Assembly (NCBI GenBank): GCA_963702895.1
Contig: OY969767.1
Coordinates: forward strand, 1,664,001-1,728,000
Length of the DNA: 64,000 nt
Reading direction: 5' to 3'
DNA from: an uncultured Elusimicrobia bacterium
GTDB taxonomy: Bacteria > Elusimicrobiota > Elusimicrobia > 2-01-FULL-59-12
The translations under genes and the position numbers were made by a program. Of the stretch, positions 1 to 64,000 are shown piece by piece. Under the pieces are notes generated by a model that was not told where the DNA came from, did not search any database, and saw only the letters and a list, made by a program, of their open reading frames with translations. Numbering within the stretch: the stretch's first letter is position 1; each line of letters starts with the position of its first letter.

Positions 1-621
1 CTTCCCTCAACCCCTCGGATGGCCGTGAGCCTGGCTTCACCTGTGGCTCAAATCTCAGACTTTACCGGTATTTCTTTGGGACTTCGTAAGCTCGTGTCGG
101 ATATCGCCTGGATCCAAACACTGATTTACTACGGAACACATGAGGAAGGCATGACCGAAGAAGACGCTCACGAAGGAAGAGGCGAATACCCCCTCTTCCT
201 TGCCTATTGTCAGAGGGTGGCCCAGATCGACCCCCACTTCAAATACATCTTCTATTACGGAGGATCTGTGCTGGGATGGAACCTGAAACGCTTCGATGAA
301 GCGGAATCATTCATAAAAGAAGGCATCCAAGCGCATCCCAAAGAGTGGCGCTATCAACAATTCCTCGCAGCCATTGCGTTTCAAAAAAGCCATAATATGA
401 ATGACTTAGTTAATTTCTTAGAAGTATTCATTGAAGATAGAGACTGTCCAAACATTCTTCGTTCGATTCTTGCTAACATCTATAAGAAGCAAAAAGACTA
501 TATAAAGGCCCTCCGGGTCTGGATGTTCATTTACGACACGAACGATGAGTCTTATCGCGTTCGAGCCGTCTCCGAAATTGACGAAATCTCCCAATTGATC
601 CAGAATCAGCACAAAAAATAG
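1..621 (+). CDS. Hypothetical TPR-like protein, probably 5'-truncated (frame open to window start)
   Basis: Helical TPR-like patterns (EAESFIKEGIQAHP, LANIYKKQKDYIKAL); no in-frame stop upstream of ATG at 19. Confidence 0.6.
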   Translation, partial: LPSTPRMAVSLASPVAQISDFTGISLGLRKLVSDIAWIQTLIYYGTHEEGMTEEDAHEGRGEYPLFLAYCQRVAQIDPHFKYIFYYGGSVLGWNLKRFDEAESFIKEGIQAHPKEWRYQQFLAAIAFQKSHNMNDLVNFLEVFIEDRDCPNILRSILANIYKKQKDYIKALRVWMFIYDTNDESYRVRAVSEIDEISQLIQNQHKK

Positions 622-755
622 GCCTTTATGCCCATTGACGGACTATTTTGTCATTTGCTATGATGCTTGGAGCGTTTTCGTTCGGGAGTCGGGGTCCTCA
701 TCTAACCTCCCAATTCAGCGAAATCCCAGGCCGATACTAAGAGAAAGGTGAAATT

Positions 756-1121
756 ATGGCGCGAAAAAAAGATAGATCTCTTATTGCCGCTGTCACAGAT
801 GCTACGTTTTCTCAAGTCGTTTTGAAGTCGGAATTGCCTGTTCTGGTAGGCTTTTGGGCCCCTTGGTGTGCCCCTTGCCAGACTCTTCCCCCCATGCTGC
901 AAGAGATCATTGATGACTATTTCGGTAAGGTCAAGGTCGTTCAGGCAAAAGTCGATGAAACCCCTGATTTGGCCCATGAGTATCGCATCAGCTCCATCCC
1001 GACGCTGCTCCTCTTTGAAAACGGACGCATGGTGGGCAAGCGCACGAGCGCCGACACCAAAGAAGACATCGCGGAATGGCTTGATCGCCACATCGATGAG
1101 CCGGTAGGATTCGGATACTAA
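756..1121 (+). CDS. trxA: Thioredoxin
   Basis: FWAPWCAPC active site, SIPTLLLF, 121 aa. Confidence 0.9.
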   Translation: MARKKDRSLIAAVTDATFSQVVLKSELPVLVGFWAPWCAPCQTLPPMLQEIIDDYFGKVKVVQAKVDETPDLAHEYRISSIPTLLLFENGRMVGKRTSADTKEDIAEWLDRHIDEPVGFGY

Positions 1122-1161
1122 ACGGGAGGATGACGATGGGACCTAATAAACCCTGCGGTTG

Positions 1162-1386
1162 CTAAGCATTCTTAAAACGTATCGTTTCACCCGGAGGCAG
1201 CGGCGGCGGCGTCGCTGCCTTCAGTTTTTCCCGAAGAGCAGGCATGATGTCGCAGGTGGGATGACATAATAAAGCCGGATCGGGTCTGTCCGCGGGAAGA
1301 AGGTATCTCACTTCAGTCTGACACACCACACAAGGGCCCTCGATCACATCCGCGAAATTGGACCATGACACATGCCTTCGCTTCAT
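1162..1386 (-). CDS. Small hypothetical protein with Cys/His motifs (possible metal binding)
   Basis: CVVC...CHPTC; purine-rich SD-like sequence upstream; follows the SDR gene on the same strand. Confidence 0.6.
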   Translation of the reverse strand: MKRRHVSWSNFADVIEGPCVVCQTEVRYLLPADRPDPALLCHPTCDIMPALREKLKAATPPPLPPGETIRFKNA

Positions 1387-1402
1387 AGACGCCCCTTCTC
1401 CA

Positions 1403-2116
1403 TTAAATTAAGTGCCGCCCACCGTCCACACGAATCGTCTCGCCCGTAATAAAATCGGTCTCGCATAAAAATCGTACAGCCTTCGCGAGCTCTTGCGGAC
1501 CCCCCCATTTCCCAAGTGGCGTGGCCTTCAAGACCGCCTGAAATTCCTTTGACCCAAGACCTTTGGGCGCAAGCAGCGGCCCTGGCGCGATGGCGTTCAC
1601 CAGGATCTGGGGCGCTAACTCCAGGGCCATGGCTTCCACCATCGCCTGGAGGGCTGCTTTGGACGTGTAATAGGCCGCATACCCTTTATACCGGGGCCTG
1701 TGACTGGCACTCGTCCAATCGGTGACATGAACGATGCGGCCCTCGTCGGAGCGGCGCAGATATGGGAGAACACTTGAGGTCACGTTTTGTGCCGCGAACA
1801 CGTGAAGCCTGATATGCTTCTCCCAGGACCCTCGCTCATAGACCGACGCCATGTTCACCAGAATATTGAGGGAACCCAGCTGCGCCTCAATATGGCGAGC
1901 GGCTTTTTCGGCCTGATGAGGACGAATCAGATCGCAGGCGAGCACCATCGTTGGAGCTCCAAAGAGGCGAAGCTCTTGGGCCGTTTCCTCCGCGAGCTTG
2001 CGTGAATGGCTGTAGCTTAAAGCGACGCCACACCCCGCTTGCGCGAGAGAAAGTGCCACAGCCTTTCCCATCCGGGCACCACCCGTGATCCACGCCACTT
2101 TTCCGTTTAAATCCAT
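1403..2116 (-). CDS. SDR oxidoreductase, pteridine reductase/FolM-like
   Basis: TGGARMG, NMAS, YYTSK, VNAIAPG, ITGETIRVDGGRHL. Confidence 0.85.
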   Translation of the reverse strand: MDLNGKVAWITGGARMGKAVALSLAQAGCGVALSYSHSRKLAEETAQELRLFGAPTMVLACDLIRPHQAEKAARHIEAQLGSLNILVNMASVYERGSWEKHIRLHVFAAQNVTSSVLPYLRRSDEGRIVHVTDWTSASHRPRYKGYAAYYTSKAALQAMVEAMALELAPQILVNAIAPGPLLAPKGLGSKEFQAVLKATPLGKWGGPQELAKAVRFLCETDFITGETIRVDGGRHLI

Positions 2117-2166
2117 GAAGATCTTCCTCTGGTTACAGTTTCAGGGGCAACGCTCCAGCTCGAGAT

Positions 2167-2238
2167 TGGGTCCGGTGGGTTTCGAACCCACGGCCCCCGA
2201 CTTAAAAGGTCGGTGCTCTACCCCTGAGCTACGGACCC
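2167..2238 (-). tRNA. tRNA-Lys(TTT), CCA not encoded
   Basis: GGGTCCG/CGGACCC acceptor stem, CCGAC-CTTTTAA-GTCGG anticodon arm, GGTTCGAAA T-loop. Confidence 0.95.
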
Positions 2239-2256
2239 AATCTCGAGCCAAATTTC

Positions 2257-2291
2257 GCCCCCGACTTAAAAGGTCGGTGCCCTGCCCCTGA
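2257..2291 (-). pseudogene. Partial duplicate of tRNA-Lys (D arm/anticodon arm)
   Basis: gcccccgacttaaaaggtcggtgc identical to tRNA-Lys, then two mismatches in the next 11 nt. Confidence 0.8.
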
Positions 2292-2491
2292 CCATCACTT
2301 TACCACGATAGCCGCAACAATTTCCCTTTGATGAAAGCAACTGTACCATCCGGAACTGCTTCTAAAGGACCCTCATTATATAAGATGTATAATGTTTCGA
2401 AATTTAGGGTCGATTCTCGTCAGAGAATGCTCACCCTTCTGTCTGGATCAGCGGCAAACCTCGTTTTCGTTTTGTGGTCTGGGCGCTGCAG

Positions 2492-3015
2492 GCCCCCATC
2501 GACTCGTGGTTAGGTCACAGCCCTTTTCCGCCACTAGGTCGTTGGCGGACCCGCCGCGATGGAGTGGCGGGCAAGGCTCCGCCACATGACCGGCGGATGA
2601 CCAAGAGTTTGTGTAGTGCCCCCATAGACTAGTGGTTAGGTCACAGCCCTTTCAAGGCTGTAGGACGTAAGAGAAGTCTTCAGTGCGACTGGAATAGGCG
2701 TGCCCCCATAGACTAGTGGTTAGGTCACAGCCCTTTCAAGGCTGTAGGACGGGTTCGAATCCCGTTGGGGGCACGCTTATAACTCCCAGTCGCACTGAAG
2801 ACTTCTTGAAGGGTTCGCCCGCCACACAATCGGCGGGCGAGCGCCTGAAGTGTGGCGCTCGAATCCCGTTGGGGGCACCACACAAACTCTTGGTCATCCA
2901 CCGGCCGTGTGGCGGACGAATCCCGTCCCGCATCCTTGTAGCTAAGAGTGCGGGACTGTACCGGCTCATAAGCTCGCCCCAGCGAGCGGGTCAAAGGTTC
3001 GGTACGTTGGGGGCA
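2492..3015 (+). pseudogene. Two fragmented tRNA-Glu copies nested around the intact gene
   Basis: Outer fragments at 2492-2528, 2572-2578, 2917-2926, 3005-3015; middle fragments at 2618-2667, 2812-2816, 2861-2880. Confidence 0.8.
2702..2773 (+). tRNA. tRNA-Glu(TTC), CCA not encoded
   Basis: GCCCCCA/TGGGGGC acceptor, CAGCC-CTTTCAA-GGCTG, GGTTCGAATCC. Confidence 0.95.
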
Positions 3016-3051
3016 TATCGCTCACGAGTCAAGGATGGACATTGGATCATC

Positions 3052-3489
3052 ATGCAACCTCACGATTCACTGATCGCCGAACACAAGAAACTGCGCGCGC
3101 AAGCAGAAACCCTCGAGGTGCTGATGCGCGACGCACCCCAAACACTGGGGGAGGGTCTCGTACGTTTCCAGACCATGCTCCGAGAGCACTTTCAGCGCGA
3201 GGATGTTTACTACCGGGTCCTGGACGGCGATCAGCGGATCGCTGATCGCGGCCTCATCCACCAACTTCGCAACGATCACGCCGCCGTTGTCTTTATCCTC
3301 GAGAGTCTGGCCATCCGGCTCCGAAAAAACGGTTGTGACGCAGATTGGCGGGGCCGGTGGCGGAACTTGATGAATGTTTTCCTGCCCCATTTAGAGAAGG
3401 AAGAGCAGACCCTTTTTCCTCTGGGATGCAAGCTCCTGTCCGAACAAGAGTCCCGCTTCATTGCCGAGCAGATGGCGCCAAGTGACTAG
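3052..3489 (+). CDS. Hemerythrin/HHE-domain protein
   Basis: EH..., HFQRED, NDH, HLEKEEQTLFP pattern; start moved to ATG 3052 because the longer ORF overlaps the tRNAs. Confidence 0.8.
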   Translation: MQPHDSLIAEHKKLRAQAETLEVLMRDAPQTLGEGLVRFQTMLREHFQREDVYYRVLDGDQRIADRGLIHQLRNDHAAVVFILESLAIRLRKNGCDADWRGRWRNLMNVFLPHLEKEEQTLFPLGCKLLSEQESRFIAEQMAPSD

Positions 3490-3490
3490 C

Positions 3491-4711
3491 ATGCGCCCGG
3501 CTCCTCGTGATCCGAAGGCAGCGCCGCTTCCTCTGGCCAAGCGCATGGCGCGCATGCAGCGCTCGACCATCCGTGAAATCCTCAAGATCACGAAACGCCC
3601 GGAAATCTTATCGTTTGCGGGCGGCCTGCCTGCTCCCGAACTCTTTCCGCTCAAGGCCTTCCAGGAAGCTTTAAACGAAGCGATGCACAAGGAGGGCCCT
3701 GCTTCTCTGCAGTACGATCTCACGGAAGGCTACTTGCCGTTGAAGGAATTCCTTTGCGATTGGCTGGGCCAGCAGGGTCTCCGGTCCACGCCCGAGGAGA
3801 TGCTTCTCACGCAGGGGTCTCAGCAGGCGCTGGACCTGCTCGGCAAGATCTTTCTCAACCCACAAGACACTGTTCTCGTCGAAAACCCGACCTACCTGGG
3901 CGCGATTCAAGCATTTAACGCTTACGAGGCCGATTACGCCGCTGTCCCCATGGATGCCTCGGGCCTGTTAATCCCCGAGGCTGAAGCCCTCATCAAACAA
4001 ACAGGTCCTAAGATGGCGTATCTTGTCCCCACCTTCCAAAATCCCTCCGGTATCACCATGCAAAGGGACAGGCGCGAAAAGTTTTTGGAGCTTGCGGCAG
4101 CGCACCAACTCCCGGTTCTCGAGGACGATCCTTACAGTTACTTAAGGTTTTCCGGCGAGCCCCAGCCTTCCCTTTACAGCCTGGCCGGCGGCCGCGGTGT
4201 GATTTATATTTCGACGTTTTCCAAAATCCTCTCCCCGGGGATCAGGCTTGGCTTTGTGCTGGCGGAGCGCTCCATCATCCAGGCTCTCGTGCTGGCCAAA
4301 CAGGCGGCGGATCTCCAAACCAACTCGCTTCTGCAGAGGGCCGTCTATTATTACGGCAAGGCCGGGCATCTGGAGCGGCATATCCCAACAATCACCGCCT
4401 CCTATCGTGAGCGTGCCGGGACGATGCTCGCCGCGATGGACACCTATTTCCCAAAGTCCATCCGGTGGATCCCTCCGGAAGGTGGAATGTTTATCTGGTG
4501 TACGCTGCCGGAAGGTCTGTCTTCCGAAAAACTCTTTGAGCGGGCGGTTGAGGCGGGTGTGGCGTATGTGACAGGAAGTGTCTTTCACGCCCAGGGGGGT
4601 GGGGACAGGACATTGCGCCTCAATTTCACCAATTCCTCCCCGGCGCAGATTGAGGAAGGGATTAGACGCCTCGGCCGAGTCTTTTCAGAAGCGCTTTCAC
4701 CGTCGAAATAG
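3491..4711 (+). CDS. PLP-dependent class I aminotransferase (2-aminoadipate/aromatic, LysN-like)
   Basis: SFAGGLP, EDDPY, STFSKILSPGIRLG, PEGGMF, LRLNF. Confidence 0.9.
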   Translation: MRPAPRDPKAAPLPLAKRMARMQRSTIREILKITKRPEILSFAGGLPAPELFPLKAFQEALNEAMHKEGPASLQYDLTEGYLPLKEFLCDWLGQQGLRSTPEEMLLTQGSQQALDLLGKIFLNPQDTVLVENPTYLGAIQAFNAYEADYAAVPMDASGLLIPEAEALIKQTGPKMAYLVPTFQNPSGITMQRDRREKFLELAAAHQLPVLEDDPYSYLRFSGEPQPSLYSLAGGRGVIYISTFSKILSPGIRLGFVLAERSIIQALVLAKQAADLQTNSLLQRAVYYYGKAGHLERHIPTITASYRERAGTMLAAMDTYFPKSIRWIPPEGGMFIWCTLPEGLSSEKLFERAVEAGVAYVTGSVFHAQGGGDRTLRLNFTNSSPAQIEEGIRRLGRVFSEALSPSK

Positions 4712-5243
4712 GCAACCCCACCACATTGTCATAAGAACCCTTGATGACCCGCGCGATCGGGTCGTTTTTCTCCTGAATGGCGTAGGCGCCTGCCTTGTCC
4801 AGATGCTGATGCGCTAAACGCAACAGCTTTCGTGAACCCAGTTTTTTCATGCGCACCAGAGACACGGCGTGGTCCACCCACGTCTTGCCGGTCCTCGCGT
4901 TCACGAGCGCCACGCCTGTATAAACGCGATGGGTTGAACCTGAAAGGTGACCCAGCATTCGAGAGGCCCCGCGAGGGGTCTTGGGTTTGCCCAGGATCCG
5001 TCCGCCATGCACGACCACCGTATCAGCACCTAACACAAGGCCCTCGCGAAGCTCACCAGCCACGGCACGCGCCTTCCGGAGCGCCAGCTCACGCACGAGG
5101 CGCACGGGATGTTGGGTCGAGCTGGCTTCCGAGACACGGCTGAGCTTGACCCGAAAAGGAATGCCCGCACGCCGGAGCAAAGCGCGGCGCCGGGGCGAGG
5201 CGGAAGCAAGAATCAGTTTTACCGGATTGTGTCTTTGAGCCAC
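4662..5243 (-). CDS. maf: Maf family nucleoside triphosphate pyrophosphatase
   Basis: LILASASPRR, GADTVV, GKP, DKAGAYAIQ, NVVGLP. Confidence 0.92.
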   Translation of the reverse strand: MAQRHNPVKLILASASPRRRALLRRAGIPFRVKLSRVSEASSTQHPVRLVRELALRKARAVAGELREGLVLGADTVVVHGGRILGKPKTPRGASRMLGHLSGSTHRVYTGVALVNARTGKTWVDHAVSLVRMKKLGSRKLLRLAHQHLDKAGAYAIQEKNDPIARVIKGSYDNVVGLPISTVKALLKRLGRGV

Positions 5244-5536
5244 TTGAGGTAGGAGCGACTTCCTTCGACCACCGGAACGGCCAGGATCTCCGGCTCACTG
5301 TAGGAATGGATCTCGCGGATTCTCTTTTCGACTGCTTTGTAGCGTGAGGGCGTGGTTTTGATGATGAGCAGAAGCTCTTTTCCGTACTCAAGACGACTGC
5401 CCCACCAATAGCGGGAGTAGATCTCCGGCACAATGCTCACGCAGGCAGCTTCCCGCTCTTCGACGAGCGCTTGCGCGATTTTATCGGCCTCTTTGCGGCT
5501 GGCCGCCGTCACATACACGAGAAGGGCTTGGGTCAT
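5219..5536 (-). CDS. cutA: Divalent-cation tolerance protein CutA
   Basis: LVEEREAACV, SRYWW, HSYSEPEI. Confidence 0.92.
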   Translation of the reverse strand: MTQALLVYVTAASRKEADKIAQALVEEREAACVSIVPEIYSRYWWGSRLEYGKELLLIIKTTPSRYKAVEKRIREIHSYSEPEILAVPVVEGSRSYLKWLKDTIR

Positions 5537-6180
5537 GTTCTCTTCCTTCGATGATAGTCGCAGCTTCCCCGGACCGGACAACGATCACATCTCGGATGGC
5601 GCTTCGTGCAATAGCCTTTCGCATGCCGCACGATGAGCGCGTGGTATTCATTATACAGCCTCACTCGGCGCGGTAAACGATCGTGAAAGAACGCCTGGAC
5701 CTCATCGTAATCATCGGTGGTGAACCATCCCAGCCGCTGTCCTATCCTGCGCGTATAGGCATCGACGACAAACACCGGGCGCTTGGCCGCGTAGAGGAGA
5801 ATCGAGTCCGCTGTTTCGAGCCCGATGCCCTGCTGGGCGAGGAGCCGCTCACGGTGTTGGACCAGGGAGGGGTCCGCCAGATAAGCACGCGCGAACCCCT
5901 TCAACTGCTTCGCTTTTTGCCTGAAATAGCCGGAAGAGCGGATGAGCTTCTCGAGGCGCCGGCTGGACAAGCGCGCGATTTCTGTGGCGGAGAGGGCCTT
6001 GGCGCTTTTTAAGGAAGCGATGGCTTTCTCAACATTGGACCAGGACGTATTTTGCGTGAGGATGGCCCCGACCATCATTTCCCATGGAGTGTCCGCCGGC
6101 CACCAGGCCTGCGGGCCATACGAGCGCAAGAGACGCTTAAAGAGGGAGAGGACGGGACCCTGAGCGGTGCGCTTGGGCAT
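5533..6180 (-). CDS. HhH-GPD endonuclease III-related glycosylase
   Basis: WWPADTPWEMMVGAILTQNT, GIGLETADSILLY, VVDAYTRR, C-terminal Cys cluster. Confidence 0.9.
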   Translation of the reverse strand: MPKRTAQGPVLSLFKRLLRSYGPQAWWPADTPWEMMVGAILTQNTSWSNVEKAIASLKSAKALSATEIARLSSRRLEKLIRSSGYFRQKAKQLKGFARAYLADPSLVQHRERLLAQQGIGLETADSILLYAAKRPVFVVDAYTRRIGQRLGWFTTDDYDEVQAFFHDRLPRRVRLYNEYHALIVRHAKGYCTKRHPRCDRCPVRGSCDYHRRKRT

Positions 6181-6661
6181 ACCGGATATAATCCTTCGGG
6201 CGACGGCGCAACAGACGCAGCTCCTTCGACCGCAAAGGCCGCTTGACGCGCGCGGGCATCCCCAGGACAAGGGAACGCGGAGGGATCTTCATATTTTCGG
6301 TGACAAGCGCCCCCGCTCCGATGAGGCATTCGTTCCCGATCACACACCCATCCAGGAGAATGGCGCCCATTCCAATGAGACAGAAATCTCCGACGCGCGC
6401 CCCGTGGACGATGGCGCCGTGTCCGACCGTGACCCCTTTCCCGAGAACAACGGGCAAGCGCGGCGAGGTGTGCAGGACCGCGGCGTCTTGCACATTGGAG
6501 CCTTGGCCTATGGTGATGGGTTCGATATCGCCACGGAGAACCACCATCGGCCAGATGGAAGACCCATTCTTCAGGACGACGCGGCCTATGATTTGGGCGG
6601 ATTCATGGACAAAGGCGGTAGGGTGGATCCGGGGAACGTCCTTCCGGAAGGACCGCAGCAT
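6137..6661 (-). CDS. Gamma carbonic anhydrase family (YrdA-like)
   Basis: LRGD, SNVQD, VTVGHGAIVHG hexapeptide repeats. Confidence 0.9.
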   Translation of the reverse strand: MLRSFRKDVPRIHPTAFVHESAQIIGRVVLKNGSSIWPMVVLRGDIEPITIGQGSNVQDAAVLHTSPRLPVVLGKGVTVGHGAIVHGARVGDFCLIGMGAILLDGCVIGNECLIGAGALVTENMKIPPRSLVLGMPARVKRPLRSKELRLLRRRPKDYIRYAQAHRSGSRPLPL

Positions 6662-7587
6662 TAGCCCCTCATCAACTTCAGGAGGACCGCTTTTTGAATG
6701 TGCAAACGATTTTCGGCCTGCTCAAAGACGATCGATTGGGGCCCCTCAATGACCTCTTCGGTGATCTCTTCGCCACGCTTGGCCGGAAGGCAATGCAAAA
6801 CGACCGCCTGTTTCTTAGCGACGCTCAGGAGCGCGCTGTTGACCTGAAAGGGCCGAAAGACCTCGCGCCGGCGGGCTTCTTCCGACTCCTGGCCCATGGA
6901 CGTCCAGACGTCGGTATAGAGCACATCGGCGGCTGTGCACGCCACTTGCGGGTCGTGGACGATATCGATGCGCCCTCCGGAGGCCGTGGCCAGGACCTTG
7001 GCCTTGCGCAAGACTTCAGGATCAGGATCATACCCGTTGGGACAGGCCAGCACGAGCTGCAAGCCCATCATGCCGGAGAGCAAAAGCCAGGAATGGGAGA
7101 CATTGTTGGAGTCCCCCAGAAACACAATTTTGAGCTTTCGCAGCTCTGAGAGTTTCCGGTGCGAGCGCTCCCAGAGCGTCATCAAATCCGCGAGCACCTG
7201 GCAGGGATGTTCCGTATCCGTTAAGCCGTTGATCACGGGGATCGTCGTATGCCGAGAGAATTCCTGCACATCCTTATGCTGCCGCGCGCGGATCATCACC
7301 GCGTGAACATAGCGTGTCATCACGCGGGCCATGTCCGGAATGCTCTCGCCGCGCTTCCATTGCAAGGCGTCGGACTGCAGCACGAGCGGAAACCCCCCCA
7401 GGGCTTGAATGCCGGCCGCAAAAGAGACGAGGGTGCGTGTGGAAGGTTTCTCAAAGATCAGCGCGACCGTTTTGCCGCGCAAGGCGCCGGCCTTGAGCGG
7501 TGATTTTTTTAACCGCGCGGCATCCTGAAGAAGCTGCTCCACTTCTTTCGGCGCAAGGTCGGTGATGGAGAGTAAGTCGCGTTTCAT
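6661..7587 (-). CDS. argF: Ornithine carbamoyltransferase
   Basis: FEKPSTRT, HPCQ, DVWTSMGQE, HCLP, QAENR. Confidence 0.95.
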   Translation of the reverse strand: MKRDLLSITDLAPKEVEQLLQDAARLKKSPLKAGALRGKTVALIFEKPSTRTLVSFAAGIQALGGFPLVLQSDALQWKRGESIPDMARVMTRYVHAVMIRARQHKDVQEFSRHTTIPVINGLTDTEHPCQVLADLMTLWERSHRKLSELRKLKIVFLGDSNNVSHSWLLLSGMMGLQLVLACPNGYDPDPEVLRKAKVLATASGGRIDIVHDPQVACTAADVLYTDVWTSMGQESEEARRREVFRPFQVNSALLSVAKKQAVVLHCLPAKRGEEITEEVIEGPQSIVFEQAENRLHIQKAVLLKLMRG

Positions 7588-8858
7588 GGTCCCCAGGACG
7601 GCATCGAAGAGTCGCCCTTCAAGGTGCTCACACAGTGCGGGGAGCTGCCGTCAAACCCCATAATACAAATCTTCGACTGCCCATCCCGCTCCGAAGCATA
7701 GGCGATAAAGCGCCCGTCGGGGGACCAGCTCGGATTCTCATTGCGGACCCCCTCTTCCGAAATCACATGGTTGTTGCGGCCTGAGGAATCCATGACGTAG
7801 ATATCATAACGCCCCTGGCTGCGCTGGCGCTCATAGGCGATCCAGTCCCCCTTCGGAGACCACGAGGGAGCATCCACCCATTGACCATAGCTGAGCCGCT
7901 GGACGTTGGCCCCCGCCACATCCATGACATAGATCTCCGGGTTGCCCGATCGGTCCGAAATAAACGCGATCTGCTGGCCGTTCGGAGAAAAACTGGGGCT
8001 CGTGTCCACACCGGGCGAATAGGTCAAGCGCCGCTGGATGCGACCGGAGCGCTCCAACAGGTAGAGCTCGGGGTCATGACCTTTGGAAAAGGTGATGGCA
8101 AGACTCGCTCCGTCGGGGGACCAATTGGGCGAGGTGTTGAGCCCCTGGCGCGTGGAAAGCTCGCGCAGGTTCGTCCCATCGGCATCGATGAGGTACGCAT
8201 CGGGATTGCCGGCCTTATAACTGTTAAAGACAATCGATTTCCCATCGGGGGACCACTTCGGCAGGAGCGTAATGGAATGGAAACGTGTCAGTTGGCGCGT
8301 GTTGGCCCCGTCGTAATCCATGACATAGAGTTCCTTCTTGCCCGAGCGATTATTAATAAACGCGATCCTGGTATGGGCAAGGCCCGGCTGCCCCGAAAGT
8401 TGAAAGCTGATCTGGTCGGCCATGAGGTGCGCCAGGCGCCTGAGGTTATTCTTGGTGCCTGTCCCTTCTTTTGCCCAGAGCACTTTGCTGGAGGAGACAT
8501 CGTAGATGCGGCACTCGAGGACCACCTGGCTCCCCTCGACTTTGACCTCACCGGTGATGAGTACTTGGGCCCCCAGAGCGCCCCAGGCCATCGCGTCAAC
8601 TTTCCGGTCGGGTGTCGGACCTCCCTCCGAGAGGGAAAAGAGCCGTGTGAACAAGAGATCTTCTCTCATGACGGAGCGAATCTGTCCCGTGACGGCCTCA
8701 GCCTCCGGGTCTGTGCTGGACAAAGCCGCGAAGCTCGCAAGGCCCACCCCCAGGGGCTTTCCCGACCCGCCATAGGCCTGGAGCCCGAGATAGACTTCGG
8801 CACTTCTTACGGGAACAACAGAAAGAACGAGGGTGAGGAAAGCGAATCGAACACGCAC
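7584..8858 (-). CDS. tolB: Tol-Pal beta-propeller protein TolB
   Basis: PD40 repeats (WSPDG), MDYDGAN, adjacent to pal. Confidence 0.92.
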   Translation of the reverse strand: MRVRFAFLTLVLSVVPVRSAEVYLGLQAYGGSGKPLGVGLASFAALSSTDPEAEAVTGQIRSVMREDLLFTRLFSLSEGGPTPDRKVDAMAWGALGAQVLITGEVKVEGSQVVLECRIYDVSSSKVLWAKEGTGTKNNLRRLAHLMADQISFQLSGQPGLAHTRIAFINNRSGKKELYVMDYDGANTRQLTRFHSITLLPKWSPDGKSIVFNSYKAGNPDAYLIDADGTNLRELSTRQGLNTSPNWSPDGASLAITFSKGHDPELYLLERSGRIQRRLTYSPGVDTSPSFSPNGQQIAFISDRSGNPEIYVMDVAGANVQRLSYGQWVDAPSWSPKGDWIAYERQRSQGRYDIYVMDSSGRNNHVISEEGVRNENPSWSPDGRFIAYASERDGQSKICIMGFDGSSPHCVSTLKGDSSMPSWGP

Positions 8859-8863
8859 GATAG

Positions 8864-9583
8864 TTATTCGCTAAGGAGTTCGCGGGCGGAGCGTGCCAGC
8901 TCACTTCGAGGATAGTCCTTGATCAAACGCTGGAGGGTTTCTTTGGCTTCGGCCTTCTTTCCAGACTGTTGGAGCGCGAGGCCGCGTTTATAGAGGGCCT
9001 TGGGCGTAAATTCGTTGTTCCCATAAAGACGCACGACCTTATCGAATTCTCTGGCAGCCTCGGCAAAGTTCTTTCTCGCCATCTCGCACTCGCCGATGTA
9101 GTATTGGGCCTGCGCGGCCAATTCCGAACGAGGGTACTGGCCAATCAGATTGCGAAAGCCCACCAGGGCCAAATCGAATTTTCCCGCCTGGTAGTCGTTA
9201 TAGGCCAGCTTAAACATGTCACTGGGCGTGGAAGCGCCCTGACCGGTCGTACCGGTCACCTGGCCCGTGAGCACCGCGAAGCGCCGCTGCAGGTCGGCTT
9301 GCAGGTCATCGAGTTTTTGGGACAGCGTGCTCATGCGCTGTTGGCTGGCCTCCAGTTGGCTGTTCAGGGATTCCAAATTGCTGCTGAGCTCCGTCATTTT
9401 GGTGGACAGGTCCGCCTGGCCCTTCTGAATACGCGCCTGGTTGGCGTCGAGCTGCACCATATCTTTCTGGGTGGCGAGCATGCAGCCGTTCAACAAGAGA
9501 CAAAACAGGGGAAAGAGGACAGGGGACAGAAAACGGCTCACCTTCTCGAGCTTCAAATAACGATCCTCTCTTCCCTTGAGCAT
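8864..9583 (-). CDS. cpoB: Tol-Pal protein CpoB/YbgF
   Basis: Lipobox-like LNGC, coiled coil, TPRs (YPRSELA, AQYYIGE); start uncertain. Confidence 0.88.
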   Translation of the reverse strand: MLKGREDRYLKLEKVSRFLSPVLFPLFCLLLNGCMLATQKDMVQLDANQARIQKGQADLSTKMTELSSNLESLNSQLEASQQRMSTLSQKLDDLQADLQRRFAVLTGQVTGTTGQGASTPSDMFKLAYNDYQAGKFDLALVGFRNLIGQYPRSELAAQAQYYIGECEMARKNFAEAAREFDKVVRLYGNNEFTPKALYKRGLALQQSGKKAEAKETLQRLIKDYPRSELARSARELLSE

Positions 9584-9618
9584 GCCTTTCTCTTTCCCCT
9601 GTCCCCTATTCCCTCAAT

Positions 9619-10131
9619 TTATTTCTTTTCGAGAGCCCTGACTTTGGTGGCCCCGCGGCGGTTTTTGGACCAGCAGGATTCGTTAGAATCCGTGCAGATG
9701 GGATTTTCCTTGCCATAGGAGATGGTGGCAATGCGGCCACCTCTCAAGCCCAGGTTCATGTAATACGTCCGCACGGCAGCGGCCCGTTTCTGCCCCAGCC
9801 CAAGGTTGTACTCGGTGGTGCCGCGCTCATCGCAGTGGCCCTCGACGAGCACCTCCCAATCCGGGTGCTTTTGGATGACTTGGTAATTGGATTGCAGGAC
9901 ATCCCGAGCGTCCGCGCGCAACGTGGACTGGTCCAAATCAAAATAGATGCTTTGGATCTCGGCAACCTCCTGGTAGTCTTTGCCTCGCAAAGACGGTTCT
10001 TCTTCGGGTTTGCTCGCGTCCTCCGTCACAGGTTCTTCTGTTTGGACCTGTTTTTTCGAGGAGCAAGCCGTCAGCGATAGGGACAAAGCCACAACGCCAT
10101 ACAGCGCTAAAGTCGTGTACCGGAATTTCAT
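9619..10131 (-). CDS. pal: Peptidoglycan-associated lipoprotein
   Basis: LTAC lipobox, EGHCDERGTTEYNLGLG, ISYGKE, KNRR. Confidence 0.95.
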   Translation of the reverse strand: MKFRYTTLALYGVVALSLSLTACSSKKQVQTEEPVTEDASKPEEEPSLRGKDYQEVAEIQSIYFDLDQSTLRADARDVLQSNYQVIQKHPDWEVLVEGHCDERGTTEYNLGLGQKRAAAVRTYYMNLGLRGGRIATISYGKENPICTDSNESCWSKNRRGATKVRALEKK

Positions 10132-10308
10132 GGGAAACCTCCCTGCCTTTCTGTGGATCTGGCCGTTAGTTTAGCACGGAAATATCGAGGAATGTCAATC
10201 AAATTACCCTATTTTTCCATATCAGATCGAAAAGTTAACATGGTTGTAACAATCCATTCATTTTCCTGTAACTTAAAGAACGCATACTCTAAGCGAGGTC
10301 AACGAACC

Positions 10309-12774
10309 ATGCTATTCACTGAAAAGAAGGGGCTGATGCATCTGCGCATTCTGGGGGCACGCGCCGTCCGTGTTGCTCTTTTGGGCCTATTCTCGATTGT
10401 TCTCCTAAATTTCGCATCCACTTCGGCTTCAGCCGTTACGTGCGAGGGCTTTCGCTGGAATGGCGACTATTGTGAGTCATATGCCGAAGAGTGCAATTGC
10501 CCTGCGAGTGGCACAGCAGGTTGCAGTACCTACCTCGATGGCGATGGCTGTCAAGCGCCATCCTGTGACTATAGTTCGTGCGGCTTCCAGGGTGCGATTA
10601 CCATAGATCCAGCCAGTGGCCCCTACTCCTCAGCTCCTTCCGTCACCTACACCGTCACGGATCCGTTTGGATCTCTTACGGGCGGTTCCTGGGCGGTATA
10701 TTACGTTGATGGTCCGGGATGCACGCCAGGAAGCTCTACAGCATCCGGGACGACTTCTCTAGGGGACCATACGATCACCGCTGGCGATTACTTTGACTGC
10801 GGTGACGGCTTCTATACGATCCACGTGAATGCCCAAGACTTCGGCGGCGACTCCGGAAACAAATTTCGCGATTACTATATCGGGCATTGGAACGTACATT
10901 TAAAGATCTATGTGAAGGATGCTGGCGGTGACCCTATCGTAGGCGCTAATGTCACAGTAGTGGGTGTGGACACCAAAGCAACCGATGCCAATGGATTGGC
11001 CGACTTTACCGTTTTATCGAACAACACCTTCGACTATACCGTAGCCAAGGCTGACTACAGTAGTGACCCCGGGTCGGTCTACGTGGGGCATGAGGACAAA
11101 ACGGTCAACGTGATCATGAATAAGAAACCCTCGGTAGACGCCGGGGAACCCAAGACCATTACCTTACCTGATTCGGCCACGCTTGATGGAACCGTTACGG
11201 ATGACGGCCTCCCCAATCCCCCGGGAAAAGTCACCTCCAGCTGGACCAAAGTTTCGGGACCCGGCACCGTGACTTTCGGTGAGAGCACCGCTGTTGACAC
11301 AACGGCGACTTTCTCCGCTGCCGGCATCTACGTCTTGGGCCTGACCGCCAATGACAGTAAGCTGACTGATTACGATGAAGTCACCATCACGGTCAATCCA
11401 GCTAATGTGGCCCCCACGATTACCACACAACCTACGGATCAATCAGTGTCCGTCGGCGCGACCGCGACCTTTAGCGTGGTCGCTACCGGGGTCCCTGCTC
11501 CCAGCTATCAATGGAGGAAAAATGGGTCGCCTATTGCCGGCGCCACCTCCGCCAGCTACACTACGCCCGCCACTACTTTATTGGACAGCGGGGCCATCTT
11601 CACGGTGGTCGTTACCAATACCGCGGGTAGCGTCACCTCAGATAACGCGACCTTGACCGTCTCTGTCACTCCCGTGGCCCCCACGATTACCACACAACCA
11701 ACGCCTCAAACCGTGAGTGTCGGCGCGACCGCGACCTTTAGCGTGGTCGCTACCGGGGTCCCTGCTCCCAGCTATCAGTGGAGGAGAAATGGCTCCGATA
11801 TCCCTGGCGCGACCGCCGCCAGCTACACGACGCCGCCTACCGCTTTATCGGACGATGGCGCTATGTTCACGGTCTATGTCTACAATAGCCAAGGTAGCGT
11901 GACTTCGACTGCTGTACGACTGACCGTCACCTCCTCTTCCGTGGCCCCCACAATTACCACACAACCAACGCCTCAAACCGTGAGTGTCGGCGCGACCGCG
12001 ACCTTTAGCGTGGTCGCTACCGGGGTCCCTGCTCCCAGCTATCAGTGGAGGAGAAATGGCTCCGATATCCCTGGCGCGACCGCCGCCAGCTACACGACGC
12101 CGCCTACCGCTTTATCGGACGATGGCGCTATGTTCACGGTCTATGTCTACAATAGCGTAGGTGGCTTGCCTTCGACTGCTGTACGACTGACCGTCACCGC
12201 CTCTTCCGTGGCGCCCACGATTACCACACAACCAACGCCTCGAACCGTGAGTGTCGGCGAGACCGCGACCTTTAGCGTGGTCGCCACAGGTGTGCCTGCT
12301 CCCAGCTATCAGTGGAGGAAAAATGGGTCGCCTATTGCCGGCGCCACCTCCGCCAGCTACACCACGCCCGCCACCGCGGCATCGGACGACGGGGCCATCT
12401 TCACGGTCGTCGTCACCAATAGTCAAGGAAGCGTGACCTCCGCTGGCGCAAGATTGACCGTCAACCCGGCACCAGCACAGGCTCCGGGGGACCTGTTGAG
12501 CAATGCCCATGCTTACCCGATCCCCTATAAGCCATCCGTGCACGGCAACGGCATCACCTTTAACAACCTCTCCAATGATGCGACCGTCGTCATTAAGATC
12601 TTCACGGTCGCGGGTGAGCTCGTGCAGGAACTTCGCAACTCGAGTGCTCAGGCCGAGGTGAACTGGCCGGTCACCAATCAAGATGGCCAGGCGGTCGCTT
12701 CCGGCGTGTACATCTATCACATCCGAAACAGCACCGGCGATGAAAAACGCGGCAAGCTGATGATCGCCAGGTGA
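10309..12774 (+). CDS. Secreted/surface protein: Cys-rich N-terminus, PKD-like domain, four Ig-like repeats, FlgD/T9SS-like C-terminal domain
   Basis: Signal-like segment, APTITTQP...SYQWRKNG Ig repeats, YPIPYKP...IFTVAGELV...VASGVYIY; start uncertain (10309 or 10336). Confidence 0.8.
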   Translation: MLFTEKKGLMHLRILGARAVRVALLGLFSIVLLNFASTSASAVTCEGFRWNGDYCESYAEECNCPASGTAGCSTYLDGDGCQAPSCDYSSCGFQGAITIDPASGPYSSAPSVTYTVTDPFGSLTGGSWAVYYVDGPGCTPGSSTASGTTSLGDHTITAGDYFDCGDGFYTIHVNAQDFGGDSGNKFRDYYIGHWNVHLKIYVKDAGGDPIVGANVTVVGVDTKATDANGLADFTVLSNNTFDYTVAKADYSSDPGSVYVGHEDKTVNVIMNKKPSVDAGEPKTITLPDSATLDGTVTDDGLPNPPGKVTSSWTKVSGPGTVTFGESTAVDTTATFSAAGIYVLGLTANDSKLTDYDEVTITVNPANVAPTITTQPTDQSVSVGATATFSVVATGVPAPSYQWRKNGSPIAGATSASYTTPATTLLDSGAIFTVVVTNTAGSVTSDNATLTVSVTPVAPTITTQPTPQTVSVGATATFSVVATGVPAPSYQWRRNGSDIPGATAASYTTPPTALSDDGAMFTVYVYNSQGSVTSTAVRLTVTSSSVAPTITTQPTPQTVSVGATATFSVVATGVPAPSYQWRRNGSDIPGATAASYTTPPTALSDDGAMFTVYVYNSVGGLPSTAVRLTVTASSVAPTITTQPTPRTVSVGETATFSVVATGVPAPSYQWRKNGSPIAGATSASYTTPATAASDDGAIFTVVVTNSQGSVTSAGARLTVNPAPAQAPGDLLSNAHAYPIPYKPSVHGNGITFNNLSNDATVVIKIFTVAGELVQELRNSSAQAEVNWPVTNQDGQAVASGVYIYHIRNSTGDEKRGKLMIAR
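11407..12465 (+). repeat. Four tandem 267-bp intragenic Ig-domain repeats
   Basis: Units start at 11407, 11674, 11941 and 12208. Confidence 0.9.
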
Positions 12775-12801
12775 GGCCGGCGAAAACGTATAGGAAACGG
12801 C

Positions 12802-13012
12802 CTCATCCCCACGAAAGTGGGGATCTCGGGATGGATCCCCGATAGAACCCTTCGGGGATGACGACCATTATCCCGAAATCTTCCTTTGGGAAAGCTTTAT
12901 CGTCTGGCCCTACTGCACTTTTCTGTGCCGTCATCCCCCCCGGCCGTAAGGGGGGGATCCATCGTTCCGTTTACGACGTTGATGGACCCCGGCTGACAAC
13001 CGCCGGGGTGAC
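12802..13012. repeat. Two family-A REP-like bipartite palindromes (12802-12862, 12930-13012)
   Basis: (G/C)TCATCCCC..GGGGATC..TGGAYCCC..GGGRTGAC between convergent genes. Confidence 0.85.
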
Positions 13013-13036
13013 GACCTAACTGAACTTTCCCGGTTA

Positions 13037-16080
<3,044 letters not shown>

Positions 16081-16081
<1 letters not shown>

Positions 16082-17841
16082 CAGAGGGGGTGAGGCGCCG
16101 CCGAGTGAGGGACCGATCGTTTCTCGAGGATCGTGTCCTTGCGTCCCAAGGCGGGATCCACTTCGGGGTGATCGAGGTTGAAGTGAAGCCCTCGGCTTTC
16201 TTTTCTGGCCATCGCGGAGCGCACGACCAGCTCACCGACCATGGCGATGTTTCGCAACTCGATCAGGTCCTGGGTGATCATAAAATTCCAGTAATAGTCA
16301 CGGATCTCCTCTTGGAGCAGCTGGAGACGCCGCCAGGCGCGTGCGAGCCTTTCGTCGGCACGTACTATACCGACATAATTCCACATCAATCGTCGGATCT
16401 CATCCCAGCACTGCGTGATGACGACCTGCTCATTGGGGTTACGGGCGTTGCCGGGATTCCATGATGGAACGTCGCGCGTGATACGGCCGTCCGACGTGCG
16501 ACGTCCGACGTCGGACCTCGGACCTCGGACCTCGGACCGAAGTTGTTCGAAAGCGCGGTGCGCGAACACGAGGCCCTCCAGCAGGGAGTTGGAAGCGAGC
16601 CGATTGGCCCCGTGCAGTCCCGTGCAGGAGACTTCTCCGATTGCCCAGAGGCCCGGCAGCGAGGTGCGTCCGACATCGTCCGTTTGAACGCCTCCGCAGA
16701 AATAATGGGCCGCCGGGACGACCGGGATCATGTCCCGCGTGATATCAATCCCGTAGTGGAGGCACTGCTTGTAAATATTGGGAAACCTCTTTTTGATGAA
16801 GCTTGCTCCCTTGTGCCGGATGTCCAGGAAGACGTAAGGCGCGCCGCTTTTCTTGAGTTCGCTGTCGATGGCGCGGGCGACGATGTCTCTCGGCGCCAGC
16901 TCCTTGTCCGGGTGATACCGTTCCATGAACGCATCGCCCGTCTGGAGCTTCAAGATTCCTCCTTCCCCCCGCACGGCCTCCGAAATCAGGAAGGATTTCG
17001 CTTCCGGATGATAGAGGCAGGTCGGATGGAACTGGACAAACTCCAAGTTTGCGATGCGGGCCCCCGCGCGGTAAGCCATGGCGATGCCGTCGCCGCTGGC
17101 CACATCAGGGTTCGAGGTATAGAGATAGACTTTGCCAGCACCCCCGGTGGCCAAAAAAGTGCCACGTCTGCCCAGAAAGGTCTTCACCGCACCACCCCGC
17201 GTATCGAGCACATAGGCACCTAAACATCGGACTTCAGCGATGCCGTCATCCCGGCATGCCTCAAGCCGGGATCCATGAGTCCGGTCTTGATCTGATGGAC
17301 CCCGGCTTTCGCCGGGGTGACGACTGGGTGGCGAGCCACCTAATTTCGCCGTCGTGATGAGATCGATGGCGATATGGTAATCATAGAATCCGATGGTCTG
17401 GCAGCTCTGAGCTTGCTTCAGAAGCGTCTTCGCAATCTCAGAACCCGTGTAGTCGCCGGCATGAAGCACGCGGCGCCTGGAATGACCGCCCTCAAGACCC
17501 AGCTCATAGGGACGCTCTTGGTCTTGATCTTCGCGCGTAAAAGCCATCCCCCAGTCGATCAGTTCGCGGACCCGAGCAGGCCCTTCCTGAACGACCCCCC
17601 GGACAATATCCTCCCGGCAAAGACCCGCCCCCGCGCGCAGCGTGTCCTGGACATGCTGCTCAATGGAATCCTCCGGAGAGGTCACGGCGGCGATCCCCCC
17701 CTGGGCGTAGAGGGTGGATCCTTCGAGAAACTCTTTTTTCGAGACCAGCGACACCGTGCCAAGCTCGGAGAGACGAATCGCGAGGCTTAGTCCCGCGATG
17801 CCGGAGCCTAGAACCAGGAAGTCAGCTTCAAGATCACTCAT
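16081..17841 (-). CDS. nadB: L-aspartate oxidase with two in-frame repeat insertions
   Basis: [40 protein letters not shown]. Confidence 0.96.
16488..16537. repeat. Inverted heptamer array in nadB
   Basis: (cgtccga)n facing (gacctcg)n. Confidence 0.85.
17245..17321. repeat. Family-A palindrome in frame inside nadB
   Basis: gtcatcccggc..gccgggatcca..tggaccccggctttcgccggggtgac. Confidence 0.9.
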
Positions 17842-18686
17842 TAGGAGATGATGATGTTATCGATCAGCCGTGTTTTGCCAATATGAATCGCCACCGCCAA
17901 GAGCGCCGGCCGGTGGATTTTCTTCATCGGCTCAAAGGTCACGGGGTCCACCACCGCGATATAGTCCACACGACTCTGCGGGATCTTGTTGAAGATCTGC
18001 CGGAGTCTGGCGGTGAGCTGTGAGGTTCGCGTCATGATTTTTCCAGAAATGAGCTCCCGACCCAGGAAGAGTGCCTGATAGATCTTGACGGCCTCTTCCC
18101 GTTGCCGGGCCGAGAGGTACCGGTTGCGCGAAGAACAGGCGAGGCCATCCTTTTCACGGACCGTGGGACAGGCCACGACGTGCACGGGCACATTCAAGTC
18201 CCGGACCATCCGTTCAATGACCGCGAGCTGCTGGGCGTCCTTTTGTCCAAAATAGGCCCGCGTGGGCTGGGTGATATGAAACAGCTTGGCAACGACCGTC
18301 GCCACGCCTTCAAAATGTCCCGGTCGACAGGCTCCTTCAAGAGCCGTACCGAGCGCTGGAACGCGCACCGTGGTCATCGCGCCATCGGGGTACATCTCCG
18401 CCGCATTCGGGGCAAAGAGCACATCCACGCCGGCCTTCTTGAGAAGCAAGGCGTCCCGGGAGAACGTCCGGGGGTACTTCTTAAAATCCTCTTGCGGTCC
18501 AAATTGCAGCGGGTTGACGAAGAGGGAGACGATGACGGCATCATTTTCGAGACGCGCCCTGTGCACCAGGGCCGCGTGTCCCTCATGCAAGGCGCCCATC
18601 GTGGGGACAAAACCAAGGGAGTGGCCTTGTTTCCTTGCGCGCGCAGACCACGTTTGCATCTGGGCCACGGACCTCATCATTTTCAT
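17841..18686 (-). CDS. panC: Pantoate--beta-alanine ligase
   Basis: PTMGALHEGH, RPGHF, FGQKD, SSRN, RLIDN; SD AGGAGG before ATG 18686. Confidence 0.95.
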   Translation of the reverse strand: MKMMRSVAQMQTWSARARKQGHSLGFVPTMGALHEGHAALVHRARLENDAVIVSLFVNPLQFGPQEDFKKYPRTFSRDALLLKKAGVDVLFAPNAAEMYPDGAMTTVRVPALGTALEGACRPGHFEGVATVVAKLFHITQPTRAYFGQKDAQQLAVIERMVRDLNVPVHVVACPTVREKDGLACSSRNRYLSARQREEAVKIYQALFLGRELISGKIMTRTSQLTARLRQIFNKIPQSRVDYIAVVDPVTFEPMKKIHRPALLAVAIHIGKTRLIDNIIIS

Positions 18687-19561
18687 GGAAATACCCTCCT
18701 GAAGAATTGGACGATCCGGTTGTCGTAATCCTCTTTGGCGATCATCCAAGGCTCCCCGTGATCAGCCCCAGGGACAACCCATAACTCTTTCGGATCACCC
18801 GCCGCGTCCATCATGGCCTGCGTGTCAGAGGCCGGCATCCGAAGATCGCGCTCGGCGTGAATCAACAAGAAGGGTCGTGGGGCGATCTTGCCCACCTCGT
18901 CCACCGGCGCGAAGTTCCATGAGGAGACACCGAGGCGCCAGCGCGTGATGAGAAACGCCAGGTGCATGAAAGGAAACTCCGGGATGCCGTAAAAGAGTTT
19001 CGCGAAATAGGTGACCGTCTTTCTCGCACGGGTAAAGGGGCTCTCCGCCACGACGGCCGCGATTTCGGGATGCCGCGCGGCGCCCACAATGGCCACCGAA
19101 GCCCCGAGCGAATGCCCATAAAGGCCAAGCCGCCGCGCGGCTTCAGGTTTGGCGCGCTTCAGATACTCGAGCGCGCTCTCAAAATCCCGGAGCTCTAGCG
19201 GCCCGATCGACGTGAGGCGTCCCTCGCTGTCGGAGTGCCCTCGAAAATTGAATAAAAAGAGGTTCCAACTCCCCGCCCTGGCAAGACACAACACATTTAG
19301 AAGCATGTCCCCGGTGTTCGAACCCAGCCCGTGGAGGACGATGAGGGTCGTGTCGGAAGCTTCTTTTGACGGGATAAACCACCCCGTCAGCGTCAGCCCG
19401 TCGAAAGACTTAAAGGAGACGGGCTCATAAGCCAGCCCGAAATCTTGGGGCGTATAAGGCAGCGCGAGGTAGGGGACCTTGGTGATTTCGAACGACGCGT
19501 ACAAAGCGACGGCCAGGATGAAAAGCACCGCCACAGCCAGGACGATGAAAAGCGCGTTCAT
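18683..19561 (-). CDS. Membrane-anchored alpha/beta hydrolase
   Basis: N-terminal TM, HG, GHSLG nucleophile, D and H triad candidates. Confidence 0.88.
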   Translation of the reverse strand: MNALFIVLAVAVLFILAVALYASFEITKVPYLALPYTPQDFGLAYEPVSFKSFDGLTLTGWFIPSKEASDTTLIVLHGLGSNTGDMLLNVLCLARAGSWNLFLFNFRGHSDSEGRLTSIGPLELRDFESALEYLKRAKPEAARRLGLYGHSLGASVAIVGAARHPEIAAVVAESPFTRARKTVTYFAKLFYGIPEFPFMHLAFLITRWRLGVSSWNFAPVDEVGKIAPRPFLLIHAERDLRMPASDTQAMMDAAGDPKELWVVPGADHGEPWMIAKEDYDNRIVQFFRRVFP

Positions 19562-20358
19562 GAAGAATAGGCGTGAAGAGAATCCGGATAACGCCCCTGG
19601 CGCACCTCTTGAGCATAGGCGCGCGCCGCTTTGACGATAGCGGCACGCAAATCCGCGTACTTCTTGACGAAACGGGGATAGGGTGGCGGTGTGAGTCCCA
19701 AGAGGTCATCGACCACAAGAATCTGACCATCACAGGCGACCCCGGCGCCGATGCCGAGGGTCGGCACTTTCAGGATTCGGGTGACCTGTCGCGCGAGGGC
19801 CGCGGGCACACATTCGAGGACCACGGCGAACACGCCTGCTTTCTCAAGGGCCCTGGCGTCGGCGATGATGCGTTTGCCGGACTCCTTCTTCTTCCCCTGC
19901 ACACGATACCCGCCATAAAGATGAACGGACTGAGGGGTCATGCCGACATGGCCCATGACAGGGATTTTGGCGGCGACCAGGGCCTTCACCACAGGAACCA
20001 TTTCATGGCCACCTTCGATTTTGACCGCCTGAGCTCCGGCCTTCAGCATGAGGCCGGAATTTCTGATCGCTTCAGGCGTGGAGGCTTGGTAGGAAAGATA
20101 CGGCATATCGGTGACCACAAGCGCATGGCCATTGGCCCGCGCGACGATGCGTGTATGGTACACCATGTCCTCGACGGTGACGGGCAGCGTGGACGCATGG
20201 CCCAGCTTCACCATGCCGAGCGAATCGCCGACGAGGAGCAGGTCGACTCCCGCTTCATTCAACAACTGGGTCATCGTGAAGTCGTAGCTCGTGAGCGCCA
20301 CGATCTTCTGGCGGCGCACTTTCATGGCCTTGATCTCCGGCACCGTCATTTTAGGCAT
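19558..20358 (-). CDS. panB: 3-methyl-2-oxobutanoate hydroxymethyltransferase
   Basis: LVGDSLGM, VKIEGG, GHVGMTPQ, GIGAG..DGQILV. Confidence 0.95.
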   Translation of the reverse strand: MPKMTVPEIKAMKVRRQKIVALTSYDFTMTQLLNEAGVDLLLVGDSLGMVKLGHASTLPVTVEDMVYHTRIVARANGHALVVTDMPYLSYQASTPEAIRNSGLMLKAGAQAVKIEGGHEMVPVVKALVAAKIPVMGHVGMTPQSVHLYGGYRVQGKKKESGKRIIADARALEKAGVFAVVLECVPAALARQVTRILKVPTLGIGAGVACDGQILVVDDLLGLTPPPYPRFVKKYADLRAAIVKAARAYAQEVRQGRYPDSLHAYSS

Positions 20359-20764
20359 GGGCGCCAAGCTCCTGTAATCCGGATTGCACAAAGGGACGAT
20401 TCTTTATTTCAGGGTGTGGAACGGTGAGTCGAGGGTCGGAAAGGACCTGCGACCCGTAGAGGAGCACATCGAGATCAATGGTTCTTGGACCCCAGCGCAC
20501 GCCCCGCGCGCGACCCAGGGCGCGCTCAATCTGTTGGCAGGATTCGAGGAGTTGCCAAGGTTTGAGCGTCGTGCCGAGGCGCGCCACGCAATTGAGATAG
20601 CGCGGCTGATCCATCACACCGACAGGTTCTGTCTCCAGCAGAGTCGAGACCGCTTTCAGGTTGATGCCGGAGGTGCTCGCGAGAAGCTGCAAAGCCTGGT
20701 CGATATGGCCTTGGCGGTCTCCGAGATTGGATCCCAAGCCGATATAGGCGCTCACTTCTTCCAT
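20351..20764 (-). CDS. folK: 2-amino-4-hydroxy-6-hydroxymethyldihydropteridine diphosphokinase
   Basis: IGLGSNLG, WGPRTIDLD, LTVPHP. Confidence 0.95.
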   Translation of the reverse strand: MEEVSAYIGLGSNLGDRQGHIDQALQLLASTSGINLKAVSTLLETEPVGVMDQPRYLNCVARLGTTLKPWQLLESCQQIERALGRARGVRWGPRTIDLDVLLYGSQVLSDPRLTVPHPEIKNRPFVQSGLQELGAHA

Positions 20765-21921
20765 GTCACTCCCTGAATACGTTGGACCGCCTCCATCAAG
20801 CGCTTTTCACTGACGGTCAGAGCGAAGCGGACATACCCCTCACCCGACGGCCCAAACCCTACGCCGGGGGTACACACAACACCGACCTCATCCAGAAGTC
20901 GTCCCGCGGTTTCGGTCGAGTTAAATCCTTTCGGGGTTCTCGCCCAGACATAAAAGGTGGCGCCTGGCTTTCGCATGCTCCAGCCCGCCAGGGTCATGGC
21001 GGAGACAAACTGGTCCATGCGCCGCTGATAGAGCTCTCGCATGTCCCTGACGAACATCTCGGAGTCCGGATGCTCCAGGGCCGTGATGGCCGTCTCTTGA
21101 ATGGCTTGAAACGCTCCGGAATCCATGCTGTCTTTAATGGTCGCAAGACCCTTGATGAGTTCAGCGTTGCCACAAACCCATCCGATACGCCAGCCCGTCA
21201 TGTTATAGGTCTTGGAGAGCGAGTGGAACTCGATGCCGACCTCCTTGGCCCCGGGAATTTCGAGGAAACTCAAGGCCGGCGCATGATAATACATCTCGGA
21301 ATAGGCGTTATCGTAGGCAACCAAGAGATGATATTTTTTGGCGAAGCTCACCACCTCTTCAAGAAAAGCGCGAGGCGCCATGGCCGCCACGGGATTATTC
21401 GGGTAGTTCAGGAAGAGAATTTTCGCCCTCGTAAGGACATGCTCCGGGATGGACTTCAAATCCGGAAGGAAATCACGCTCCTCACGCAGAGGCATCAAAT
21501 AGGGTTCCGCGCCCGCGAAGAGGGTGGCGTTCTTGTAGACAGGATAAGCAGGGTCCGGGACCAGGGCAACATCACCGGGGTTGAGGTAGGCCAACGGCAA
21601 GTGTCCCAGTCCTTCTTTCGAGCCGATCAGCGCGTAGATTTCACTCGCGGGATCCAGCGCCACCTTGAACCGCGTCTTCATCCAGGCCGAGATGGACTTG
21701 CGAAACGCGAGCAAGCCCGCGCCGAAAGGGTATTGATGGTTAGAGGCCTTCGCGAGCGCCGCCTGGCCCGCCCTCACGATATGCGGCGGCGTCGGCAAGT
21801 CAGGGTCTCCCACCCCCAAGGAAATGATGTCGACGCCACGCTCGATGGCCGCCTTCTTCTTGCGATCCATCTCGGCAAAGAGGTAAGGCGGCAATTGGTT
21901 GATACGATTAGAGTAGTTCAC
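20752..21921 (-). CDS. dapL: LL-diaminopimelate aminotransferase
   Basis: LPPYLF, GSKEG, NYPNNP, EFHSLSKTYNMTGWRIG; clustered with dap genes. Confidence 0.85.
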   Translation of the reverse strand: MNYSNRINQLPPYLFAEMDRKKKAAIERGVDIISLGVGDPDLPTPPHIVRAGQAALAKASNHQYPFGAGLLAFRKSISAWMKTRFKVALDPASEIYALIGSKEGLGHLPLAYLNPGDVALVPDPAYPVYKNATLFAGAEPYLMPLREERDFLPDLKSIPEHVLTRAKILFLNYPNNPVAAMAPRAFLEEVVSFAKKYHLLVAYDNAYSEMYYHAPALSFLEIPGAKEVGIEFHSLSKTYNMTGWRIGWVCGNAELIKGLATIKDSMDSGAFQAIQETAITALEHPDSEMFVRDMRELYQRRMDQFVSAMTLAGWSMRKPGATFYVWARTPKGFNSTETAGRLLDEVGVVCTPGVGFGPSGEGYVRFALTVSEKRLMEAVQRIQGVTWKK

Positions 21922-21935
21922 AGGTTTACCATTGT

Positions 21936-21999
21936 GTCATCCCCCACGGTTGTAAGTGGGGGATCCATCATGATAGACCCCGGCTTCCGCCGGGGTGAC
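21936..21999. repeat. Family-A palindrome
   Basis: gtcatccccc..gggggatcca..tagaccccggcttccgccggggtgac. Confidence 0.88.
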
Positions 22000-22003
22000 A
22001 GCT

Positions 22004-22765
22004 TTATTCCTCTTTCACAGGATTTCTCAGAATTCCGACCCCTTCGACAAACACTTCCACCACATCGCCGGCTTGAAGCGCTCCGACGCCCTGGGGGGTC
22101 CCCGTTGAAATCACGTCGCCAGGTTGAAGCGTCATGACGCGAGAGACAAACGCGATGATCTGAGGGACCGAGAAAATCATCTGACTCGTATGCCCGGCCT
22201 GCGCCACTTTCTTATTGACGCGGGACTCCACGCGTAATTGGTCCAGTGGAAGGCCCGCCGCAATCCATGGACCGAGCGGGGCAAAGGTGTCAAAGGACTT
22301 GGCCCTCGCCCACTGGCCGTCTTTTTTCTGCACGTCCCGTGCCGTCACATCATTCAGGCACGTGATGCCCAAGACACAGTCCATCGCGTCGCCCTCCGAG
22401 AGGTTCCTCGCTTTTCGGCTTAGGACCACCGCCATCTCCGCTTCGAAATCGACCCGGCCCACGCCCCTCGGAAGGACAATGGGGTCTTCCGGACCGATGA
22501 GAGCGCTTGGCGCCTTAAGAAAGATCACCGGCTCACGCGGCACTTCTGTTCGCCCAAACTCGGCGATATGGTCCTTGTAATTCAGCCCGACGGCGATTAT
22601 TTTGGACGGCACGCACGGCGCAAGCAACCTCACTTCTCCCATCCCGAAAGACCTGTCCGTTCGCTCGAACGACGAAAAGATGTCGGGTGTCACCTCCCAG
22701 ATCCGGTGGTCCTCCACAACACCCCAGCCAGGCGTACCTCCTGCTTCAAAACGGCAATAAATCAT
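22004..22765 (-). CDS. Fumarylacetoacetate hydrolase family protein
   Basis: GLNY, DFEAE, NDVTARD, KSFDTF, TGTP. Confidence 0.92.
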   Translation of the reverse strand: MIYCRFEAGGTPGWGVVEDHRIWEVTPDIFSSFERTDRSFGMGEVRLLAPCVPSKIIAVGLNYKDHIAEFGRTEVPREPVIFLKAPSALIGPEDPIVLPRGVGRVDFEAEMAVVLSRKARNLSEGDAMDCVLGITCLNDVTARDVQKKDGQWARAKSFDTFAPLGPWIAAGLPLDQLRVESRVNKKVAQAGHTSQMIFSVPQIIAFVSRVMTLQPGDVISTGTPQGVGALQAGDVVEVFVEGVGILRNPVKEE

Positions 22766-22834
22766 GTTTTCACCATCCCCTCTCCACTAGGGAGAGGGCC
22801 ATGCCCCGCGGGGACACGGAAGTGAGGGGTCCCC

Positions 22835-23509
22835 TCATTCCAACCCCAACACATCCTTCATGCTGTAGAGCCCGGGCTTTTTCCCACAAACCCATTTCGC
22901 GGCCTGGATCGCGCCAGCGACTAAAATGTCGCGCGAGCCAGCATGATGAAAGAGCTCGATACGGTCCATCGGTCCCTGGAGGATGATCCGGTGATCACCT
23001 ATGAGCTCGCCCTCACGGAATGACGCGTAGGTCACTTTTTGCTTGCTCACCTTTTCAATGAGGGCCCCTGCCTGCAGGGCTGTTCCTGAGGGAGCGTCTT
23101 TCTTATGGATGTGATGCGTCTCTTCGATATGGACCGTGTAGCCCGGCAAGGCTTTCGCCAAGAGCTGCGCGGCGCTAAAAAAGACATTGACCCCCAAACT
23201 CATATTGGAAGAGCGCACGACAGGAATAACGGAAGCCGCCTTTTGAATCGCGTCTTCTTGTTCCTTTTTAAATCCCGTGGTCCCAAGCACATACGCTTTC
23301 TTTTGTCTTGCCGCTTCCTGAAGGTGAACCAGGGAAGCTTCCGCCTGAGAAAAGTCGATCACGACTTCACCTGGCTTCATGTCCACCGGCTTGGTATCAA
23401 GATCCAAGCGAGCGGCGATCTCCAGTTCAGGATCGGCACCCGCGACCTCAGCAATTCGGGTGCCCATGCGTCCGCGAGCGCCGACGATGGCGATTTTGAG
23501 TTTAGCCAC
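22835..23509 (-). CDS. dapB: 4-hydroxy-tetrahydrodipicolinate reductase
   Basis: GARGRMG, GTTG, ETHHIHKKDAPSGTA. Confidence 0.95.
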   Translation of the reverse strand: MAKLKIAIVGARGRMGTRIAEVAGADPELEIAARLDLDTKPVDMKPGEVVIDFSQAEASLVHLQEAARQKKAYVLGTTGFKKEQEDAIQKAASVIPVVRSSNMSLGVNVFFSAAQLLAKALPGYTVHIEETHHIHKKDAPSGTALQAGALIEKVSKQKVTYASFREGELIGDHRIILQGPMDRIELFHHAGSRDILVAGAIQAAKWVCGKKPGLYSMKDVLGLE

Positions 23510-24395
23510 GACGTTTCCTCAGCAAGGGGCACTGCGACAGCGCCGCATGCAGCTTTTTTCTGGATTCTGGCCCGAGGGGCACAAGCGGCAGCCGTAATTC
23601 TTCGCGGCAAAGGCCGAGCGAGGCCATGGCGGCTTTGAGCGGAATAGGATTGGTCTCCAGAAAAAGCGCCCGCATCAGGGGAAACATCTGGTTATGAATT
23701 CGTCGTGCCCGCTCGGGGCTGCCTTGGTCCCAACTCTTCACGAGGTCCGACACGGCTCCAGGAAGTATGTTACCAATCACCGAGATCACCCCGGTCGCGC
23801 CCAGCGCCAGGAGCGGCAGAGTCAGAGAATCATCGCCAGACAAGACGACAAAACGTGACGAGTCCACGGAAGACATGAGCTGACTCGTATAGTCCATGTT
23901 GCCTGACGCTTCTTTTATCCCCACGATGCTCGGGCAGTTCTCCGCCAGACGCACGACCGTCTCGACCGGCATATTGATCCCGGTACGGCCGGGAATGTTG
24001 TAAAGCACAAGCGGCAGCTTGGAAGCCTTGCTGATGGCACGAAAATGCGCGTAGAGGCCTGCGGGGCTTGGCTTGTTGTAATAGGGCACGACCGACAGAG
24101 CGCCGTGCGCTCCCGCGCGTTCCGCGTGCTTGACGAGGTTAATCGCTTCGTCCGTGGAATTGGAACCCGCTCCAGCAAGCACGGGGACCCGGCCTCGGGC
24201 GGCTTTGATCACCACTTCGTTGACGTGCCGATGCTCCTCATGTGAGAGGGTCGCCGACTCTCCCGTCGATCCGCAAGGGACAAGCCCCCCCGTTCCATGG
24301 TCAAGATGGAAGTCCACCAGCCACTTCAGGCGTGCTGAATCCACTTTTCCGTTCTTAAATGGTGTGACGAGTGCGACAAAAGATCCTTTAAACAT
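23502..24395 (-). CDS. dapA: 4-hydroxy-tetrahydrodipicolinate synthase
   Basis: GSTGE, PYYNKP, YNIPGRT, GIKEASG, ETNPIP. Confidence 0.96.
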   Translation of the reverse strand: MFKGSFVALVTPFKNGKVDSARLKWLVDFHLDHGTGGLVPCGSTGESATLSHEEHRHVNEVVIKAARGRVPVLAGAGSNSTDEAINLVKHAERAGAHGALSVVPYYNKPSPAGLYAHFRAISKASKLPLVLYNIPGRTGINMPVETVVRLAENCPSIVGIKEASGNMDYTSQLMSSVDSSRFVVLSGDDSLTLPLLALGATGVISVIGNILPGAVSDLVKSWDQGSPERARRIHNQMFPLMRALFLETNPIPLKAAMASLGLCREELRLPLVPLGPESRKKLHAALSQCPLLRKRRG

Positions 24396-25326
24396 GGTAT
24401 TCCCCCTTAAACGTCACGCGTACCGGCCCTGAAAGTGTGATACCCGTCGCATCCGAAGACCGTCCGAGTTCCGGAGCGCCACACAACAGGCGCCCGCCAA
24501 CCGTGTGGCGGGCCCGACGCCTCAAGCTGGACTTGGCACGTCGGACGTCGGACGGACGTTGAAAATCGACCTTCAGAATAGCCCCACTGGCGACGACACA
24601 GCGGACCGGCGCTTGGACAAGACCCTTCAGCACAGCAGCGATGGCGCTCGCGACAACGCCTGTCCCGCAAGCCAACGTTTCCCCCTCCACGCCCCGCTCA
24701 TAAGTACGAACACGGAGCTTGTGAGGCCCGATTTTTTGAACGAAATTGACGTTGGCCCCCTGGGGTCCAAACGCGCGATGGAACCTCAGAGACCGGCCCA
24801 GACGACCCACCAAAACCTTGTCCACATCCGCGACAAACAAGACGGCGTGCGGCACGCCCGTGTTGATGAAGTCGGGACGATAGAGATGGCCGCCGACTTG
24901 GGCGGTCACACCCGGCCTGAAGTCATAAGCATCGGCCAAGCAGATCTCGACCACCTGACCTCGGACGCAAGCGCCCACGGCATAAGCATCCGTATGAAAG
25001 CGAAACTTCTTGGGCACGAGGCCCTGCGCATGGGCGAAATAGGCCATACAACGAGCGCCATTGCCGCACATGCTGGCGCGCGAACCGTCGGCGTTGTAGT
25101 AAACCATGCGAAAGGCAGGCGTCCGACGCGTGACGTCCGACGTCGGACGTCGGACCTCGGACGGATCCTCCAGGAGCAGCAGGCCGTCGGCTCCCACGCC
25201 GAATTGGCGATGGCACAGACGCTTGGCCCAGTCGCCGTAATGGCCGGCGATGATTCGTCGGCGGTTGTCGATCACGACAAAATCATTGCCGGACCCCGAC
25301 ATCTTCCAAAAACGCAAGCTCTTCAT
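24388..25326 (-). CDS. dapF: Diaminopimelate epimerase with two in-frame repeat insertions (24452-24558, 25120-25163)
   Basis: GSGNDF, MCGNG, TGVPH, ERGVEGETLACGTG. Confidence 0.93.
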   Translation of the reverse strand: MKSLRFWKMSGSGNDFVVIDNRRRIIAGHYGDWAKRLCHRQFGVGADGLLLLEDPSEVRRPTSDVTRRTPAFRMVYYNADGSRASMCGNGARCMAYFAHAQGLVPKKFRFHTDAYAVGACVRGQVVEICLADAYDFRPGVTAQVGGHLYRPDFINTGVPHAVLFVADVDKVLVGRLGRSLRFHRAFGPQGANVNFVQKIGPHKLRVRTYERGVEGETLACGTGVVASAIAAVLKGLVQAPVRCVVASGAILKVDFQRPSDVRRAKSSLRRRARHTVGGRLLCGAPELGRSSDATGITLSGPVRVTFKGEYHV

Positions 25327-26594
25327 AAATCTGGGGGAAAATGCTCGCCCCGCATGAGGTCATCCACCGTCTCCCGGTCGCGGATGATGGTCCACTGGCT
25401 TCCGTGAACCAGCACTTCCGGCGGCCGAGGGCGGGAATTGTATTGCGAACCCATGGAAAAACCATACGCCCCCGCGGTCGCCACCGCCAGGCCTTCTCCC
25501 TGGTCCAAGAGGCGCAGGGAGCGGTTGCGCGCGAGATAATCACTCGATTCACAAACGGGACCGACAATGTCCGCCGTGATGTGCTTTCCCCTTTTCTCCA
25601 GCAGGGGATGGACCGCGTGATAGGCATCGTAGAGCGCGGGCCTGGCCAGGTCATTCATGGCAGCGTCCACAATGAGAAAATGTTTGTGGCCCACATCCTT
25701 ACGGTAGAGAACACGCGTTAAGAGGATGCCCGCGTCTCCAAGGAGATAACGGCCGGGCTCAAGCAAGAGTTGAATGTCCCTGCCGCGAAGGCACCGGCAG
25801 AGCTCCGCCGCGAGCTGCTTGGGCGTTGGCGGTGTCTCATCTCGGTAGCGGATGCCAAGACCGCCGCCCAAATCAATGTAGCGAAGCGTCATTCCTTCGT
25901 TTTCTAATTGATCCACCAGGTCCAGGACTTTGTGGAGCGCCGCGGTATAGGGCCGCGTGCTCGTGATTTGGGAGCCCACGTGCACGTGGATCCCCAGCAG
26001 ATTGATCCTGGGAAGCTTGGCGGCCTGACGAAAAAGCGGCAGCGATTTCGCCATAGGAATTCCGAATTTATTCTCCTTTTTGCCGGTGGTGATATGGTCA
26101 TGCGTCAAAGCATCCACATCGGGATTCACACGGATCGCGATGGGAGCCGCTTTATGAAGGGCCGCGGCCATCCGGTCGATCTCCTGCAATTCTTCTTCGG
26201 ATTCGATGTTCAACATCAGGACCCCCGCTTCGAGGGCCGCCCTGATCTCATCCGGGCGTTTCCCCACACCGGAGAACACAATGCGGTCCGCGGGGATGCC
26301 GGCACGCCTGGCGCGCACGAGCTCACCCACCGAAACGATATCAGCGCCGGCTCCCGCTCGACCCAAAAGGGCGAGGAGCGCGCCGCTCGAGTTGGCCTTC
26401 ATGGCAAAGAGGATTTGGTGGCTCACCGCGCGAAACGCCTCATCAAAGCGTCGGTAGTTGTCCAGGATCCTGGCGCGGCTGTAGACATAAGCCGGCGTCC
26501 CGACATCCACCATGAGGCGGTCCAAGGGCACCTCCTCGAAATGGAGATGGCGGTTCTTATAGCTCAGAAGGGGCGGGAGCGCGATGGGGCTCAT
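25323..26594 (-). CDS. lysA: Diaminopimelate decarboxylase
   Basis: AMKAN, HVGSQ, EPGR, GPVCESSD, GAYG. Confidence 0.96.
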   Translation of the reverse strand: MSPIALPPLLSYKNRHLHFEEVPLDRLMVDVGTPAYVYSRARILDNYRRFDEAFRAVSHQILFAMKANSSGALLALLGRAGAGADIVSVGELVRARRAGIPADRIVFSGVGKRPDEIRAALEAGVLMLNIESEEELQEIDRMAAALHKAAPIAIRVNPDVDALTHDHITTGKKENKFGIPMAKSLPLFRQAAKLPRINLLGIHVHVGSQITSTRPYTAALHKVLDLVDQLENEGMTLRYIDLGGGLGIRYRDETPPTPKQLAAELCRCLRGRDIQLLLEPGRYLLGDAGILLTRVLYRKDVGHKHFLIVDAAMNDLARPALYDAYHAVHPLLEKRGKHITADIVGPVCESSDYLARNRSLRLLDQGEGLAVATAGAYGFSMGSQYNSRPRPPEVLVHGSQWTIIRDRETVDDLMRGEHFPPDL

Positions 26595-27619
26595 GATTTT
26601 TTCCTTATCTCGCTGAGCAAGAGCTCGTTGAAATGCGACACGGCCTCGGTCGGCGAGAGCTGCTGGACCCGCAAAGCATCCTGATAGGCGGCGGCATGCT
26701 GGCCGCGCTCATAATGCAGGAGCGCCTTCACATAATGCATGAGTGGAGACTGCGGATAGGTCTCCGACAGCATTTTCAGGAGTCGGTCGGAATCCCTCTG
26801 ACGACCTAATTGATCATAAAGCATCATGAGTCGCAGGCGCACATCGTCCCGCGCAGGAGCGGCCTTGAGCGATTCCTCCCAGGCGAGAGCCGCTTGTTTG
26901 AGATCACCCAGACTTTGATAGATCTCGCCGAGCCGGATGTCATAGTCCGCTCGGGGCAGCCGGGCCTTGGCCTGGCCCAGCACGGCGACTGCCTTCACCA
27001 GGTTTTTCTGGTGCGCATAACAATCAGCGATATGGAGATAGATCTGCGGCTTGGGGTCCCGCGCCAGGGCCTGCTCGTAGTAACTGATCGCCTTGTCCAA
27101 AAACCCTCTTTTCTCATAGACGACCGCGATTTCTTCGTAGGGCACCGCCTCGCGCGGGCGGAGCTCGATGCAGCGCCCATAGGACTCGATCGCGCGCGCA
27201 TGGAGATCCGCCGCTGCGAAGGCCCGCGATCGGGCGAGATTGGCGTCCCAGTCCTTGGGGCTGTCGTGCAGCGCATCATCATAGGCGCTGATAGCGCGCG
27301 AAAAATCCTTCATCGCCATACGCATATCGCCAAGCCGCGTAAAGAATTTCACTCGTTCGGCGCGGCGGGGCCTTGCGGCCAAGAGCATTTCGTACTGCCG
27401 CGCAGCCAGTTCTGGGCGGCCGACACCCGCGGCAAAGCTCGCGAGGTCTTCCCGCAGCCGCTGCACGTCACTGTATTGCCCGCGCTCTGAGGCTTTATCG
27501 ATCTGCGCGAGCCAGGTTGCTATCTTCTGGTCCACGCTGGGATCCGGCGCTGCGAAGCAGGGCCACGCGCAGAGAGACAACACGACCAAGCTTGCCCGCC
27601 GCCATCGTCCTGTGATCAT
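26591..27619 (-). CDS. Secreted TPR repeat protein
   Basis: Signal peptide followed by multiple TPRs. Confidence 0.8.
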   Translation of the reverse strand: MITGRWRRASLVVLSLCAWPCFAAPDPSVDQKIATWLAQIDKASERGQYSDVQRLREDLASFAAGVGRPELAARQYEMLLAARPRRAERVKFFTRLGDMRMAMKDFSRAISAYDDALHDSPKDWDANLARSRAFAAADLHARAIESYGRCIELRPREAVPYEEIAVVYEKRGFLDKAISYYEQALARDPKPQIYLHIADCYAHQKNLVKAVAVLGQAKARLPRADYDIRLGEIYQSLGDLKQAALAWEESLKAAPARDDVRLRLMMLYDQLGRQRDSDRLLKMLSETYPQSPLMHYVKALLHYERGQHAAAYQDALRVQQLSPTEAVSHFNELLLSEIRKKS

Positions 27620-28620
27620 CGGGCTATCCTCGCTTGGGAGATTCTCCCAAAGCTCTTGTCCAGAATAAGGCGTTTAATTTCAGGAACAGCCTTCCTCCCC
27701 GCAAGAATGCCAGCATCAATACTTTCATCGGAGCGGGCCAGGTCCATGGGACCGATATCGCCCATTTTGGGGCGGATCACCACCTGGGCCCGCGTGAGCT
27801 CATCCTTGGCCAGTCTCTGACTCATGATCGCGATGGACTGGTTCAATATCCCCAGGACGGTTTTAGGCTTGTTCTGGGAGATGTCGGCGGTGACGTCGAT
27901 CGCGACGATGAGATCGGACTTCATCAAGCTCAGCAGGTCCGTTGGCAAATTCGTCACCAGTCCTCCGTCCACCAGATAGCGGTGACGAAATTCAACGGGT
28001 TCAAACATGCCCGGTATCGTGGCGGAAGCGCGGGCGCCCAGCGCCACCGGTCCTTCACGAAAGATGACCCGCTCGCCCGTTTGGAGGTCCGTGGCCACAC
28101 AGGCAAAGGGAATCTTAAGTTGATCGAAATGAATGTCGCCAATCTGTTGGCGCAAATAGACTTCCATATTGGCTGAGGAAAGCTTCTCCTCCGTCAGAAA
28201 GAGTCGCATGAGCGAATAACGCGAGTAATTGGTCAAGGAAGACCATCCGATCTGCTCAGACATTTGTTCCATCTGGGCCGTGGTCACGCCCGCGGCGTAT
28301 AAGCTGCCGATCAAAGCGCCCACCGAAGTGCCGGAAATGGCCCCGATGGGCACATCCCCTTCTTCAAAGGCCTTGAGGACCCCGATATGGGCGAGGCCTC
28401 TGGCGCCCCCTCCTCCCAGTGCGACCCCCACGCGCGTGTCATCCTTGGGATTGAGCGTGCGGTAGCGGCTCCAGAGCATATCGATCAAGAATTCGTCCTC
28501 ATTGAGAACAGGGCTGGGCGCGCCCCAGGCCAGGGAGCAAGGGAAAGGGGTCAGGGGAAAGGGGCCGGAAATGAGGCAACACACAAACCCTAACAGCCAG
28601 ATGCGAAATCTTACATGCAT
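27616..28620 (-). CDS. Patatin-like phospholipase (secreted)
   Basis: GGGGARG, GTSVG, DGG. Confidence 0.92.
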   Translation of the reverse strand: MHVRFRIWLLGFVCCLISGPFPLTPFPCSLAWGAPSPVLNEDEFLIDMLWSRYRTLNPKDDTRVGVALGGGGARGLAHIGVLKAFEEGDVPIGAISGTSVGALIGSLYAAGVTTAQMEQMSEQIGWSSLTNYSRYSLMRLFLTEEKLSSANMEVYLRQQIGDIHFDQLKIPFACVATDLQTGERVIFREGPVALGARASATIPGMFEPVEFRHRYLVDGGLVTNLPTDLLSLMKSDLIVAIDVTADISQNKPKTVLGILNQSIAIMSQRLAKDELTRAQVVIRPKMGDIGPMDLARSDESIDAGILAGRKAVPEIKRLILDKSFGRISQARIAR

Positions 28621-28666
28621 AGCAGTTTTTCTCTTTCTCCTACCCCCTGTTCTCTATCCCCTGTTT

Positions 28667-30010
28667 CTATCGCTCTTCGTCGAGGGGCTTGCCAACGGCA
28701 CGCTCAAGAGAGGCGAGAGCGCTGAGGTGCCCATGGACGGCTTCCAGGTGACGCAACCGCGCCTCCAGCACCATACGCTCTGCCTCCACCACATGATTCG
28801 AACTGTCTCTCTGACGGATGAGTTCGTCAAGCAAAGCAGACATGCGGCGCAGGGAATCCTGTCTAGGCGCCAGCTCCTCCTGCCAGAGCTGGCACTGGTC
28901 GTAGGCTTGCCGGACCTGGAGCTGAATCTGATCGGCCACTTCTGAATGTTTGAGCGTGGCTTGGCGGTACTGCGCCCGGCGCTCACGAACTTTCGCCCAC
29001 CCGTAAACGATGTCCGAGATCGAAACCGGCAGATTGATATTGAGTGTCCCGGCCCAGTTGGCAACGGGCAGCTCAAGGTCATTGCCCGTGCGCTCGTAAC
29101 TCGCGCCAAAACCAACCGTCGGCCTGCGCTCCGCGAGCGACAGACCCACACCCAGAGCGTCCAGTTCCTGCTGATACTCCGTTTGCCGAAGTTCCGATCG
29201 GTACTGGGTGGACCAAGCCTGGAGCTTGGCGAGGTCAAGAGCCACTTGATGCGTCTCAAGCTTGCCTCGCAGAGCAACGGTCGTATTGAGTTCCAGATTG
29301 AGCGCCTGCAAATAGGCCCGGTGTGCGGCTTGCTCGGCCTTCGTGGCCTCCGCACTTTTTGCGCGAAGGTCAGACAACTCATGCTCAAGATGGAGCTGAT
29401 CATTCACGGACGCTCGCGGTCTGGATCGCCATGCCTCGGATTTCTTCATGAGATCGATCAGCTGTCGCTTTCGCTCGCCCGCGAAAAGGAGGTCGTAAAA
29501 CGCCTGCTTGGCGGTGGAGGCCACTTGGGTTTGGAGAGACTCGTTGGCGTTTCTGGCCCTCTCGTAGGAAATCTGCGCCTGACGCCAAAGGTTTTGCGAC
29601 CTTCCTCCTTCATAGACCGATTGATAGATATTGGCGCGGGCCGTATAGAAATTCTGACGAGGACTCGTTGGCACAAGCGTCGGCCCCAAGGCCGGCTGCA
29701 GCATGAGCGGCGTGTTGTCATCCACGTGGAACTTGCTCCAATTCGCGTTTAAATCGAGCCGTGGGTAGAAGAGCGACTGGGCCTGCCGCACGCGCTGCAG
29801 GGCGATGTTCACGTCCTCACGCGAAGATAAAAGCGACGGCGCGTTATGGAGCGCCAACCGAACGGTGTCTTCCAGCGTGAGAACACGATCGGGCATCTCG
29901 CCGGCCTGAAGCGGTATCGGGCTGGCCCCGAGAAGAGAGAGGAAGGTTATGAGAGCCGCATGAACGTGAGGCCTTCTCCGCACGCCCTGGCCGGGGACTG
30001 CCGTGATCAT
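28667..30010 (-). CDS. TolC-family outer membrane efflux protein
   Basis: LTLEDTVRLAL..., YPRLDL, LERAVG OEP patterns; start uncertain. Confidence 0.82.
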   Translation of the reverse strand: MITAVPGQGVRRRPHVHAALITFLSLLGASPIPLQAGEMPDRVLTLEDTVRLALHNAPSLLSSREDVNIALQRVRQAQSLFYPRLDLNANWSKFHVDDNTPLMLQPALGPTLVPTSPRQNFYTARANIYQSVYEGGRSQNLWRQAQISYERARNANESLQTQVASTAKQAFYDLLFAGERKRQLIDLMKKSEAWRSRPRASVNDQLHLEHELSDLRAKSAEATKAEQAAHRAYLQALNLELNTTVALRGKLETHQVALDLAKLQAWSTQYRSELRQTEYQQELDALGVGLSLAERRPTVGFGASYERTGNDLELPVANWAGTLNINLPVSISDIVYGWAKVRERRAQYRQATLKHSEVADQIQLQVRQAYDQCQLWQEELAPRQDSLRRMSALLDELIRQRDSSNHVVEAERMVLEARLRHLEAVHGHLSALASLERAVGKPLDEER

Positions 30011-31335
30011 TTCCGGATGAGTTTTTGGAGTTGTGAGATCTGCTCTCGAACTCTGCGGGGAGAGGTCCCCCCGTAGGAGTCTTTTACATGGACCACTTGG
30101 TCCACCGACAAAACGTTTCTTGCGCCTTCATCGAAATGGGTATCGAAGCGCCGGAGTTCCTCCAGCGTCAATTCATCCAAGCGGATGCGCTGTCCCTCAC
30201 AATAGGCCACGATGCGCTTGACGACGCCATGCGCCGTGCGGAAAGGGATCCCTTTCTCCGTGAGATAATCCGCGAGTTCCGTAGCAGCGAGAAACCCTCG
30301 GTCGCAAAGCGAGCGCATGCGGTCTGCCCGGACCACCAGGGTCGCGATCATGGGACTGGAGACCGCCAGACACCCTTGCAACGTATCAACCGTGTCGAAA
30401 AAGGGAGGCTTGTCCTCCTGCAAATCGCGGTTGTAGGAGAGCGGGAGGCCCTTGAGAATCGTGAGAAGCGCCACAAGATTCCCGTAGATGCGACCGGTCT
30501 CACCGCGGATGATCTCAGCGACATCCGGGTTTCGCTTCTGCGGCATGATGGAGGACCCTGAAGTAAATTCTTTTTGGAGCCGCACCATATTGAATTCACT
30601 CGACGTCCAGAGGATGAGCTCTTCCGCCAGCCTGGAGAGGTGCGTCATCACGAGGGCCGCCGCGGAAACAAACTCGACCAGAAAGTCTCTGTCCGAGACC
30701 GTATCAATCGAATTCGACGTCACGCGGGAGAAACCCAGGAGCTTCGCGACATAGGCTCGGTCGATCGGAAAGGATGTTCCCGCAAGCGCGGCGCACCCGA
30801 GCGGAAGTTCATCCGCGCGCTTCCAGGCGTCGGCGAGTCTTCCCTTGTCTCTTTCTAACATCCAGGCATAGGCCAGGATATGATGCGCGAAAAGAATGGG
30901 TTGCGCGTGCTGCATATGCGTGTAACCCGGCATCACCACATCACTGTTTTGCTCAGCCACGAGCACGATCGCCTTTTGCAGGCGGACAATCTCCCTGCGG
31001 ATGAGGTCGATTTGGTCTTTGAGGTAGAGCTTCAGATCTAGAGCGATCTGGTCATTTCGGCTCCGGGCGGTATGAAGCTTGCCTCCCACGGGACCAATCC
31101 GACGGATCAGCTCACGCTCAATGGCGAAATGAACATCCTCTTCTTGCGGAAGGCGCTTGCCCTCGGAGAGATCCTTCGCGATGGCTTCCAAGCCCTTGAT
31201 GATACGTCGGGCGTCGCGGGAGGGGATGATCCGGCACTTGGCCAGCATCCGGGCATGCGCCACCGACCCTTGAATATCATAGGGCGCAAGCCGAATATCA
31301 AACGACAACGATGCGATGAAGGATTGAGGATTCAT
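30007..31335 (-). CDS. argH: Argininosuccinate lyase
   Basis: HTARSRNDQ, GSSIMPQKRNPD, YNRDLQEDK. Confidence 0.96.
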   Translation of the reverse strand: MNPQSFIASLSFDIRLAPYDIQGSVAHARMLAKCRIIPSRDARRIIKGLEAIAKDLSEGKRLPQEEDVHFAIERELIRRIGPVGGKLHTARSRNDQIALDLKLYLKDQIDLIRREIVRLQKAIVLVAEQNSDVVMPGYTHMQHAQPILFAHHILAYAWMLERDKGRLADAWKRADELPLGCAALAGTSFPIDRAYVAKLLGFSRVTSNSIDTVSDRDFLVEFVSAAALVMTHLSRLAEELILWTSSEFNMVRLQKEFTSGSSIMPQKRNPDVAEIIRGETGRIYGNLVALLTILKGLPLSYNRDLQEDKPPFFDTVDTLQGCLAVSSPMIATLVVRADRMRSLCDRGFLAATELADYLTEKGIPFRTAHGVVKRIVAYCEGQRIRLDELTLEELRRFDTHFDEGARNVLSVDQVVHVKDSYGGTSPRRVREQISQLQKLIRK

Positions 31336-32633
31336 AACGACCGTCCGACGTGCGACGTCCGACGCCCAACGTATCGAAGTTTATGCCTGTGGGAAGTCTC
31401 TTGTCGGGCCATCTTGACCTCGGACTTCGGATCTCGGACGCCCTGCAGAAGGGCCTGTACTTTGATCGGCAACCCGTAGAGGTTGATAAAGCCCTCCGCG
31501 TCCCGCTGGTTATAGACCGCGTCGGCCCCGAAAGTCGCCAGGTCCTCCCAATAGAGCGAATACGGGGAGGTGCGGCCGTCTACGATCAAGTTGCCCTTAT
31601 AGAGTTTGAGTCGTACACGGCCCGTGACTTTCTTTTGGGTCTCCGTGATGAACGCTGAAAGGGCCTGCCGCAGCGGCGTAAACCAGAGACCGTTGTAGAT
31701 CATTTCCGCCATTTTGGGCGCAAGAACCGCTTTCGCGTGCAGCGTATCGCGGTCAAGCACAAGCGACTCCAGCTCCCGGTGGGCCGCGTAGAGAATCGTG
31801 GCACCCGGGGCCTCATAGACTCCCCGTGATTTCATTCCGACCAGACGATTTTCAACCAGGTCCACCCGGCCGATCCCGTGCTTTCCGCCTAGAATGTTGG
31901 CAGTCTCCACCAGTTTCACAGGGTCAAGCTTCCTGCCGTTGATCGCCACGGGACACCCTTTGACAAAGTCGATCGTCACAAAGGCTGCCTTGGCTGGGGC
32001 CTTCTCGGGAGACTGCGTCAGGATAAACATGTCCTCCCGCGGGGGCGTGTCCGGGTTTTCCAAAATCCCCCCTTCAAAGCTGATGTGCCAGAGGTTCCGG
32101 TCAGATGAATAGGGCTTTGATTTTGTGACGGGAACAGGGATCCCGTAGCGTTTGGCGTAGTCAATCTCATCTTCGCGTGACTTCATTTCCCACTCCCGCC
32201 AGGGCGCGATGACTTTGACGTGCGGCATGAGCGCTTTAAACGCCAGCTCAAATCGGACCTGATCATTGCCTTTGCCGGTGGCGCCATGGCAAACCGCATC
32301 CGCCCCCTCCTTCTTAGCGACCGCTATCACCTTCTCGGCGATGAGGGGCCTGGCGATCGAGGTCCCCAACAGGTATTTGCTCTCATAGACAGCCTGTGAT
32401 TGGAGCGTCGGCCAGAGGTAATCCGTCACGAATTCGCGCCGGGCGTCAATCAAATAGAACTTGGAGGCACCTGTTTTGAGCGCCCGTTCCCTGAGACCGC
32501 GTGTTTCCGAAGCCTGGCCAACATCCACGGCGCAGGCGATGACTTCGCTCTGGTAATGCTCCTTCACCCAGCGGAGGATCACAGACGTATCCAGGCCGCC
32601 CGAATAGGCCACAACGACTTTCTTAAAACTCAT
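31332..32633 (-). CDS. argG: Argininosuccinate synthase with repeat-derived C-terminal extension
   Basis: AYSGGLDTS, HGATGKGNDQVRF, ENRLVGMKSRGVYE. Confidence 0.96.
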   Translation of the reverse strand: MSFKKVVVAYSGGLDTSVILRWVKEHYQSEVIACAVDVGQASETRGLRERALKTGASKFYLIDARREFVTDYLWPTLQSQAVYESKYLLGTSIARPLIAEKVIAVAKKEGADAVCHGATGKGNDQVRFELAFKALMPHVKVIAPWREWEMKSREDEIDYAKRYGIPVPVTKSKPYSSDRNLWHISFEGGILENPDTPPREDMFILTQSPEKAPAKAAFVTIDFVKGCPVAINGRKLDPVKLVETANILGGKHGIGRVDLVENRLVGMKSRGVYEAPGATILYAAHRELESLVLDRDTLHAKAVLAPKMAEMIYNGLWFTPLRQALSAFITETQKKVTGRVRLKLYKGNLIVDGRTSPYSLYWEDLATFGADAVYNQRDAEGFINLYGLPIKVQALLQGVRDPKSEVKMARQETSHRHKLRYVGRRTSHVGRSL

Positions 32634-32685
32634 AAATTAACCCTTTATAAGTAATTGGAAGTAACGCCCTGGGACCGCACTTGCC

Positions 32686-32758
32686 GTCATCCCTGCGAAA
32701 GCAGGGATCCATCATGACCTGAATTTCATGGATTCCCGCTTACGACCGCGGGAATGAC
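32686..32758. repeat. Family-A palindrome
   Basis: gtcatccctgcgaaagcagggatcca..tggattcccgc..gcgggaatgac. Confidence 0.88.
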
Positions 32759-32906
32759 AATGGGGTAAGTGTTTGAACGACGGTTTTAGGGTCGAAACTG
32801 ATTATAATTTATATGGATTTATCGAGTCAAAACGAACTTATGACAGGTTGGATCGCATCAAGGGTCGCCCCGGCCCGCCTTTGCTTGAGTCAGAGCCTGT
32901 ACCTGT

Positions 32907-34115
32907 CTACCCTTCGGTCTGTGTTTCTTGTGACGCGTGGGAGGATTTGCTCTGGTGATCAAACACTTTGGAAAGGATGCCGATCGCGAAGCGCCGCTCC
33001 GAGTCCGATAAGGCAAGCGGCGGAAGAAAGCGTAAGACATTCTCCTGGGTGCAATTGATGAGGAGACCTTTTGAACGACAGGCCTCCACCAATGGCGATC
33101 CGGGGATGGTGAGCTCCATGCCAAGCATGAGGCCCACGCCACGCAATTCTCGAACAAAAGAAAACCGGGTCAGAGGGTCGAGGTCCTTCCAGAGAGCTTG
33201 CCCTTGTTTCTTCACATTCTTCAGAAGGGTGGGCCCCAGCAGCTTGAGAACGGCAAGCGCCGCGCTCGCGCAGATCGGATTACCGCCAAAAGTGGTCCCA
33301 TGATCTCCCGGTTCCAGCGTTCTCGCCACTTTCTCGCTGCCGAGCATCGCCGCGATGGGCATCCCACCTCCTAGTCCCTTGGCCAGCGTCATCACATCCG
33401 GCGTCACGCCATAGGTTTCGTAACTGAAGAGATCGCCTGTCCTTCCCAAACTGCACTGCACACTGTCAAACATCAACAGCAGGCCATGCCGGTCGGCAAG
33501 CCTTCGCAAGTCCGCAAGGAAAGACAGTTGGCTCGGGCGTATGCCTCCCTCGCCCTGGATCGGCTCAATGAGGATGGCTGTCGTGCGCGGGCTGATGAGA
33601 CGCTCAACGGAATCGATCTGGTTGAATTTCGCAACAGGAAATCCCGGCGGGAGCGGTCCAAACCCCTCCTGAAACCTGGGCTGGGCCGTTGCCGCCAGTG
33701 CCCCAAGTGTCCGGCCATGGAAGGAATTCTGGAAGACGATGATTTCGTAACGTCCACCTGTCGAACCGAACTTCCGGGCAAGCTTGATGGCAGCTTCATT
33801 GGCTTCCGCTCCGGAATTACAAAGAAATACTTTTTTGGCAAAGGACCTCTTGCAGAGGGTCTCGGCCAGCCGCGCCGCGGGCTCCGTATAAAAGAGGTTG
33901 GACGCGTGCAGCAGCTTTTTCGATTGCGCCTTGATCGCGGAAACGACAGGCGGCAGGGCGTGCCCGATTCCGGAAACGGCCAGGCCGGAAAAGAAATCGA
34001 GGTACTTCTTCCCCTTTTCATCCCACACCCAGCTGCCTTGGGCGCGCTGGATCACAATCGGATTACGCCGGTAGGTGTTAAACTGGTAGAGATCGCTGAG
34101 TTTTTTTATGTCCAT
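32907..34115 (-). CDS. argD: Acetylornithine aminotransferase
   Basis: NSGAEANEAA, SFHGRT, EPIQGEGG, AKGLGGG, TTFGGNP. Confidence 0.93.
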   Translation of the reverse strand: MDIKKLSDLYQFNTYRRNPIVIQRAQGSWVWDEKGKKYLDFFSGLAVSGIGHALPPVVSAIKAQSKKLLHASNLFYTEPAARLAETLCKRSFAKKVFLCNSGAEANEAAIKLARKFGSTGGRYEIIVFQNSFHGRTLGALAATAQPRFQEGFGPLPPGFPVAKFNQIDSVERLISPRTTAILIEPIQGEGGIRPSQLSFLADLRRLADRHGLLLMFDSVQCSLGRTGDLFSYETYGVTPDVMTLAKGLGGGMPIAAMLGSEKVARTLEPGDHGTTFGGNPICASAALAVLKLLGPTLLKNVKKQGQALWKDLDPLTRFSFVRELRGVGLMLGMELTIPGSPLVEACRSKGLLINCTQENVLRFLPPLALSDSERRFAIGILSKVFDHQSKSSHASQETQTEG

Positions 34116-34558
34116 TAAAATCCGTCCGAGGTCCGACGTTCGACGCCAGAGACAGCTCCGGGAGCCACTTGCGCCACAGGTTCTTTCTTCAAGTATCGAA
34201 TAAACGGAATGACCATCGATTTAACCCTGTCTGCCATTTGATAAAGATCTTTGAAAATGAACTCGCTTATTAATTGCCGGTCTCTGGCTGCAAACAAGTG
34301 TGATTGTAACTCAGAAGCCGACTGCCTTGAGTAGACCAAATATCGGGCAAAGTCAGAATCCGATGCGGAATCAAAGCCCTCCGCAATATTGGCCATGATT
34401 GATACCGCCGACCGATCCATTTGATCAGCCAAGCTCCGGTGTGAGTAGGGCCATAATCTCGTCGCGTCAGAAACACTCTTTGCGAGCTGACGCGCCACCT
34501 GCCAAGCTTCGATGTCTCTGAACGATCGCAGTCCCATACTCCTTAGATGCGTTGTCAT
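34115..34558 (-). CDS. Four-helix-bundle protein (23S IVP/Avd-like family)
   Basis: FRDIEAWQ, QMDRSAVSIMANIAEG, SASELQSHL. Confidence 0.9.
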   Translation of the reverse strand: MTTHLRSMGLRSFRDIEAWQVARQLAKSVSDATRLWPYSHRSLADQMDRSAVSIMANIAEGFDSASDSDFARYLVYSRQSASELQSHLFAARDRQLISEFIFKDLYQMADRVKSMVIPFIRYLKKEPVAQVAPGAVSGVERRTSDGF

Positions 34559-34567
34559 CGTATTGAT

Positions 34568-35377
34568 TCATTTTTCCGTCTTAGGACGGGTCGGAACAAA
34601 ACTGGTTCCTATCGCGTGCGGAGGTAATGTCGTGGCGAGGTTCACTTGATGAGCGATCGTGACTTTGGAAACACCCCGACGGAGAGCTTCAAGACAAGCG
34701 CGAGCTTTAACAGCCATGCCCCCTGTGATCGTCCCAGCAGCGATATATGTCTCAACCTGTGGGGCGCTGATTAGTTCGATCAAGCGACCCGAATGATCTC
34801 GGACGCCCCCCGTGTCTGTCATGAAGATGAGCTGGCTGGCCTGGCACGCGATCGCAAGCTCCTGCGCGAAATCGTCTGCGTTGACATTGAGAGATTCTCC
34901 ATGTTGTCCCATCGCAACGGAATAAAAGACCGGCAATCCAGGCTCTTGAAGAAGACGCGCGAAAACCCCCTGATCCACTTGGCTGGGCATACCGACAAGT
35001 CCAAGACCAGGGATTGGCCTGGCTCTCATAAGTTGGCTTGTCTTCCCACTGACAGAGTAAGCCTCCGCTCCTTCCCTCTTCAGTTGTGAAATGATCTGCT
35101 GATTGATTCGCGATAAGACTTCTTCGACAACAGCGATCGTCGCTTCATCCGTATAGCGCCTACCCTCCTCAAAACGGGCGGGAATTCTTCGGCGCTCCAA
35201 TTCCTTCGTAATTTCCTTGCCCCCGCCGTGTACAAGGATTACTTTCCCTCGATTCTCTTGACATGCGGGGTCCTGTTGTATCTTCCATTCACTGGCGAGC
35301 CGTTGAAGAAATCCTTCCCGAGTCGACGCATCCTCCAGAAGACTTCCTCCAAACTTGATGATAATAGGCCTCGTCAT
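34568..35377 (-). CDS. argB: Acetylglutamate kinase
   Basis: IKFGGS, VHGGG, NVNAD, TDTGGV, ITGGMAVK. Confidence 0.92.
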   Translation of the reverse strand: MTRPIIIKFGGSLLEDASTREGFLQRLASEWKIQQDPACQENRGKVILVHGGGKEITKELERRRIPARFEEGRRYTDEATIAVVEEVLSRINQQIISQLKREGAEAYSVSGKTSQLMRARPIPGLGLVGMPSQVDQGVFARLLQEPGLPVFYSVAMGQHGESLNVNADDFAQELAIACQASQLIFMTDTGGVRDHSGRLIELISAPQVETYIAAGTITGGMAVKARACLEALRRGVSKVTIAHQVNLATTLPPHAIGTSFVPTRPKTEK

Positions 35378-35419
35378 TGTGCTCCCGTTTTAGACGTCGG
35401 ACGTCGGACGTCGGACGAA

Positions 35420-35986
35420 TCAATCTTTCGCACGTCTAAGGAACGACAAAAAGGTGTCACCATACAACTCCTGTCGATACCGATCCCAGCCTGCCGAGGG
35501 CGCCACCGGCTCTTTGGCATGATGCTGGCCCACCACGAGGCCGCCGGACTTCAGCAGCCCGAGCCGACCAATCTCTTTGAGCGTCGGGACCGTCAGCGCG
35601 AAAGCGTTCCATTTCTGGTCATGGTAGGGCGGCCCCATAAAGATGATGTCAAAGGGGCCGCCGACGGCACCCAGACCCTTGGTGATGTCGGCCCGGACGA
35701 GGCGCGCGCGATCAAAGAGCCGGAGCATGGATAAATTCTGCCGGATGATACTTAAACAATTGGGGTTCATGTCGACAAAGGTCACGAAGCGCGCGCCTCG
35801 GGAAAGCGCCTCCAGGCCCACGGCACCGGAGCCCGCGTAGAGGTCGAGAAACTCAGCCCCTTCGATGCGTGGACGCAGAATGTCAAAGAGGGATTTCTTG
35901 ATCCGGGCCAGGATGGGCCTTACACCCTGCGCATGGGAAGGGCTTTTGAGGGCCCTGCGTTTTTCAGAACCTCCAATAATTCGCAT
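35420..35986 (-). CDS. rsmD: 16S rRNA m2G966 methyltransferase
   Basis: MRIIGG, LDLYAGSGAVGLEALSRGA, FMGPPY. Confidence 0.92.
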   Translation of the reverse strand: MRIIGGSEKRRALKSPSHAQGVRPILARIKKSLFDILRPRIEGAEFLDLYAGSGAVGLEALSRGARFVTFVDMNPNCLSIIRQNLSMLRLFDRARLVRADITKGLGAVGGPFDIIFMGPPYHDQKWNAFALTVPTLKEIGRLGLLKSGGLVVGQHHAKEPVAPSAGWDRYRQELYGDTFLSFLRRAKD

Positions 35987-35995
35987 AATGGTGAA

Positions 35996-36691
35996 GTGAT
36001 TATACTCAGAACGAAGGTGGCCCTCTTATGTTGCGCGCTGCTCCCCTTGAGTGCCACGCTCGTGCAGGCAAGACCTCTTGTGACCGGGAAGAAAACCCTT
36101 CTTATTGCCATCGGCGATTCCCTCACAGCGGGAGCGCCCTTTTTTGAGTCCCCCATCGAATATCCCCCGGATGGAAAAGGAGATCCTCAGGGCCAGTATG
36201 TCTATTGGATGGCGAGCAGGATGCCCCAATGGAAGGTTCTCAATTGGGGTGTCTCAGGTGAAACGTCGGCGCAAATTCGGGCGCGCTTTGAGGAAGCTTT
36301 GAAACAGGGGCCGCGCTATATCATCATTCTGGCGGGGACGAACGATATCACACAGGGCCTACCGCCAGAAAAAGTCGCGGATAACCTTTTATGGATGTAT
36401 GAGACCGCAAAAGCCCAAACCGTCATGCCGGTGGCGGTCACTCTCCCGCCGTTTGACGTGTCGACCACGCTCGAGGCCGCAAAAATCGACGTTCTCAACC
36501 GCTGGATCCGCAAGCAAGCCGATCTGATGCGCATCCCGATCGCGGATGCCGATAAGGCGCTTCGAAGCGCGGAGAATCCCCATAAGCTCAGCGGCACACT
36601 GGATGGCCGCCATCCCGACGTGGGGGGCTACCGAACCCTGGGCCTGAAGCTCATCGAGGCCATTGAACCCATCGAGAAAGCCTGGCGGTAG
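35996..36691 (+). CDS. Secreted SGNH/GDSL hydrolase
   Basis: GDSLTAG, NWGVSG, GTND, DGRHP; GTG start inferred. Confidence 0.88.
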   Translation: MIILRTKVALLCCALLPLSATLVQARPLVTGKKTLLIAIGDSLTAGAPFFESPIEYPPDGKGDPQGQYVYWMASRMPQWKVLNWGVSGETSAQIRARFEEALKQGPRYIIILAGTNDITQGLPPEKVADNLLWMYETAKAQTVMPVAVTLPPFDVSTTLEAAKIDVLNRWIRKQADLMRIPIADADKALRSAENPHKLSGTLDGRHPDVGGYRTLGLKLIEAIEPIEKAWR

Positions 36692-36706
36692 TCGCAAATC
36701 ATTAAG

Positions 36707-36828
<122 letters not shown>

Positions 36829-36841
36829 GTTCCCAGGAACT

Positions 36842-36917
36842 TGGTGGACCGGATGGGACTTGAACCCACAGCCTCCTCCATGCCATGGAGGCGATCTCCC
36901 AATTGATCTACCGGCCC
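36842..36917 (-). tRNA. tRNA-Ala(GGC), CCA encoded
   Basis: GGGCCGG/CCGGTCC acceptor with G3:U70, CCTCC-ATGGCAT-GGAGG, GGTTCAAGTCC. Confidence 0.95.
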
Positions 36918-36930
36918 ACCCAGTTCCCGA

Positions 36931-37170
36931 TCACGCGAACTTACGGTGAAGCTCCTGTCTCCCCAATCCTGTCTTCAAATACTGCTCGCGCTGAACAGCT
37001 TGCTTACGCGTCTCAAATGCCTCTACCAGCAGTAAATCGAACGGCCTTGTGTTTCGTGTTGCAGCTGATCTCCCCTCGTTGTGTTCAGCCAGTCGCCTGT
37101 TAACATGGTCGGTAGAACCTGTATAAAACCGCCCATTTTTTCGGCTGATAAGAACATAGACATAATACAT
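36931..37170 (-). CDS. Stand-alone small GIY-YIG nuclease
   Basis: YVYVL..FYTGST..RRLAEHN..REQYLK, 79 aa. Confidence 0.9.
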   Translation of the reverse strand: MYYVYVLISRKNGRFYTGSTDHVNRRLAEHNEGRSAATRNTRPFDLLLVEAFETRKQAVQREQYLKTGLGRQELHRKFA

Positions 37171-37225
37171 ACTTCGAACTCATCAAAGTCCTGGTTGGCC
37201 TCAGACAGCCACGAACTCACCAAAA

Positions 37226-37313
37226 TGGTGGGCGAATCGCCAGAAGCTTGGCGACCCACAGCCTGTCGCCAGACGTCTGGCGACCGATCTCCCAATTGAT
37301 CTACCGGCCCACC
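37226..37313 (-). pseudogene. tRNA-Ala pseudo-copy with hairpins replacing the anticodon arm and part of the T arm
   Basis: 37285-37313 identical to 36892-36920; cccacagcct and tggtgg retained. Confidence 0.85.
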
Positions 37314-37377
37314 AATGTCCCAGGAAGCGGCTAAAATAGCAAATTACGGATTCTTCCTGCCAGATGTACGAAAGAAA

Positions 37378-38079
37378 TCAGATTCCGAATAACTGAATGG
37401 CTAAACCAGACGCAGCGACCGCAAGGCCCGCAAGCGTGTTGGCATGGACCTGGAGTCGTTGAAGAGGGAGCAAGCTCACCCCGTAGTAGCCAACCGAGAC
37501 CAGAGCCACCATCGTCCCGATCGTGGTGAAGCTGAACACTCCCGCCACCTGCATCGCGGTTCCCATCCCAACCTTGAGAGCAGGTACCATGATGAGCGGA
37601 ATCAGTGGCTCACAAGGGCCTAGGGCGAAAATGATGAACAGGCTCCAGGTTGTAATCAACCGCTGCGGACCGCTGGATTTAAACGCGCCATGGGTCGTCT
37701 CTGGCTCATGGACATGCAAATGGCCATCCCCGTGATCGTGCAGGTGTCTTTGTCTGCGCCTGCTCTTGGCGAAGGACCACCCGGCATAAGTCAGCCCAAA
37801 GAGAATCAGCGACCAGGCGGCTAAATGGCCTTGAATTTCTTGAAACACTCCGTATCGCTGCGCGCTGATCCCCAAGCCGACCCCGAGGAGCCCCAGCACC
37901 AGGGAAGAAACCACATGGGCGAGGCCGCATAAGAGGGTGAGCCTCAAGACCTTCCACAAGGACCAGCCTTGTGCCCGGCCAAGCACGATAAATGGCAAAG
38001 TGTGATCAAAACCCATCGCCGTGTGCACAAAGCCAACAGCAATGGCACTGGTCGCAAAGATAGGGAGGCTTGGATCCAT
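37378..38079 (-). CDS. RcnA/UreH-like Ni/Co transporter-family membrane protein
   Basis: HTAMGFDH, His-rich loop HLHDHGDGHLHVH, GPCEPL; six TM segments. Confidence 0.8.
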   Translation of the reverse strand: MDPSLPIFATSAIAVGFVHTAMGFDHTLPFIVLGRAQGWSLWKVLRLTLLCGLAHVVSSLVLGLLGVGLGISAQRYGVFQEIQGHLAAWSLILFGLTYAGWSFAKSRRRQRHLHDHGDGHLHVHEPETTHGAFKSSGPQRLITTWSLFIIFALGPCEPLIPLIMVPALKVGMGTAMQVAGVFSFTTIGTMVALVSVGYYGVSLLPLQRLQVHANTLAGLAVAASGLAIQLFGI

Positions 38080-38087
38080 CGGTGAGA

Positions 38088-38591
38088 TTATTTCCCGGCT
38101 TTGGGTGCGAGCGCTTCCACCACAATCGAACTCACGGTGGTGCGGCCAATGACCTTCGTTCGCTTGTTGGCGGGGTCATTGATGATTCTTTCACCCACCG
38201 TAAAGCAATAGGCATACTCGCCAGGCGTCAGGGACGCGACATACGTCCAAGTTCCCCCGGCTTCCTTCTGCATAGGCTCTGCCTTCCACCCCGTGAAATC
38301 GGCTCGGATCGATACCTGTTTGGCGTTCGAGTTCCGGTAGGCAAACTTGATCTTTCTGAGGCCTGATTCCGTCGGCGCCGTGGGTGGAGCGGAGAGAAGC
38401 CCGCTGCCAGCGGCCCGAACAGGCGCTGTGGAGGGGCTCACGGAGCCCGGCGCAGGGGTGACGACCGTGCGCTTCACCATCGTCTTCAAAAGGGGCAGAC
38501 GACCTTTCACATGTCGAAACAGTACATACGTGCCCCCTGCGATCAAGAGGAGGTCGAAGAGGATAAACAAAACAAGGAAGAATTTTTTCAT
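38088..38591 (-). CDS. Membrane-anchored CBM48/glycogen-binding domain protein
   Basis: AKQVSIRADFTGW, PGEYAYCFTV, DPAN. Confidence 0.8.
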   Translation of the reverse strand: MKKFFLVLFILFDLLLIAGGTYVLFRHVKGRLPLLKTMVKRTVVTPAPGSVSPSTAPVRAAGSGLLSAPPTAPTESGLRKIKFAYRNSNAKQVSIRADFTGWKAEPMQKEAGGTWTYVASLTPGEYAYCFTVGERIINDPANKRTKVIGRTTVSSIVVEALAPKAGK

Positions 38592-39040
38592 TTCGGAATA
38601 TTGAGACTCTTTTGCAGGATATCGACCTGCTGGATCACATTGCCAACAATTTTGAGCAGCTTATCGATGGTCTCCGGAGAAAAACCCTGCCCTACTCCCC
38701 CGGCTGGGGCAGCGCCCGGAGCGCCTGCGCCCACGGCTTGTTTTGTGAGGACCGATTGCATCTCCGCAAGACGCTGCGTCATGCTTTCCAGTCGCTCCGC
38801 CACGTCACGTGACACTCCAGCCAGAGGTGGGGAGGCGGAGGGCGTCACCGCAAGAGGTGGACGAAAGACAGGGCCGCCCAGATCGGGAGCGGTGCCGGAG
38901 AGACTATCCAAGAGAGGGTCCTCGACCGCACCGGAGGACAGCTTTCGAAGTCTGGAGACACCCCAGAAAAAGCCAATAATGCCGAAAAGAACAACACCCG
39001 CCGAAATCCATACGACGGGGTCAAAGAGAAGTGAATTCAT
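38588..39040 (-). CDS. Hypothetical single-TM coiled-coil protein
   Basis: N-terminal TM; 4-nt overlap with next gene. Confidence 0.7.
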   Translation of the reverse strand: MNSLLFDPVVWISAGVVLFGIIGFFWGVSRLRKLSSGAVEDPLLDSLSGTAPDLGGPVFRPPLAVTPSASPPLAGVSRDVAERLESMTQRLAEMQSVLTKQAVGAGAPGAAPAGGVGQGFSPETIDKLLKIVGNVIQQVDILQKSLNIPK

Positions 39041-39071
39041 ATCGGGTTTTTACCATATTCCAAGGTCCGGT

Positions 39072-39899
39072 TCAACGCAGGGGCACGTCATTCAGAAGAA
39101 CGCCTAATAAAATGTCTTGGCGCTCGCCTAATTTTTGAATCGATTTTCGGACCCGTTCCGGAGGCGTGCGACCGTATTGATTGATGATAATAATGCCGTC
39201 CACCTTGTCCGCCAGGGTCGTCACATCAGGATAGAGGAGGATCGGCGGACCTTCGACGAAAACCACATCATAAAGGGACCGCATCTCGGCAAGGAGTCGG
39301 TGAAAGGCGGGCGTTCCCCATTGCATTTCGGGATAGGCCACGACGGGACCCGCCGGCAAGACTCGAACACCTGTCGTTTCGGAGGCCCGGACCGCGATGG
39401 AAAGATTGATCGATCGCTGCAGGCAGCCGGACAAGCCGGGCTGTAGTTCGAGCGACAGGGCGCGACTGATGCGTGGTGAACGCGTGTGCGCCTCCACAAC
39501 CAGGGTCTTGACGTTTCGACGCTGCGCGGCGATGGCCAGGTTGACGCAAGAAAGGGATGCCCCCTCGCCGGAGACAGTCCCCGCGAGCAACCACACTTTT
39601 TGTCGGCGTGTTCGCGATCGCTCCAGAATTTCCTTGACGAGCGACTCATAGGCGAGCGCGGCGGGCGAATGTTCAGGGAAGTGAATCAGAAGCCGGGAGG
39701 ACCATCGCCCCTCGAGATCGATACGGCGTGTGCGGGGCCCCTGTTGGGGTTCAGTGCTTTTGCGTCGTTCCAGGTGCGGGATAATCGCGACCACGGGAAG
39801 GTGAAGCGCCGCTTCAATCTCCTCTGGAGAAACCACGCTCGGCCCGGACCATCGCCGCCAGAGCGCTCCAAGCCACGACAGGAAGTCCGTCACAAACAA
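39072..39899 (-). CDS. CpsD/CapB-like BY-kinase cytoplasmic domain, degenerate catalytic motifs
   Basis: GEGAS, NLA, YDVVFVEGPP, VDG, LGVLLND. Confidence 0.75.
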   Translation of the reverse strand: MFVTDFLSWLGALWRRWSGPSVVSPEEIEAALHLPVVAIIPHLERRKSTEPQQGPRTRRIDLEGRWSSRLLIHFPEHSPAALAYESLVKEILERSRTRRQKVWLLAGTVSGEGASLSCVNLAIAAQRRNVKTLVVEAHTRSPRISRALSLELQPGLSGCLQRSINLSIAVRASETTGVRVLPAGPVVAYPEMQWGTPAFHRLLAEMRSLYDVVFVEGPPILLYPDVTTLADKVDGIIIINQYGRTPPERVRKSIQKLGERQDILLGVLLNDVPLR

Positions 39900-39914
39900 T
39901 GGCCCAGATAGGAC

Positions 39915-39965
39915 TTCCCGCCACTCCGGCTTAGGCGGGCCCGCCTAGGACTTAGTGGCGGGGAA
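39915..39965. repeat. Family-B double hairpin downstream of tRNA-Leu
   Basis: cccgccact..aggcggg / cccgcct..agtggcggg. Confidence 0.75.
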
Positions 39966-39980
39966 CCTACACGCATACCA

Positions 39981-40068
39981 TGGTGGCCAGAGCGGGAATC
40001 GAACCCGCATGCCCGCGAAGGGCACAGGTTTTTGAGACCTGCGCGTCTACCAGTTCCGCCATCTGGCC
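39981..40068 (-). tRNA. tRNA-Leu(CAA), CCA encoded
   Basis: GGCCAGA/TCTGGCC acceptor, CAGGT-CTCAAAA-ACCTG, long variable arm. Confidence 0.95.
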
Positions 40069-40273
40069 AAAATCTCGCCACTGGGCCATGCTGCGGATTT
40101 TACTATACCGGCCACCCGTTATTCGATTTAATAGCCGGATGGCGAAGCAGGAAATCTTCATAGGTACGTTTTCTCCTCTTTCCCTGGAGAAGGGACCTGC
40201 TCGCTCCAGCGAAATTTCCCCCTCCATGGCCCAAGCCCTGCAGGGCCACGGAGGGTCAGCGTTTTGGCTTCGG

Positions 40274-40557
40274 GCAGCCTGCGGAACTCGGATCCTTTCC
40301 CAAAAGGGCAGCGGTCGGTCCTCACACAGTCCTCGGCTGGGCACGCCCTCGCCAAAACGCTTGAAATTTCGAGTCGCTCGCCAGGCCCCTTCTCCAAAGA
40401 AAGAGGTTCCACCCCTTGAAAGCGTGAATCTCCTTGTTGTGGGGGAGGGAGGCAGCGAACGACTCGCGGACGGCGGCTGGGTGGTGAGCGCGTCCAGCCG
40501 AGGATGTGTGAGCCTCGACCTATGTTGTACAGGAAAGAGGCGAGTTCCGCAGGCTGC
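40274..40557. repeat. Long imperfect inverted repeat upstream of mutY
   Basis: gcagcctgcggaactcg..ctcacacagtcctcggctgg (40274-40340) versus its complement (40494-40557). Confidence 0.75.
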
Positions 40558-40650
40558 GCGAACCACCCAGCCGGGGTGTCCGGGAGCGCCGGAGTGAGAC
40601 GCCTCCCTCCCCCACGGCAAGGAACTCCAAAGATTCCTTGCTCTTGCCGA

Positions 40651-41739
40651 ATGGTGAAATGGCAAAGCGCGCTCCTGGGTTGGTACGCCAAGAACAAGCG
40701 AGATCTTCCCTGGCGAAAGAGTCAGGACCCCTATGCGATCCTCGTCTCAGAGATCATGCTGCAGCAGACCCAGGTCAAGACCGTCATTCCTTATTACCAA
40801 CGCTGGATGAGCCGTTTTCCCACCTGGCGCGCGCTCGCCAGAGCCAATACGAACCACGTCTTAAAAGCGTGGGAAGGCCTGGGCTATTACGCGCGAGCGC
40901 GACGGCTGCACGCCTTGGCAAAGCATCTCATCAAGAAGTGCGGCGGAAAGCTGCCTTCCACCTATGACGCATTGATCCGCCTGCCTGGCATCGGCCGATA
41001 CACCGCAGGAGCTGTTCTCAGCATCGCGTTCCATAAGGATTTCCCAGTCCTGGATGGCAACGTCATGCGCGTGCTCGCGCGGCTCTACGCCATCCGCAAA
41101 GACATCTCACTGCCTGCGGTCCAAAAAGAGTTGTGGCGGCTTTGTGAATCCCTTCTCCCTAAAGGCCGTGCAGGCGATTTCAACCAGGCGCTTATGGAAC
41201 TGGGCGCGACGGTGTGCCTGCCCAAGGGGCCTGCCTGCGGGCGTTGTCCCCTGCGGTGGTCCTGCGCTGCCTTCCATGATCAGACCCAGGAACAACTGCC
41301 TCTCAAAAGGAAATCAGCGCGCGTGCCTCATCACGATATTGGAGCGGGTGTCATCTGGCGTCATGGAAAGATCTTGATCAGTCAGAGGCCGCTCCGGGGA
41401 CTCTTGGGCGGCTTATGGGAATTCCCGGGAGGCAAGCGGGAATCCGGCGAAGCCTTGCCGGCGACCGTGGCCCGGGAGATCAAGGAAGAGTTGGGGATTA
41501 ACGTAGCGGTGGGCCAAAAACTCGCCACCGTGCGTCACGCCTACAGCCACCTTCGAATCACGCTCCACGCGCACGAGTGTCAGTACCGCTCCGGGAAAGT
41601 GCGGGCGCTGGGCGTGCACGCCTGGCGATGGGTGCGCCCGGCCGAGCTGAAGCAATTCGCCTTTCCGGCGGCCAATCAGCCTGTTATTGCGCTCTTGCTT
41701 CAGCACCGTCCGGCGGATCTCGTTAAATGGAGACCGTGA
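40651..41739 (+). CDS. mutY: A/G-specific adenine glycosylase with C-terminal Nudix domain
   Basis: RDLPWR, SEIMLQQT, WEGLGYYARA, LPGIGRYTA, DGNV, Fe-S Cys motif. Confidence 0.95.
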   Translation: MVKWQSALLGWYAKNKRDLPWRKSQDPYAILVSEIMLQQTQVKTVIPYYQRWMSRFPTWRALARANTNHVLKAWEGLGYYARARRLHALAKHLIKKCGGKLPSTYDALIRLPGIGRYTAGAVLSIAFHKDFPVLDGNVMRVLARLYAIRKDISLPAVQKELWRLCESLLPKGRAGDFNQALMELGATVCLPKGPACGRCPLRWSCAAFHDQTQEQLPLKRKSARVPHHDIGAGVIWRHGKILISQRPLRGLLGGLWEFPGGKRESGEALPATVAREIKEELGINVAVGQKLATVRHAYSHLRITLHAHECQYRSGKVRALGVHAWRWVRPAELKQFAFPAANQPVIALLLQHRPADLVKWRP

Positions 41740-41959
41740 TGCCTGATGCAAGTTGGTCGTGATCGATCCTGCATCTTGCATCACTGACACCATTCGGTGG
41801 ACGGCACCATTCGGTGGCAAAGACCAAAGCAGACCGATGAAAGCAAAAGAGCAGAGCAGAAATCTCAGCGTTCTGCTTTCCCTGTTTTGCTTTCGTTTCT
41901 CTGCTCTGAGAGTTTTGCGTTGATGCTTTCTCTTGTCCAAGCATCATGCGCGGGGGTGG

Positions 41960-43690
41960 TTATTGCGTTGTGGCTTGGTAGAGCTCGTAACGTTCGAGGG
42001 GATGGGTCGTAATCACCCAGGGAAGAGCCCCCCAGCAAGAAGCGTAAAAGCCCGCAGACGCCGGCACGTCCATCGTGCGGATAGGATTGCGGCTTTTCAT
42101 CTCGACATAAGAGATCCGTTGGAACGATTTTAAAGCTTCTCGAATATCCCACCAGGAAGACTTCCGGTAGTACGCCCGCATCAAGAGATCCCCACGTTTG
42201 TATTTCTGATCCGGCAGCGCGTTCTCCCAACCCAGAGGAGCGAGGTAGTGATGTGAGCCGTCAAAGGTATCGGCCAGGTAATACCAATGGTGCTGTGGCT
42301 TTGGCGAGAGGGCCTGGAGTCCCTCCGTTTTGAGCCTCATCTGATCAGCCAGTTTGACAATGGTATTGGCTTGGAGATAATCGCCATGGGCCACGAGGAG
42401 TGCCGTGATCGCCGTCGCGACAAAGGACGCCCGCCAAAGGATCCGAGCGCCATCATGTGCAACCAATCGAGCAAAGATCCAACATAAGACGGGGACCACG
42501 CACAAAAGATAACGCCCGGCTGTCCAAGGCATCATAATAACGAGAAGAAAGATTCCAGAAACCATCCAGAAAAACAGGAAGGCCTCTGAGGGATGCGCAC
42601 CGTTTGAGAGCCTCCTCGCAGCGACCACCACAAACGAAAGGCTACCCATGATAAAAACGACGAGGAGCAAGGCTTGAGCCGCTGAAAACCCTCCCTGAGG
42701 AGAGGCCAAAGCGGCCAAGAGAGCTAGGCCGATCCCTCCAAGTCCCACCAACCAGCCTTTGGAGATATTCCAGAGCAACGCATAGGCCCCAAGGACAAAG
42801 ACAGTCGCTCCTCCGAGAAAGCTCCCCACCACGACCGCTTTCTGGGACCACAGGAGTGGAGAAAATGACGTCATGCCCCTGGCGAGTGACGCCAAAAAGT
42901 GCGATTGGCCGTATGTCGCGATGTTCCATTGGGCCCAGAGGAGCTGAACCAGGAGAAAAAGAGCGAAAGCGAGGTACCCCGCTTTCCAGCGCCGGCGTTG
43001 GGGATCCATGAGCTGCCAACCCAGGGCGAGCCACACCACCAAGACCCCTGGGTATTTGACGAGCATCGTCAACCCCATCAGGAAGCCGCTGAGCAGAACG
43101 AGTGGCACGCTCCGTTGTTCATGGCCCTTGATCCAGGCGAGCAGCGAAACCAGCATGAACGCCACCAGAGCGCCATCGATCAGGAGCGAATAGGAGGTCA
43201 ACCAGAAAGCCGGCGTGACGGCCATCAGAGCCGCGGCGGCCAAGGGTTTGAGCGTGAATCGCTTTCCCAGAAAATACATCGCGAATAGACTCATCAGGGA
43301 AAACACGAGGTAGGACGTTCGGAGCTTCCAGGTCTCTTGTCCAAAGAGCGTGATCACACCGGCCAGGTAATAATGCAGGAGCGGCGGATTGACCATGCGC
43401 GGCAGCTGCCCGCGCTCCCAGGCCACGTTCCCAAGACCGGCGTCATCCGACGTAAAGTCGTAGGGGCGCCACGGGTGCTCCACAATCCCCTGGGCCATCT
43501 TGACGAAATAGTAATCGTCCACGAAATAGGCGCGGTGAAGAAAGGGCACAGAGGTGATCAAGGCTAATAAAGTCAACAGGACAAGGGCATGGCTGTCCCT
43601 GAATACTCCCGACAACAGCGCCTTGGCCCTCACCCTCGCCGTCCATCCTGTCCGGCTCTCCCTCTCCCGCGTGCACGCGGGAGAGGGCAA
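41960..43690 (-). CDS. GT39/ArnT-like integral membrane glycosyltransferase (true start probably downstream of the 43627-43722 repeat)
   Basis: DD motif, NPPL, KYP, many TM helices. Confidence 0.8.
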   Translation of the reverse strand: MPSPACTRERESRTGWTARVRAKALLSGVFRDSHALVLLTLLALITSVPFLHRAYFVDDYYFVKMAQGIVEHPWRPYDFTSDDAGLGNVAWERGQLPRMVNPPLLHYYLAGVITLFGQETWKLRTSYLVFSLMSLFAMYFLGKRFTLKPLAAAALMAVTPAFWLTSYSLLIDGALVAFMLVSLLAWIKGHEQRSVPLVLLSGFLMGLTMLVKYPGVLVVWLALGWQLMDPQRRRWKAGYLAFALFLLVQLLWAQWNIATYGQSHFLASLARGMTSFSPLLWSQKAVVVGSFLGGATVFVLGAYALLWNISKGWLVGLGGIGLALLAALASPQGGFSAAQALLLVVFIMGSLSFVVVAARRLSNGAHPSEAFLFFWMVSGIFLLVIMMPWTAGRYLLCVVPVLCWIFARLVAHDGARILWRASFVATAITALLVAHGDYLQANTIVKLADQMRLKTEGLQALSPKPQHHWYYLADTFDGSHHYLAPLGWENALPDQKYKRGDLLMRAYYRKSSWWDIREALKSFQRISYVEMKSRNPIRTMDVPASAGFYASCWGALPWVITTHPLERYELYQATTQ

Positions 43691-43722
43691 GGCCGAGCCA
43701 TAGCGAGAGCCGAGGGTGAGGG
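43627..43722. repeat. CCCTCACCC..GGGTGAGGG palindromic element (related partial copy at 22777-22829)
   Basis: 12-bp terminal IR and perfect inner palindrome ccctctcccgcgtgcacgcgggagaggg. Confidence 0.8.
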
Positions 43723-43734
43723 CACGATGAACAT

Positions 43735-44448
43735 TTATTTTTCTTCCTTGAACATATCTTCGGCGGGAATGAAACGGTAGCCGTTTTTCTCGAGCGTGTC
43801 GATGACGACGATGAGGGCCTCGAGAGTTTTTTCACGGCGGCGGCCGCCATCGTGAAACAGAAACACGGCGCCGGGCTTGGCGGCCGCCACGTATTCTTGC
43901 GCCATTTGCGCGGCGCTTTTCTTCAGGAGCCAGTCCGTGCCAAAGGTCCAATGAACCAGCGCGTACCCATGTTCTTCTAACGTGGGCAAGAGCCAATGGC
44001 GATTGTTTTTGTTGAGGGCGCCGTGCGGCATGCGCACCACTTTGGTTTGGACGCCGGCCGCCCTTTGGAGCGCCGCTTCCGTTTGCTGGAGCTCATGAAC
44101 AAAGCGATCGGGATAAGCGTTCTTGGCGAGGCCATAATTGAAGTGCTTGTAGGTATGGTTTCCGATTTCATGCCCGGCATCGGCCACTTGTTTGGCAATC
44201 TTCGGAAAGGCTTCAATTTGGGTACCTTCCATAAAGAATGTCGCTCGGATATTGTGCGCTTTAAGGATTTCTAAAATCTTCGGCGTGAAAGGCCCCGGGC
44301 CATCGTCAAAAGTGAGAGCGATGACTTTATCTTTCGTTTGGCCTGTGTGATAGAAACGGCCGGCCTTATACGCCCACGCCAGGCGCGGAGAGATGGCCAG
44401 CCCCAAAGAGAGAAGCCCCAGAAGGATGACGTTCATTGTTTGCATCAT
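43735..44448 (-). CDS. Polysaccharide deacetylase (CE4/NodB)
   Basis: TFDDGP, GNHTYKH, RMPHG, LFHDGG. Confidence 0.92.
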   Translation of the reverse strand: MMQTMNVILLGLLSLGLAISPRLAWAYKAGRFYHTGQTKDKVIALTFDDGPGPFTPKILEILKAHNIRATFFMEGTQIEAFPKIAKQVADAGHEIGNHTYKHFNYGLAKNAYPDRFVHELQQTEAALQRAAGVQTKVVRMPHGALNKNNRHWLLPTLEEHGYALVHWTFGTDWLLKKSAAQMAQEYVAAAKPGAVFLFHDGGRRREKTLEALIVVIDTLEKNGYRFIPAEDMFKEEK

Positions 44449-45032
44449 CGTCCCAAAACCAGATTGAACGCGCTCAGGGCTGTGGCGCTTAAAAGGGGCA
44501 GCCAGAAATTGTCATGAAACGGAAGCTTTCGTGACTCGATCCAGGCCCCGGAAAGGGCCCCTGCGATCGCGACCGGCCACCGGAGAAAGAGGCTGGCCCA
44601 GAGGGCCGACACCACCACAAAGCCGGCGCTCCCCTCGAGAGTCTTGGGAGGGTTCTGGGGCCAGACCCGCTTGCCCCATTTCTTTCCACAAAGAGCCGCC
44701 GCCGCGTCGCCAAAGACGAGAAACCCCAGGGCCGGCAACACAATTCGGAAATTCGTGAAGATGAGCATCGTGCCCCAACAACCCAGCAAGGTCCAGAAGA
44801 TTGATGAAGGATGCAGCACTTCGCTTTCTCGATGAAGGCCGCGGAATTTGGCGAGACACCAGGCGTTGAGCTCGGGTCTCCGGAGACGCAGGAACTCCAT
44901 CACCGACAGGGCCGCCAAGAACAGTCCCAGAATCAAAAGGCCCAGCGGTCTGGGCAAGAACCAGTAGACGAGCAAGTACACGACGGCCAAATGATGGAAG
45001 GCCTTGCGCCGGAGCTCATTTCGAAGTGACAT
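44445..45032 (-). CDS. Dolichol/phytol kinase family membrane protein
   Basis: RRKAFHH, GDAAAALCG, KTLEGS, DNF. Confidence 0.85.
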   Translation of the reverse strand: MSLRNELRRKAFHHLAVVYLLVYWFLPRPLGLLILGLFLAALSVMEFLRLRRPELNAWCLAKFRGLHRESEVLHPSSIFWTLLGCWGTMLIFTNFRIVLPALGFLVFGDAAAALCGKKWGKRVWPQNPPKTLEGSAGFVVVSALWASLFLRWPVAIAGALSGAWIESRKLPFHDNFWLPLLSATALSAFNLVLGR

Positions 45033-45723
45033 GCAGTGCTCCTCCCACGACCACCTGGGTACCTTTGGTCAGCTGTTTAACGGCCTCCAAAGTCTCCTCG
45101 CCACTGACTTTCGCAAAGCGTTTCCAAGACACCGTTCTCGGGAACAACAGTCCAAGAACGAGGATCACCGACAAAGCGTTCCCCAAATAGATCAGAACGG
45201 CTGAAAGAAATTTTCCCGCAGACTTAAGATCAGGCTGATCGATCATGAGCGCGTAAGCCGTCAGGGCCATGTGGAACCCAATCGATAAGCCTAGAACCCA
45301 TAAGAAGGCATGCCCATAACGCCGCCACTCCGGCAGGAAATAACAAGCTGTGTAAAACAGAATCATCACCAGCACCGCGTAGACCGGGAGCACGTAAGGA
45401 GCCAGGGCGATAAAGGTGTTGCTTTTATCGACCGTGACCGATCCCCCCTTTTTGCTCACATGAAATCGGCGGACTTTGGCGCCGCTCACCCAGGCGGCGA
45501 TCGCGTGGCTGAGTTCATGGCCAAAAACGTAGGTTCGAATCGGGCGAAAGAACACCCATTGCAAGGCAAAGTAACTCACGACGCCGGCAAAGAAATAAAA
45601 GGAGCCTTCGGGAACATCCTTGAAGGGGCGCAACACCGACCAAAGCCCCAACGTGACGCCATAACAGGCAGGAAGGAGCGCGACCGCTATGAAAAATCGC
45701 ATCAATTTCTTCATAAAAGACAA
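45016..45723 (-). CDS. M50B-like membrane metallopeptidase
   Basis: HELSH, ALAPY, Q.DL; TM helices. Confidence 0.78.
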   Translation of the reverse strand: MSFMKKLMRFFIAVALLPACYGVTLGLWSVLRPFKDVPEGSFYFFAGVVSYFALQWVFFRPIRTYVFGHELSHAIAAWVSGAKVRRFHVSKKGGSVTVDKSNTFIALAPYVLPVYAVLVMILFYTACYFLPEWRRYGHAFLWVLGLSIGFHMALTAYALMIDQPDLKSAGKFLSAVLIYLGNALSVILVLGLLFPRTVSWKRFAKVSGEETLEAVKQLTKGTQVVVGGALHVTSK

Positions 45724-45746
45724 CGTATGATATCATGGTTGCCGCG

Positions 45747-47138
45747 ATGAAGACCCGCACAGAAAAAGACAGCATGGGTGAATTGGAGATCCCCGAGCAC
45801 GCCTATTATGGCGTTCAGACGCAACGCGCCGTCGTCAATTTTCCGATCAGCGGCTGGAAAGCTTTTCCGGAGTTGATTCTGGCCACCGCCCAACTGAAGA
45901 AGGCAGCGGCGCTGGCCAATCAAACACTCTCCCTCATAGACGCCTCAAAAGCGGACGCCATCGTAAAAGCCTGTGATGAGATGATCGCGGGCAAATTTCA
46001 TGAGCATGTCGTGGTTGACGTCTTCCAGGCTGGCGCCGGGACGTCTTACCACATGAACATCAATGAGATCTTGGCCAACCGCGGCATCGAGATCCTGGGC
46101 GGAAAGCGCGGCGACCATAAACTCCTGAGCCCCAACGATCACGTCAACTACGGCCAGTCGACCAATGACGTGATCCCCACGAGCATCCGGGTCATGATCG
46201 TGATCAACAGCACCCAGTTCCTGAAGGTCCTGCGGGACCTACGTGATGCCTTCCTGAAAAAAGGCAAGGAGTTTGACGGCCTCATCAAGTCCGGGCGCAC
46301 CCATCTGCAGGACGCCGTCCCCGTGCGGCTCGGGCAAGAGTTTCACGCCTGGGCCAGCATCCTCGAGACCCATATCGTGGCTTATCAGAGGGCCCTGGAG
46401 GACGTGAAAGTGCTGGGCATCGGCGGCAGCGCCGTCGGCAGCGGCTTGAACGCCCATCCTGAATATAGGTTTTTACTGGCCAAGGAGCTTTCCCAAGCGC
46501 TGCACACCGAGTTCCGCATCACGGACGACTTATTTGCCGCCATGCAGAGCATGTCCCCCTTTGTCGCCATGTCCGGGGTCTTGAGGAACTTGGCGCTGGA
46601 CGTCGTGAAGATCTGCAATGACATTCGCCTGCTCAGTTCAGGCCCTAAAACGGGGCTGGCCGAGATTGAGCTTCCCGCCTGTCAGCCGGGCTCTTCCATC
46701 ATGCCGGCCAAAGTGAATCCTGTGATGCCTGAGATGCTGACGATGGTCTGTTTCCAGGTGATCGGCAATGACCAGGCCATCGCCTACGCGTCCCAAGCGG
46801 GTCAGTTGGAACTCAATGTCATGATGCCGCTCATCGCCTTTGACCTCATGATGTCCCTGAAGATTCTGGAGAACGGCCTGCGGGTCTTCACCCAGAGGTG
46901 TGTGGAAGGCATCACGGCCAACGCGGAGCGCTGCCGCCATTTCGCCGAAAGAAGCGCGGCGCTCGTGACGGCCTTGAACACGCATATCGGCTATTTGAAG
47001 GCGGCAGCGGTCGCCAAGGAGGCGCTCTCCTCTCATAAAAGCATTCGCGAAATCGTTTTAGAGCAGAAGTTGATGACCCCAGAAGCTCTAGAGAAAGCCC
47101 TCGATCTGGACGCCATGACACGAGCGGCCGAAAAATAA
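45747..47138 (+). CDS. aspA: Aspartate ammonia-lyase (fumarase/aspartase superfamily)
   Basis: RTEKDSMG, QAGAGTS, GRTHLQDA, GSSIMPAKVNP. Confidence 0.8.
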   Translation: MKTRTEKDSMGELEIPEHAYYGVQTQRAVVNFPISGWKAFPELILATAQLKKAAALANQTLSLIDASKADAIVKACDEMIAGKFHEHVVVDVFQAGAGTSYHMNINEILANRGIEILGGKRGDHKLLSPNDHVNYGQSTNDVIPTSIRVMIVINSTQFLKVLRDLRDAFLKKGKEFDGLIKSGRTHLQDAVPVRLGQEFHAWASILETHIVAYQRALEDVKVLGIGGSAVGSGLNAHPEYRFLLAKELSQALHTEFRITDDLFAAMQSMSPFVAMSGVLRNLALDVVKICNDIRLLSSGPKTGLAEIELPACQPGSSIMPAKVNPVMPEMLTMVCFQVIGNDQAIAYASQAGQLELNVMMPLIAFDLMMSLKILENGLRVFTQRCVEGITANAERCRHFAERSAALVTALNTHIGYLKAAAVAKEALSSHKSIREIVLEQKLMTPEALEKALDLDAMTRAAEK

Positions 47139-47157
47139 AAACCCAGGAGGAAGTCCC

Positions 47158-47724
47158 ATGAAACGACCTATGTTTTTCATCGCCAGCTTACTCCTCATAG
47201 GAGGAACCATGAGTCTTGAAGCGAAAACTGCTGTCCTTGAGACCACCCAAGGCACGATTGTTTGCAAACTCTTTGATAAAGAGACGCCGGTCACGGTAGC
47301 CAATTTTACCGGACTTGCTTCGGGCACGAAGGAATACACCGACGCCAAAACAGGGCAAAAGAAGAAGTCCCGTTTCTATGATGGCATCATTTTCCATCGC
47401 GTCATTCCCAGCTTCATGATCCAGGGTGGTGATCCCCTCGGCACGGGAACGGGCGGTCCGGGGTATCAGTTTCAGGATGAGATTGTATCGTCTTTGGTTT
47501 TTGACAAGGCAGGAAAATTGGCCATGGCCAACGCCGGTCCCGGGACCAATGGCAGTCAGTTTTTCATCACGGTCGCCCCCACGCCCTGGCTCAATGGCCG
47601 CCATACCATCTTCGGTGAAGTGACCCAGGGGCAGGACGTCGTCGAGGCTATCAGCAAAGTCGATCGCGACGCCAGCGACAGACCCAAAACGCCCGTCGTC
47701 ATTAAGAAAATTACAATTAAGTAA
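47158..47724 (+). CDS. Cyclophilin-type peptidyl-prolyl isomerase (signal peptide)
   Basis: FHRVIPSFMIQGGD, MANAGPGTNGSQFFIT. Confidence 0.95.
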   Translation: MKRPMFFIASLLLIGGTMSLEAKTAVLETTQGTIVCKLFDKETPVTVANFTGLASGTKEYTDAKTGQKKKSRFYDGIIFHRVIPSFMIQGGDPLGTGTGGPGYQFQDEIVSSLVFDKAGKLAMANAGPGTNGSQFFITVAPTPWLNGRHTIFGEVTQGQDVVEAISKVDRDASDRPKTPVVIKKITIK

Positions 47725-48213
47725 TCAGGTAAACTTCAGCCGGCTTAGGATACCGGAGAACATGGGCGAGAAGGTCGACCAGCTCTCGGCGGTCGCCAGG
47801 CACTGGACGATGTAAACGCCCTTCGGGGCGGCGATGTAGTAGTGAACGAACCTCTTACTCGAATCCTTGGCGTCTGTCCCGATGATCTTGATGGCTCGGT
47901 GACCATCGACCGTGGCATTGGAGCGGGCCCAATCCTCTGGGTGGCCTTCGGTCTCAAGTTCCTTGGCAGCTGCCCATTCAATATCCGTGATCTGATCGCT
48001 CTTTAAGACCCCGATCGCCGCTGTTCCCCCCGCCAAATCTTCATAATGGAAGGCGAGGGCCTTGGGAATCTTGCTCGGAGTCCAGTCCGCCGGCACCGTG
48101 ATGACGAGATCGAGCAGGTTGCTCTTATAAGGAACCCATCGCACTTTATCAGCCGCAAGACAAACGCTGGACAGACCCAAGAGCATCAAGAACGCATAAG
48201 GTTTGAGATTCAT
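47725..48213 (-). CDS. Secreted hypothetical protein (PsbP/Mog1-like pattern)
   Basis: Signal peptide, VPADW, ends LSRLKF. Confidence 0.6.
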   Translation of the reverse strand: MNLKPYAFLMLLGLSSVCLAADKVRWVPYKSNLLDLVITVPADWTPSKIPKALAFHYEDLAGGTAAIGVLKSDQITDIEWAAAKELETEGHPEDWARSNATVDGHRAIKIIGTDAKDSSKRFVHYYIAAPKGVYIVQCLATAESWSTFSPMFSGILSRLKFT

Positions 48214-48315
48214 GCCTATTTTCTATCTTGTATCATCGAATTTGTCCAGTCCTATTCTGATTCATCAACGAGAAATGTCCCCGACCTTGCAGGGAACCGC
48301 CTTCGGAGGCGGCTT

Positions 48316-48324
48316 TGATATAAT
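48316..48324 (+). promoter_or_regulatory. Extended -10 (TGnTATAAT) 6 nt before the acnA ATG
   Basis: tgatataat-ccgcgc-ATG, no SD. Confidence 0.65.
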
Positions 48325-48330
48325 CCGCGC

Positions 48331-51027
48331 ATGATCTGCCTGGATACTTTCAAATGCCGCCAGACACTCCCGATCGACGGTAAACCCTTTGAAATCTTCA
48401 GCTTGGCGGCCTTCTCCAAAACGACGGGGATGGATCTTCACCGGCTGCCCTATTCGCTCCGGATCCTCCTCGAAAATCTCATCCGCCATGAAGACGGCCG
48501 CTTTGTCAAAGCGGACGACATCAAGGCGCTCGCGATGCGGGACAAAGATCACGAAATCGCCTTCTCTCCGGCACGCGTGCTGATGCAGGACTTTACGGGG
48601 GTTCCGGCCATCGTGGACCTGGCCGCCATGCGCGATGCCATGAAAGCGCTGGGCGGCAATCCTGAAAGAATTAATCCGCTTGTTCCGGTGGACCTGGTGA
48701 TTGATCACTCGGTGCAGGTCGATCAATTCGGCGACGGAGGGTCCTTCGCCCATAACACAAGCCTGGACTATGAGCGCAACCGCGAGCGCTACGCGTTCCT
48801 GCGCTGGGGGCAGAAAGCCTTTCACGATTTCCGTGTGGTTCCTCCTGGGGCCGGCATCTGCCACCAAGTCAATTTGGAATACCTTGCCGGCGTTGTGATC
48901 GCCCGAAAAATCAACGGAGCGCTTTGGGCTTTCCCGGACACGCTCGTGGGCACAGATTCGCATACCGTCATGATCAACGGGCTGGGCGTGCTCGGCTGGG
49001 GCGTGGGCGGCATTGAAGCCGAAGCCGCCATGCTGGGCCAGCCTAGCTCGATGCTTATTCCGGAAGTGCTTGGCGTTAAGCTAAGCGGCCGTATGAGGGA
49101 GGGCACAACGGCCACCGATGCGGTCCTCACCATCACGGAGAGGCTGCGGAAAAAAGGTGTCGTAGGAAAGTTTGTCGAGTTTTTCGGGCCCGGCATGGCG
49201 GGCCTTCCTGTGGCCGACCGCGCGACCATCGGCAATATGGCGCCCGAATATGGTGCCACCATGGGATTTTTCCCGGTGGATGCTCAGACCTTGCGGTACC
49301 TGGAACTGACCCATCGGTCGGCTGAACAAATCAAGCTGATCGAGACCTATCTCAAAGCCCAAGGTCTCTTCCGGACAGACGAGTCTTTCGAGCCACAGTT
49401 CTCCGACACTCTCGAGCTTGATCTTTCCACGGTGGAACCTTCCGTGGCCGGTCCCAAGCGCCCTCAAGACCGGGTCGCTTTGAAGAACGTGAAAACCTCC
49501 TGGGCCTCTTCTCTTCCCCCACTCCTTGAGAAGAAGGCGAAGAATGACGGCACTCCCACACGGATACCCGCCGACGCCAAAGCCCATGTCTCGCATCAAG
49601 GGTTCAGCTACGACCTCACGCATGGCTCTGTCGTCATCGCGGCGATCACCAGCTGTACGAACACCTCCAATCCTTCGGTCATGATCGGAGCGGGCCTCGT
49701 CGCCAAACATGCTGTGGAAAAGGGTCTCCAGCGTAAACCTTGGGTCAAAACGAGCCTGGCGCCGGGCTCCAAAGTGGTGACGAACTACCTGGAGGCCACG
49801 GGACTCCAGAAATACTTGGACCAGCTTGGCTTTAACCTGGTGGGCTATGGATGCACCACCTGTATTGGCAACTCCGGGCCACTGCCAGAACCGGTCAGCA
49901 AAGCCGTGAAAGAAAAAGATCTTGTCGTTTCAGCCGTTCTTTCCGGAAACCGGAATTTTGAAGGGCGCGTGAATTCCCAGGTCAGAGCGAATTATTTGGC
50001 CTCCCCCCCGCTGGTGGTCGCTTATGCGCTGGCGGGTCATATGGACTTCGATCCCTACACCGATCCTCTTGGAACTGGAAAGGACGGAAAACAGCTGTAT
50101 TTAAAAGATATTTGGCCTACCTCGAAAGAAGTGCAAGAAGCTGTCGGCCAGGTCAACCGGGGTATGTACGCAAAAGAATACCGTGTGATCTTTGATGGGG
50201 ATGATCGGTGGAAAGCCCTCCCTTCACCTACCGGGCAGCTCTTTCACTGGGATTCCACTTCCACGTATGTCAAAAATCCCCCCTATTTTGAAAACATTCA
50301 GAAGAAACCAGCCGCTCTGCTCGACATCCAGAACGCCCGGGTGCTCGCGGTGCTGGGGGATTCGGTCACAACCGACCATATCTCGCCAGCGGGTTCGATC
50401 CCCCAAGACAGCCCAGCCGGACAATATCTCTTGGGGCGCGGCGTTGTCCCGAAGGATTTCAATTCCTACGGCGCGCGCCGCGGCAACGATGAGGTCATGG
50501 TCCGTGGGACTTTCGGCAATATCCGTTTGAAAAACCTTCTCGCTCCCGGCACCGAGGGCGGCTACACCGTCCATCTGCCAGAGAAGTCCCCCACCACGAT
50601 CTTTGAGGCTTCCAGGACGTATAAGAAGGACAACGTTCCGCTTCTGGTCATCGCCGGCAAGGAATACGGTTCAGGCTCGAGCCGTGATTGGGCCGCCAAA
50701 GGTCCCGCCCTCTTGGGGGTCAAGGCCGTCATCGCAGAAAGCTACGAGAGAATTCACCGCTCGAACCTGGTGGGGATGGGCATTTTGCCTCTGCAGTTTA
50801 AGACGGGAGAGTCTCGAGAGTCGCTGGGATTAACCGGCGAAGAACTCTACGCGATCGACGGCATCGCTCGGGATCTGAAGCCGAAAAAAGAGGTCCAGGT
50901 CAAAGTGGTGGATGCGTCAGGCAAGGCCCGCACCTTCCACGCCGTCGTTCGCATTGACACCCCTGAAGAAGTGGAATATTACCGCCATGGCGGAATCTTA
51001 CCCTACGTTTTACGGCAGCTGGTTTAA
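48331..51027 (+). CDS. acnA: Aconitate hydratase A
   Basis: [42 protein letters not shown]. Confidence 0.97.
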
Positions 51028-51032
51028 GGCTC

Positions 51033-51132
51033 GTCACCCCGGCGCGTCGTTAGCCGGGGTCCATCATGATAGATTCCGGCCCGCCACACTGCCAGGCGGG
51101 CCGTCCTCCAAAGCTACAGTGGCGGACGGAAT
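51033..51132. repeat. Family-A palindrome carrying a family-B insert (51079-51127)
   Basis: gtcaccccggc..gccggggtcca..tagattccg[insert]ggaat. Confidence 0.75.
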
Positions 51133-51240
51133 ACTTCCTTAGGTCCTAAGACAACTTCTCCCAGAATGGTCATCCCGGCATGCCGTAAGCCGGGATCCAT
51201 AAATACCAACGATAGACCCCGGCTTTCGCCTATTAGACTT

Positions 51241-51415
51241 TTCTCGAGTCTTTGTAGACTCTAGAAGAAGACACCGACAAGAATGGAATAAGTCTAACTT
51301 TCGCCAAGGTGAAAACCATACCCCGGTAAAGACCCCATTCTTTCGTGATCCAAAGCTAGATAGAAGTGATGTCATAAAAACCCTTAATAGGCAAAGCTCG
51401 CATCACGAATGTCGG
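51241..51415 (+). ncRNA. Putative IS110 bridge RNA
   Basis: 5' hairpin, two internal-loop stem-loops carrying target-matching (CTTTCGCC, ACCCCGG) and donor-matching (ATAGAAGT, TAATAGG) segments. Confidence 0.8.
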
Positions 51416-51435
51416 CACTTACAAAAAGGAGCCTT

Positions 51436-52461
51436 ATGAACCCACCTCTCCATTACATAGGCGTTGATATCGCCGATCAAACCTTCAGCGCAACACATTA
51501 CAGCTCAGCCGAACAAAAGTATTCCAAACATCAGACGCTCGCCAATACACCCGCCGGCTTTGAGGAATTCGAAGCCTGGTTTAAGAAACGCGGAGTCGAT
51601 TCCACCAATACCGTGGTCTGCATGGAAGCCACCGGTGTTTATGCGGAGCAGCTCTGCTACTGGCTCTGTGCCAAAGGCTATCCGGTGTCGGTGGAGGCGC
51701 CGCATAAAACCAAACGCGCCTTTCACCCCCTGGGAGCCAAAAGCGACCCCATCGATAGCCGCCAGCTCGCCGAATATGCCTGGCGCTTTTTCGATCAACT
51801 CGCGTTCTGGAAACCCTCGGAAGCCTTGATCGAACAAGTCCGTGTTCTTCTGACGACGCGCGAGCAGCTGACCGGCCAGATGACCGCCAATCAAAATGCC
51901 TTGTCGGCCATCAGCCGGAAAGTCGTTCGCACGATCCTCGCCGAACAAAGCTTCCTGGACACCATCCGCCATCTCAAAGAACAGATCAAAAAAATCGATC
52001 AGGCCTTGGATCAACTGATCTCAAACCACCCCACCATTGGCCCCATGGTGAGCTTGCTGCTCACCATCCCTGGGGTGGGCCGACTCTTGACGGCCCATTT
52101 GATGGTCATCAGCCAAGGCTTTACGCGATCCCTGGAACCCCGCCGCATCGCCTCGTATTTGGGCATGTGCCCACTCGAACACTCCAGCGGAACTTCCGTG
52201 CGCAAGAATGCAAGCTCTCGCGGGATCGGTCCGGACATCATCCGCAAGCTATTGCACCTGGCAGCCCGATCCCTTCGCACACATCATCAGCAGTTCAGGC
52301 ACTACTTTGAAAGAAAAGTACAAGCCGGAAAAGCCAAACGCTTGGCGCTCAACAACATTGCCAACAAACTCTTGCGCATTATCTGTGCCGTACTGCGCAC
52401 AAAGTCACCGTATCTTGCTGACTATAGGTCAGTCAATCCTCGGATCCTAAAAAATGCTTGA
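51436..52461 (+). CDS. IS110 recombinase/transposase (RuvC-like DEDD plus Tnp20 Ser domain)
   Basis: IGVDIA, CMEATG, KSDPID, TIPGVG, SSGTS; SD AAGGAG before ATG 51436. Confidence 0.95.
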   Translation: MNPPLHYIGVDIADQTFSATHYSSAEQKYSKHQTLANTPAGFEEFEAWFKKRGVDSTNTVVCMEATGVYAEQLCYWLCAKGYPVSVEAPHKTKRAFHPLGAKSDPIDSRQLAEYAWRFFDQLAFWKPSEALIEQVRVLLTTREQLTGQMTANQNALSAISRKVVRTILAEQSFLDTIRHLKEQIKKIDQALDQLISNHPTIGPMVSLLLTIPGVGRLLTAHLMVISQGFTRSLEPRRIASYLGMCPLEHSSGTSVRKNASSRGIGPDIIRKLLHLAARSLRTHHQQFRHYFERKVQAGKAKRLALNNIANKLLRIICAVLRTKSPYLADYRSVNPRILKNA

Positions 52462-52504
52462 CCGAGGTCATAGAAATCGGGGTGACGGCCTAAATACTTC
52501 TCGG

Positions 52505-53689
52505 CTAATTCAAGTCGTTGCTGGAAGGGGCGGTTTTGGACGGGATCTGATCGAGCGCCTCGGCGTAGCGAATGTTCTTCACGGAGTAGCTGGTTGAATT
52601 GAGCATCCCACCGGAAGGCGTGTCAAACCATACGCGCTCCTCCAAGCCATCGTAATGGTTGAATTTGCCGACGAAGACTTTCCCTTTGCGTAAGGTGAGG
52701 CGAAGGGGTGCGCCTTTTTTTTGGGCCTCAAAAAACTGGACGAGCTCGGAGTGCTTGCTTTCCTTTTGCGACGCCTGCGCCTGGCCCAATTTCGCAAAAA
52801 GCGAATTCCCCTGGACAGCGGCTTTGAGCGTGATGGGGAGGTTGGGTGTTTCCTTGAGATAGATCAAGCCATCCGCCACGGTCCCCATTTGGTAGGTCGA
52901 GGGCCACAGGGACTCGGTGGCCAGGTATTGGGCGTTGGCTTCGGCATACTGAGGATCGGACGTCGCCAGCTTCCCGGTGACGCCTCGGTCGCACTGTTCC
53001 TCTGGCACCGTGATCACATTGGGGAGAAGCTCATAAGCGTCCATCGTGTCCTTGCGCTTCTTCTTCAGAGATAAAAGATGCGCCCCCTTGTCCCCGTAAA
53101 GAAAGCACATCACATCCTTCGGCGAGAGAAGGGGAAGGGCTTTGCCGGTATTTTCAAACGCGGAAAAGATCTGGGGTCCGATCTGGAGGCCCTGGTCCGT
53201 ATTATTGGACAGCCGCACGCGGAGGAAAACAATCCCTTTATCGATGATGCCGGAGGCCGTCATCGCGTACGGACCTTGGAAAACAGTCACCGATTCATTG
53301 CCGGCAGCCGTCACGCCGGGCTTTTCCCATCCCGTGAGATCACAGACCGTCCCGAGGCGTGGCCTGCCTTTGTTGAGCTGCACTTTGACGTGACGGCTTT
53401 GACCGTCTTGTTGAACGATTTCAATGTCGGAGTCTTCCGGCGCTGCCGTGATGATGTCCGGCAGCAAAGAAGCGTTCTCAGGAACCTGACCGTTGACAGA
53501 GCGGAGCACTTCCCCGACCATGATTCCCGCTTTGGAGGCAGGCGAATCTTTGATGACACTGATGATCTGGCAGGTCTCGGGGGCCTTGGTGGGTTTGGAG
53601 ATCGGGCTCAGGCGCCTGATTTCCGGCGCGCTCGAAGCGCAACCGGTCAGCGCTGCCAAAAAGATGAACCCTGCGAGTAAGCGAAGCAC
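52505..53689 (-). CDS. PDZ-domain lipoprotein
   Basis: LTGC lipobox, SPASKAGIMVGEVLRSVNG. Confidence 0.75.
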   Translation of the reverse strand: MLRLLAGFIFLAALTGCASSAPEIRRLSPISKPTKAPETCQIISVIKDSPASKAGIMVGEVLRSVNGQVPENASLLPDIITAAPEDSDIEIVQQDGQSRHVKVQLNKGRPRLGTVCDLTGWEKPGVTAAGNESVTVFQGPYAMTASGIIDKGIVFLRVRLSNNTDQGLQIGPQIFSAFENTGKALPLLSPKDVMCFLYGDKGAHLLSLKKKRKDTMDAYELLPNVITVPEEQCDRGVTGKLATSDPQYAEANAQYLATESLWPSTYQMGTVADGLIYLKETPNLPITLKAAVQGNSLFAKLGQAQASQKESKHSELVQFFEAQKKGAPLRLTLRKGKVFVGKFNHYDGLEERVWFDTPSGGMLNSTSYSVKNIRYAEALDQIPSKTAPSSNDLN

Positions 53690-53721
53690 AGCGCTATTTT
53701 AGATTACTTTTGATCAGCGGT

Positions 53722-54012
53722 CTATTCGAGCGTGGACGTGTCCATCGGAACGCCCTTGGCTTTCAGTTCAGCGCGCCAGCGCTCTTTGGCGAGGGGCAAC
53801 TTTTCCCTCGCGAGTCGACTCCATTTGGATTCTGGCGGCACGAACAAAGTCGCCGCGCTTTCGTACCACGCGTACGCGAGCTGCGCGGAAGGCGCTTTTT
53901 CCCCCTCAAGATAAGCGTGCCGGGCGCGCAGCACCACGTCCGCACAGACGATCCCGTAAACAGCCGCCGCTCCGAGAACGGCGAGGAGGATCCTTCGGCC
54001 AAGGGGGTTCAC
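53722..54012 (-). CDS. Small membrane-anchored hypothetical protein
   Basis: 4-nt overlap with panD, N-terminal TM. Confidence 0.65.
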
Positions 54013-54365
54013 TTCTGAGGAACGCGCTTGTTTTTGTCGTTGACGAAGACGACTTTGGGCGAGAAGGCGGGAACATCCGCTTCGTCGACCATGGACGAAG
54101 AGATGATAATGAGTTTATCGCCAATGACACCCAGGCGGGCCGCGGCGCCGTTCAAACAAATCACGCCCGAGCCCTTGGGCGCCGGGATCGCATAGGTCTC
54201 GAAGCGCTGGCCGTTATGGATATTAAAGACTTGCACCATCTCATAGGGGACAATATCGGCTGCCTCGAGAAGCGCTTGGTCCACTGCAATGCTCCCCTCA
54301 TAAGTGAGGTTCGCCTCGGTCACGGTGGCCCGGTGGATCTTCGATTTGCACATCCAACGCATCAT
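54009..54365 (-). CDS. panD: Aspartate 1-decarboxylase
   Basis: [15 protein letters not shown] cleavage site, LNGAAAR. Confidence 0.96.
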
Positions 54366-54382
54366 GGTTGAATTATACCCTT

Positions 54383-54420
54383 AAAAAGGCCATCCCTCGT
54401 CCGTCTCCAGGCGAGGGATG
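54383..54420 (-). terminator. Putative intrinsic terminator after the ferredoxin gene
   Basis: catccctcg/cgagggatg stem followed by T-run on the minus strand. Confidence 0.55.
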
Positions 54421-54442
54421 TGTTGACGTTAGGTTCTGGCGC

Positions 54443-54784
<342 letters not shown>

Positions 54785-55027
54785 TTAGGTTGGGAAGTTA
54801 CGCCGAATAACCCCGCCAAAATACTACAAATCGACCAGATGTGTCAAAGCGCGAGCATTTCAATCGATATCGATCTTAGACTGCGAAGTAGTGCGCTCGG
54901 TGTGCTTCAGCCACATTGCTGTGGCACTACAGTCCCATTTCCGTCTATGAAATATACCGATTGACTTGGTGATGTACCCATAGCGCGCGTTGCGAGGAAT
55001 GATAACAAGTGATACGCTTAGACTACG

Positions 55028-55624
55028 ATGCTGAAAGGATTGATGACTCTATCATTGTGTCTGGGTCTAGCATTGGACACTTGCCATGCGGAAGGGCAAT
55101 CAAAAAACAAAAACGACTACTCGTTTGAAGGTATGGCCACGCAGGACCATGCTTTTTCCTATGAGTTTGCTGGAGGCTTAGTTTTCAATCTGATTCCCCA
55201 AGATGGAGGTTTCATAATCTCGGTTTTTCCAAAAGATCATCCGGAGCATGATTATTCTCGAGTCATAACACCACGTTCGCAACTAAACATATCAGCCAGC
55301 ACGAGACTTCCCCCGCCACCCTCATTGGATCTTAATCCGCAAGTGATGCCCCGATTGTCCACCACCGTTGATAGTCAGTCTATATCTTTTCTCTTCGTCC
55401 GGGATGAAGCCGAATATGCTGATTATCTTGAGGCTGGTCGCGCACGCAAGATGAAATATGAAAAGCCATGGATGCGTCGCATGGCGTCTGCAGCGCATGG
55501 ATGGCTACGGTTCGACGAACTTGATCGTGACGATCAGAGTATGCCATTGATTATCCGCCGGTTGAAATTTCACGGTGTCCTCTCGATGAACAAAAGACAG
55601 GCAATTGAGTCTTCGCCAAAATGA
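55028..55624 (+). CDS. Secreted hypothetical protein (AT-richer than flanks)
   Basis: Signal peptide, 198-aa ORF. Confidence 0.6.
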   Translation: MLKGLMTLSLCLGLALDTCHAEGQSKNKNDYSFEGMATQDHAFSYEFAGGLVFNLIPQDGGFIISVFPKDHPEHDYSRVITPRSQLNISASTRLPPPPSLDLNPQVMPRLSTTVDSQSISFLFVRDEAEYADYLEAGRARKMKYEKPWMRRMASAAHGWLRFDELDRDDQSMPLIIRRLKFHGVLSMNKRQAIESSPK

Positions 55625-55716
55625 GCCACTGATTCTAGCCCCTAAGAAGACAATCCACTCATTTGCACCTATCTGTTATTGTCATCAACCCTCGTATTCA
55701 CGCAACAAGCAACTAA

Positions 55717-55859
55717 CAGGCTGCCGAAAAAGGGTATCAATGCTTCTATTGACGTCACCCCGGCGGAAGCCGGGGTCCAGTACACCGACAATATTCTGGA
55801 TTCCGGCTTTCGCCGGAATGACGGCTTTAAGCCCTCCGGAAGGGTTTTTCGGCAGCCTG
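55717..55859. mobile_element. MITE-like unit with 15-bp TIRs containing a family-A palindrome (55754-55822)
   Basis: caggctgccgaaaaa / tttttcggcagcctg, flanked by CTAA and CTAG. Confidence 0.7.
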
Positions 55860-56074
55860 CTAGGTTTCTTGGCGAGTGGGGGCGGGTGAACTCTGAAGCG
55901 ACTGGTGGATTGAGTGAGCAAAGCCCGGCTTATGGGAGCTCGTATTCCGAATCCCGTGTGTGGGTTCGGAGACGAGCGGCCGGGCTGGCGGAACGACACG
56001 CCAGAAGTCTGGCGGGGCAATCCACCCCGGAGCGGAAGAGTTCACATGCCACCGCTCGACAGAAGCAAAGAGGT

Positions 56075-56815
56075 CTAAAGGCTTTTGAGGTATTCGCGGT
56101 TGAGTTTCGCGATGAAGTCCACCTTGATCTCTTTCGGGCAGACCGCTTGGCATTCGGATTGGTTGGAACAGTTGCCAAAGCCCTCGTGGTCCATTTGTGC
56201 CACCATGCGACGGACGCGGTCTTGGGCCTCCATCTTCCCCTGTGGCAGGCTGGCCAGATGCGTCACCTTGGCAGCGACAAAAAGCATCGCCGAAGCGTTT
56301 TTACAGGCCGCTACACAAGCGCCGCAACCAATACACTGGGCGGCATCCATCGCCCGGTCCGCGCTCGTTTTGGCGATGGGTGTGGCGTTGGCGTCTGGCG
56401 CGCCACCCGTATTGACGGAAATAAATCCCCCCGCCTGAATGACCCGGTCGAGCGCACTGCGCTCACAAACGAGGTCTTTGATCATGGGAAAGGCTTTGGC
56501 GCGCCAGGGTTCTATCGTAATCGTGTCGCCATCCTTAAACTTGCGCATATGGAGTTGGCAGGCTGCCGTTCCCGACTGATACTGAGCGCCATGCGGCACA
56601 CCATTAATAACCAGCGCGCACGTCCCGCAAATCCCCTCGCGACAATCCGAATCAAAGCTGATCGGCTCCTGGCCCGTGGAGGTGAGCTCTTCATTGACCA
56701 CATCGAGCATTTCCAGGAACGACATATCCGGCGAGATGTTCTTGGCGGAATATTCCACGAGGGAACCCGATGCCTGGCCCTGCTTTTGACGCCACACCTT
56801 TAGAGTTAAATTCAT
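56075..56815 (-). CDS. sdhB: Succinate dehydrogenase/fumarate reductase Fe-S subunit
   Basis: [26 protein letters not shown]. Confidence 0.95.
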
Positions 56816-56835
56816 CGCGAGCTTCTCTCTTTGCC

Positions 56836-56870
56836 GTCATCCCCCCCGGCTAACAATCCGCCGGGGTGAC
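56836..56870. repeat. Truncated family-A palindrome
   Basis: gtcatccc..ccggc..gccggggtgac. Confidence 0.7.
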
Positions 56871-56874
56871 ATCC

Positions 56875-58785
56875 TTATTTATAGCTCCTCGTTGCCAAAT
56901 GGACCTCTTCGAACTGCAGCGGCTCTTTATGCAGGACCGCGGGCTTTCCGAGACCGGCGTACTGCCAGGCACCGACGTAGCAGTAATTCGCATCATCACG
57001 CTTGGCCTCGCCGTCCTCGGTCTGATGCTCTTCGCGAAAATGGCCGCCGCAGGATTCATTCCGGTGAAGCGCGTCCTGAACGAGGAGTTCCGCAAACTCG
57101 AGGAAATCCGCGACCCGCCCGGCGCGATCGAGCGTCCGGTTGAATTCTTTGTCCTCCCCCGGCACATGGACATTCTTCCAAAACTCTTCACGGATCTCGG
57201 GGATCCTGGCGAGGGCTTTTTCCAGGCCACTTTTGTTCCGTGCCATGCCACAGTATTCCCAAAGCAAGTGCCCGAGCTCCCGGTGGAACGAGGTCACGGT
57301 GCGCTTGCCCTTGATGGAAAGAAGCCTGCGAATACGGTCCTGGACCTCGTGTTCCGCTTTTTTGAACTCCGGATGATCGGTCGTGATCGAGGACCTCTTG
57401 AGCGTGGCTAAATAATTCCCGATCGTATTCGGGAGCACGAAATAACCATCCGCAAGGCCCTGCATCATGGCGCTGGCACCCAGGCGATTGGCTCCGTGGT
57501 CGGAGAAGTTGGCTTCGCCAATCACGTGGAGCCCTGGGAGGCTGCTCATCAGGTTGTAATCCACCCAGAGGCCGCCCATCGTGTAGTGCACGGCGGGATA
57601 GATCCGCATGGGGTTCTGATAGGGGCTCTCGCCCGTGATGCGCTCATACATGTCAAAGAGATTGCCGTAGCGGGCTTGGACCGCGGGCACCCCCAGGCGC
57701 TTGATGGCGTCGGACAAATCCAGATAGACGCCGCGCCCGCCGGGTCCCACCCCCAAGCCTTCATCGCAAACAAGCTTCGCCGCCCGTGAAGACACGTCGC
57801 GCGGCGCGAGGTTCCCATAGGTGGGATATTTTCTCTCCAGATAATAATCGCGCTCACTTTCCGGGATATCCTTCGGCAAACGCGTGTCCCCCTTTTTCTT
57901 CGGCACCCAGACGCGCCCGTCATTGCGAAGCGATTCCGACATGAGCGTGAGCTTGGACTGGTGATCGCCTGAGACTGGAATGCAGGTGGGGTGGATCTGG
58001 GTGTAACAGGGATTGGCAAAGCACGCGCCTCTCTTATAGGCCTTAAACGTCGCCGACACATTACAACCGAGAGCGTTGGTCGAAAGATAATAGGCGGCGC
58101 TGTAACCTCCCGTGGCGAGCACCACGGCGCTTGCCACATGGGATTCGATTTTCCCCGTCACCAGATTTCGTGTGACGATGCCCCGCGCCTGGCCGTCGAT
58201 CACCACCAAATCCTGCATTTCCGTTTGCGGATGCATCTGGACACGGCCCAGAGAGATTTGACGCGAGAGCGCCTGATAGGCTCCCAGGAGCAACTGCTGG
58301 CCCGTTTGCCCGCGCGCGTAAAAGGTCCGGGAGACGAGCGCCCCCCCAAAGGAGCGGTTCCCCAGAAACCCGCCATACTCGCGGGCAAACGGCACCCCCT
58401 GCGCGACGCATTGGTCAATGATGTGATTGGAAACCTGGGCCAGACGATAGACGTTGGCTTCGCGCGACCGGAAGTCCCCCCCTTTGATGGTGTCAGAGAA
58501 GAGCCGGAAGACACTGTCCCCGTCATTGGGATAGTTTTTGGCAGCGTTGATGCCGCCTTGGGCTGCGATCGAGTGTGCGCGGCGCGGACTGTCCTGGAAA
58601 CAGAAACAAGACACCCGGTAGCCAAGCTCAGCAAGCGACGCCGCGGCGGAGGCGCCGGCAAGGCCCGACCCCACGACAATCACACTGTAACGTCGTTTGT
58701 TGGCAGGGCTCACCAGCTTCATCTCAAATTTGTGCTTGTCCCATTTCTGGGCGATGGGACCGGAGGGAATTTTTGATTCAAGCAT
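56875..58785 (-). CDS. sdhA: Succinate dehydrogenase/fumarate reductase flavoprotein
   Basis: [36 protein letters not shown]. Confidence 0.96.
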
Positions 58786-58805
58786 TAACTTGTCTCACTC
58801 TTGAT

Positions 58806-58958
58806 GTCATCCCGGCGGATTGTAAGCCGGGATCCATCATGATAGACCCCGGGTCTCCACAAGCCCGGCGACCCTCCGCCACACGACAGGCGGAGAGCGC
58901 CGGGTGTGTGGCGCTCGGCCCGCCGGACGTCTGGAGGGCCGGCTTTCGCCGGGGTGAC
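58806..58958. repeat. Family-A palindrome with 90-nt nested hairpin inserts
   Basis: tagacccc[58851-58940]ggctttcgccggggtgac. Confidence 0.85.
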
Positions 58959-58966
58959 GCCTTTAT

Positions 58967-59635
58967 TCACTTCACTATCCCCAGCCAGACGCTCAGTGGG
59001 ATGGAAGCATAGCCAAGAAAAATGCTGTAGCCGATCGCTTGAGCCACCATTCGCCACTTGGACCGAACGCTCTCGTGAAGGATGCCGAGAGACTGCAACA
59101 TGCTATAGAGACCATGCGACATATGAGCGCCCAGGAGTAGATTCGCCACGATGTAGAGCAGCGTAATGAGCGGTTGCTGGAAGCTCAACACGACCATTCG
59201 GTAGACATCGGGGCGCCCTTGGGCGTCCAGGGCATGGCTCAATTGAGGGTGAACGATGTGAAGCGTGAAGTGGGCAATATGGTAGAGCAAAAAAGCCAGG
59301 ACGATGAACCCCGAAAGATACATGGTCCGTGATGCATAAGAAGCCTTGATATAAGTCCTGTTCGCGTACGCCTGTGGCCGGGCCGCGCGGTTCTCAAGGG
59401 TGAGGCTGACCGCCGTCAAGATGTGGACCCCGGTGAGCGCGATGAGCCCCAGACGGGCCGCCCAAAAGAATTCCCCAAAGGTCCGAAGAAGAGCGGCGTA
59501 TCGGTTCAGCGACTCCGGACCAAAGAAAATCCGAAGATTCCCCACCAGATGCATCACGATAAAGCCGAAGAGGGCCAGGCCAGAGATGGCCATCAGGTAC
59601 TTCTTACCGGTGGAAGTGAAGAAATAACGGATCAC
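58967..59635 (-). CDS. sdhC: Succinate dehydrogenase cytochrome b subunit
   Basis: GKKYLMAISG, HLVGN, His ligands, five TM segments. Confidence 0.92.
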   Translation of the reverse strand: MIRYFFTSTGKKYLMAISGLALFGFIVMHLVGNLRIFFGPESLNRYAALLRTFGEFFWAARLGLIALTGVHILTAVSLTLENRAARPQAYANRTYIKASYASRTMYLSGFIVLAFLLYHIAHFTLHIVHPQLSHALDAQGRPDVYRMVVLSFQQPLITLLYIVANLLLGAHMSHGLYSMLQSLGILHESVRSKWRMVAQAIGYSIFLGYASIPLSVWLGIVK

Positions 59636-59682
59636 AATCGGGGCTCATTTTAAACATTTTTCCAAGCACAAGCTACTCGAGG

Positions 59683-59856
59683 GGTTCGATGAGCCGTGGG
59701 TCATCAATCTTGCCGGAGTTAACCTGCGGCGACACTTCATAGGCCCTCATCGGAGGGGAGGGGTAGGGAGCGAGCAGCCTGTTGTAGTCGGACGGCTTGG
59801 AAGCGGGATCCAGCCACGCCCCTTCCCGTTCCCTGGGAATGATAATCGGCATCCGG
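59683..59856 (-). pseudogene. Duplicated 3' end of the SRAP gene
   Basis: Near-identical to 60809-60983. Confidence 0.85.
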
Positions 59857-60065
59857 TTAAGGGAGGATTTCCTGCGTTCTCGCCTTAGCTCTCTCGCAAT
59901 CTTCGCCACTTGTGCCGGACACGATGACAGCCAAGGTCGACGTGGGACTTAAGTCCCTTATTCACACCATTATGAGCCTCTAGACCCTTCCCAATTAACC
60001 TGTTCTTAACAGTGGACTGATATTTTTTATATATATTGCTCTATCAGTAGACTCGAGAGGAGACT

Positions 60066-60734
60066 GTGATGACGAGATATCAATGGACAGGGCTGGCCAC
60101 CTTCATATGGACCTTGGTTCTCGCCGGACCGGTGCAGGCGGCGAAGACCTATGGCAGTGTGATGACCGGATACTATGGAGGGCTGGGTTTTCTGGGCACG
60201 GTGGGGATCCGGGACTTTTTGCAAGATTCCACCCTGCGAGCCGAGTTTGGGATTGGATACTCGTTCGTGGATGCTGGCGAGCCCATGGCGGCACGCCGCG
60301 TATTCATCAATAATGCGACGAACGGCACCCCGCAAGAGTCGGGATCGGTCTGGAGTTTCAATCTGGATGTGGCGTATCCTCTGAAGCTCCGTAAAGGCCC
60401 CAAAGAGTTATTGGTTTTTGGCGGTATCCGCCACGCGCGATTCAAGGGCCATTTCGATTATGTGGGTGGCAATGAAGAATTTGATGTCACCAGTAACCCC
60501 TGGGGCTTGGGGGCTGGTGTGAAGGCCCTTTTTCCTCTCAACAAAAGCGTGCAAGTCGTTGTCTCAGGCGGGCTCGACTTTTTCTTTCGAGCGGCCATCT
60601 CGGGGCACGATACCACCTACAGTCCGGATAACAATAATATCAATCCGAAGGAGAACTACACCTATTCGGATGCGACCGATGCCGTCAATGTCCCGCGTTT
60701 CCGGCCCAGCATCATGATCGGACTTCAGTTCTAG
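60066..60734 (+). CDS. Outer-membrane beta-barrel protein
   Basis: Signal peptide, alternating beta strands, C-terminal GLQF; SD GAGAGGAG. Confidence 0.75.
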   Translation: MMTRYQWTGLATFIWTLVLAGPVQAAKTYGSVMTGYYGGLGFLGTVGIRDFLQDSTLRAEFGIGYSFVDAGEPMAARRVFINNATNGTPQESGSVWSFNLDVAYPLKLRKGPKELLVFGGIRHARFKGHFDYVGGNEEFDVTSNPWGLGAGVKALFPLNKSVQVVVSGGLDFFFRAAISGHDTTYSPDNNNINPKENYTYSDATDAVNVPRFRPSIMIGLQF

Positions 60735-60789
60735 AGGGATAAGGACCCGGCACAAGGTTGCGATAGACTCGCCCGTTCGACCAGGGACT

Positions 60790-61434
60790 TCACGGCTCTT
60801 TCTTCACTGGTTCAAGGAGCCTTGGGTCATCGATCTTGCCGGAGTTAACCTGCGGCGACACTTCATAGGCCCTCATCGGAGGGGAGGGGTAGGGAGCGAG
60901 CAGCCTGTTGTAGTCGGACGGCTTGGAGGTGGGATCCAGCCACGCCCCTTCCCGTTCCCTGGGAATGATAACCGGCATCCGGTCGTGGACTTGGGCGACA
61001 AGCTCATTCGCCTGGGTCGTGATGAGGCAAAAGGTCCCCTCCCCGTAGACGCCGGCGATGCCGAAGAGCTCATCCTGGACCAGGAACCTGTAGGGCACTT
61101 TCCTTCCGGCGGCGCCTTTCCACTCATAGAAGCCATCCGCCGGGACAAGACACCGGGCGCCTTGCAGATATTTTTTAAAGCTCGCCCGGTTTTGAAGGGT
61201 TTCCGCTCGAAGGTTCACGAGCGTCATCTTCTTATCTTCCGTTGACCAGGGCGGGACAAAGCCCCACCTCATCCATTCCATCTGGGCCTGGGCAGGGCCC
61301 CTCCGAACGATCACGGGCACCTCTTGAGATGGCGCAATGTTGTAGCGCGGCGGAGTAATTTTCGTGGTGGGGGCTACGGCAAAGCGCTGGGCCACCTGCA
61401 GGAGATCGCGTGCCATGGTGAAGCGACCGCACAT
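60790..61434 (-). CDS. SOS response-associated peptidase (SRAP/YedK family)
   Basis: N-terminal MCGRF, RYNIAPSQ, ADGFYEW, HDRMP. Confidence 0.93.
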   Translation of the reverse strand: MCGRFTMARDLLQVAQRFAVAPTTKITPPRYNIAPSQEVPVIVRRGPAQAQMEWMRWGFVPPWSTEDKKMTLVNLRAETLQNRASFKKYLQGARCLVPADGFYEWKGAAGRKVPYRFLVQDELFGIAGVYGEGTFCLITTQANELVAQVHDRMPVIIPREREGAWLDPTSKPSDYNRLLAPYPSPPMRAYEVSPQVNSGKIDDPRLLEPVKKEP

Positions 61435-61482
61435 GCCTTTATTATAGGGGATAAGGGGACAAACCGGGAATCTGCAGTTGTC

Positions 61483-61599
61483 GTCATCCCGGTGAAAACC
61501 GGGATCCAGTCCATCGTCGATGTACTGGATACCGGGTCTCCACAAGTCCGGCGACCCGGCCCGCCGGGCGTCTGGAGGGCCGGCTTCCGCCTGTATGAC
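61483..61599. repeat. Family-A palindrome with 48-nt nested insert
   Basis: tggatacc[61534-61581]ggcttccgcctgtatgac. Confidence 0.8.
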
Positions 61600-61686
61600 G
61601 GCACTAAAAAGACCAGACATGTCAGTCGATTAACCACGGTCAACCGAACTTTTCGGGCTAACGGCAGAGGGGATAAGCAGGTGTAA

Positions 61687-61837
61687 CGGAGTGTCGGGGT
61701 ACCGGAGTATCGAGGTACCGGAGTGTCGGGGTATCGAGGTATCGGAGTAATGGCAAGAGATCGGTTGTTATGATTTCGAACAGTTTCCTTGGTGTTACAC
61801 CGATACTCCGGTACTCCGTTACTCCGATACTCCGATA
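61687..61837. repeat. Inverted octamer tandem arrays
   Basis: (cggagtat-like)n at 61687-61750 facing (gatactcc-like)n at about 61794-61837. Confidence 0.85.
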
Positions 61838-61843
61838 GAGGGC

Positions 61844-64000
61844 TTATGCCGCCGCGTTGAACAAGTCACGCGTCTTCGCGCGGAAAGCGCCTCCCGCAGG
61901 CTCGCGCCTATTCGTCGGGATGAGTTTCGCAAACAATGTCAAAAACTTGCTTGACGGCGGAGTGGGGACCGCTGCCGGCGTCACTTGATCCATTTTCGGG
62001 GCATCAATCTTTTCCACAGCAGGCGCCATCAGGCGCGCCGCCGCGGCTTCGGCTTGTCGGGCCGCCCGCCGTTTGATGAGTGCCCTCACGCCCAGGACCG
62101 CAGCGGTCAACAGGAGAGCCCCTGCGGCAAGCGCCAAGGCCATCGGTGCCATGCTGGAGAGGGAAAGAGCCACCGACGGCGTCTGGTCGAGCAGCGGGTT
62201 CCCATGGCTGATCATCTTCGGCACAAGGGTGGTGGCCTCCGCGCCTCGAACAAGCTGCGCGCTTGGAACAAGCTGGCTGATAAACGTCGGCAATCCCACG
62301 ACAGCGAAGAAGGCGCCGACCAGTTTCCCGGCTGCAGATTTGATTGAGGGAGACCCAGTTTCCGCGTCGCGATTTTCCTGGGCGGCATCGGAGGGTGTAG
62401 CGGCCGCTTCCAGGGAGAGCGGGGATTCTGTAAGCTGGATCGGACCTGCGGATGGCTCAAAACCAACTTCTTGCAAACCTTCCAGCTTCGCAGGCTCCAT
62501 ACCCACTTCATAGGGCACATACCCCTTGAGTTCGTGCCATCCAGACGCCGTCATCGCTTGAACGGCGGCCTCCCGACTCATTTCAGGGTAAGCGCTGAGT
62601 TCCAGAAAGGCCTCTCGCATATGCGGCATCCCTTGAGGATCGAACAAGATCGATAGTGTTGTCGGCCCGCCAGCACCGAGAGGAAATAAGGCAATCCCCG
62701 CGTTCCTGGCTTCGGCAATCTCTGCCCCCAATGGATCGAGGGTATACAAACTCATCTCTCGCAACTTAGCTCCATGTTGAAAATAAAGGTCTCTTACCAC
62801 CCTGAACTGCGCATAGAAGGGGTTATCTTCGGACTTAAAAATGCGATTAGCCCATTTTTTGGCATAAGAAGGACCTCGTCTTTTCTCATGCCAATCCAGA
62901 GCGATGTTGATCCAGTGCAAGGTATTCTCATCGCGATTTCGCACATAGTGATCCAGTGCCCGGGCTACGCCATGCCAGTCTCCCTTTCGAAAAGCTTCCA
63001 CATACTCAAAGGTGAGGCGCACGTTGTCCAGATGTCTCGCTACGATGTAGGGATCGCCATCTTCAATGCCATCTGTCCACCCAATATTGGTCAGTGTCGC
63101 GAACCGGTTTTGTTCCGCTTTACCGTCCACATAGGTCTTTCCCGCCTGCAGCAGGACGGCATGCTTCGAAAACTCGGCGAGTCGGTCGGCAGGGAGCGGA
63201 ATTGAGACAAACCCGTTAGGGAACTGACCCTGTTCATCGCGGAATCCCCTGAGCCAGATGTGAAGATAGCCACCTCCGAGCAGCGTCGAGATCGCTTCTT
63301 GACCGCCGGTGAGTCCCATAAAAACACTGTTCTCCAGGTAAATTCCCAGATTGACCATATCGGCTTCGGAGAGTCCGGCACCGCTTAAAGCATTGGCGGC
63401 TTCGATCAAAGCCAGGTTAAAGGCGCCAGAGGTCCCCATCCCCCCAGCCAGGGCACGTTCATCAACATCGTCCAACGTAATCCGAATTCCTCGCAGGCCA
63501 AACAAGCGGAAAATATAGTTTGCCGCATCCTTTTGAGCAATACTGCCGTCTCTATTCGGCCGCGTCGCTTCTGTATAGACCGAATGAACGTTATACTGCG
63601 ATGCATCGTATTCGATAGCCTCCGGGTTATCGGATTTCTCAAAACTGACCTGAACCTTAAACGTACTGGCAAAGGTAGGCGTTGAAGAGAAACGTCCCAG
63701 GCCCTTTGCCGTCGGATTTCGCTGCTCGCGAAATTTACCTGGGAGATCATTGGAAGAACCTGCTCCATCAACACCACGCAGATAGCCGTTAAATGTAATT
63801 TTGGAATTGCCGATCATTCGAAGAGCTTCTTTCGCGCTCCGTGTAGGCTGGATTGAGCTTAAGGGCTCGCCAGCCATAAAGTCCTTTTCAGGCCAGAAAA
63901 GCTTAGTCCCCGCGGGAAGATTATCCTTATCAACACCTAAAGCTCGGAGCGTACGCTGTGCATAGGACTCTGCCCGAAGCTGATTTGTACCCCCCGCCGG
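61844..64000 (-). CDS. C-terminal part of a large protein with a GHMP-kinase (HddA-like) domain and C-terminal TM segments; continues beyond window
   Basis: GGMGTSGA, LGAGG; no in-frame stop between 63877 and 64000. Confidence 0.75.
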   Translation of the reverse strand, partial: PAGGTNQLRAESYAQRTLRALGVDKDNLPAGTKLFWPEKDFMAGEPLSSIQPTRSAKEALRMIGNSKITFNGYLRGVDGAGSSNDLPGKFREQRNPTAKGLGRFSSTPTFASTFKVQVSFEKSDNPEAIEYDASQYNVHSVYTEATRPNRDGSIAQKDAANYIFRLFGLRGIRITLDDVDERALAGGMGTSGAFNLALIEAANALSGAGLSEADMVNLGIYLENSVFMGLTGGQEAISTLLGGGYLHIWLRGFRDEQGQFPNGFVSIPLPADRLAEFSKHAVLLQAGKTYVDGKAEQNRFATLTNIGWTDGIEDGDPYIVARHLDNVRLTFEYVEAFRKGDWHGVARALDHYVRNRDENTLHWINIALDWHEKRRGPSYAKKWANRIFKSEDNPFYAQFRVVRDLYFQHGAKLREMSLYTLDPLGAEIAEARNAGIALFPLGAGGPTTLSILFDPQGMPHMREAFLELSAYPEMSREAAVQAMTASGWHELKGYVPYEVGMEPAKLEGLQEVGFEPSAGPIQLTESPLSLEAAATPSDAAQENRDAETGSPSIKSAAGKLVGAFFAVVGLPTFISQLVPSAQLVRGAEATTLVPKMISHGNPLLDQTPSVALSLSSMAPMALALAAGALLLTAAVLGVRALIKRRAARQAEAAAARLMAPAVEKIDAPKMDQVTPAAVPTPPSSKFLTLFAKLIPTNRREPAGGAFRAKTRDLFNAAA

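Follow-up and report, generated by a model that had tools for sequence, protein, structure and literature searches.

Nested tRNA-Glu genes in an Elusimicrobia genome and a double-hairpin repeat associated with small GIY-YIG proteins

The nested tRNA-Glu locus

The window is a 64,000-nt stretch from the genome of an uncultured Elusimicrobia bacterium (GCA_963702895.1, contig OY969767.1, positions 1,664,001 to 1,728,000), a genome that is 98% complete and is referred to as G000. Between positions 2492 and 3015, the window carries three collinear copies of a tRNA-Glu gene with decreasing decay, in which each inner copy sits at a single point of the next one and has its own complementary arms. The copies are numbered from the inside outward (layers 1 to 3), the interrupted outer ones are termed shells, and the complementary arms are termed clamps. 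The locus is composed as follows:

2388–2393 (+): TATAAT hexamer, candidate −10 box, upstream of layer 3 and hence of the nest; the motif is also found upstream of the single gene of G003
2492–2526 (+): 5′ part of layer 3, the oldest shell, tRNA nt 1–35 with two substitutions
2527–2571 (+): double-hairpin repeat in the anticodon of layer 3, CGCCACT type, without centre and without target duplication
2572–2578 (+): layer 3, tRNA nt 36–42; nt 43–54 are lost
2578–2597 (+): CGCCACA-type hairpin, the left half of the doublet around layer 2
2598–2617 (+): 5′ clamp arm of layer 2, unique in the genome, with 19/20 positions complementary to 2877–2896
2618–2667 (+): 5′ part of layer 2, the middle shell, tRNA nt 1–50, equal to the live gene sequence
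2668–2701 (+): 5′ clamp arm of layer 1, without a second copy in the genome
2702–2773 (+): layer 1, intact tRNA-Glu(UUC) without encoded CCA (ARAGORN, Rfam)
2774–2810 (+): 3′ clamp arm of layer 1
2811–2817 (+): layer 2, tRNA nt 50–56; one G stands on both sides of the layer 1 insert
2818–2859 (+): double-hairpin repeat of 42 nt that interrupts the layer 2 T-loop, with centre CG and a duplicated CG
2860–2880 (+): 3′ end of layer 2 with encoded CCA, overlapping the 3′ clamp arm at 2877–2896
2877–2896 (+): 3′ clamp arm of layer 2
2897–2916 (+): right-hand partner of the hairpin at 2578–2597, completing the doublet around layer 2; CG and the layer 3 T-loop come next
2917–2926 (+): layer 3, tRNA nt 55–64
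2927–3007 (+): 81-nt hairpin-rich late insert with a 3-nt overlap, in the 3′ part of layer 3
3008–3015 (+): acceptor 3′ strand of layer 3, no CCA
2166–2291 (−): neighboring tRNA-Lys(UUU) with its own 17-bp clamp (2158–2174/2232–2248) and a 5′ half-copy (2257–2291)

The innermost copy is called as tRNA-Glu(TTC) by ARAGORN and scores 68.5 bits in Rfam; no other intact TTC gene was called in the genome. Both programs thereby agree with an earlier sequence-only reading of this DNA, which had placed an intact tRNA-Glu lacking CCA at 2702–2773. The inverted repeat that it had seen around this gene is likewise present and consists of a perfect core of 21/21 bp (2672–2692/2786–2806) plus 7/8 bp that extend the acceptor stem directly. 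When 2668–2811 and 2817–2860 are removed, a gene with CCA is restored, as had been proposed: the product (75 nt) is the inner gene sequence followed by CCA and equals, letter for letter, the single un-nested tRNA-Glu gene of the congener G003. The 52 nt from 2616 are identical to the 52 nt from 2700, and a third copy from 2490 shows 79% likeness. Such loci call for care in annotation, as ARAGORN reports a false second tRNA-Glu at 2618–2704, and island finders based on attachment sites will misread them.

The outer layers are less uniform than first described. The outer inverted repeat (2578–2617/2877–2916) is indeed 36/40 complementary, but it is a composite of a 20-bp clamp (19/20) and two 20-nt hairpins that are the halves of a genome-wide double-hairpin repeat. 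The right outer hairpin is followed by CG and the remainder of the T-loop, as in the doublet at 2818–2859, which places layer 2 between the halves of a doublet in the T-loop of layer 3; layer 1, in turn, lies within the layer 2 T-stem. The hairpins on either side of layer 2 agree at 17/20 positions, compared with 10–16/20 for the 20-nt doublet halves elsewhere, and in this one case their likeness hints at inverted copying. The third tRNA-Glu is present as a decayed copy and not as a complete gene: it lacks 12 of the 72 tRNA nt (43–54), carries 2 substitutions within its first 35 nt, and contains a doublet and the 81-nt insert. The arms of layers 1 and 2 have only 2 nt in common, next to the gene.

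The TATAAT hexamer at 2388 is a probable −10 box, and a transcript from it would start before layer 3; a promoter and terminator scan with a two-hexamer promoter search returned 0 promoters and 0 terminators. The nest is followed by a gene for a hemerythrin-domain protein, which also appears to follow tRNA-Glu in G004 and G010. The nest is real, ordinary in function, with one working tRNA, and unusual in origin.

A misassembly of a short repeat is hardly credible as an explanation. The longest identical repeat measures 52 nt and the arms are unique. The assembly was checked against two DNA contig sets (share 0.06), in which one contig of run X1 (depth 2, 85% likeness) joins the layer 2 arm, the right hairpin, and the 3′ end of layer 3 to the downstream gene. 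This contig skips exactly the 81-nt insert and shows one difference over 3005–3116 thereafter, so that hairpins evidently accrete after the fact. Given its 85% likeness, the contig stems from a close relative and not from the same strain. No contig of the two sets spans the whole locus, and an exact 20-nt primer at the downstream junction had 0 matches in metagenome contigs, among which no conspecific version was thus seen. The same layout is found in G005 and, in part, in G002.

The survey of relatives comprised 30 tRNA-Glu(TTC) loci from related genomes and metagenome contigs, with a clamp at 9, a 5′ shell at 2, and a 3′ shell at 3. The congener G003 has a plain single gene, and G004 and G010 have the clamp only. 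In the congener G002 (73% complete), a 5′ shell carries a doublet at the same anticodon site, and in G007 and L069 only a 3′ shell is found. G005 harbors a full nest (the sequence in L070 is the same as in G005 and does not count as a separate case), and both its tRNA-Glu and its tRNA-Lys take on the layout of a tRNA between two hairpins that is seen here. In each of G000, G002, and G005, the shells agree with the allele present at that locus. A different arrangement occurs at L068:305–378 and 560–640, where an intact tRNA-Glu lies on the opposite strand, upstream of tRNA-Lys, and the usual site holds an invaded 3′ half alone.

Shells and clamps at other tRNA genes

The survey of other tRNA loci that the sequence-only reading had called for shows that the same nesting recurs in the genome and in relatives. 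Among the 47 tRNA genes of G000, 5′ shells are found at 19, 3′ shells at 21, both half-copies at 12, and both together with a clamp at 10, with shell thresholds set at the 97.5th percentile of 2022 null pairs. Clamps were measured by an anchored score, as an RNA-folding clamp count had a null mean of 10 bp; a score of at least 7 is reached at 18/47 genes compared with 0.97% of 2162 mismatched pairs. The 5′ shells are associated with clamps (15/19 genes with a 5′ shell are clamped vs 3/28 without), whereas the 3′ shells are not (11/21 vs 7/26, p 0.13). A search of the genome for second copies of the clamp arms found none. In the shells of tRNA-Ala, Thr(GGT), Arg(GCG), and Pro(TGG), the anticodon arm is swapped stem-for-stem for a single hairpin and is not interrupted.

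The two shells of a locus tend to break at the same position. The last nucleotide of the 5′ shell and the first of the 3′ shell correlate with a rho of 0.93 over 11 loci and fall within 2 nt of each other in 6 of these (permutation p 0.011). The input was 13 loci, namely the 12 both-shell loci and Glu-CTC, which was added by eye, and 11 of them gave both ends; the value for Tyr is probably a chance match and was kept in the statistics. The break positions themselves differ between loci (17, 26, 38, 50, T-loop). As a description, repeated copying of a tRNA into its own gene therefore survives, with breakpoints that match across loci. The accompanying claim that the flanking stem was copied along does not: each layer has a different clamp that is found nowhere else in the genome, and the gene's own flank is not copied inward.

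A local origin by replication accidents would require no donor cassette. The 3′ half would be duplicated, a separate fold-back template switch at the acceptor-stem palindrome would create the clamp, and hairpins would invade the spare halves later. Clamps that accompany 5′ shells and not 3′ shells fit this account, as do the one-sided states (3′-only in G007 and L069, 5′-only in G002), shells that match the local allele, and arms without another copy in the genome. However, independent events do not predict matching breakpoints, compensatory allele differences occur in the dead T-arms described below, and the one-sided states could also be products of nest collapse by recombination between direct repeats. 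Replication accidents are an unlikely origin on balance, albeit one that keeps some weight.

Clamps are also found outside the genus. The tRNA survey of G004, which belongs to another genus, yielded 34 distinct tRNAs from the best 30 of 44 matches, with at least 9 clamps and at least one locus with both shells. Across 28 isoacceptors, which were matched by hand with Met, two Gln-CTG, and Gly-TCC left out, G004 and G000 agree in 23 cases (clamp present in 7, absent in 16) and disagree in 5 (p 0.002). The clamps thus recur at the same isoacceptors with different arm sequences. Given this agreement, the clamp is a lineage trait of particular tRNA genes and does not require a nest, and the extended acceptor stem may be a selected feature of the precursor. 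As a folding aid the clamp appears dispensable in silico, since the inner acceptor stem was still paired in 30/30 folds with a shuffled 5′ arm.

These clamps bear on a further reading of the nest, as a functional RNA that acts either as a regulated precursor or as the source of a rejoined, CCA-bearing tRNA. The region folds very stably (z = −15.4 vs 100 shuffles) with the inner cloverleaf intact, so that a nested precursor, as the earlier reading had suggested, is possible as a fold; the recurrence of clamps at the same isoacceptors suggests that the clamp alone may be selected. As a function, the nested or rejoined product finds no support: relatives such as the congener G003 with its plain gene lack a nest, the inner acceptor stem stays paired when the 5′ arm is shuffled, and layer 3 is not rejoinable. 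Archaeal split and intron-containing tRNAs use complementary flanks to bring tRNA pieces together. Here, in contrast, an intact gene lies inside the interruption, the PF01974 splicing endonuclease has 0 matches in the 98% complete genome (four archaeal controls were positive), and an Rfam scan of 2000–3200 found no intron family. The loss of 12 nt from the outer layer, the missing splicing endonuclease, and the X1 contig without the 81-nt insert together identify the shells as scars in the DNA and not as spliced RNA. A functional nest is accordingly quite improbable.

The double-hairpin repeat and the small GIY-YIG proteins

The sequences that interrupt the shells belong to a hairpin repeat that occurs throughout the genome and is tied to a subfamily of GIY-YIG nucleases, which had no place in the earlier account. 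A strict pattern detects 216 hairpins and 48 doublets in the genome. Thirty of the 48 doublets are no farther than 500 nt from a tRNA gene, in zones that make up 1.6% of the genome. Among the 35 distinct doublet sites, 16 fall in a loop closed by a stem of ≥5 bp (7.7% for random sites), and 17 follow the T-loop motif GTT(C)(R). The doublet centre is the reverse complement of a target that is duplicated on both sides in 12/15 distinct centred sites. A doublet pattern with a 2-nt centre is present in 5/61 related genomes. In a collection of 185,579 genomes, the T-loop-plus-doublet pattern gave 7 matches in 3 genomes, all titled Elusimicrobiota, some of which repeat loci already seen.

A T-arm-like piece with a doublet lies just downstream of the live gene at 19/47 tRNA genes (20 rows, from which Leu-GAG was dropped as a remnant of its neighbor). 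At four loci other than Glu, the dead T-stem pairs 5/5 and yet differs from the live T-stem on both strands; for Met, it equals the live allele of the relative L067. These different, fully paired alleles point to donors in related cells, and the live gene is the newcomer at such loci. The layers of the Glu locus resemble each other too closely for such a distinction: layer 2 is identical to layer 1, and no foreign donor is shown there. Elsewhere in the window, at 39881–39980 (−), tRNA-Leu(CAA) is followed downstream by a dead T-arm whose loop holds a doublet and whose T-stem is fully paired yet differs in sequence.

The genome holds nine matches to PF01541. One is a 447-aa frame, which is presumably UvrC; five of the eight others adjoin tRNA genes, and none of the nine lies at the Glu locus. 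The tRNA-linked proteins are single-domain PF01541 proteins of 79–86 aa. One of them is encoded in the window:

36842–37311 (−): second locus of the same kind, next to tRNA-Ala(GGC), with a dead copy, then a GIY-YIG gene, then an intact, clamped tRNA-Ala
36934–37170 (−): 79-aa GIY-YIG gene, PF01541 alone over the cut-off

The dead tRNA-Ala(GGC) copy carries hairpins in place of its anticodon and T arms, and close homologs of the 79-aa protein sit at tRNA-Ala(GGC) in G001 and G006. Directly downstream of this tRNA-Ala(GGC), 25 perfect copies of a 4-nt unit (36710–36809) form a tandem array that is unusual for a bacterial genome. Further members of the family were noted at three places in G000. 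At C1:1813100–1814000, tRNA-Asn is followed by two tandem GIY-YIG genes with 71% identity, each of which ends in a T-arm copy with a doublet and takes its stop codon from the hairpin there. A GIY-YIG gene with one stop codon (C1:580611–580835) lies in the rRNA spacer between tRNA-Ile and tRNA-Ala, and a remnant (C1:1652990–1653142) is found between tRNA-Arg and tRNA-Lys.

In a tree of 30 of the 37 family matches, whose bootstrap values are not fully settled, a tRNA-linked clade comprises 14 rows, 10 of which lie within 400 nt of a tRNA gene. The corresponding counts are 0/5 for a clade with SRM-flanked members and 0/9 for a third clade; two further rows are located at tRNA-Gln. The five genomes with the doublet are exactly the five that match the 86-aa GIY-YIG protein at E ≤ 8e-18 (the next genome follows at 8e-11). 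They span three genera and two families, and the congeners G002 and G003 have neither; the genomes are incomplete, and as kin are not independent, the significance of this 5/5 match is overstated. In G000, G001, G005, G007, and G050, the GIY-YIG gene is flanked or adjoined by a live tRNA and dead pieces that carry doublets.

The 86-aa protein, encoded at G000:C1:1813436–1813693 (−), is modeled as one domain with a pLDDT of 83. A fold search with this model gave no match at E ≤ 0.001, the best rows being a UPF0213 protein and Slx1, and a sequence search with the 79-aa protein returned two UPF0213 structures. A protein search had three matches at E ≤ 1e-12, none of them named, and a viral search found 0 relatives of the 86-aa protein. 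In viral contigs, the doublet pattern had a single match that is neither at a tRNA nor hairpin-like and was taken as chance.

Origin of the nest and comparison with known systems

The favored explanation, which has slightly better than even chances, is that a replacement tRNA gene with its clamp was inserted into the resident gene more than once, with a GIY-YIG/hairpin system as the driver. It builds on the observed succession of decay, the insertion of each inner copy at one point, the late gain of hairpins, and the co-occurrence of the repeat with the nuclease subfamily. The nuclease would recognize a hairpin and/or the T-arm on single-stranded DNA and would subsequently cut. The clamped tRNA gene, as one long DNA hairpin that would most likely come from a related cell, could then be pasted into the cut cognate gene. 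Such an insertion would kill the resident gene and would be survivable through the replacement gene that it carries; the dead halves may later take up further hairpins. Transcription would run through the shells, and from established tRNA processing the innermost tRNA alone would be expected to mature by 5′ cleavage, 3′ trimming, and CCA addition. The genome contains two PF01743 nucleotidyltransferases. The Glu locus, which has no nuclease gene, is most likely the scar left after its tRNA gene was replaced at least twice.

Several observations stand against this favored reading. The variable break positions are unlike one fixed cut site, and 3′ half-copies alone are common and not associated with clamps. 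Clamps occur without shells, also in G004, which has neither the doublet nor the nuclease subfamily, and G002 (at 73% completeness) is nested without both; clamps and nests are therefore not dependent on this one subfamily. No viral carrier was found in the searches above, the Glu locus itself lacks a GIY-YIG gene, and the role of the nuclease is predicted.

According to the accessible part of the Islander paper (PMC4383910), tRNA genes are common targets of genomic islands, with known crossover sites in the T-loop, and the insertion splits a tRNA gene that the element restores. The nest could then be a stack of attachment-site remnants from integrase-driven islands that have since been deleted, and the displaced-looking T-arms downstream of 19 genes would fit. 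What an island leaves behind, however, is an intact gene with a single fragment. Here the whole gene is brought in, and it stands complete between both old halves, which complement each other. The objection that a simple attachment-site duplication is inadequate had been raised from the sequence already and is well founded. In addition, none of the four PF00589 integrase matches in the genome lies near the Glu locus or in the insert, the breakpoints vary, and the inserts are only 100–150 nt long. Island remnants are thus an improbable source.

It is very improbable that the clamped precursor RNA was reverse transcribed and inserted into its own gene. The inserted unit of leader, tRNA, and trailer is a plausible precursor, and the genome encodes three 507-aa reverse transcriptase frames, but a copy of its own precursor would repeat the flanks of the outer layer, whereas the arms of layers 1 and 2 differ in all but the 2 nt noted above. 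No link to the reverse transcriptase genes, which are 0.3–1.4 Mb away, is shown. The three frames (G000:C1:230277, 463860, and 1962540) have near-equal scores and are probably copies of one element.

One of the closest described systems is the phage T4 enzyme SegB. In the accessible part of its description (PMC2330249), SegB is a free-standing GIY-YIG homing endonuclease of a tRNA gene cluster that recognizes GGTTCRANTCC of the T-loop and spreads itself with neighboring tRNA genes, from which it follows that a GIY-YIG enzyme can recognize a T-loop motif. The gene position beside tRNA genes is shared by the tRNA-linked clade (though not at the Glu locus), and the SegB motif is the one that the doublet interrupts here. 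The differences lie in the C-terminal DNA-binding part (NUMOD3) of SegB, which contrasts with PF01541 alone in the 79-aa protein and the single domain of the 86-aa model, and in the double-strand breaks that SegB makes in phage crosses, as opposed to chromosomal proteins of ∼80 aa. The accessible text mentions neither hairpin repeats nor nested genes for SegB.

The Ssn nucleases resemble the proteins studied here in their pairing with a hairpin repeat: a single-domain GIY-YIG gene is flanked by, and co-occurs with, its own NTS/SRM repeat (PMC11893778, accessible part), and both groups stay below 150 aa. The tRNA-linked proteins nevertheless fall outside the SRM-flanked (cd10448) clade and are separated (97/97) from the five-row clade that holds all three SRM-flanked rows (100/100), in a tree without the reference SsnA. 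The SRM pattern has 0 matches within 400 nt of the 14 tRNA-linked rows. The accessible text of PMC11893778 does not mention tRNA; its supplementary tables could hold tRNA-linked members.

In REPINs, inverted hairpin doublets are the mobile unit, tandem and higher-order clusters occur, and each repeat family has one cognate enzyme (PMC3116915, accessible part). The repeat described here likewise forms inverted doublets of a conserved hairpin (48 among 216 hairpins). Its partner, however, is a GIY-YIG subfamily and not a Y1 transposase, for which the only candidate is a partial PF01797 match of 23.3 bits in an 89-aa frame. Furthermore, the conserved tag lies inside the loop and the targets are tRNA loops; the accessible text of PMC3116915 has no mention of tRNA. 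The Glu locus system thus works partly like SegB, Ssn/SRM, REPIN/RAYT, and genomic islands, but departs from each of them in a defining property. The accessible part of PMC4853749, on group I introns and MITEs, was considered and does not apply. No description of nested bacterial tRNA genes, or of a hairpin repeat and tiny nuclease that mark tRNA genes, was found in the literature searched, with subscription papers and supplements outside its scope.

A broader proposal is put forward tentatively and is possible rather than likely: that the ∼80-aa GIY-YIG subfamily and the double-hairpin repeat together make up a selfish system, hitherto undescribed, by which hairpins of single-stranded DNA are cut and pasted into tRNA genes, at loops as well as stems. 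A clamped tRNA gene would be handled as one such hairpin, essential tRNA genes would be serially overwritten from other cells, and the Russian-doll scars would record the order of events. If true, essential single-copy tRNA genes in this lineage are repeatedly overwritten by a mobile process without integrase or known transposase, and the exact co-occurrence of one repeat with one nuclease subfamily names a candidate enzyme and substrate. This would bear on how bacterial palindromic repeats spread and on the role of the many uncharacterized small GIY-YIG genes beside tRNA genes.

Apart from the tRNA loci, one further feature of the window was noted. The frame at 13037–16081 (−), which is taken to be UvrA-like, contains a low-complexity insert of ∼50 aa that resembles a translated short tandem repeat.

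Follow-up and report, generated by a model that had tools for sequence, protein, structure and literature searches.

A five-copy IS110-family insertion sequence with a candidate bridge RNA matched to a hairpin family of its host genome

The window, which is the whole 64,000-nucleotide stretch of DNA analysed here, contains a recombinase gene and its non-coding upstream region lying between the two halves of an interrupted GC-rich hairpin. A first-pass annotation had proposed that an IS110 element sits between CTTTCGCC (51223–51230) and GGGGTGAC (52479–52486), and that its left end encodes a bridge RNA programmed against a palindrome family of the same genome. The locus raises the question of whether a discrete mobile element is present and whether an RNA carried by it could select the site of insertion. 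We conclude that an intact insertion sequence, of the IS110 rather than the IS1111 type, very probably occupies positions 51231–52478 and operates in the manner of IS621 of E. coli, itself an IS110-family element (Durrant et al. 2024 PMC11208160; Hiraizumi et al. 2024 PMC11208158).

When positions 51231–52478 are searched against the host genome (one contig of 2,724,539 bp), five matches are returned, each 100% identical over element positions 1–1248. In all five copies identity ends at the same bases, with a left flank that finishes in CCGGCTTTCGCC and a right flank that begins with GGGGTGACG, and the 1248-bp IS110-family element therefore constitutes a discrete unit. This span agrees with the one first proposed, and both hairpin halves are where they had been placed. 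The element, its flanks and its gene are as follows.

51231–52478, + strand: insertion sequence, in five copies at 100% identity over 1–1248; no terminal inverted repeats found at its ends
51216–51230, + strand: left half of the target hairpin (ACCCCGGC TTTC GCC), comprising the left target and the target core CC (51229–51230); the last 12 nt are identical in the five copies and continuous with GGGGT at 37 empty sites
52479–52486, + strand: right half of the target hairpin (GGGGTGAC), the right target, identical at all five copies
51436–52461, + strand: recombinase gene (341 amino acids; PF01548 and PF02371), with AAGGAG upstream at 51426–51431

The insertion splits the 3′ arm of the hairpin ACCCCGGC-TTTC-GCCGGGGT, with GCC to its left and GGGG to its right, and target duplication is absent at all five copies, which occupy the same 21-bp site. 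A boundary shifted by one base was also considered, but it would leave the two junction cores with nothing in common and was rejected for that reason. Relative to replication (origin near 0 and terminus near 1.38 Mb, from GC skew), two copies are co-oriented and three are opposite, and no bias is visible with n = 5. The copy in the window is located between two convergent genes. The region 51033–51200, between an aconitase-like gene (48331–51027) and the element, carries two more GC-rich palindromes of a related type (about 51033–51066 and 51169–51200) and a terminator-like hairpin.

The 341-amino-acid open reading frame has both IS110 domains, PF01548 (DEDD RuvC-like) and PF02371 (Tnp, with the conserved serine), and scores 193.5 bits against the NCBIfam model NF033542 ‘IS110 family RNA-guided transposase’, for which the cut-off is 140. 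Solved recombinase structures are matched near full length, namely IS621 (8wt6, E = 3.5e-28) and ISCro4 (E = 1.7e-26). Residues D11, E64, D104, D107 and S251-G252 are invariant in a 30-sequence alignment and align to IS621 residues D11, E60, D102, D105 and S241-G242, which are named as catalytic (PMC11208158). Residues 136–297 of the protein (P0001) also give a weak match to the NCBIfam TIGR-Tas RNA-guided endonuclease model, at 29.1 bits against a cut-off of 100.

Metagenomes contain 1885 homologs of the recombinase at E ≤ 1e-10, the closest of which are 87% and 85% identical; the others, among the matches listed, reach at most 65%. In a sample of 400 other genomes from the phylum nothing matched at E ≤ 1e-40, no homolog above 30% identity was found in the genomes of 60 relatives, and the best match among 72,556 plasmid records is only 31.5% identical. 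A single-protein scan of a genome-contig collection returned one distant match (30% identity) that is of no use for covariation. The proposal of a poorly sampled lineage is thus upheld for the recombinase subfamily only, whose nearest relatives come solely from metagenomes, and the orthologs catalogued in the cited papers may already include this subfamily.

The uninterrupted site, CTTTCGCCGGGGT, occurs 37 further times in the genome, 36 of them inside the 20-mer CCGGCTTTCGCCGGGGTGAC. Perfect sites number 42, of which five are occupied and 37 are empty, compared with no occupancy at the 49 sites that differ by one mismatch from the 14-mer GCTTTCGCCGGGGT (Fisher p = 0.018). All five copies sit between CTTTCGCC and GGGGT, the mapping outcome that the first-pass annotation had anticipated, and its description of the palindrome family as a multi-copy landing site is borne out by five of five copies in the same site, with 42 such sites available.

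The target hairpin is embedded in a composite repeat of about 200 bp, found at G000:C1 about 440095–440295 and in at least 15 other places, with 70–98% identity among copies and often with a rightward extension, ggcacaaaaaagtgcatcgagttcagacgatgaggca. Because this repeat is present in both empty and occupied versions, the copies of the element represent separate insertions rather than segmental duplicates. Three CTTTCGTCGGGGT sites (G000:C1 698267, 974475 and 2590253) were evaluated as possible excision scars and rejected, since each carries a matching G-to-A change in its left arm (CCCCGA...TCGGGG) and they are thus ordinary variants of the hairpin. The compensatory pair in these variants suggests that the hairpin shape is maintained. 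Among 30 related genomes, five contain the 17-mer target (10, 4, 1, 1 and 1 times) and none contains a close recombinase homolog. Three same-genus genomes, which are fragmented and 73–89% complete, have no copy of the 17-mer.

The 205-nt left end of the element has a minimum free energy (MFE) of −52.4 kcal/mol (z = −3.95) and comprises, as first described, a 5′ hairpin, a closing stem and two stem-loops with large internal loops.

51241–51266, + strand: 5′ hairpin (core GAGTCT-TTGT-AGACTC, 51246–51261), from the MFE fold
51274–51279, + strand: 5′ arm of the closing stem, pairing with 51410–51415 (helix 1; both-side changes in nine of ten pairs)
51410–51415, + strand: 3′ arm of the closing stem (helix 1)
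51280–51342, + strand: target-binding stem-loop, with a basal stem, a GTCT/AGAC stem, an internal loop and an apical GGT-GAAA-ACC (helices 2–4)
51343–51409, + strand: donor-binding stem-loop, with a basal stem, an AGCT/AGCT stem, an internal loop and a weak apical stem (helices 5–7; from the covariance-model alignment)

Eighty metagenomic loci of relatives at 39–59% identity were fetched, and 62 left ends, including that of the window, were aligned. Base pairs were counted for the closing stem, the target loop (basal, GUCU/AGAC and apical stems) and the donor loop (basal, AGCU/AGCU and apical stems). Across the 62 left ends, 89.7% of cells hold a standard pair, compared with 76.2% for shuffled alignments and 29–50% when partners are slid by one to three columns, and 31 of 38 pairs exhibit compensatory changes on both sides. 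None of 500 shuffles reaches the observed values; the shuffle controls overstate significance because the relatives are not independent, whereas the slid controls are free of that weakness. In the target stem-loop, helices 2–4 are paired in 98.7%, 100% and 92.6% of cells, respectively, and eight of nine basal pairs are compensatory. RNAalifold independently recovers the main stems. The 5′ hairpin is without covariation support because the length of this region varies among relatives. The left end of the subfamily has a conserved, covarying fold, and the two-loop structure first proposed, with its closing stem CCGACA/TGTCGG at 51274–51279 and 51410–51415, stands.

In 79 of 81 sources (62 training rows and 17 others; five are cut by contig ends), a covariance model built from the alignment places the RNA ahead of the gene, and the two misses have less than 80 nt upstream of the gene. 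Applied to the IS110-type loci of this genome, the model recovers only the five copies and misses three other IS110-type elements. The RNA of the window copy scores 99.4 bits, among the lowest few full-length matches, with relatives reaching 151.9, and its donor-loop apex is weak, with two of three family apical pairs able to form. A scan of positions 50900–52800 against Rfam 15 (E ≤ 10) yielded no family match, the sole match being at chance level (E = 7) and outside the element. In the single-sequence MFE structure, GUGAAA in the apical loop is paired to the guide bases UUUCGC (51299–51314), an interaction that is absent from the family consensus and that, if formed, would hide the left target guide.

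The internal loops carry four putative guide segments, given here with the end of the element that the left donor guide would recognize.

51298–51305, + strand: left target guide CUUUCGCC (CUUUCG+CC, the sense of the left flank plus target core), identical to 51223–51230 at eight of eight positions
51320–51328, + strand: right target guide ACCCC+GG, then the handshake dinucleotide UA; complement of CC+GGGGT
51360–51368, + strand: left donor guide AUAGAAG+UG (51360–51367 is AUAGAAGU), against the right end ATAGAAA+TC (ATAGAAAT), with a G·T wobble at position 7
51385–51393, + strand: right donor guide UAAUA+GG, then the handshake CA (51385–51392 is UAAUAGGC); complement of G+CC+TATTA at the left junction
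52470–52478, + strand: donor-left ATAGAAA plus donor core TC, the right end of the element

All four loop segments reported in the first-pass annotation are present (CTTTCGCC at 51298–51305, ACCCCGG at 51320–51326, ATAGAAGT at 51360–51367 and TAATAGG at 51385–51391), including the 7/8 match at ATAGAAGT, where the odd position is the G·T wobble. The same wobble G is also seen in several relatives whose donor-left position 7 is A (L054, L028), by an uncounted reading of the table. The right donor guide is 91% complementary to the left junction over 11 nt. All four guides obey in their orientation the rule stated for IS621 (PMC11208160), whereby a loop pairs through its 5′ side with the bottom strand and through its 3′ side with the top strand. 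When the 205-nt left end was shuffled 100000 times, the 8-mer match arose 98 times, the 7-mer match 562 times, both target matches three times and all four guides never.

Guides and flanks agree across relatives as well. For the left flank (seven bases plus core), on average 6.46 of 9 positions match the 5′ strand of the first loop, compared with 4.55 for cross pairs (n = 56). For the right junction (core plus five bases), 6.59 of 7 positions match the complement of that loop's 3′ strand, compared with 4.78 (n = 58, 42 of them perfect). Neither value is reached by any of 2000 shuffles in these roughly 55 metagenomic relatives, a control that again overstates significance among related sequences, and the covariation between guides and targets that the first-pass annotation had set as a check is thus found. 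The left-guide match is imperfect in many relatives, with 29 of 56 scoring 6/9 or less.

Position by position, in 52 distinct loci, c1, c2 and RT1–RT5 find a partner in the 3′ strand of the first loop in 87–100%, whereas RT6–7 do not, and pairing between the target-loop handshake base and donor-left position 7 occurs in 94%, compared with 50% in the control. The donor-loop handshake base pairs with target-left position 7 in 94% (control 82%), and across the family the right donor guide pairs at c2 and RD1–3 in 98–100%. In the window copy, one of the two handshake bases pairs in each loop. This contact and its covariation are as published for IS621.

Contigs of four sequencing runs contain further versions of the element. 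Run X1 carries an identical sequence with the flank of another copy of this genome and may be the source sample. Run X4, a metagenome from another study, carries a diverged relative with 36 differences and 12 gaps over 51217–51527 (311 nt), in which the left and right flanks are the same and the guide 8-mer at 51298–51305 is unchanged. Run X2 yields one 221-nt contig (depth 2.36) that has the flank CTTTCGCC and five adjacent changed bases at 51297–51301, with CGCC as the only guide part still matching the flank. The changed guide could reflect ongoing natural reprogramming, insertion that tolerates mismatches or a fault of assembly, and the contig may be a chimeric unitig. If real, it would mean that insertion tolerates distal mismatches, which would count against strict guide–flank matching; distal left-guide positions of ISPpu10 are reported to tolerate mismatches (bioRxiv 10.64898/2026.03.19.712850).

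The first-pass annotation assigned a CC-type core to the system, which is correct for the target and incorrect for the donor. The right junction reads TC in all five copies here and at 76 of 76 determinable loci of relatives, and CC in none. The left junction reads TC at 60 of 68 loci, CC at seven (this element and L028, L031, L032, L095, L101 and L049) and CT at one doubtful locus. Because right junctions read TC and the 37 empty sites read CC, TC is assigned to the donor core and CC to the target core of this element. Donor and target thus do not share one core dinucleotide, as would be expected of IS110-type bridge elements; only the second base is common to both. Among the 52 distinct loci, this copy alone has G, and not A, facing the first core base in the right target guide, and G occupies the first-core position of the right donor guide in this copy, L049 and L043. 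A guide with G at this position can pair with C, or with T by wobble.

Every informative element, comprising all five copies and the six diverged relatives with left CC, has CC at its left junction and TC at its right. IS621 is reported to cut the top strand just 3′ of the core, with cuts on either side of the 2-base core (PMC11208158), and under such a top-strand exchange the left junction would be the target core and the right junction the donor core. Two-strand exchange over a 2-base overlap, followed by replication, would leave about half of the insertions reversed, and none is. A tentative reading of this pattern, possible though on balance doubtful, is that only top-strand sequence is inherited, in which case the subfamily would be a natural marker experiment for IS110 movement. 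Preprints describe integration of CazIS110-1 as mainly top-strand and copy-out (bioRxiv 10.1101/2025.10.25.684509) and excision of IS621 as single-stranded (bioRxiv 10.64898/2026.08.31.748434). The junction cores seen here are what top-strand transfer predicts, although the preprints report bench results on other elements and ours is a natural junction pattern only. The difference between donor and target cores could give independent, sequence-only support in the debate over single- versus double-strand transfer.

The core pattern would be explained equally well without single-strand transfer, if the cuts overlap by the second core base only or if copies with CC on the right, the reverse products, have been lost, and we give this possibility a little less than an even chance. 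It fits the observation that the second core base (C) alone is invariant at both junctions. It is also in keeping with the left donor guide, which is mismatched at the second core base here and never pairs there in the relatives inspected, so that guide use of the core differs from that of IS621. Against it, 60 of the 68 determinable left junctions have the donor's T at the first core base, a position that the guides cover, and the reported cut sites of IS621 flank a core of two bases (PMC11208158). A limited literature search, which is not proof of novelty, gave the ISPpu10 preprint as its sole match, and unequal donor and target cores are not described in the portions of that preprint that we cite.

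Two motifs at the ends of the element suggest how the left end could be expressed.

51234–51239, + strand: TAGACT, −10-like half of a putative promoter; TAGACT in 59 of 63 relatives with both motifs
52458–52463, + strand: TTGACC, −35-like half, overlapping the stop codon; TTGACN in 63 of 65 relatives with both junctions

When the ends of this element are joined through the core, TTGACC and TAGACT lie 18 nt apart. Both motifs are present in 63 of the 65 relatives with both junctions, and the spacer is 17 nt in 62 of those. No sigma-70-like promoter was found in the linear copy, and the −35/−10 pair forms only across the circle junction, from which transcription would presumably start. A junction promoter is reported for IS621 and ISPpu10, and the layout here is the same.

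On the model that we favour, the element would be excised from its site as a circle, which would join the right and left ends such that TTGACC and TAGACT make a promoter. Transcription of the left end from this promoter would produce a bridge RNA of about 170 nt, whose first internal loop would pair with both strands of the host hairpin site and whose second loop would pair with the joined ends of the element itself. The 341-amino-acid DEDD/serine recombinase would then exchange strands beside the core, and the element would land at the GCC/GGGG boundary within the 3′ arm of the REP-like hairpin, which is present in 42 perfect copies. Expression of the RNA, circle formation and catalysis are predicted by homology, and the intact parts of the locus suggest that the bridge system is complete, as originally put forward.

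A less favourable reading, which we consider unlikely, accepts a real IS110 element and takes the copies as recent fossils of one past burst, with a bridge RNA or a weak donor apex that no longer supports transposition. The two of three family pairs retained by the donor-loop apex and the low covariance-model score of this RNA are compatible with such a loss, as is the junction-promoter spacer, which departs by one nucleotide from the length seen in the 62 relatives. The assembly contains no circle-junction or tandem motifs, and the contigs of the four runs also lack such joints, although these contigs are uninformative on circles. Decay is opposed by the 100% identity of the five copies over 1248 bp, by the intact reading frame with its catalytic residues and by the four guides, all of which still match in this copy. 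It is very improbable that the protein or the shape of the target hairpin picks the site, with the left end serving as a leader that controls recombinase expression and the matches as a by-product: the target is a hairpin, a target stem-loop is reported to add specificity for ISPpu10 (10.64898/2026.03.19.712850) and left-guide matches are imperfect in many relatives, but guide segments vary with flanks across relatives while stems stay fixed, all four guide matches arise in none of the 100000 shuffles, and the homologs IS621 and ISCro4 have solved structures, those of IS621 being complexes with bridge RNA and DNA (PMC11208158).

The preferred reading, that of an IS621-like bridge system, can be set against the elements described so far. 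As in IS621, there is a two-domain recombinase with aligned catalytic residues; a left-end RNA made up of a 5′ hairpin and two stem-loops, each with an internal loop; loops whose 5′ side has the sense of the top strand and whose 3′ side is complementary to it; guides that take in the core, with handshake bases present; insertion into REP hairpins; and promoter motifs that are brought together at the circle junction. This element differs from IS621 in its distant recombinase (a full-length match at E = 3.5e-28), in its core (TC in the donor and CC in the target, compared with CT in both for IS621), in a right target guide that pairs five bases plus the core rather than four, and in an RNA that has no Rfam or experimental record.

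A second comparison is with ISPpu10 and ISPpu9 of Pseudomonas putida (bioRxiv 10.64898/2026.03.19.712850; PMC12288879). The element resembles ISPpu10 in having several IS110 copies, all in one REP family, in a target within a GC-rich stem-loop and in tolerating wobble pairs at guide interfaces. Host, target sequence and core (CT there) differ from those of both Pseudomonas elements. In IS1111-type elements with a seekRNA, the inverted repeats are subterminal and the non-coding region follows the gene (Siddiquee et al. 2024 PMC11187229). These elements share with this element a DEDD transposase and RNA-guided site choice, the latter judged here by sequence; unlike them, the element has its non-coding region upstream of the gene, only 17 nt after the stop codon and no inverted repeats.

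The architecture, REP targeting and junction promoter are already published for IS621, ISPpu9 and ISPpu10, and knowledge of the mechanism is unchanged. What is distinctive is the distant, metagenome-only recombinase subfamily, the TC/CC core and the natural inequality between donor and target cores. The locus offers a clean natural example of a bridge RNA, with a 1248-bp element, a 341-amino-acid recombinase, a defined site of 13–14 nt and 42 landing pads in one genome, and its roughly 80 diverged relatives allow guides and flanks to be compared side by side. For bridge-recombinase engineering it would be a useful extra ortholog, with a TC/CC core instead of CT.

Three further kinds of IS110-family element occur in the genome; their repeat units measure about 1285, 1356 and 1400 bp and are present in three, two and three copies, respectively. 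One three-copy set lies at G000:C1 130612–131379, 180032–180799 and 1125879–1126646, the two-copy set at 417207–417650 and 646151–646594, and the second three-copy set at 672048–672497, 2232380–2232829 and 2428033–2428482. Their recombinases are 24–27% identical to the one described here, their loci give no match to the covariance model, and several of them adjoin GC-rich hairpins.
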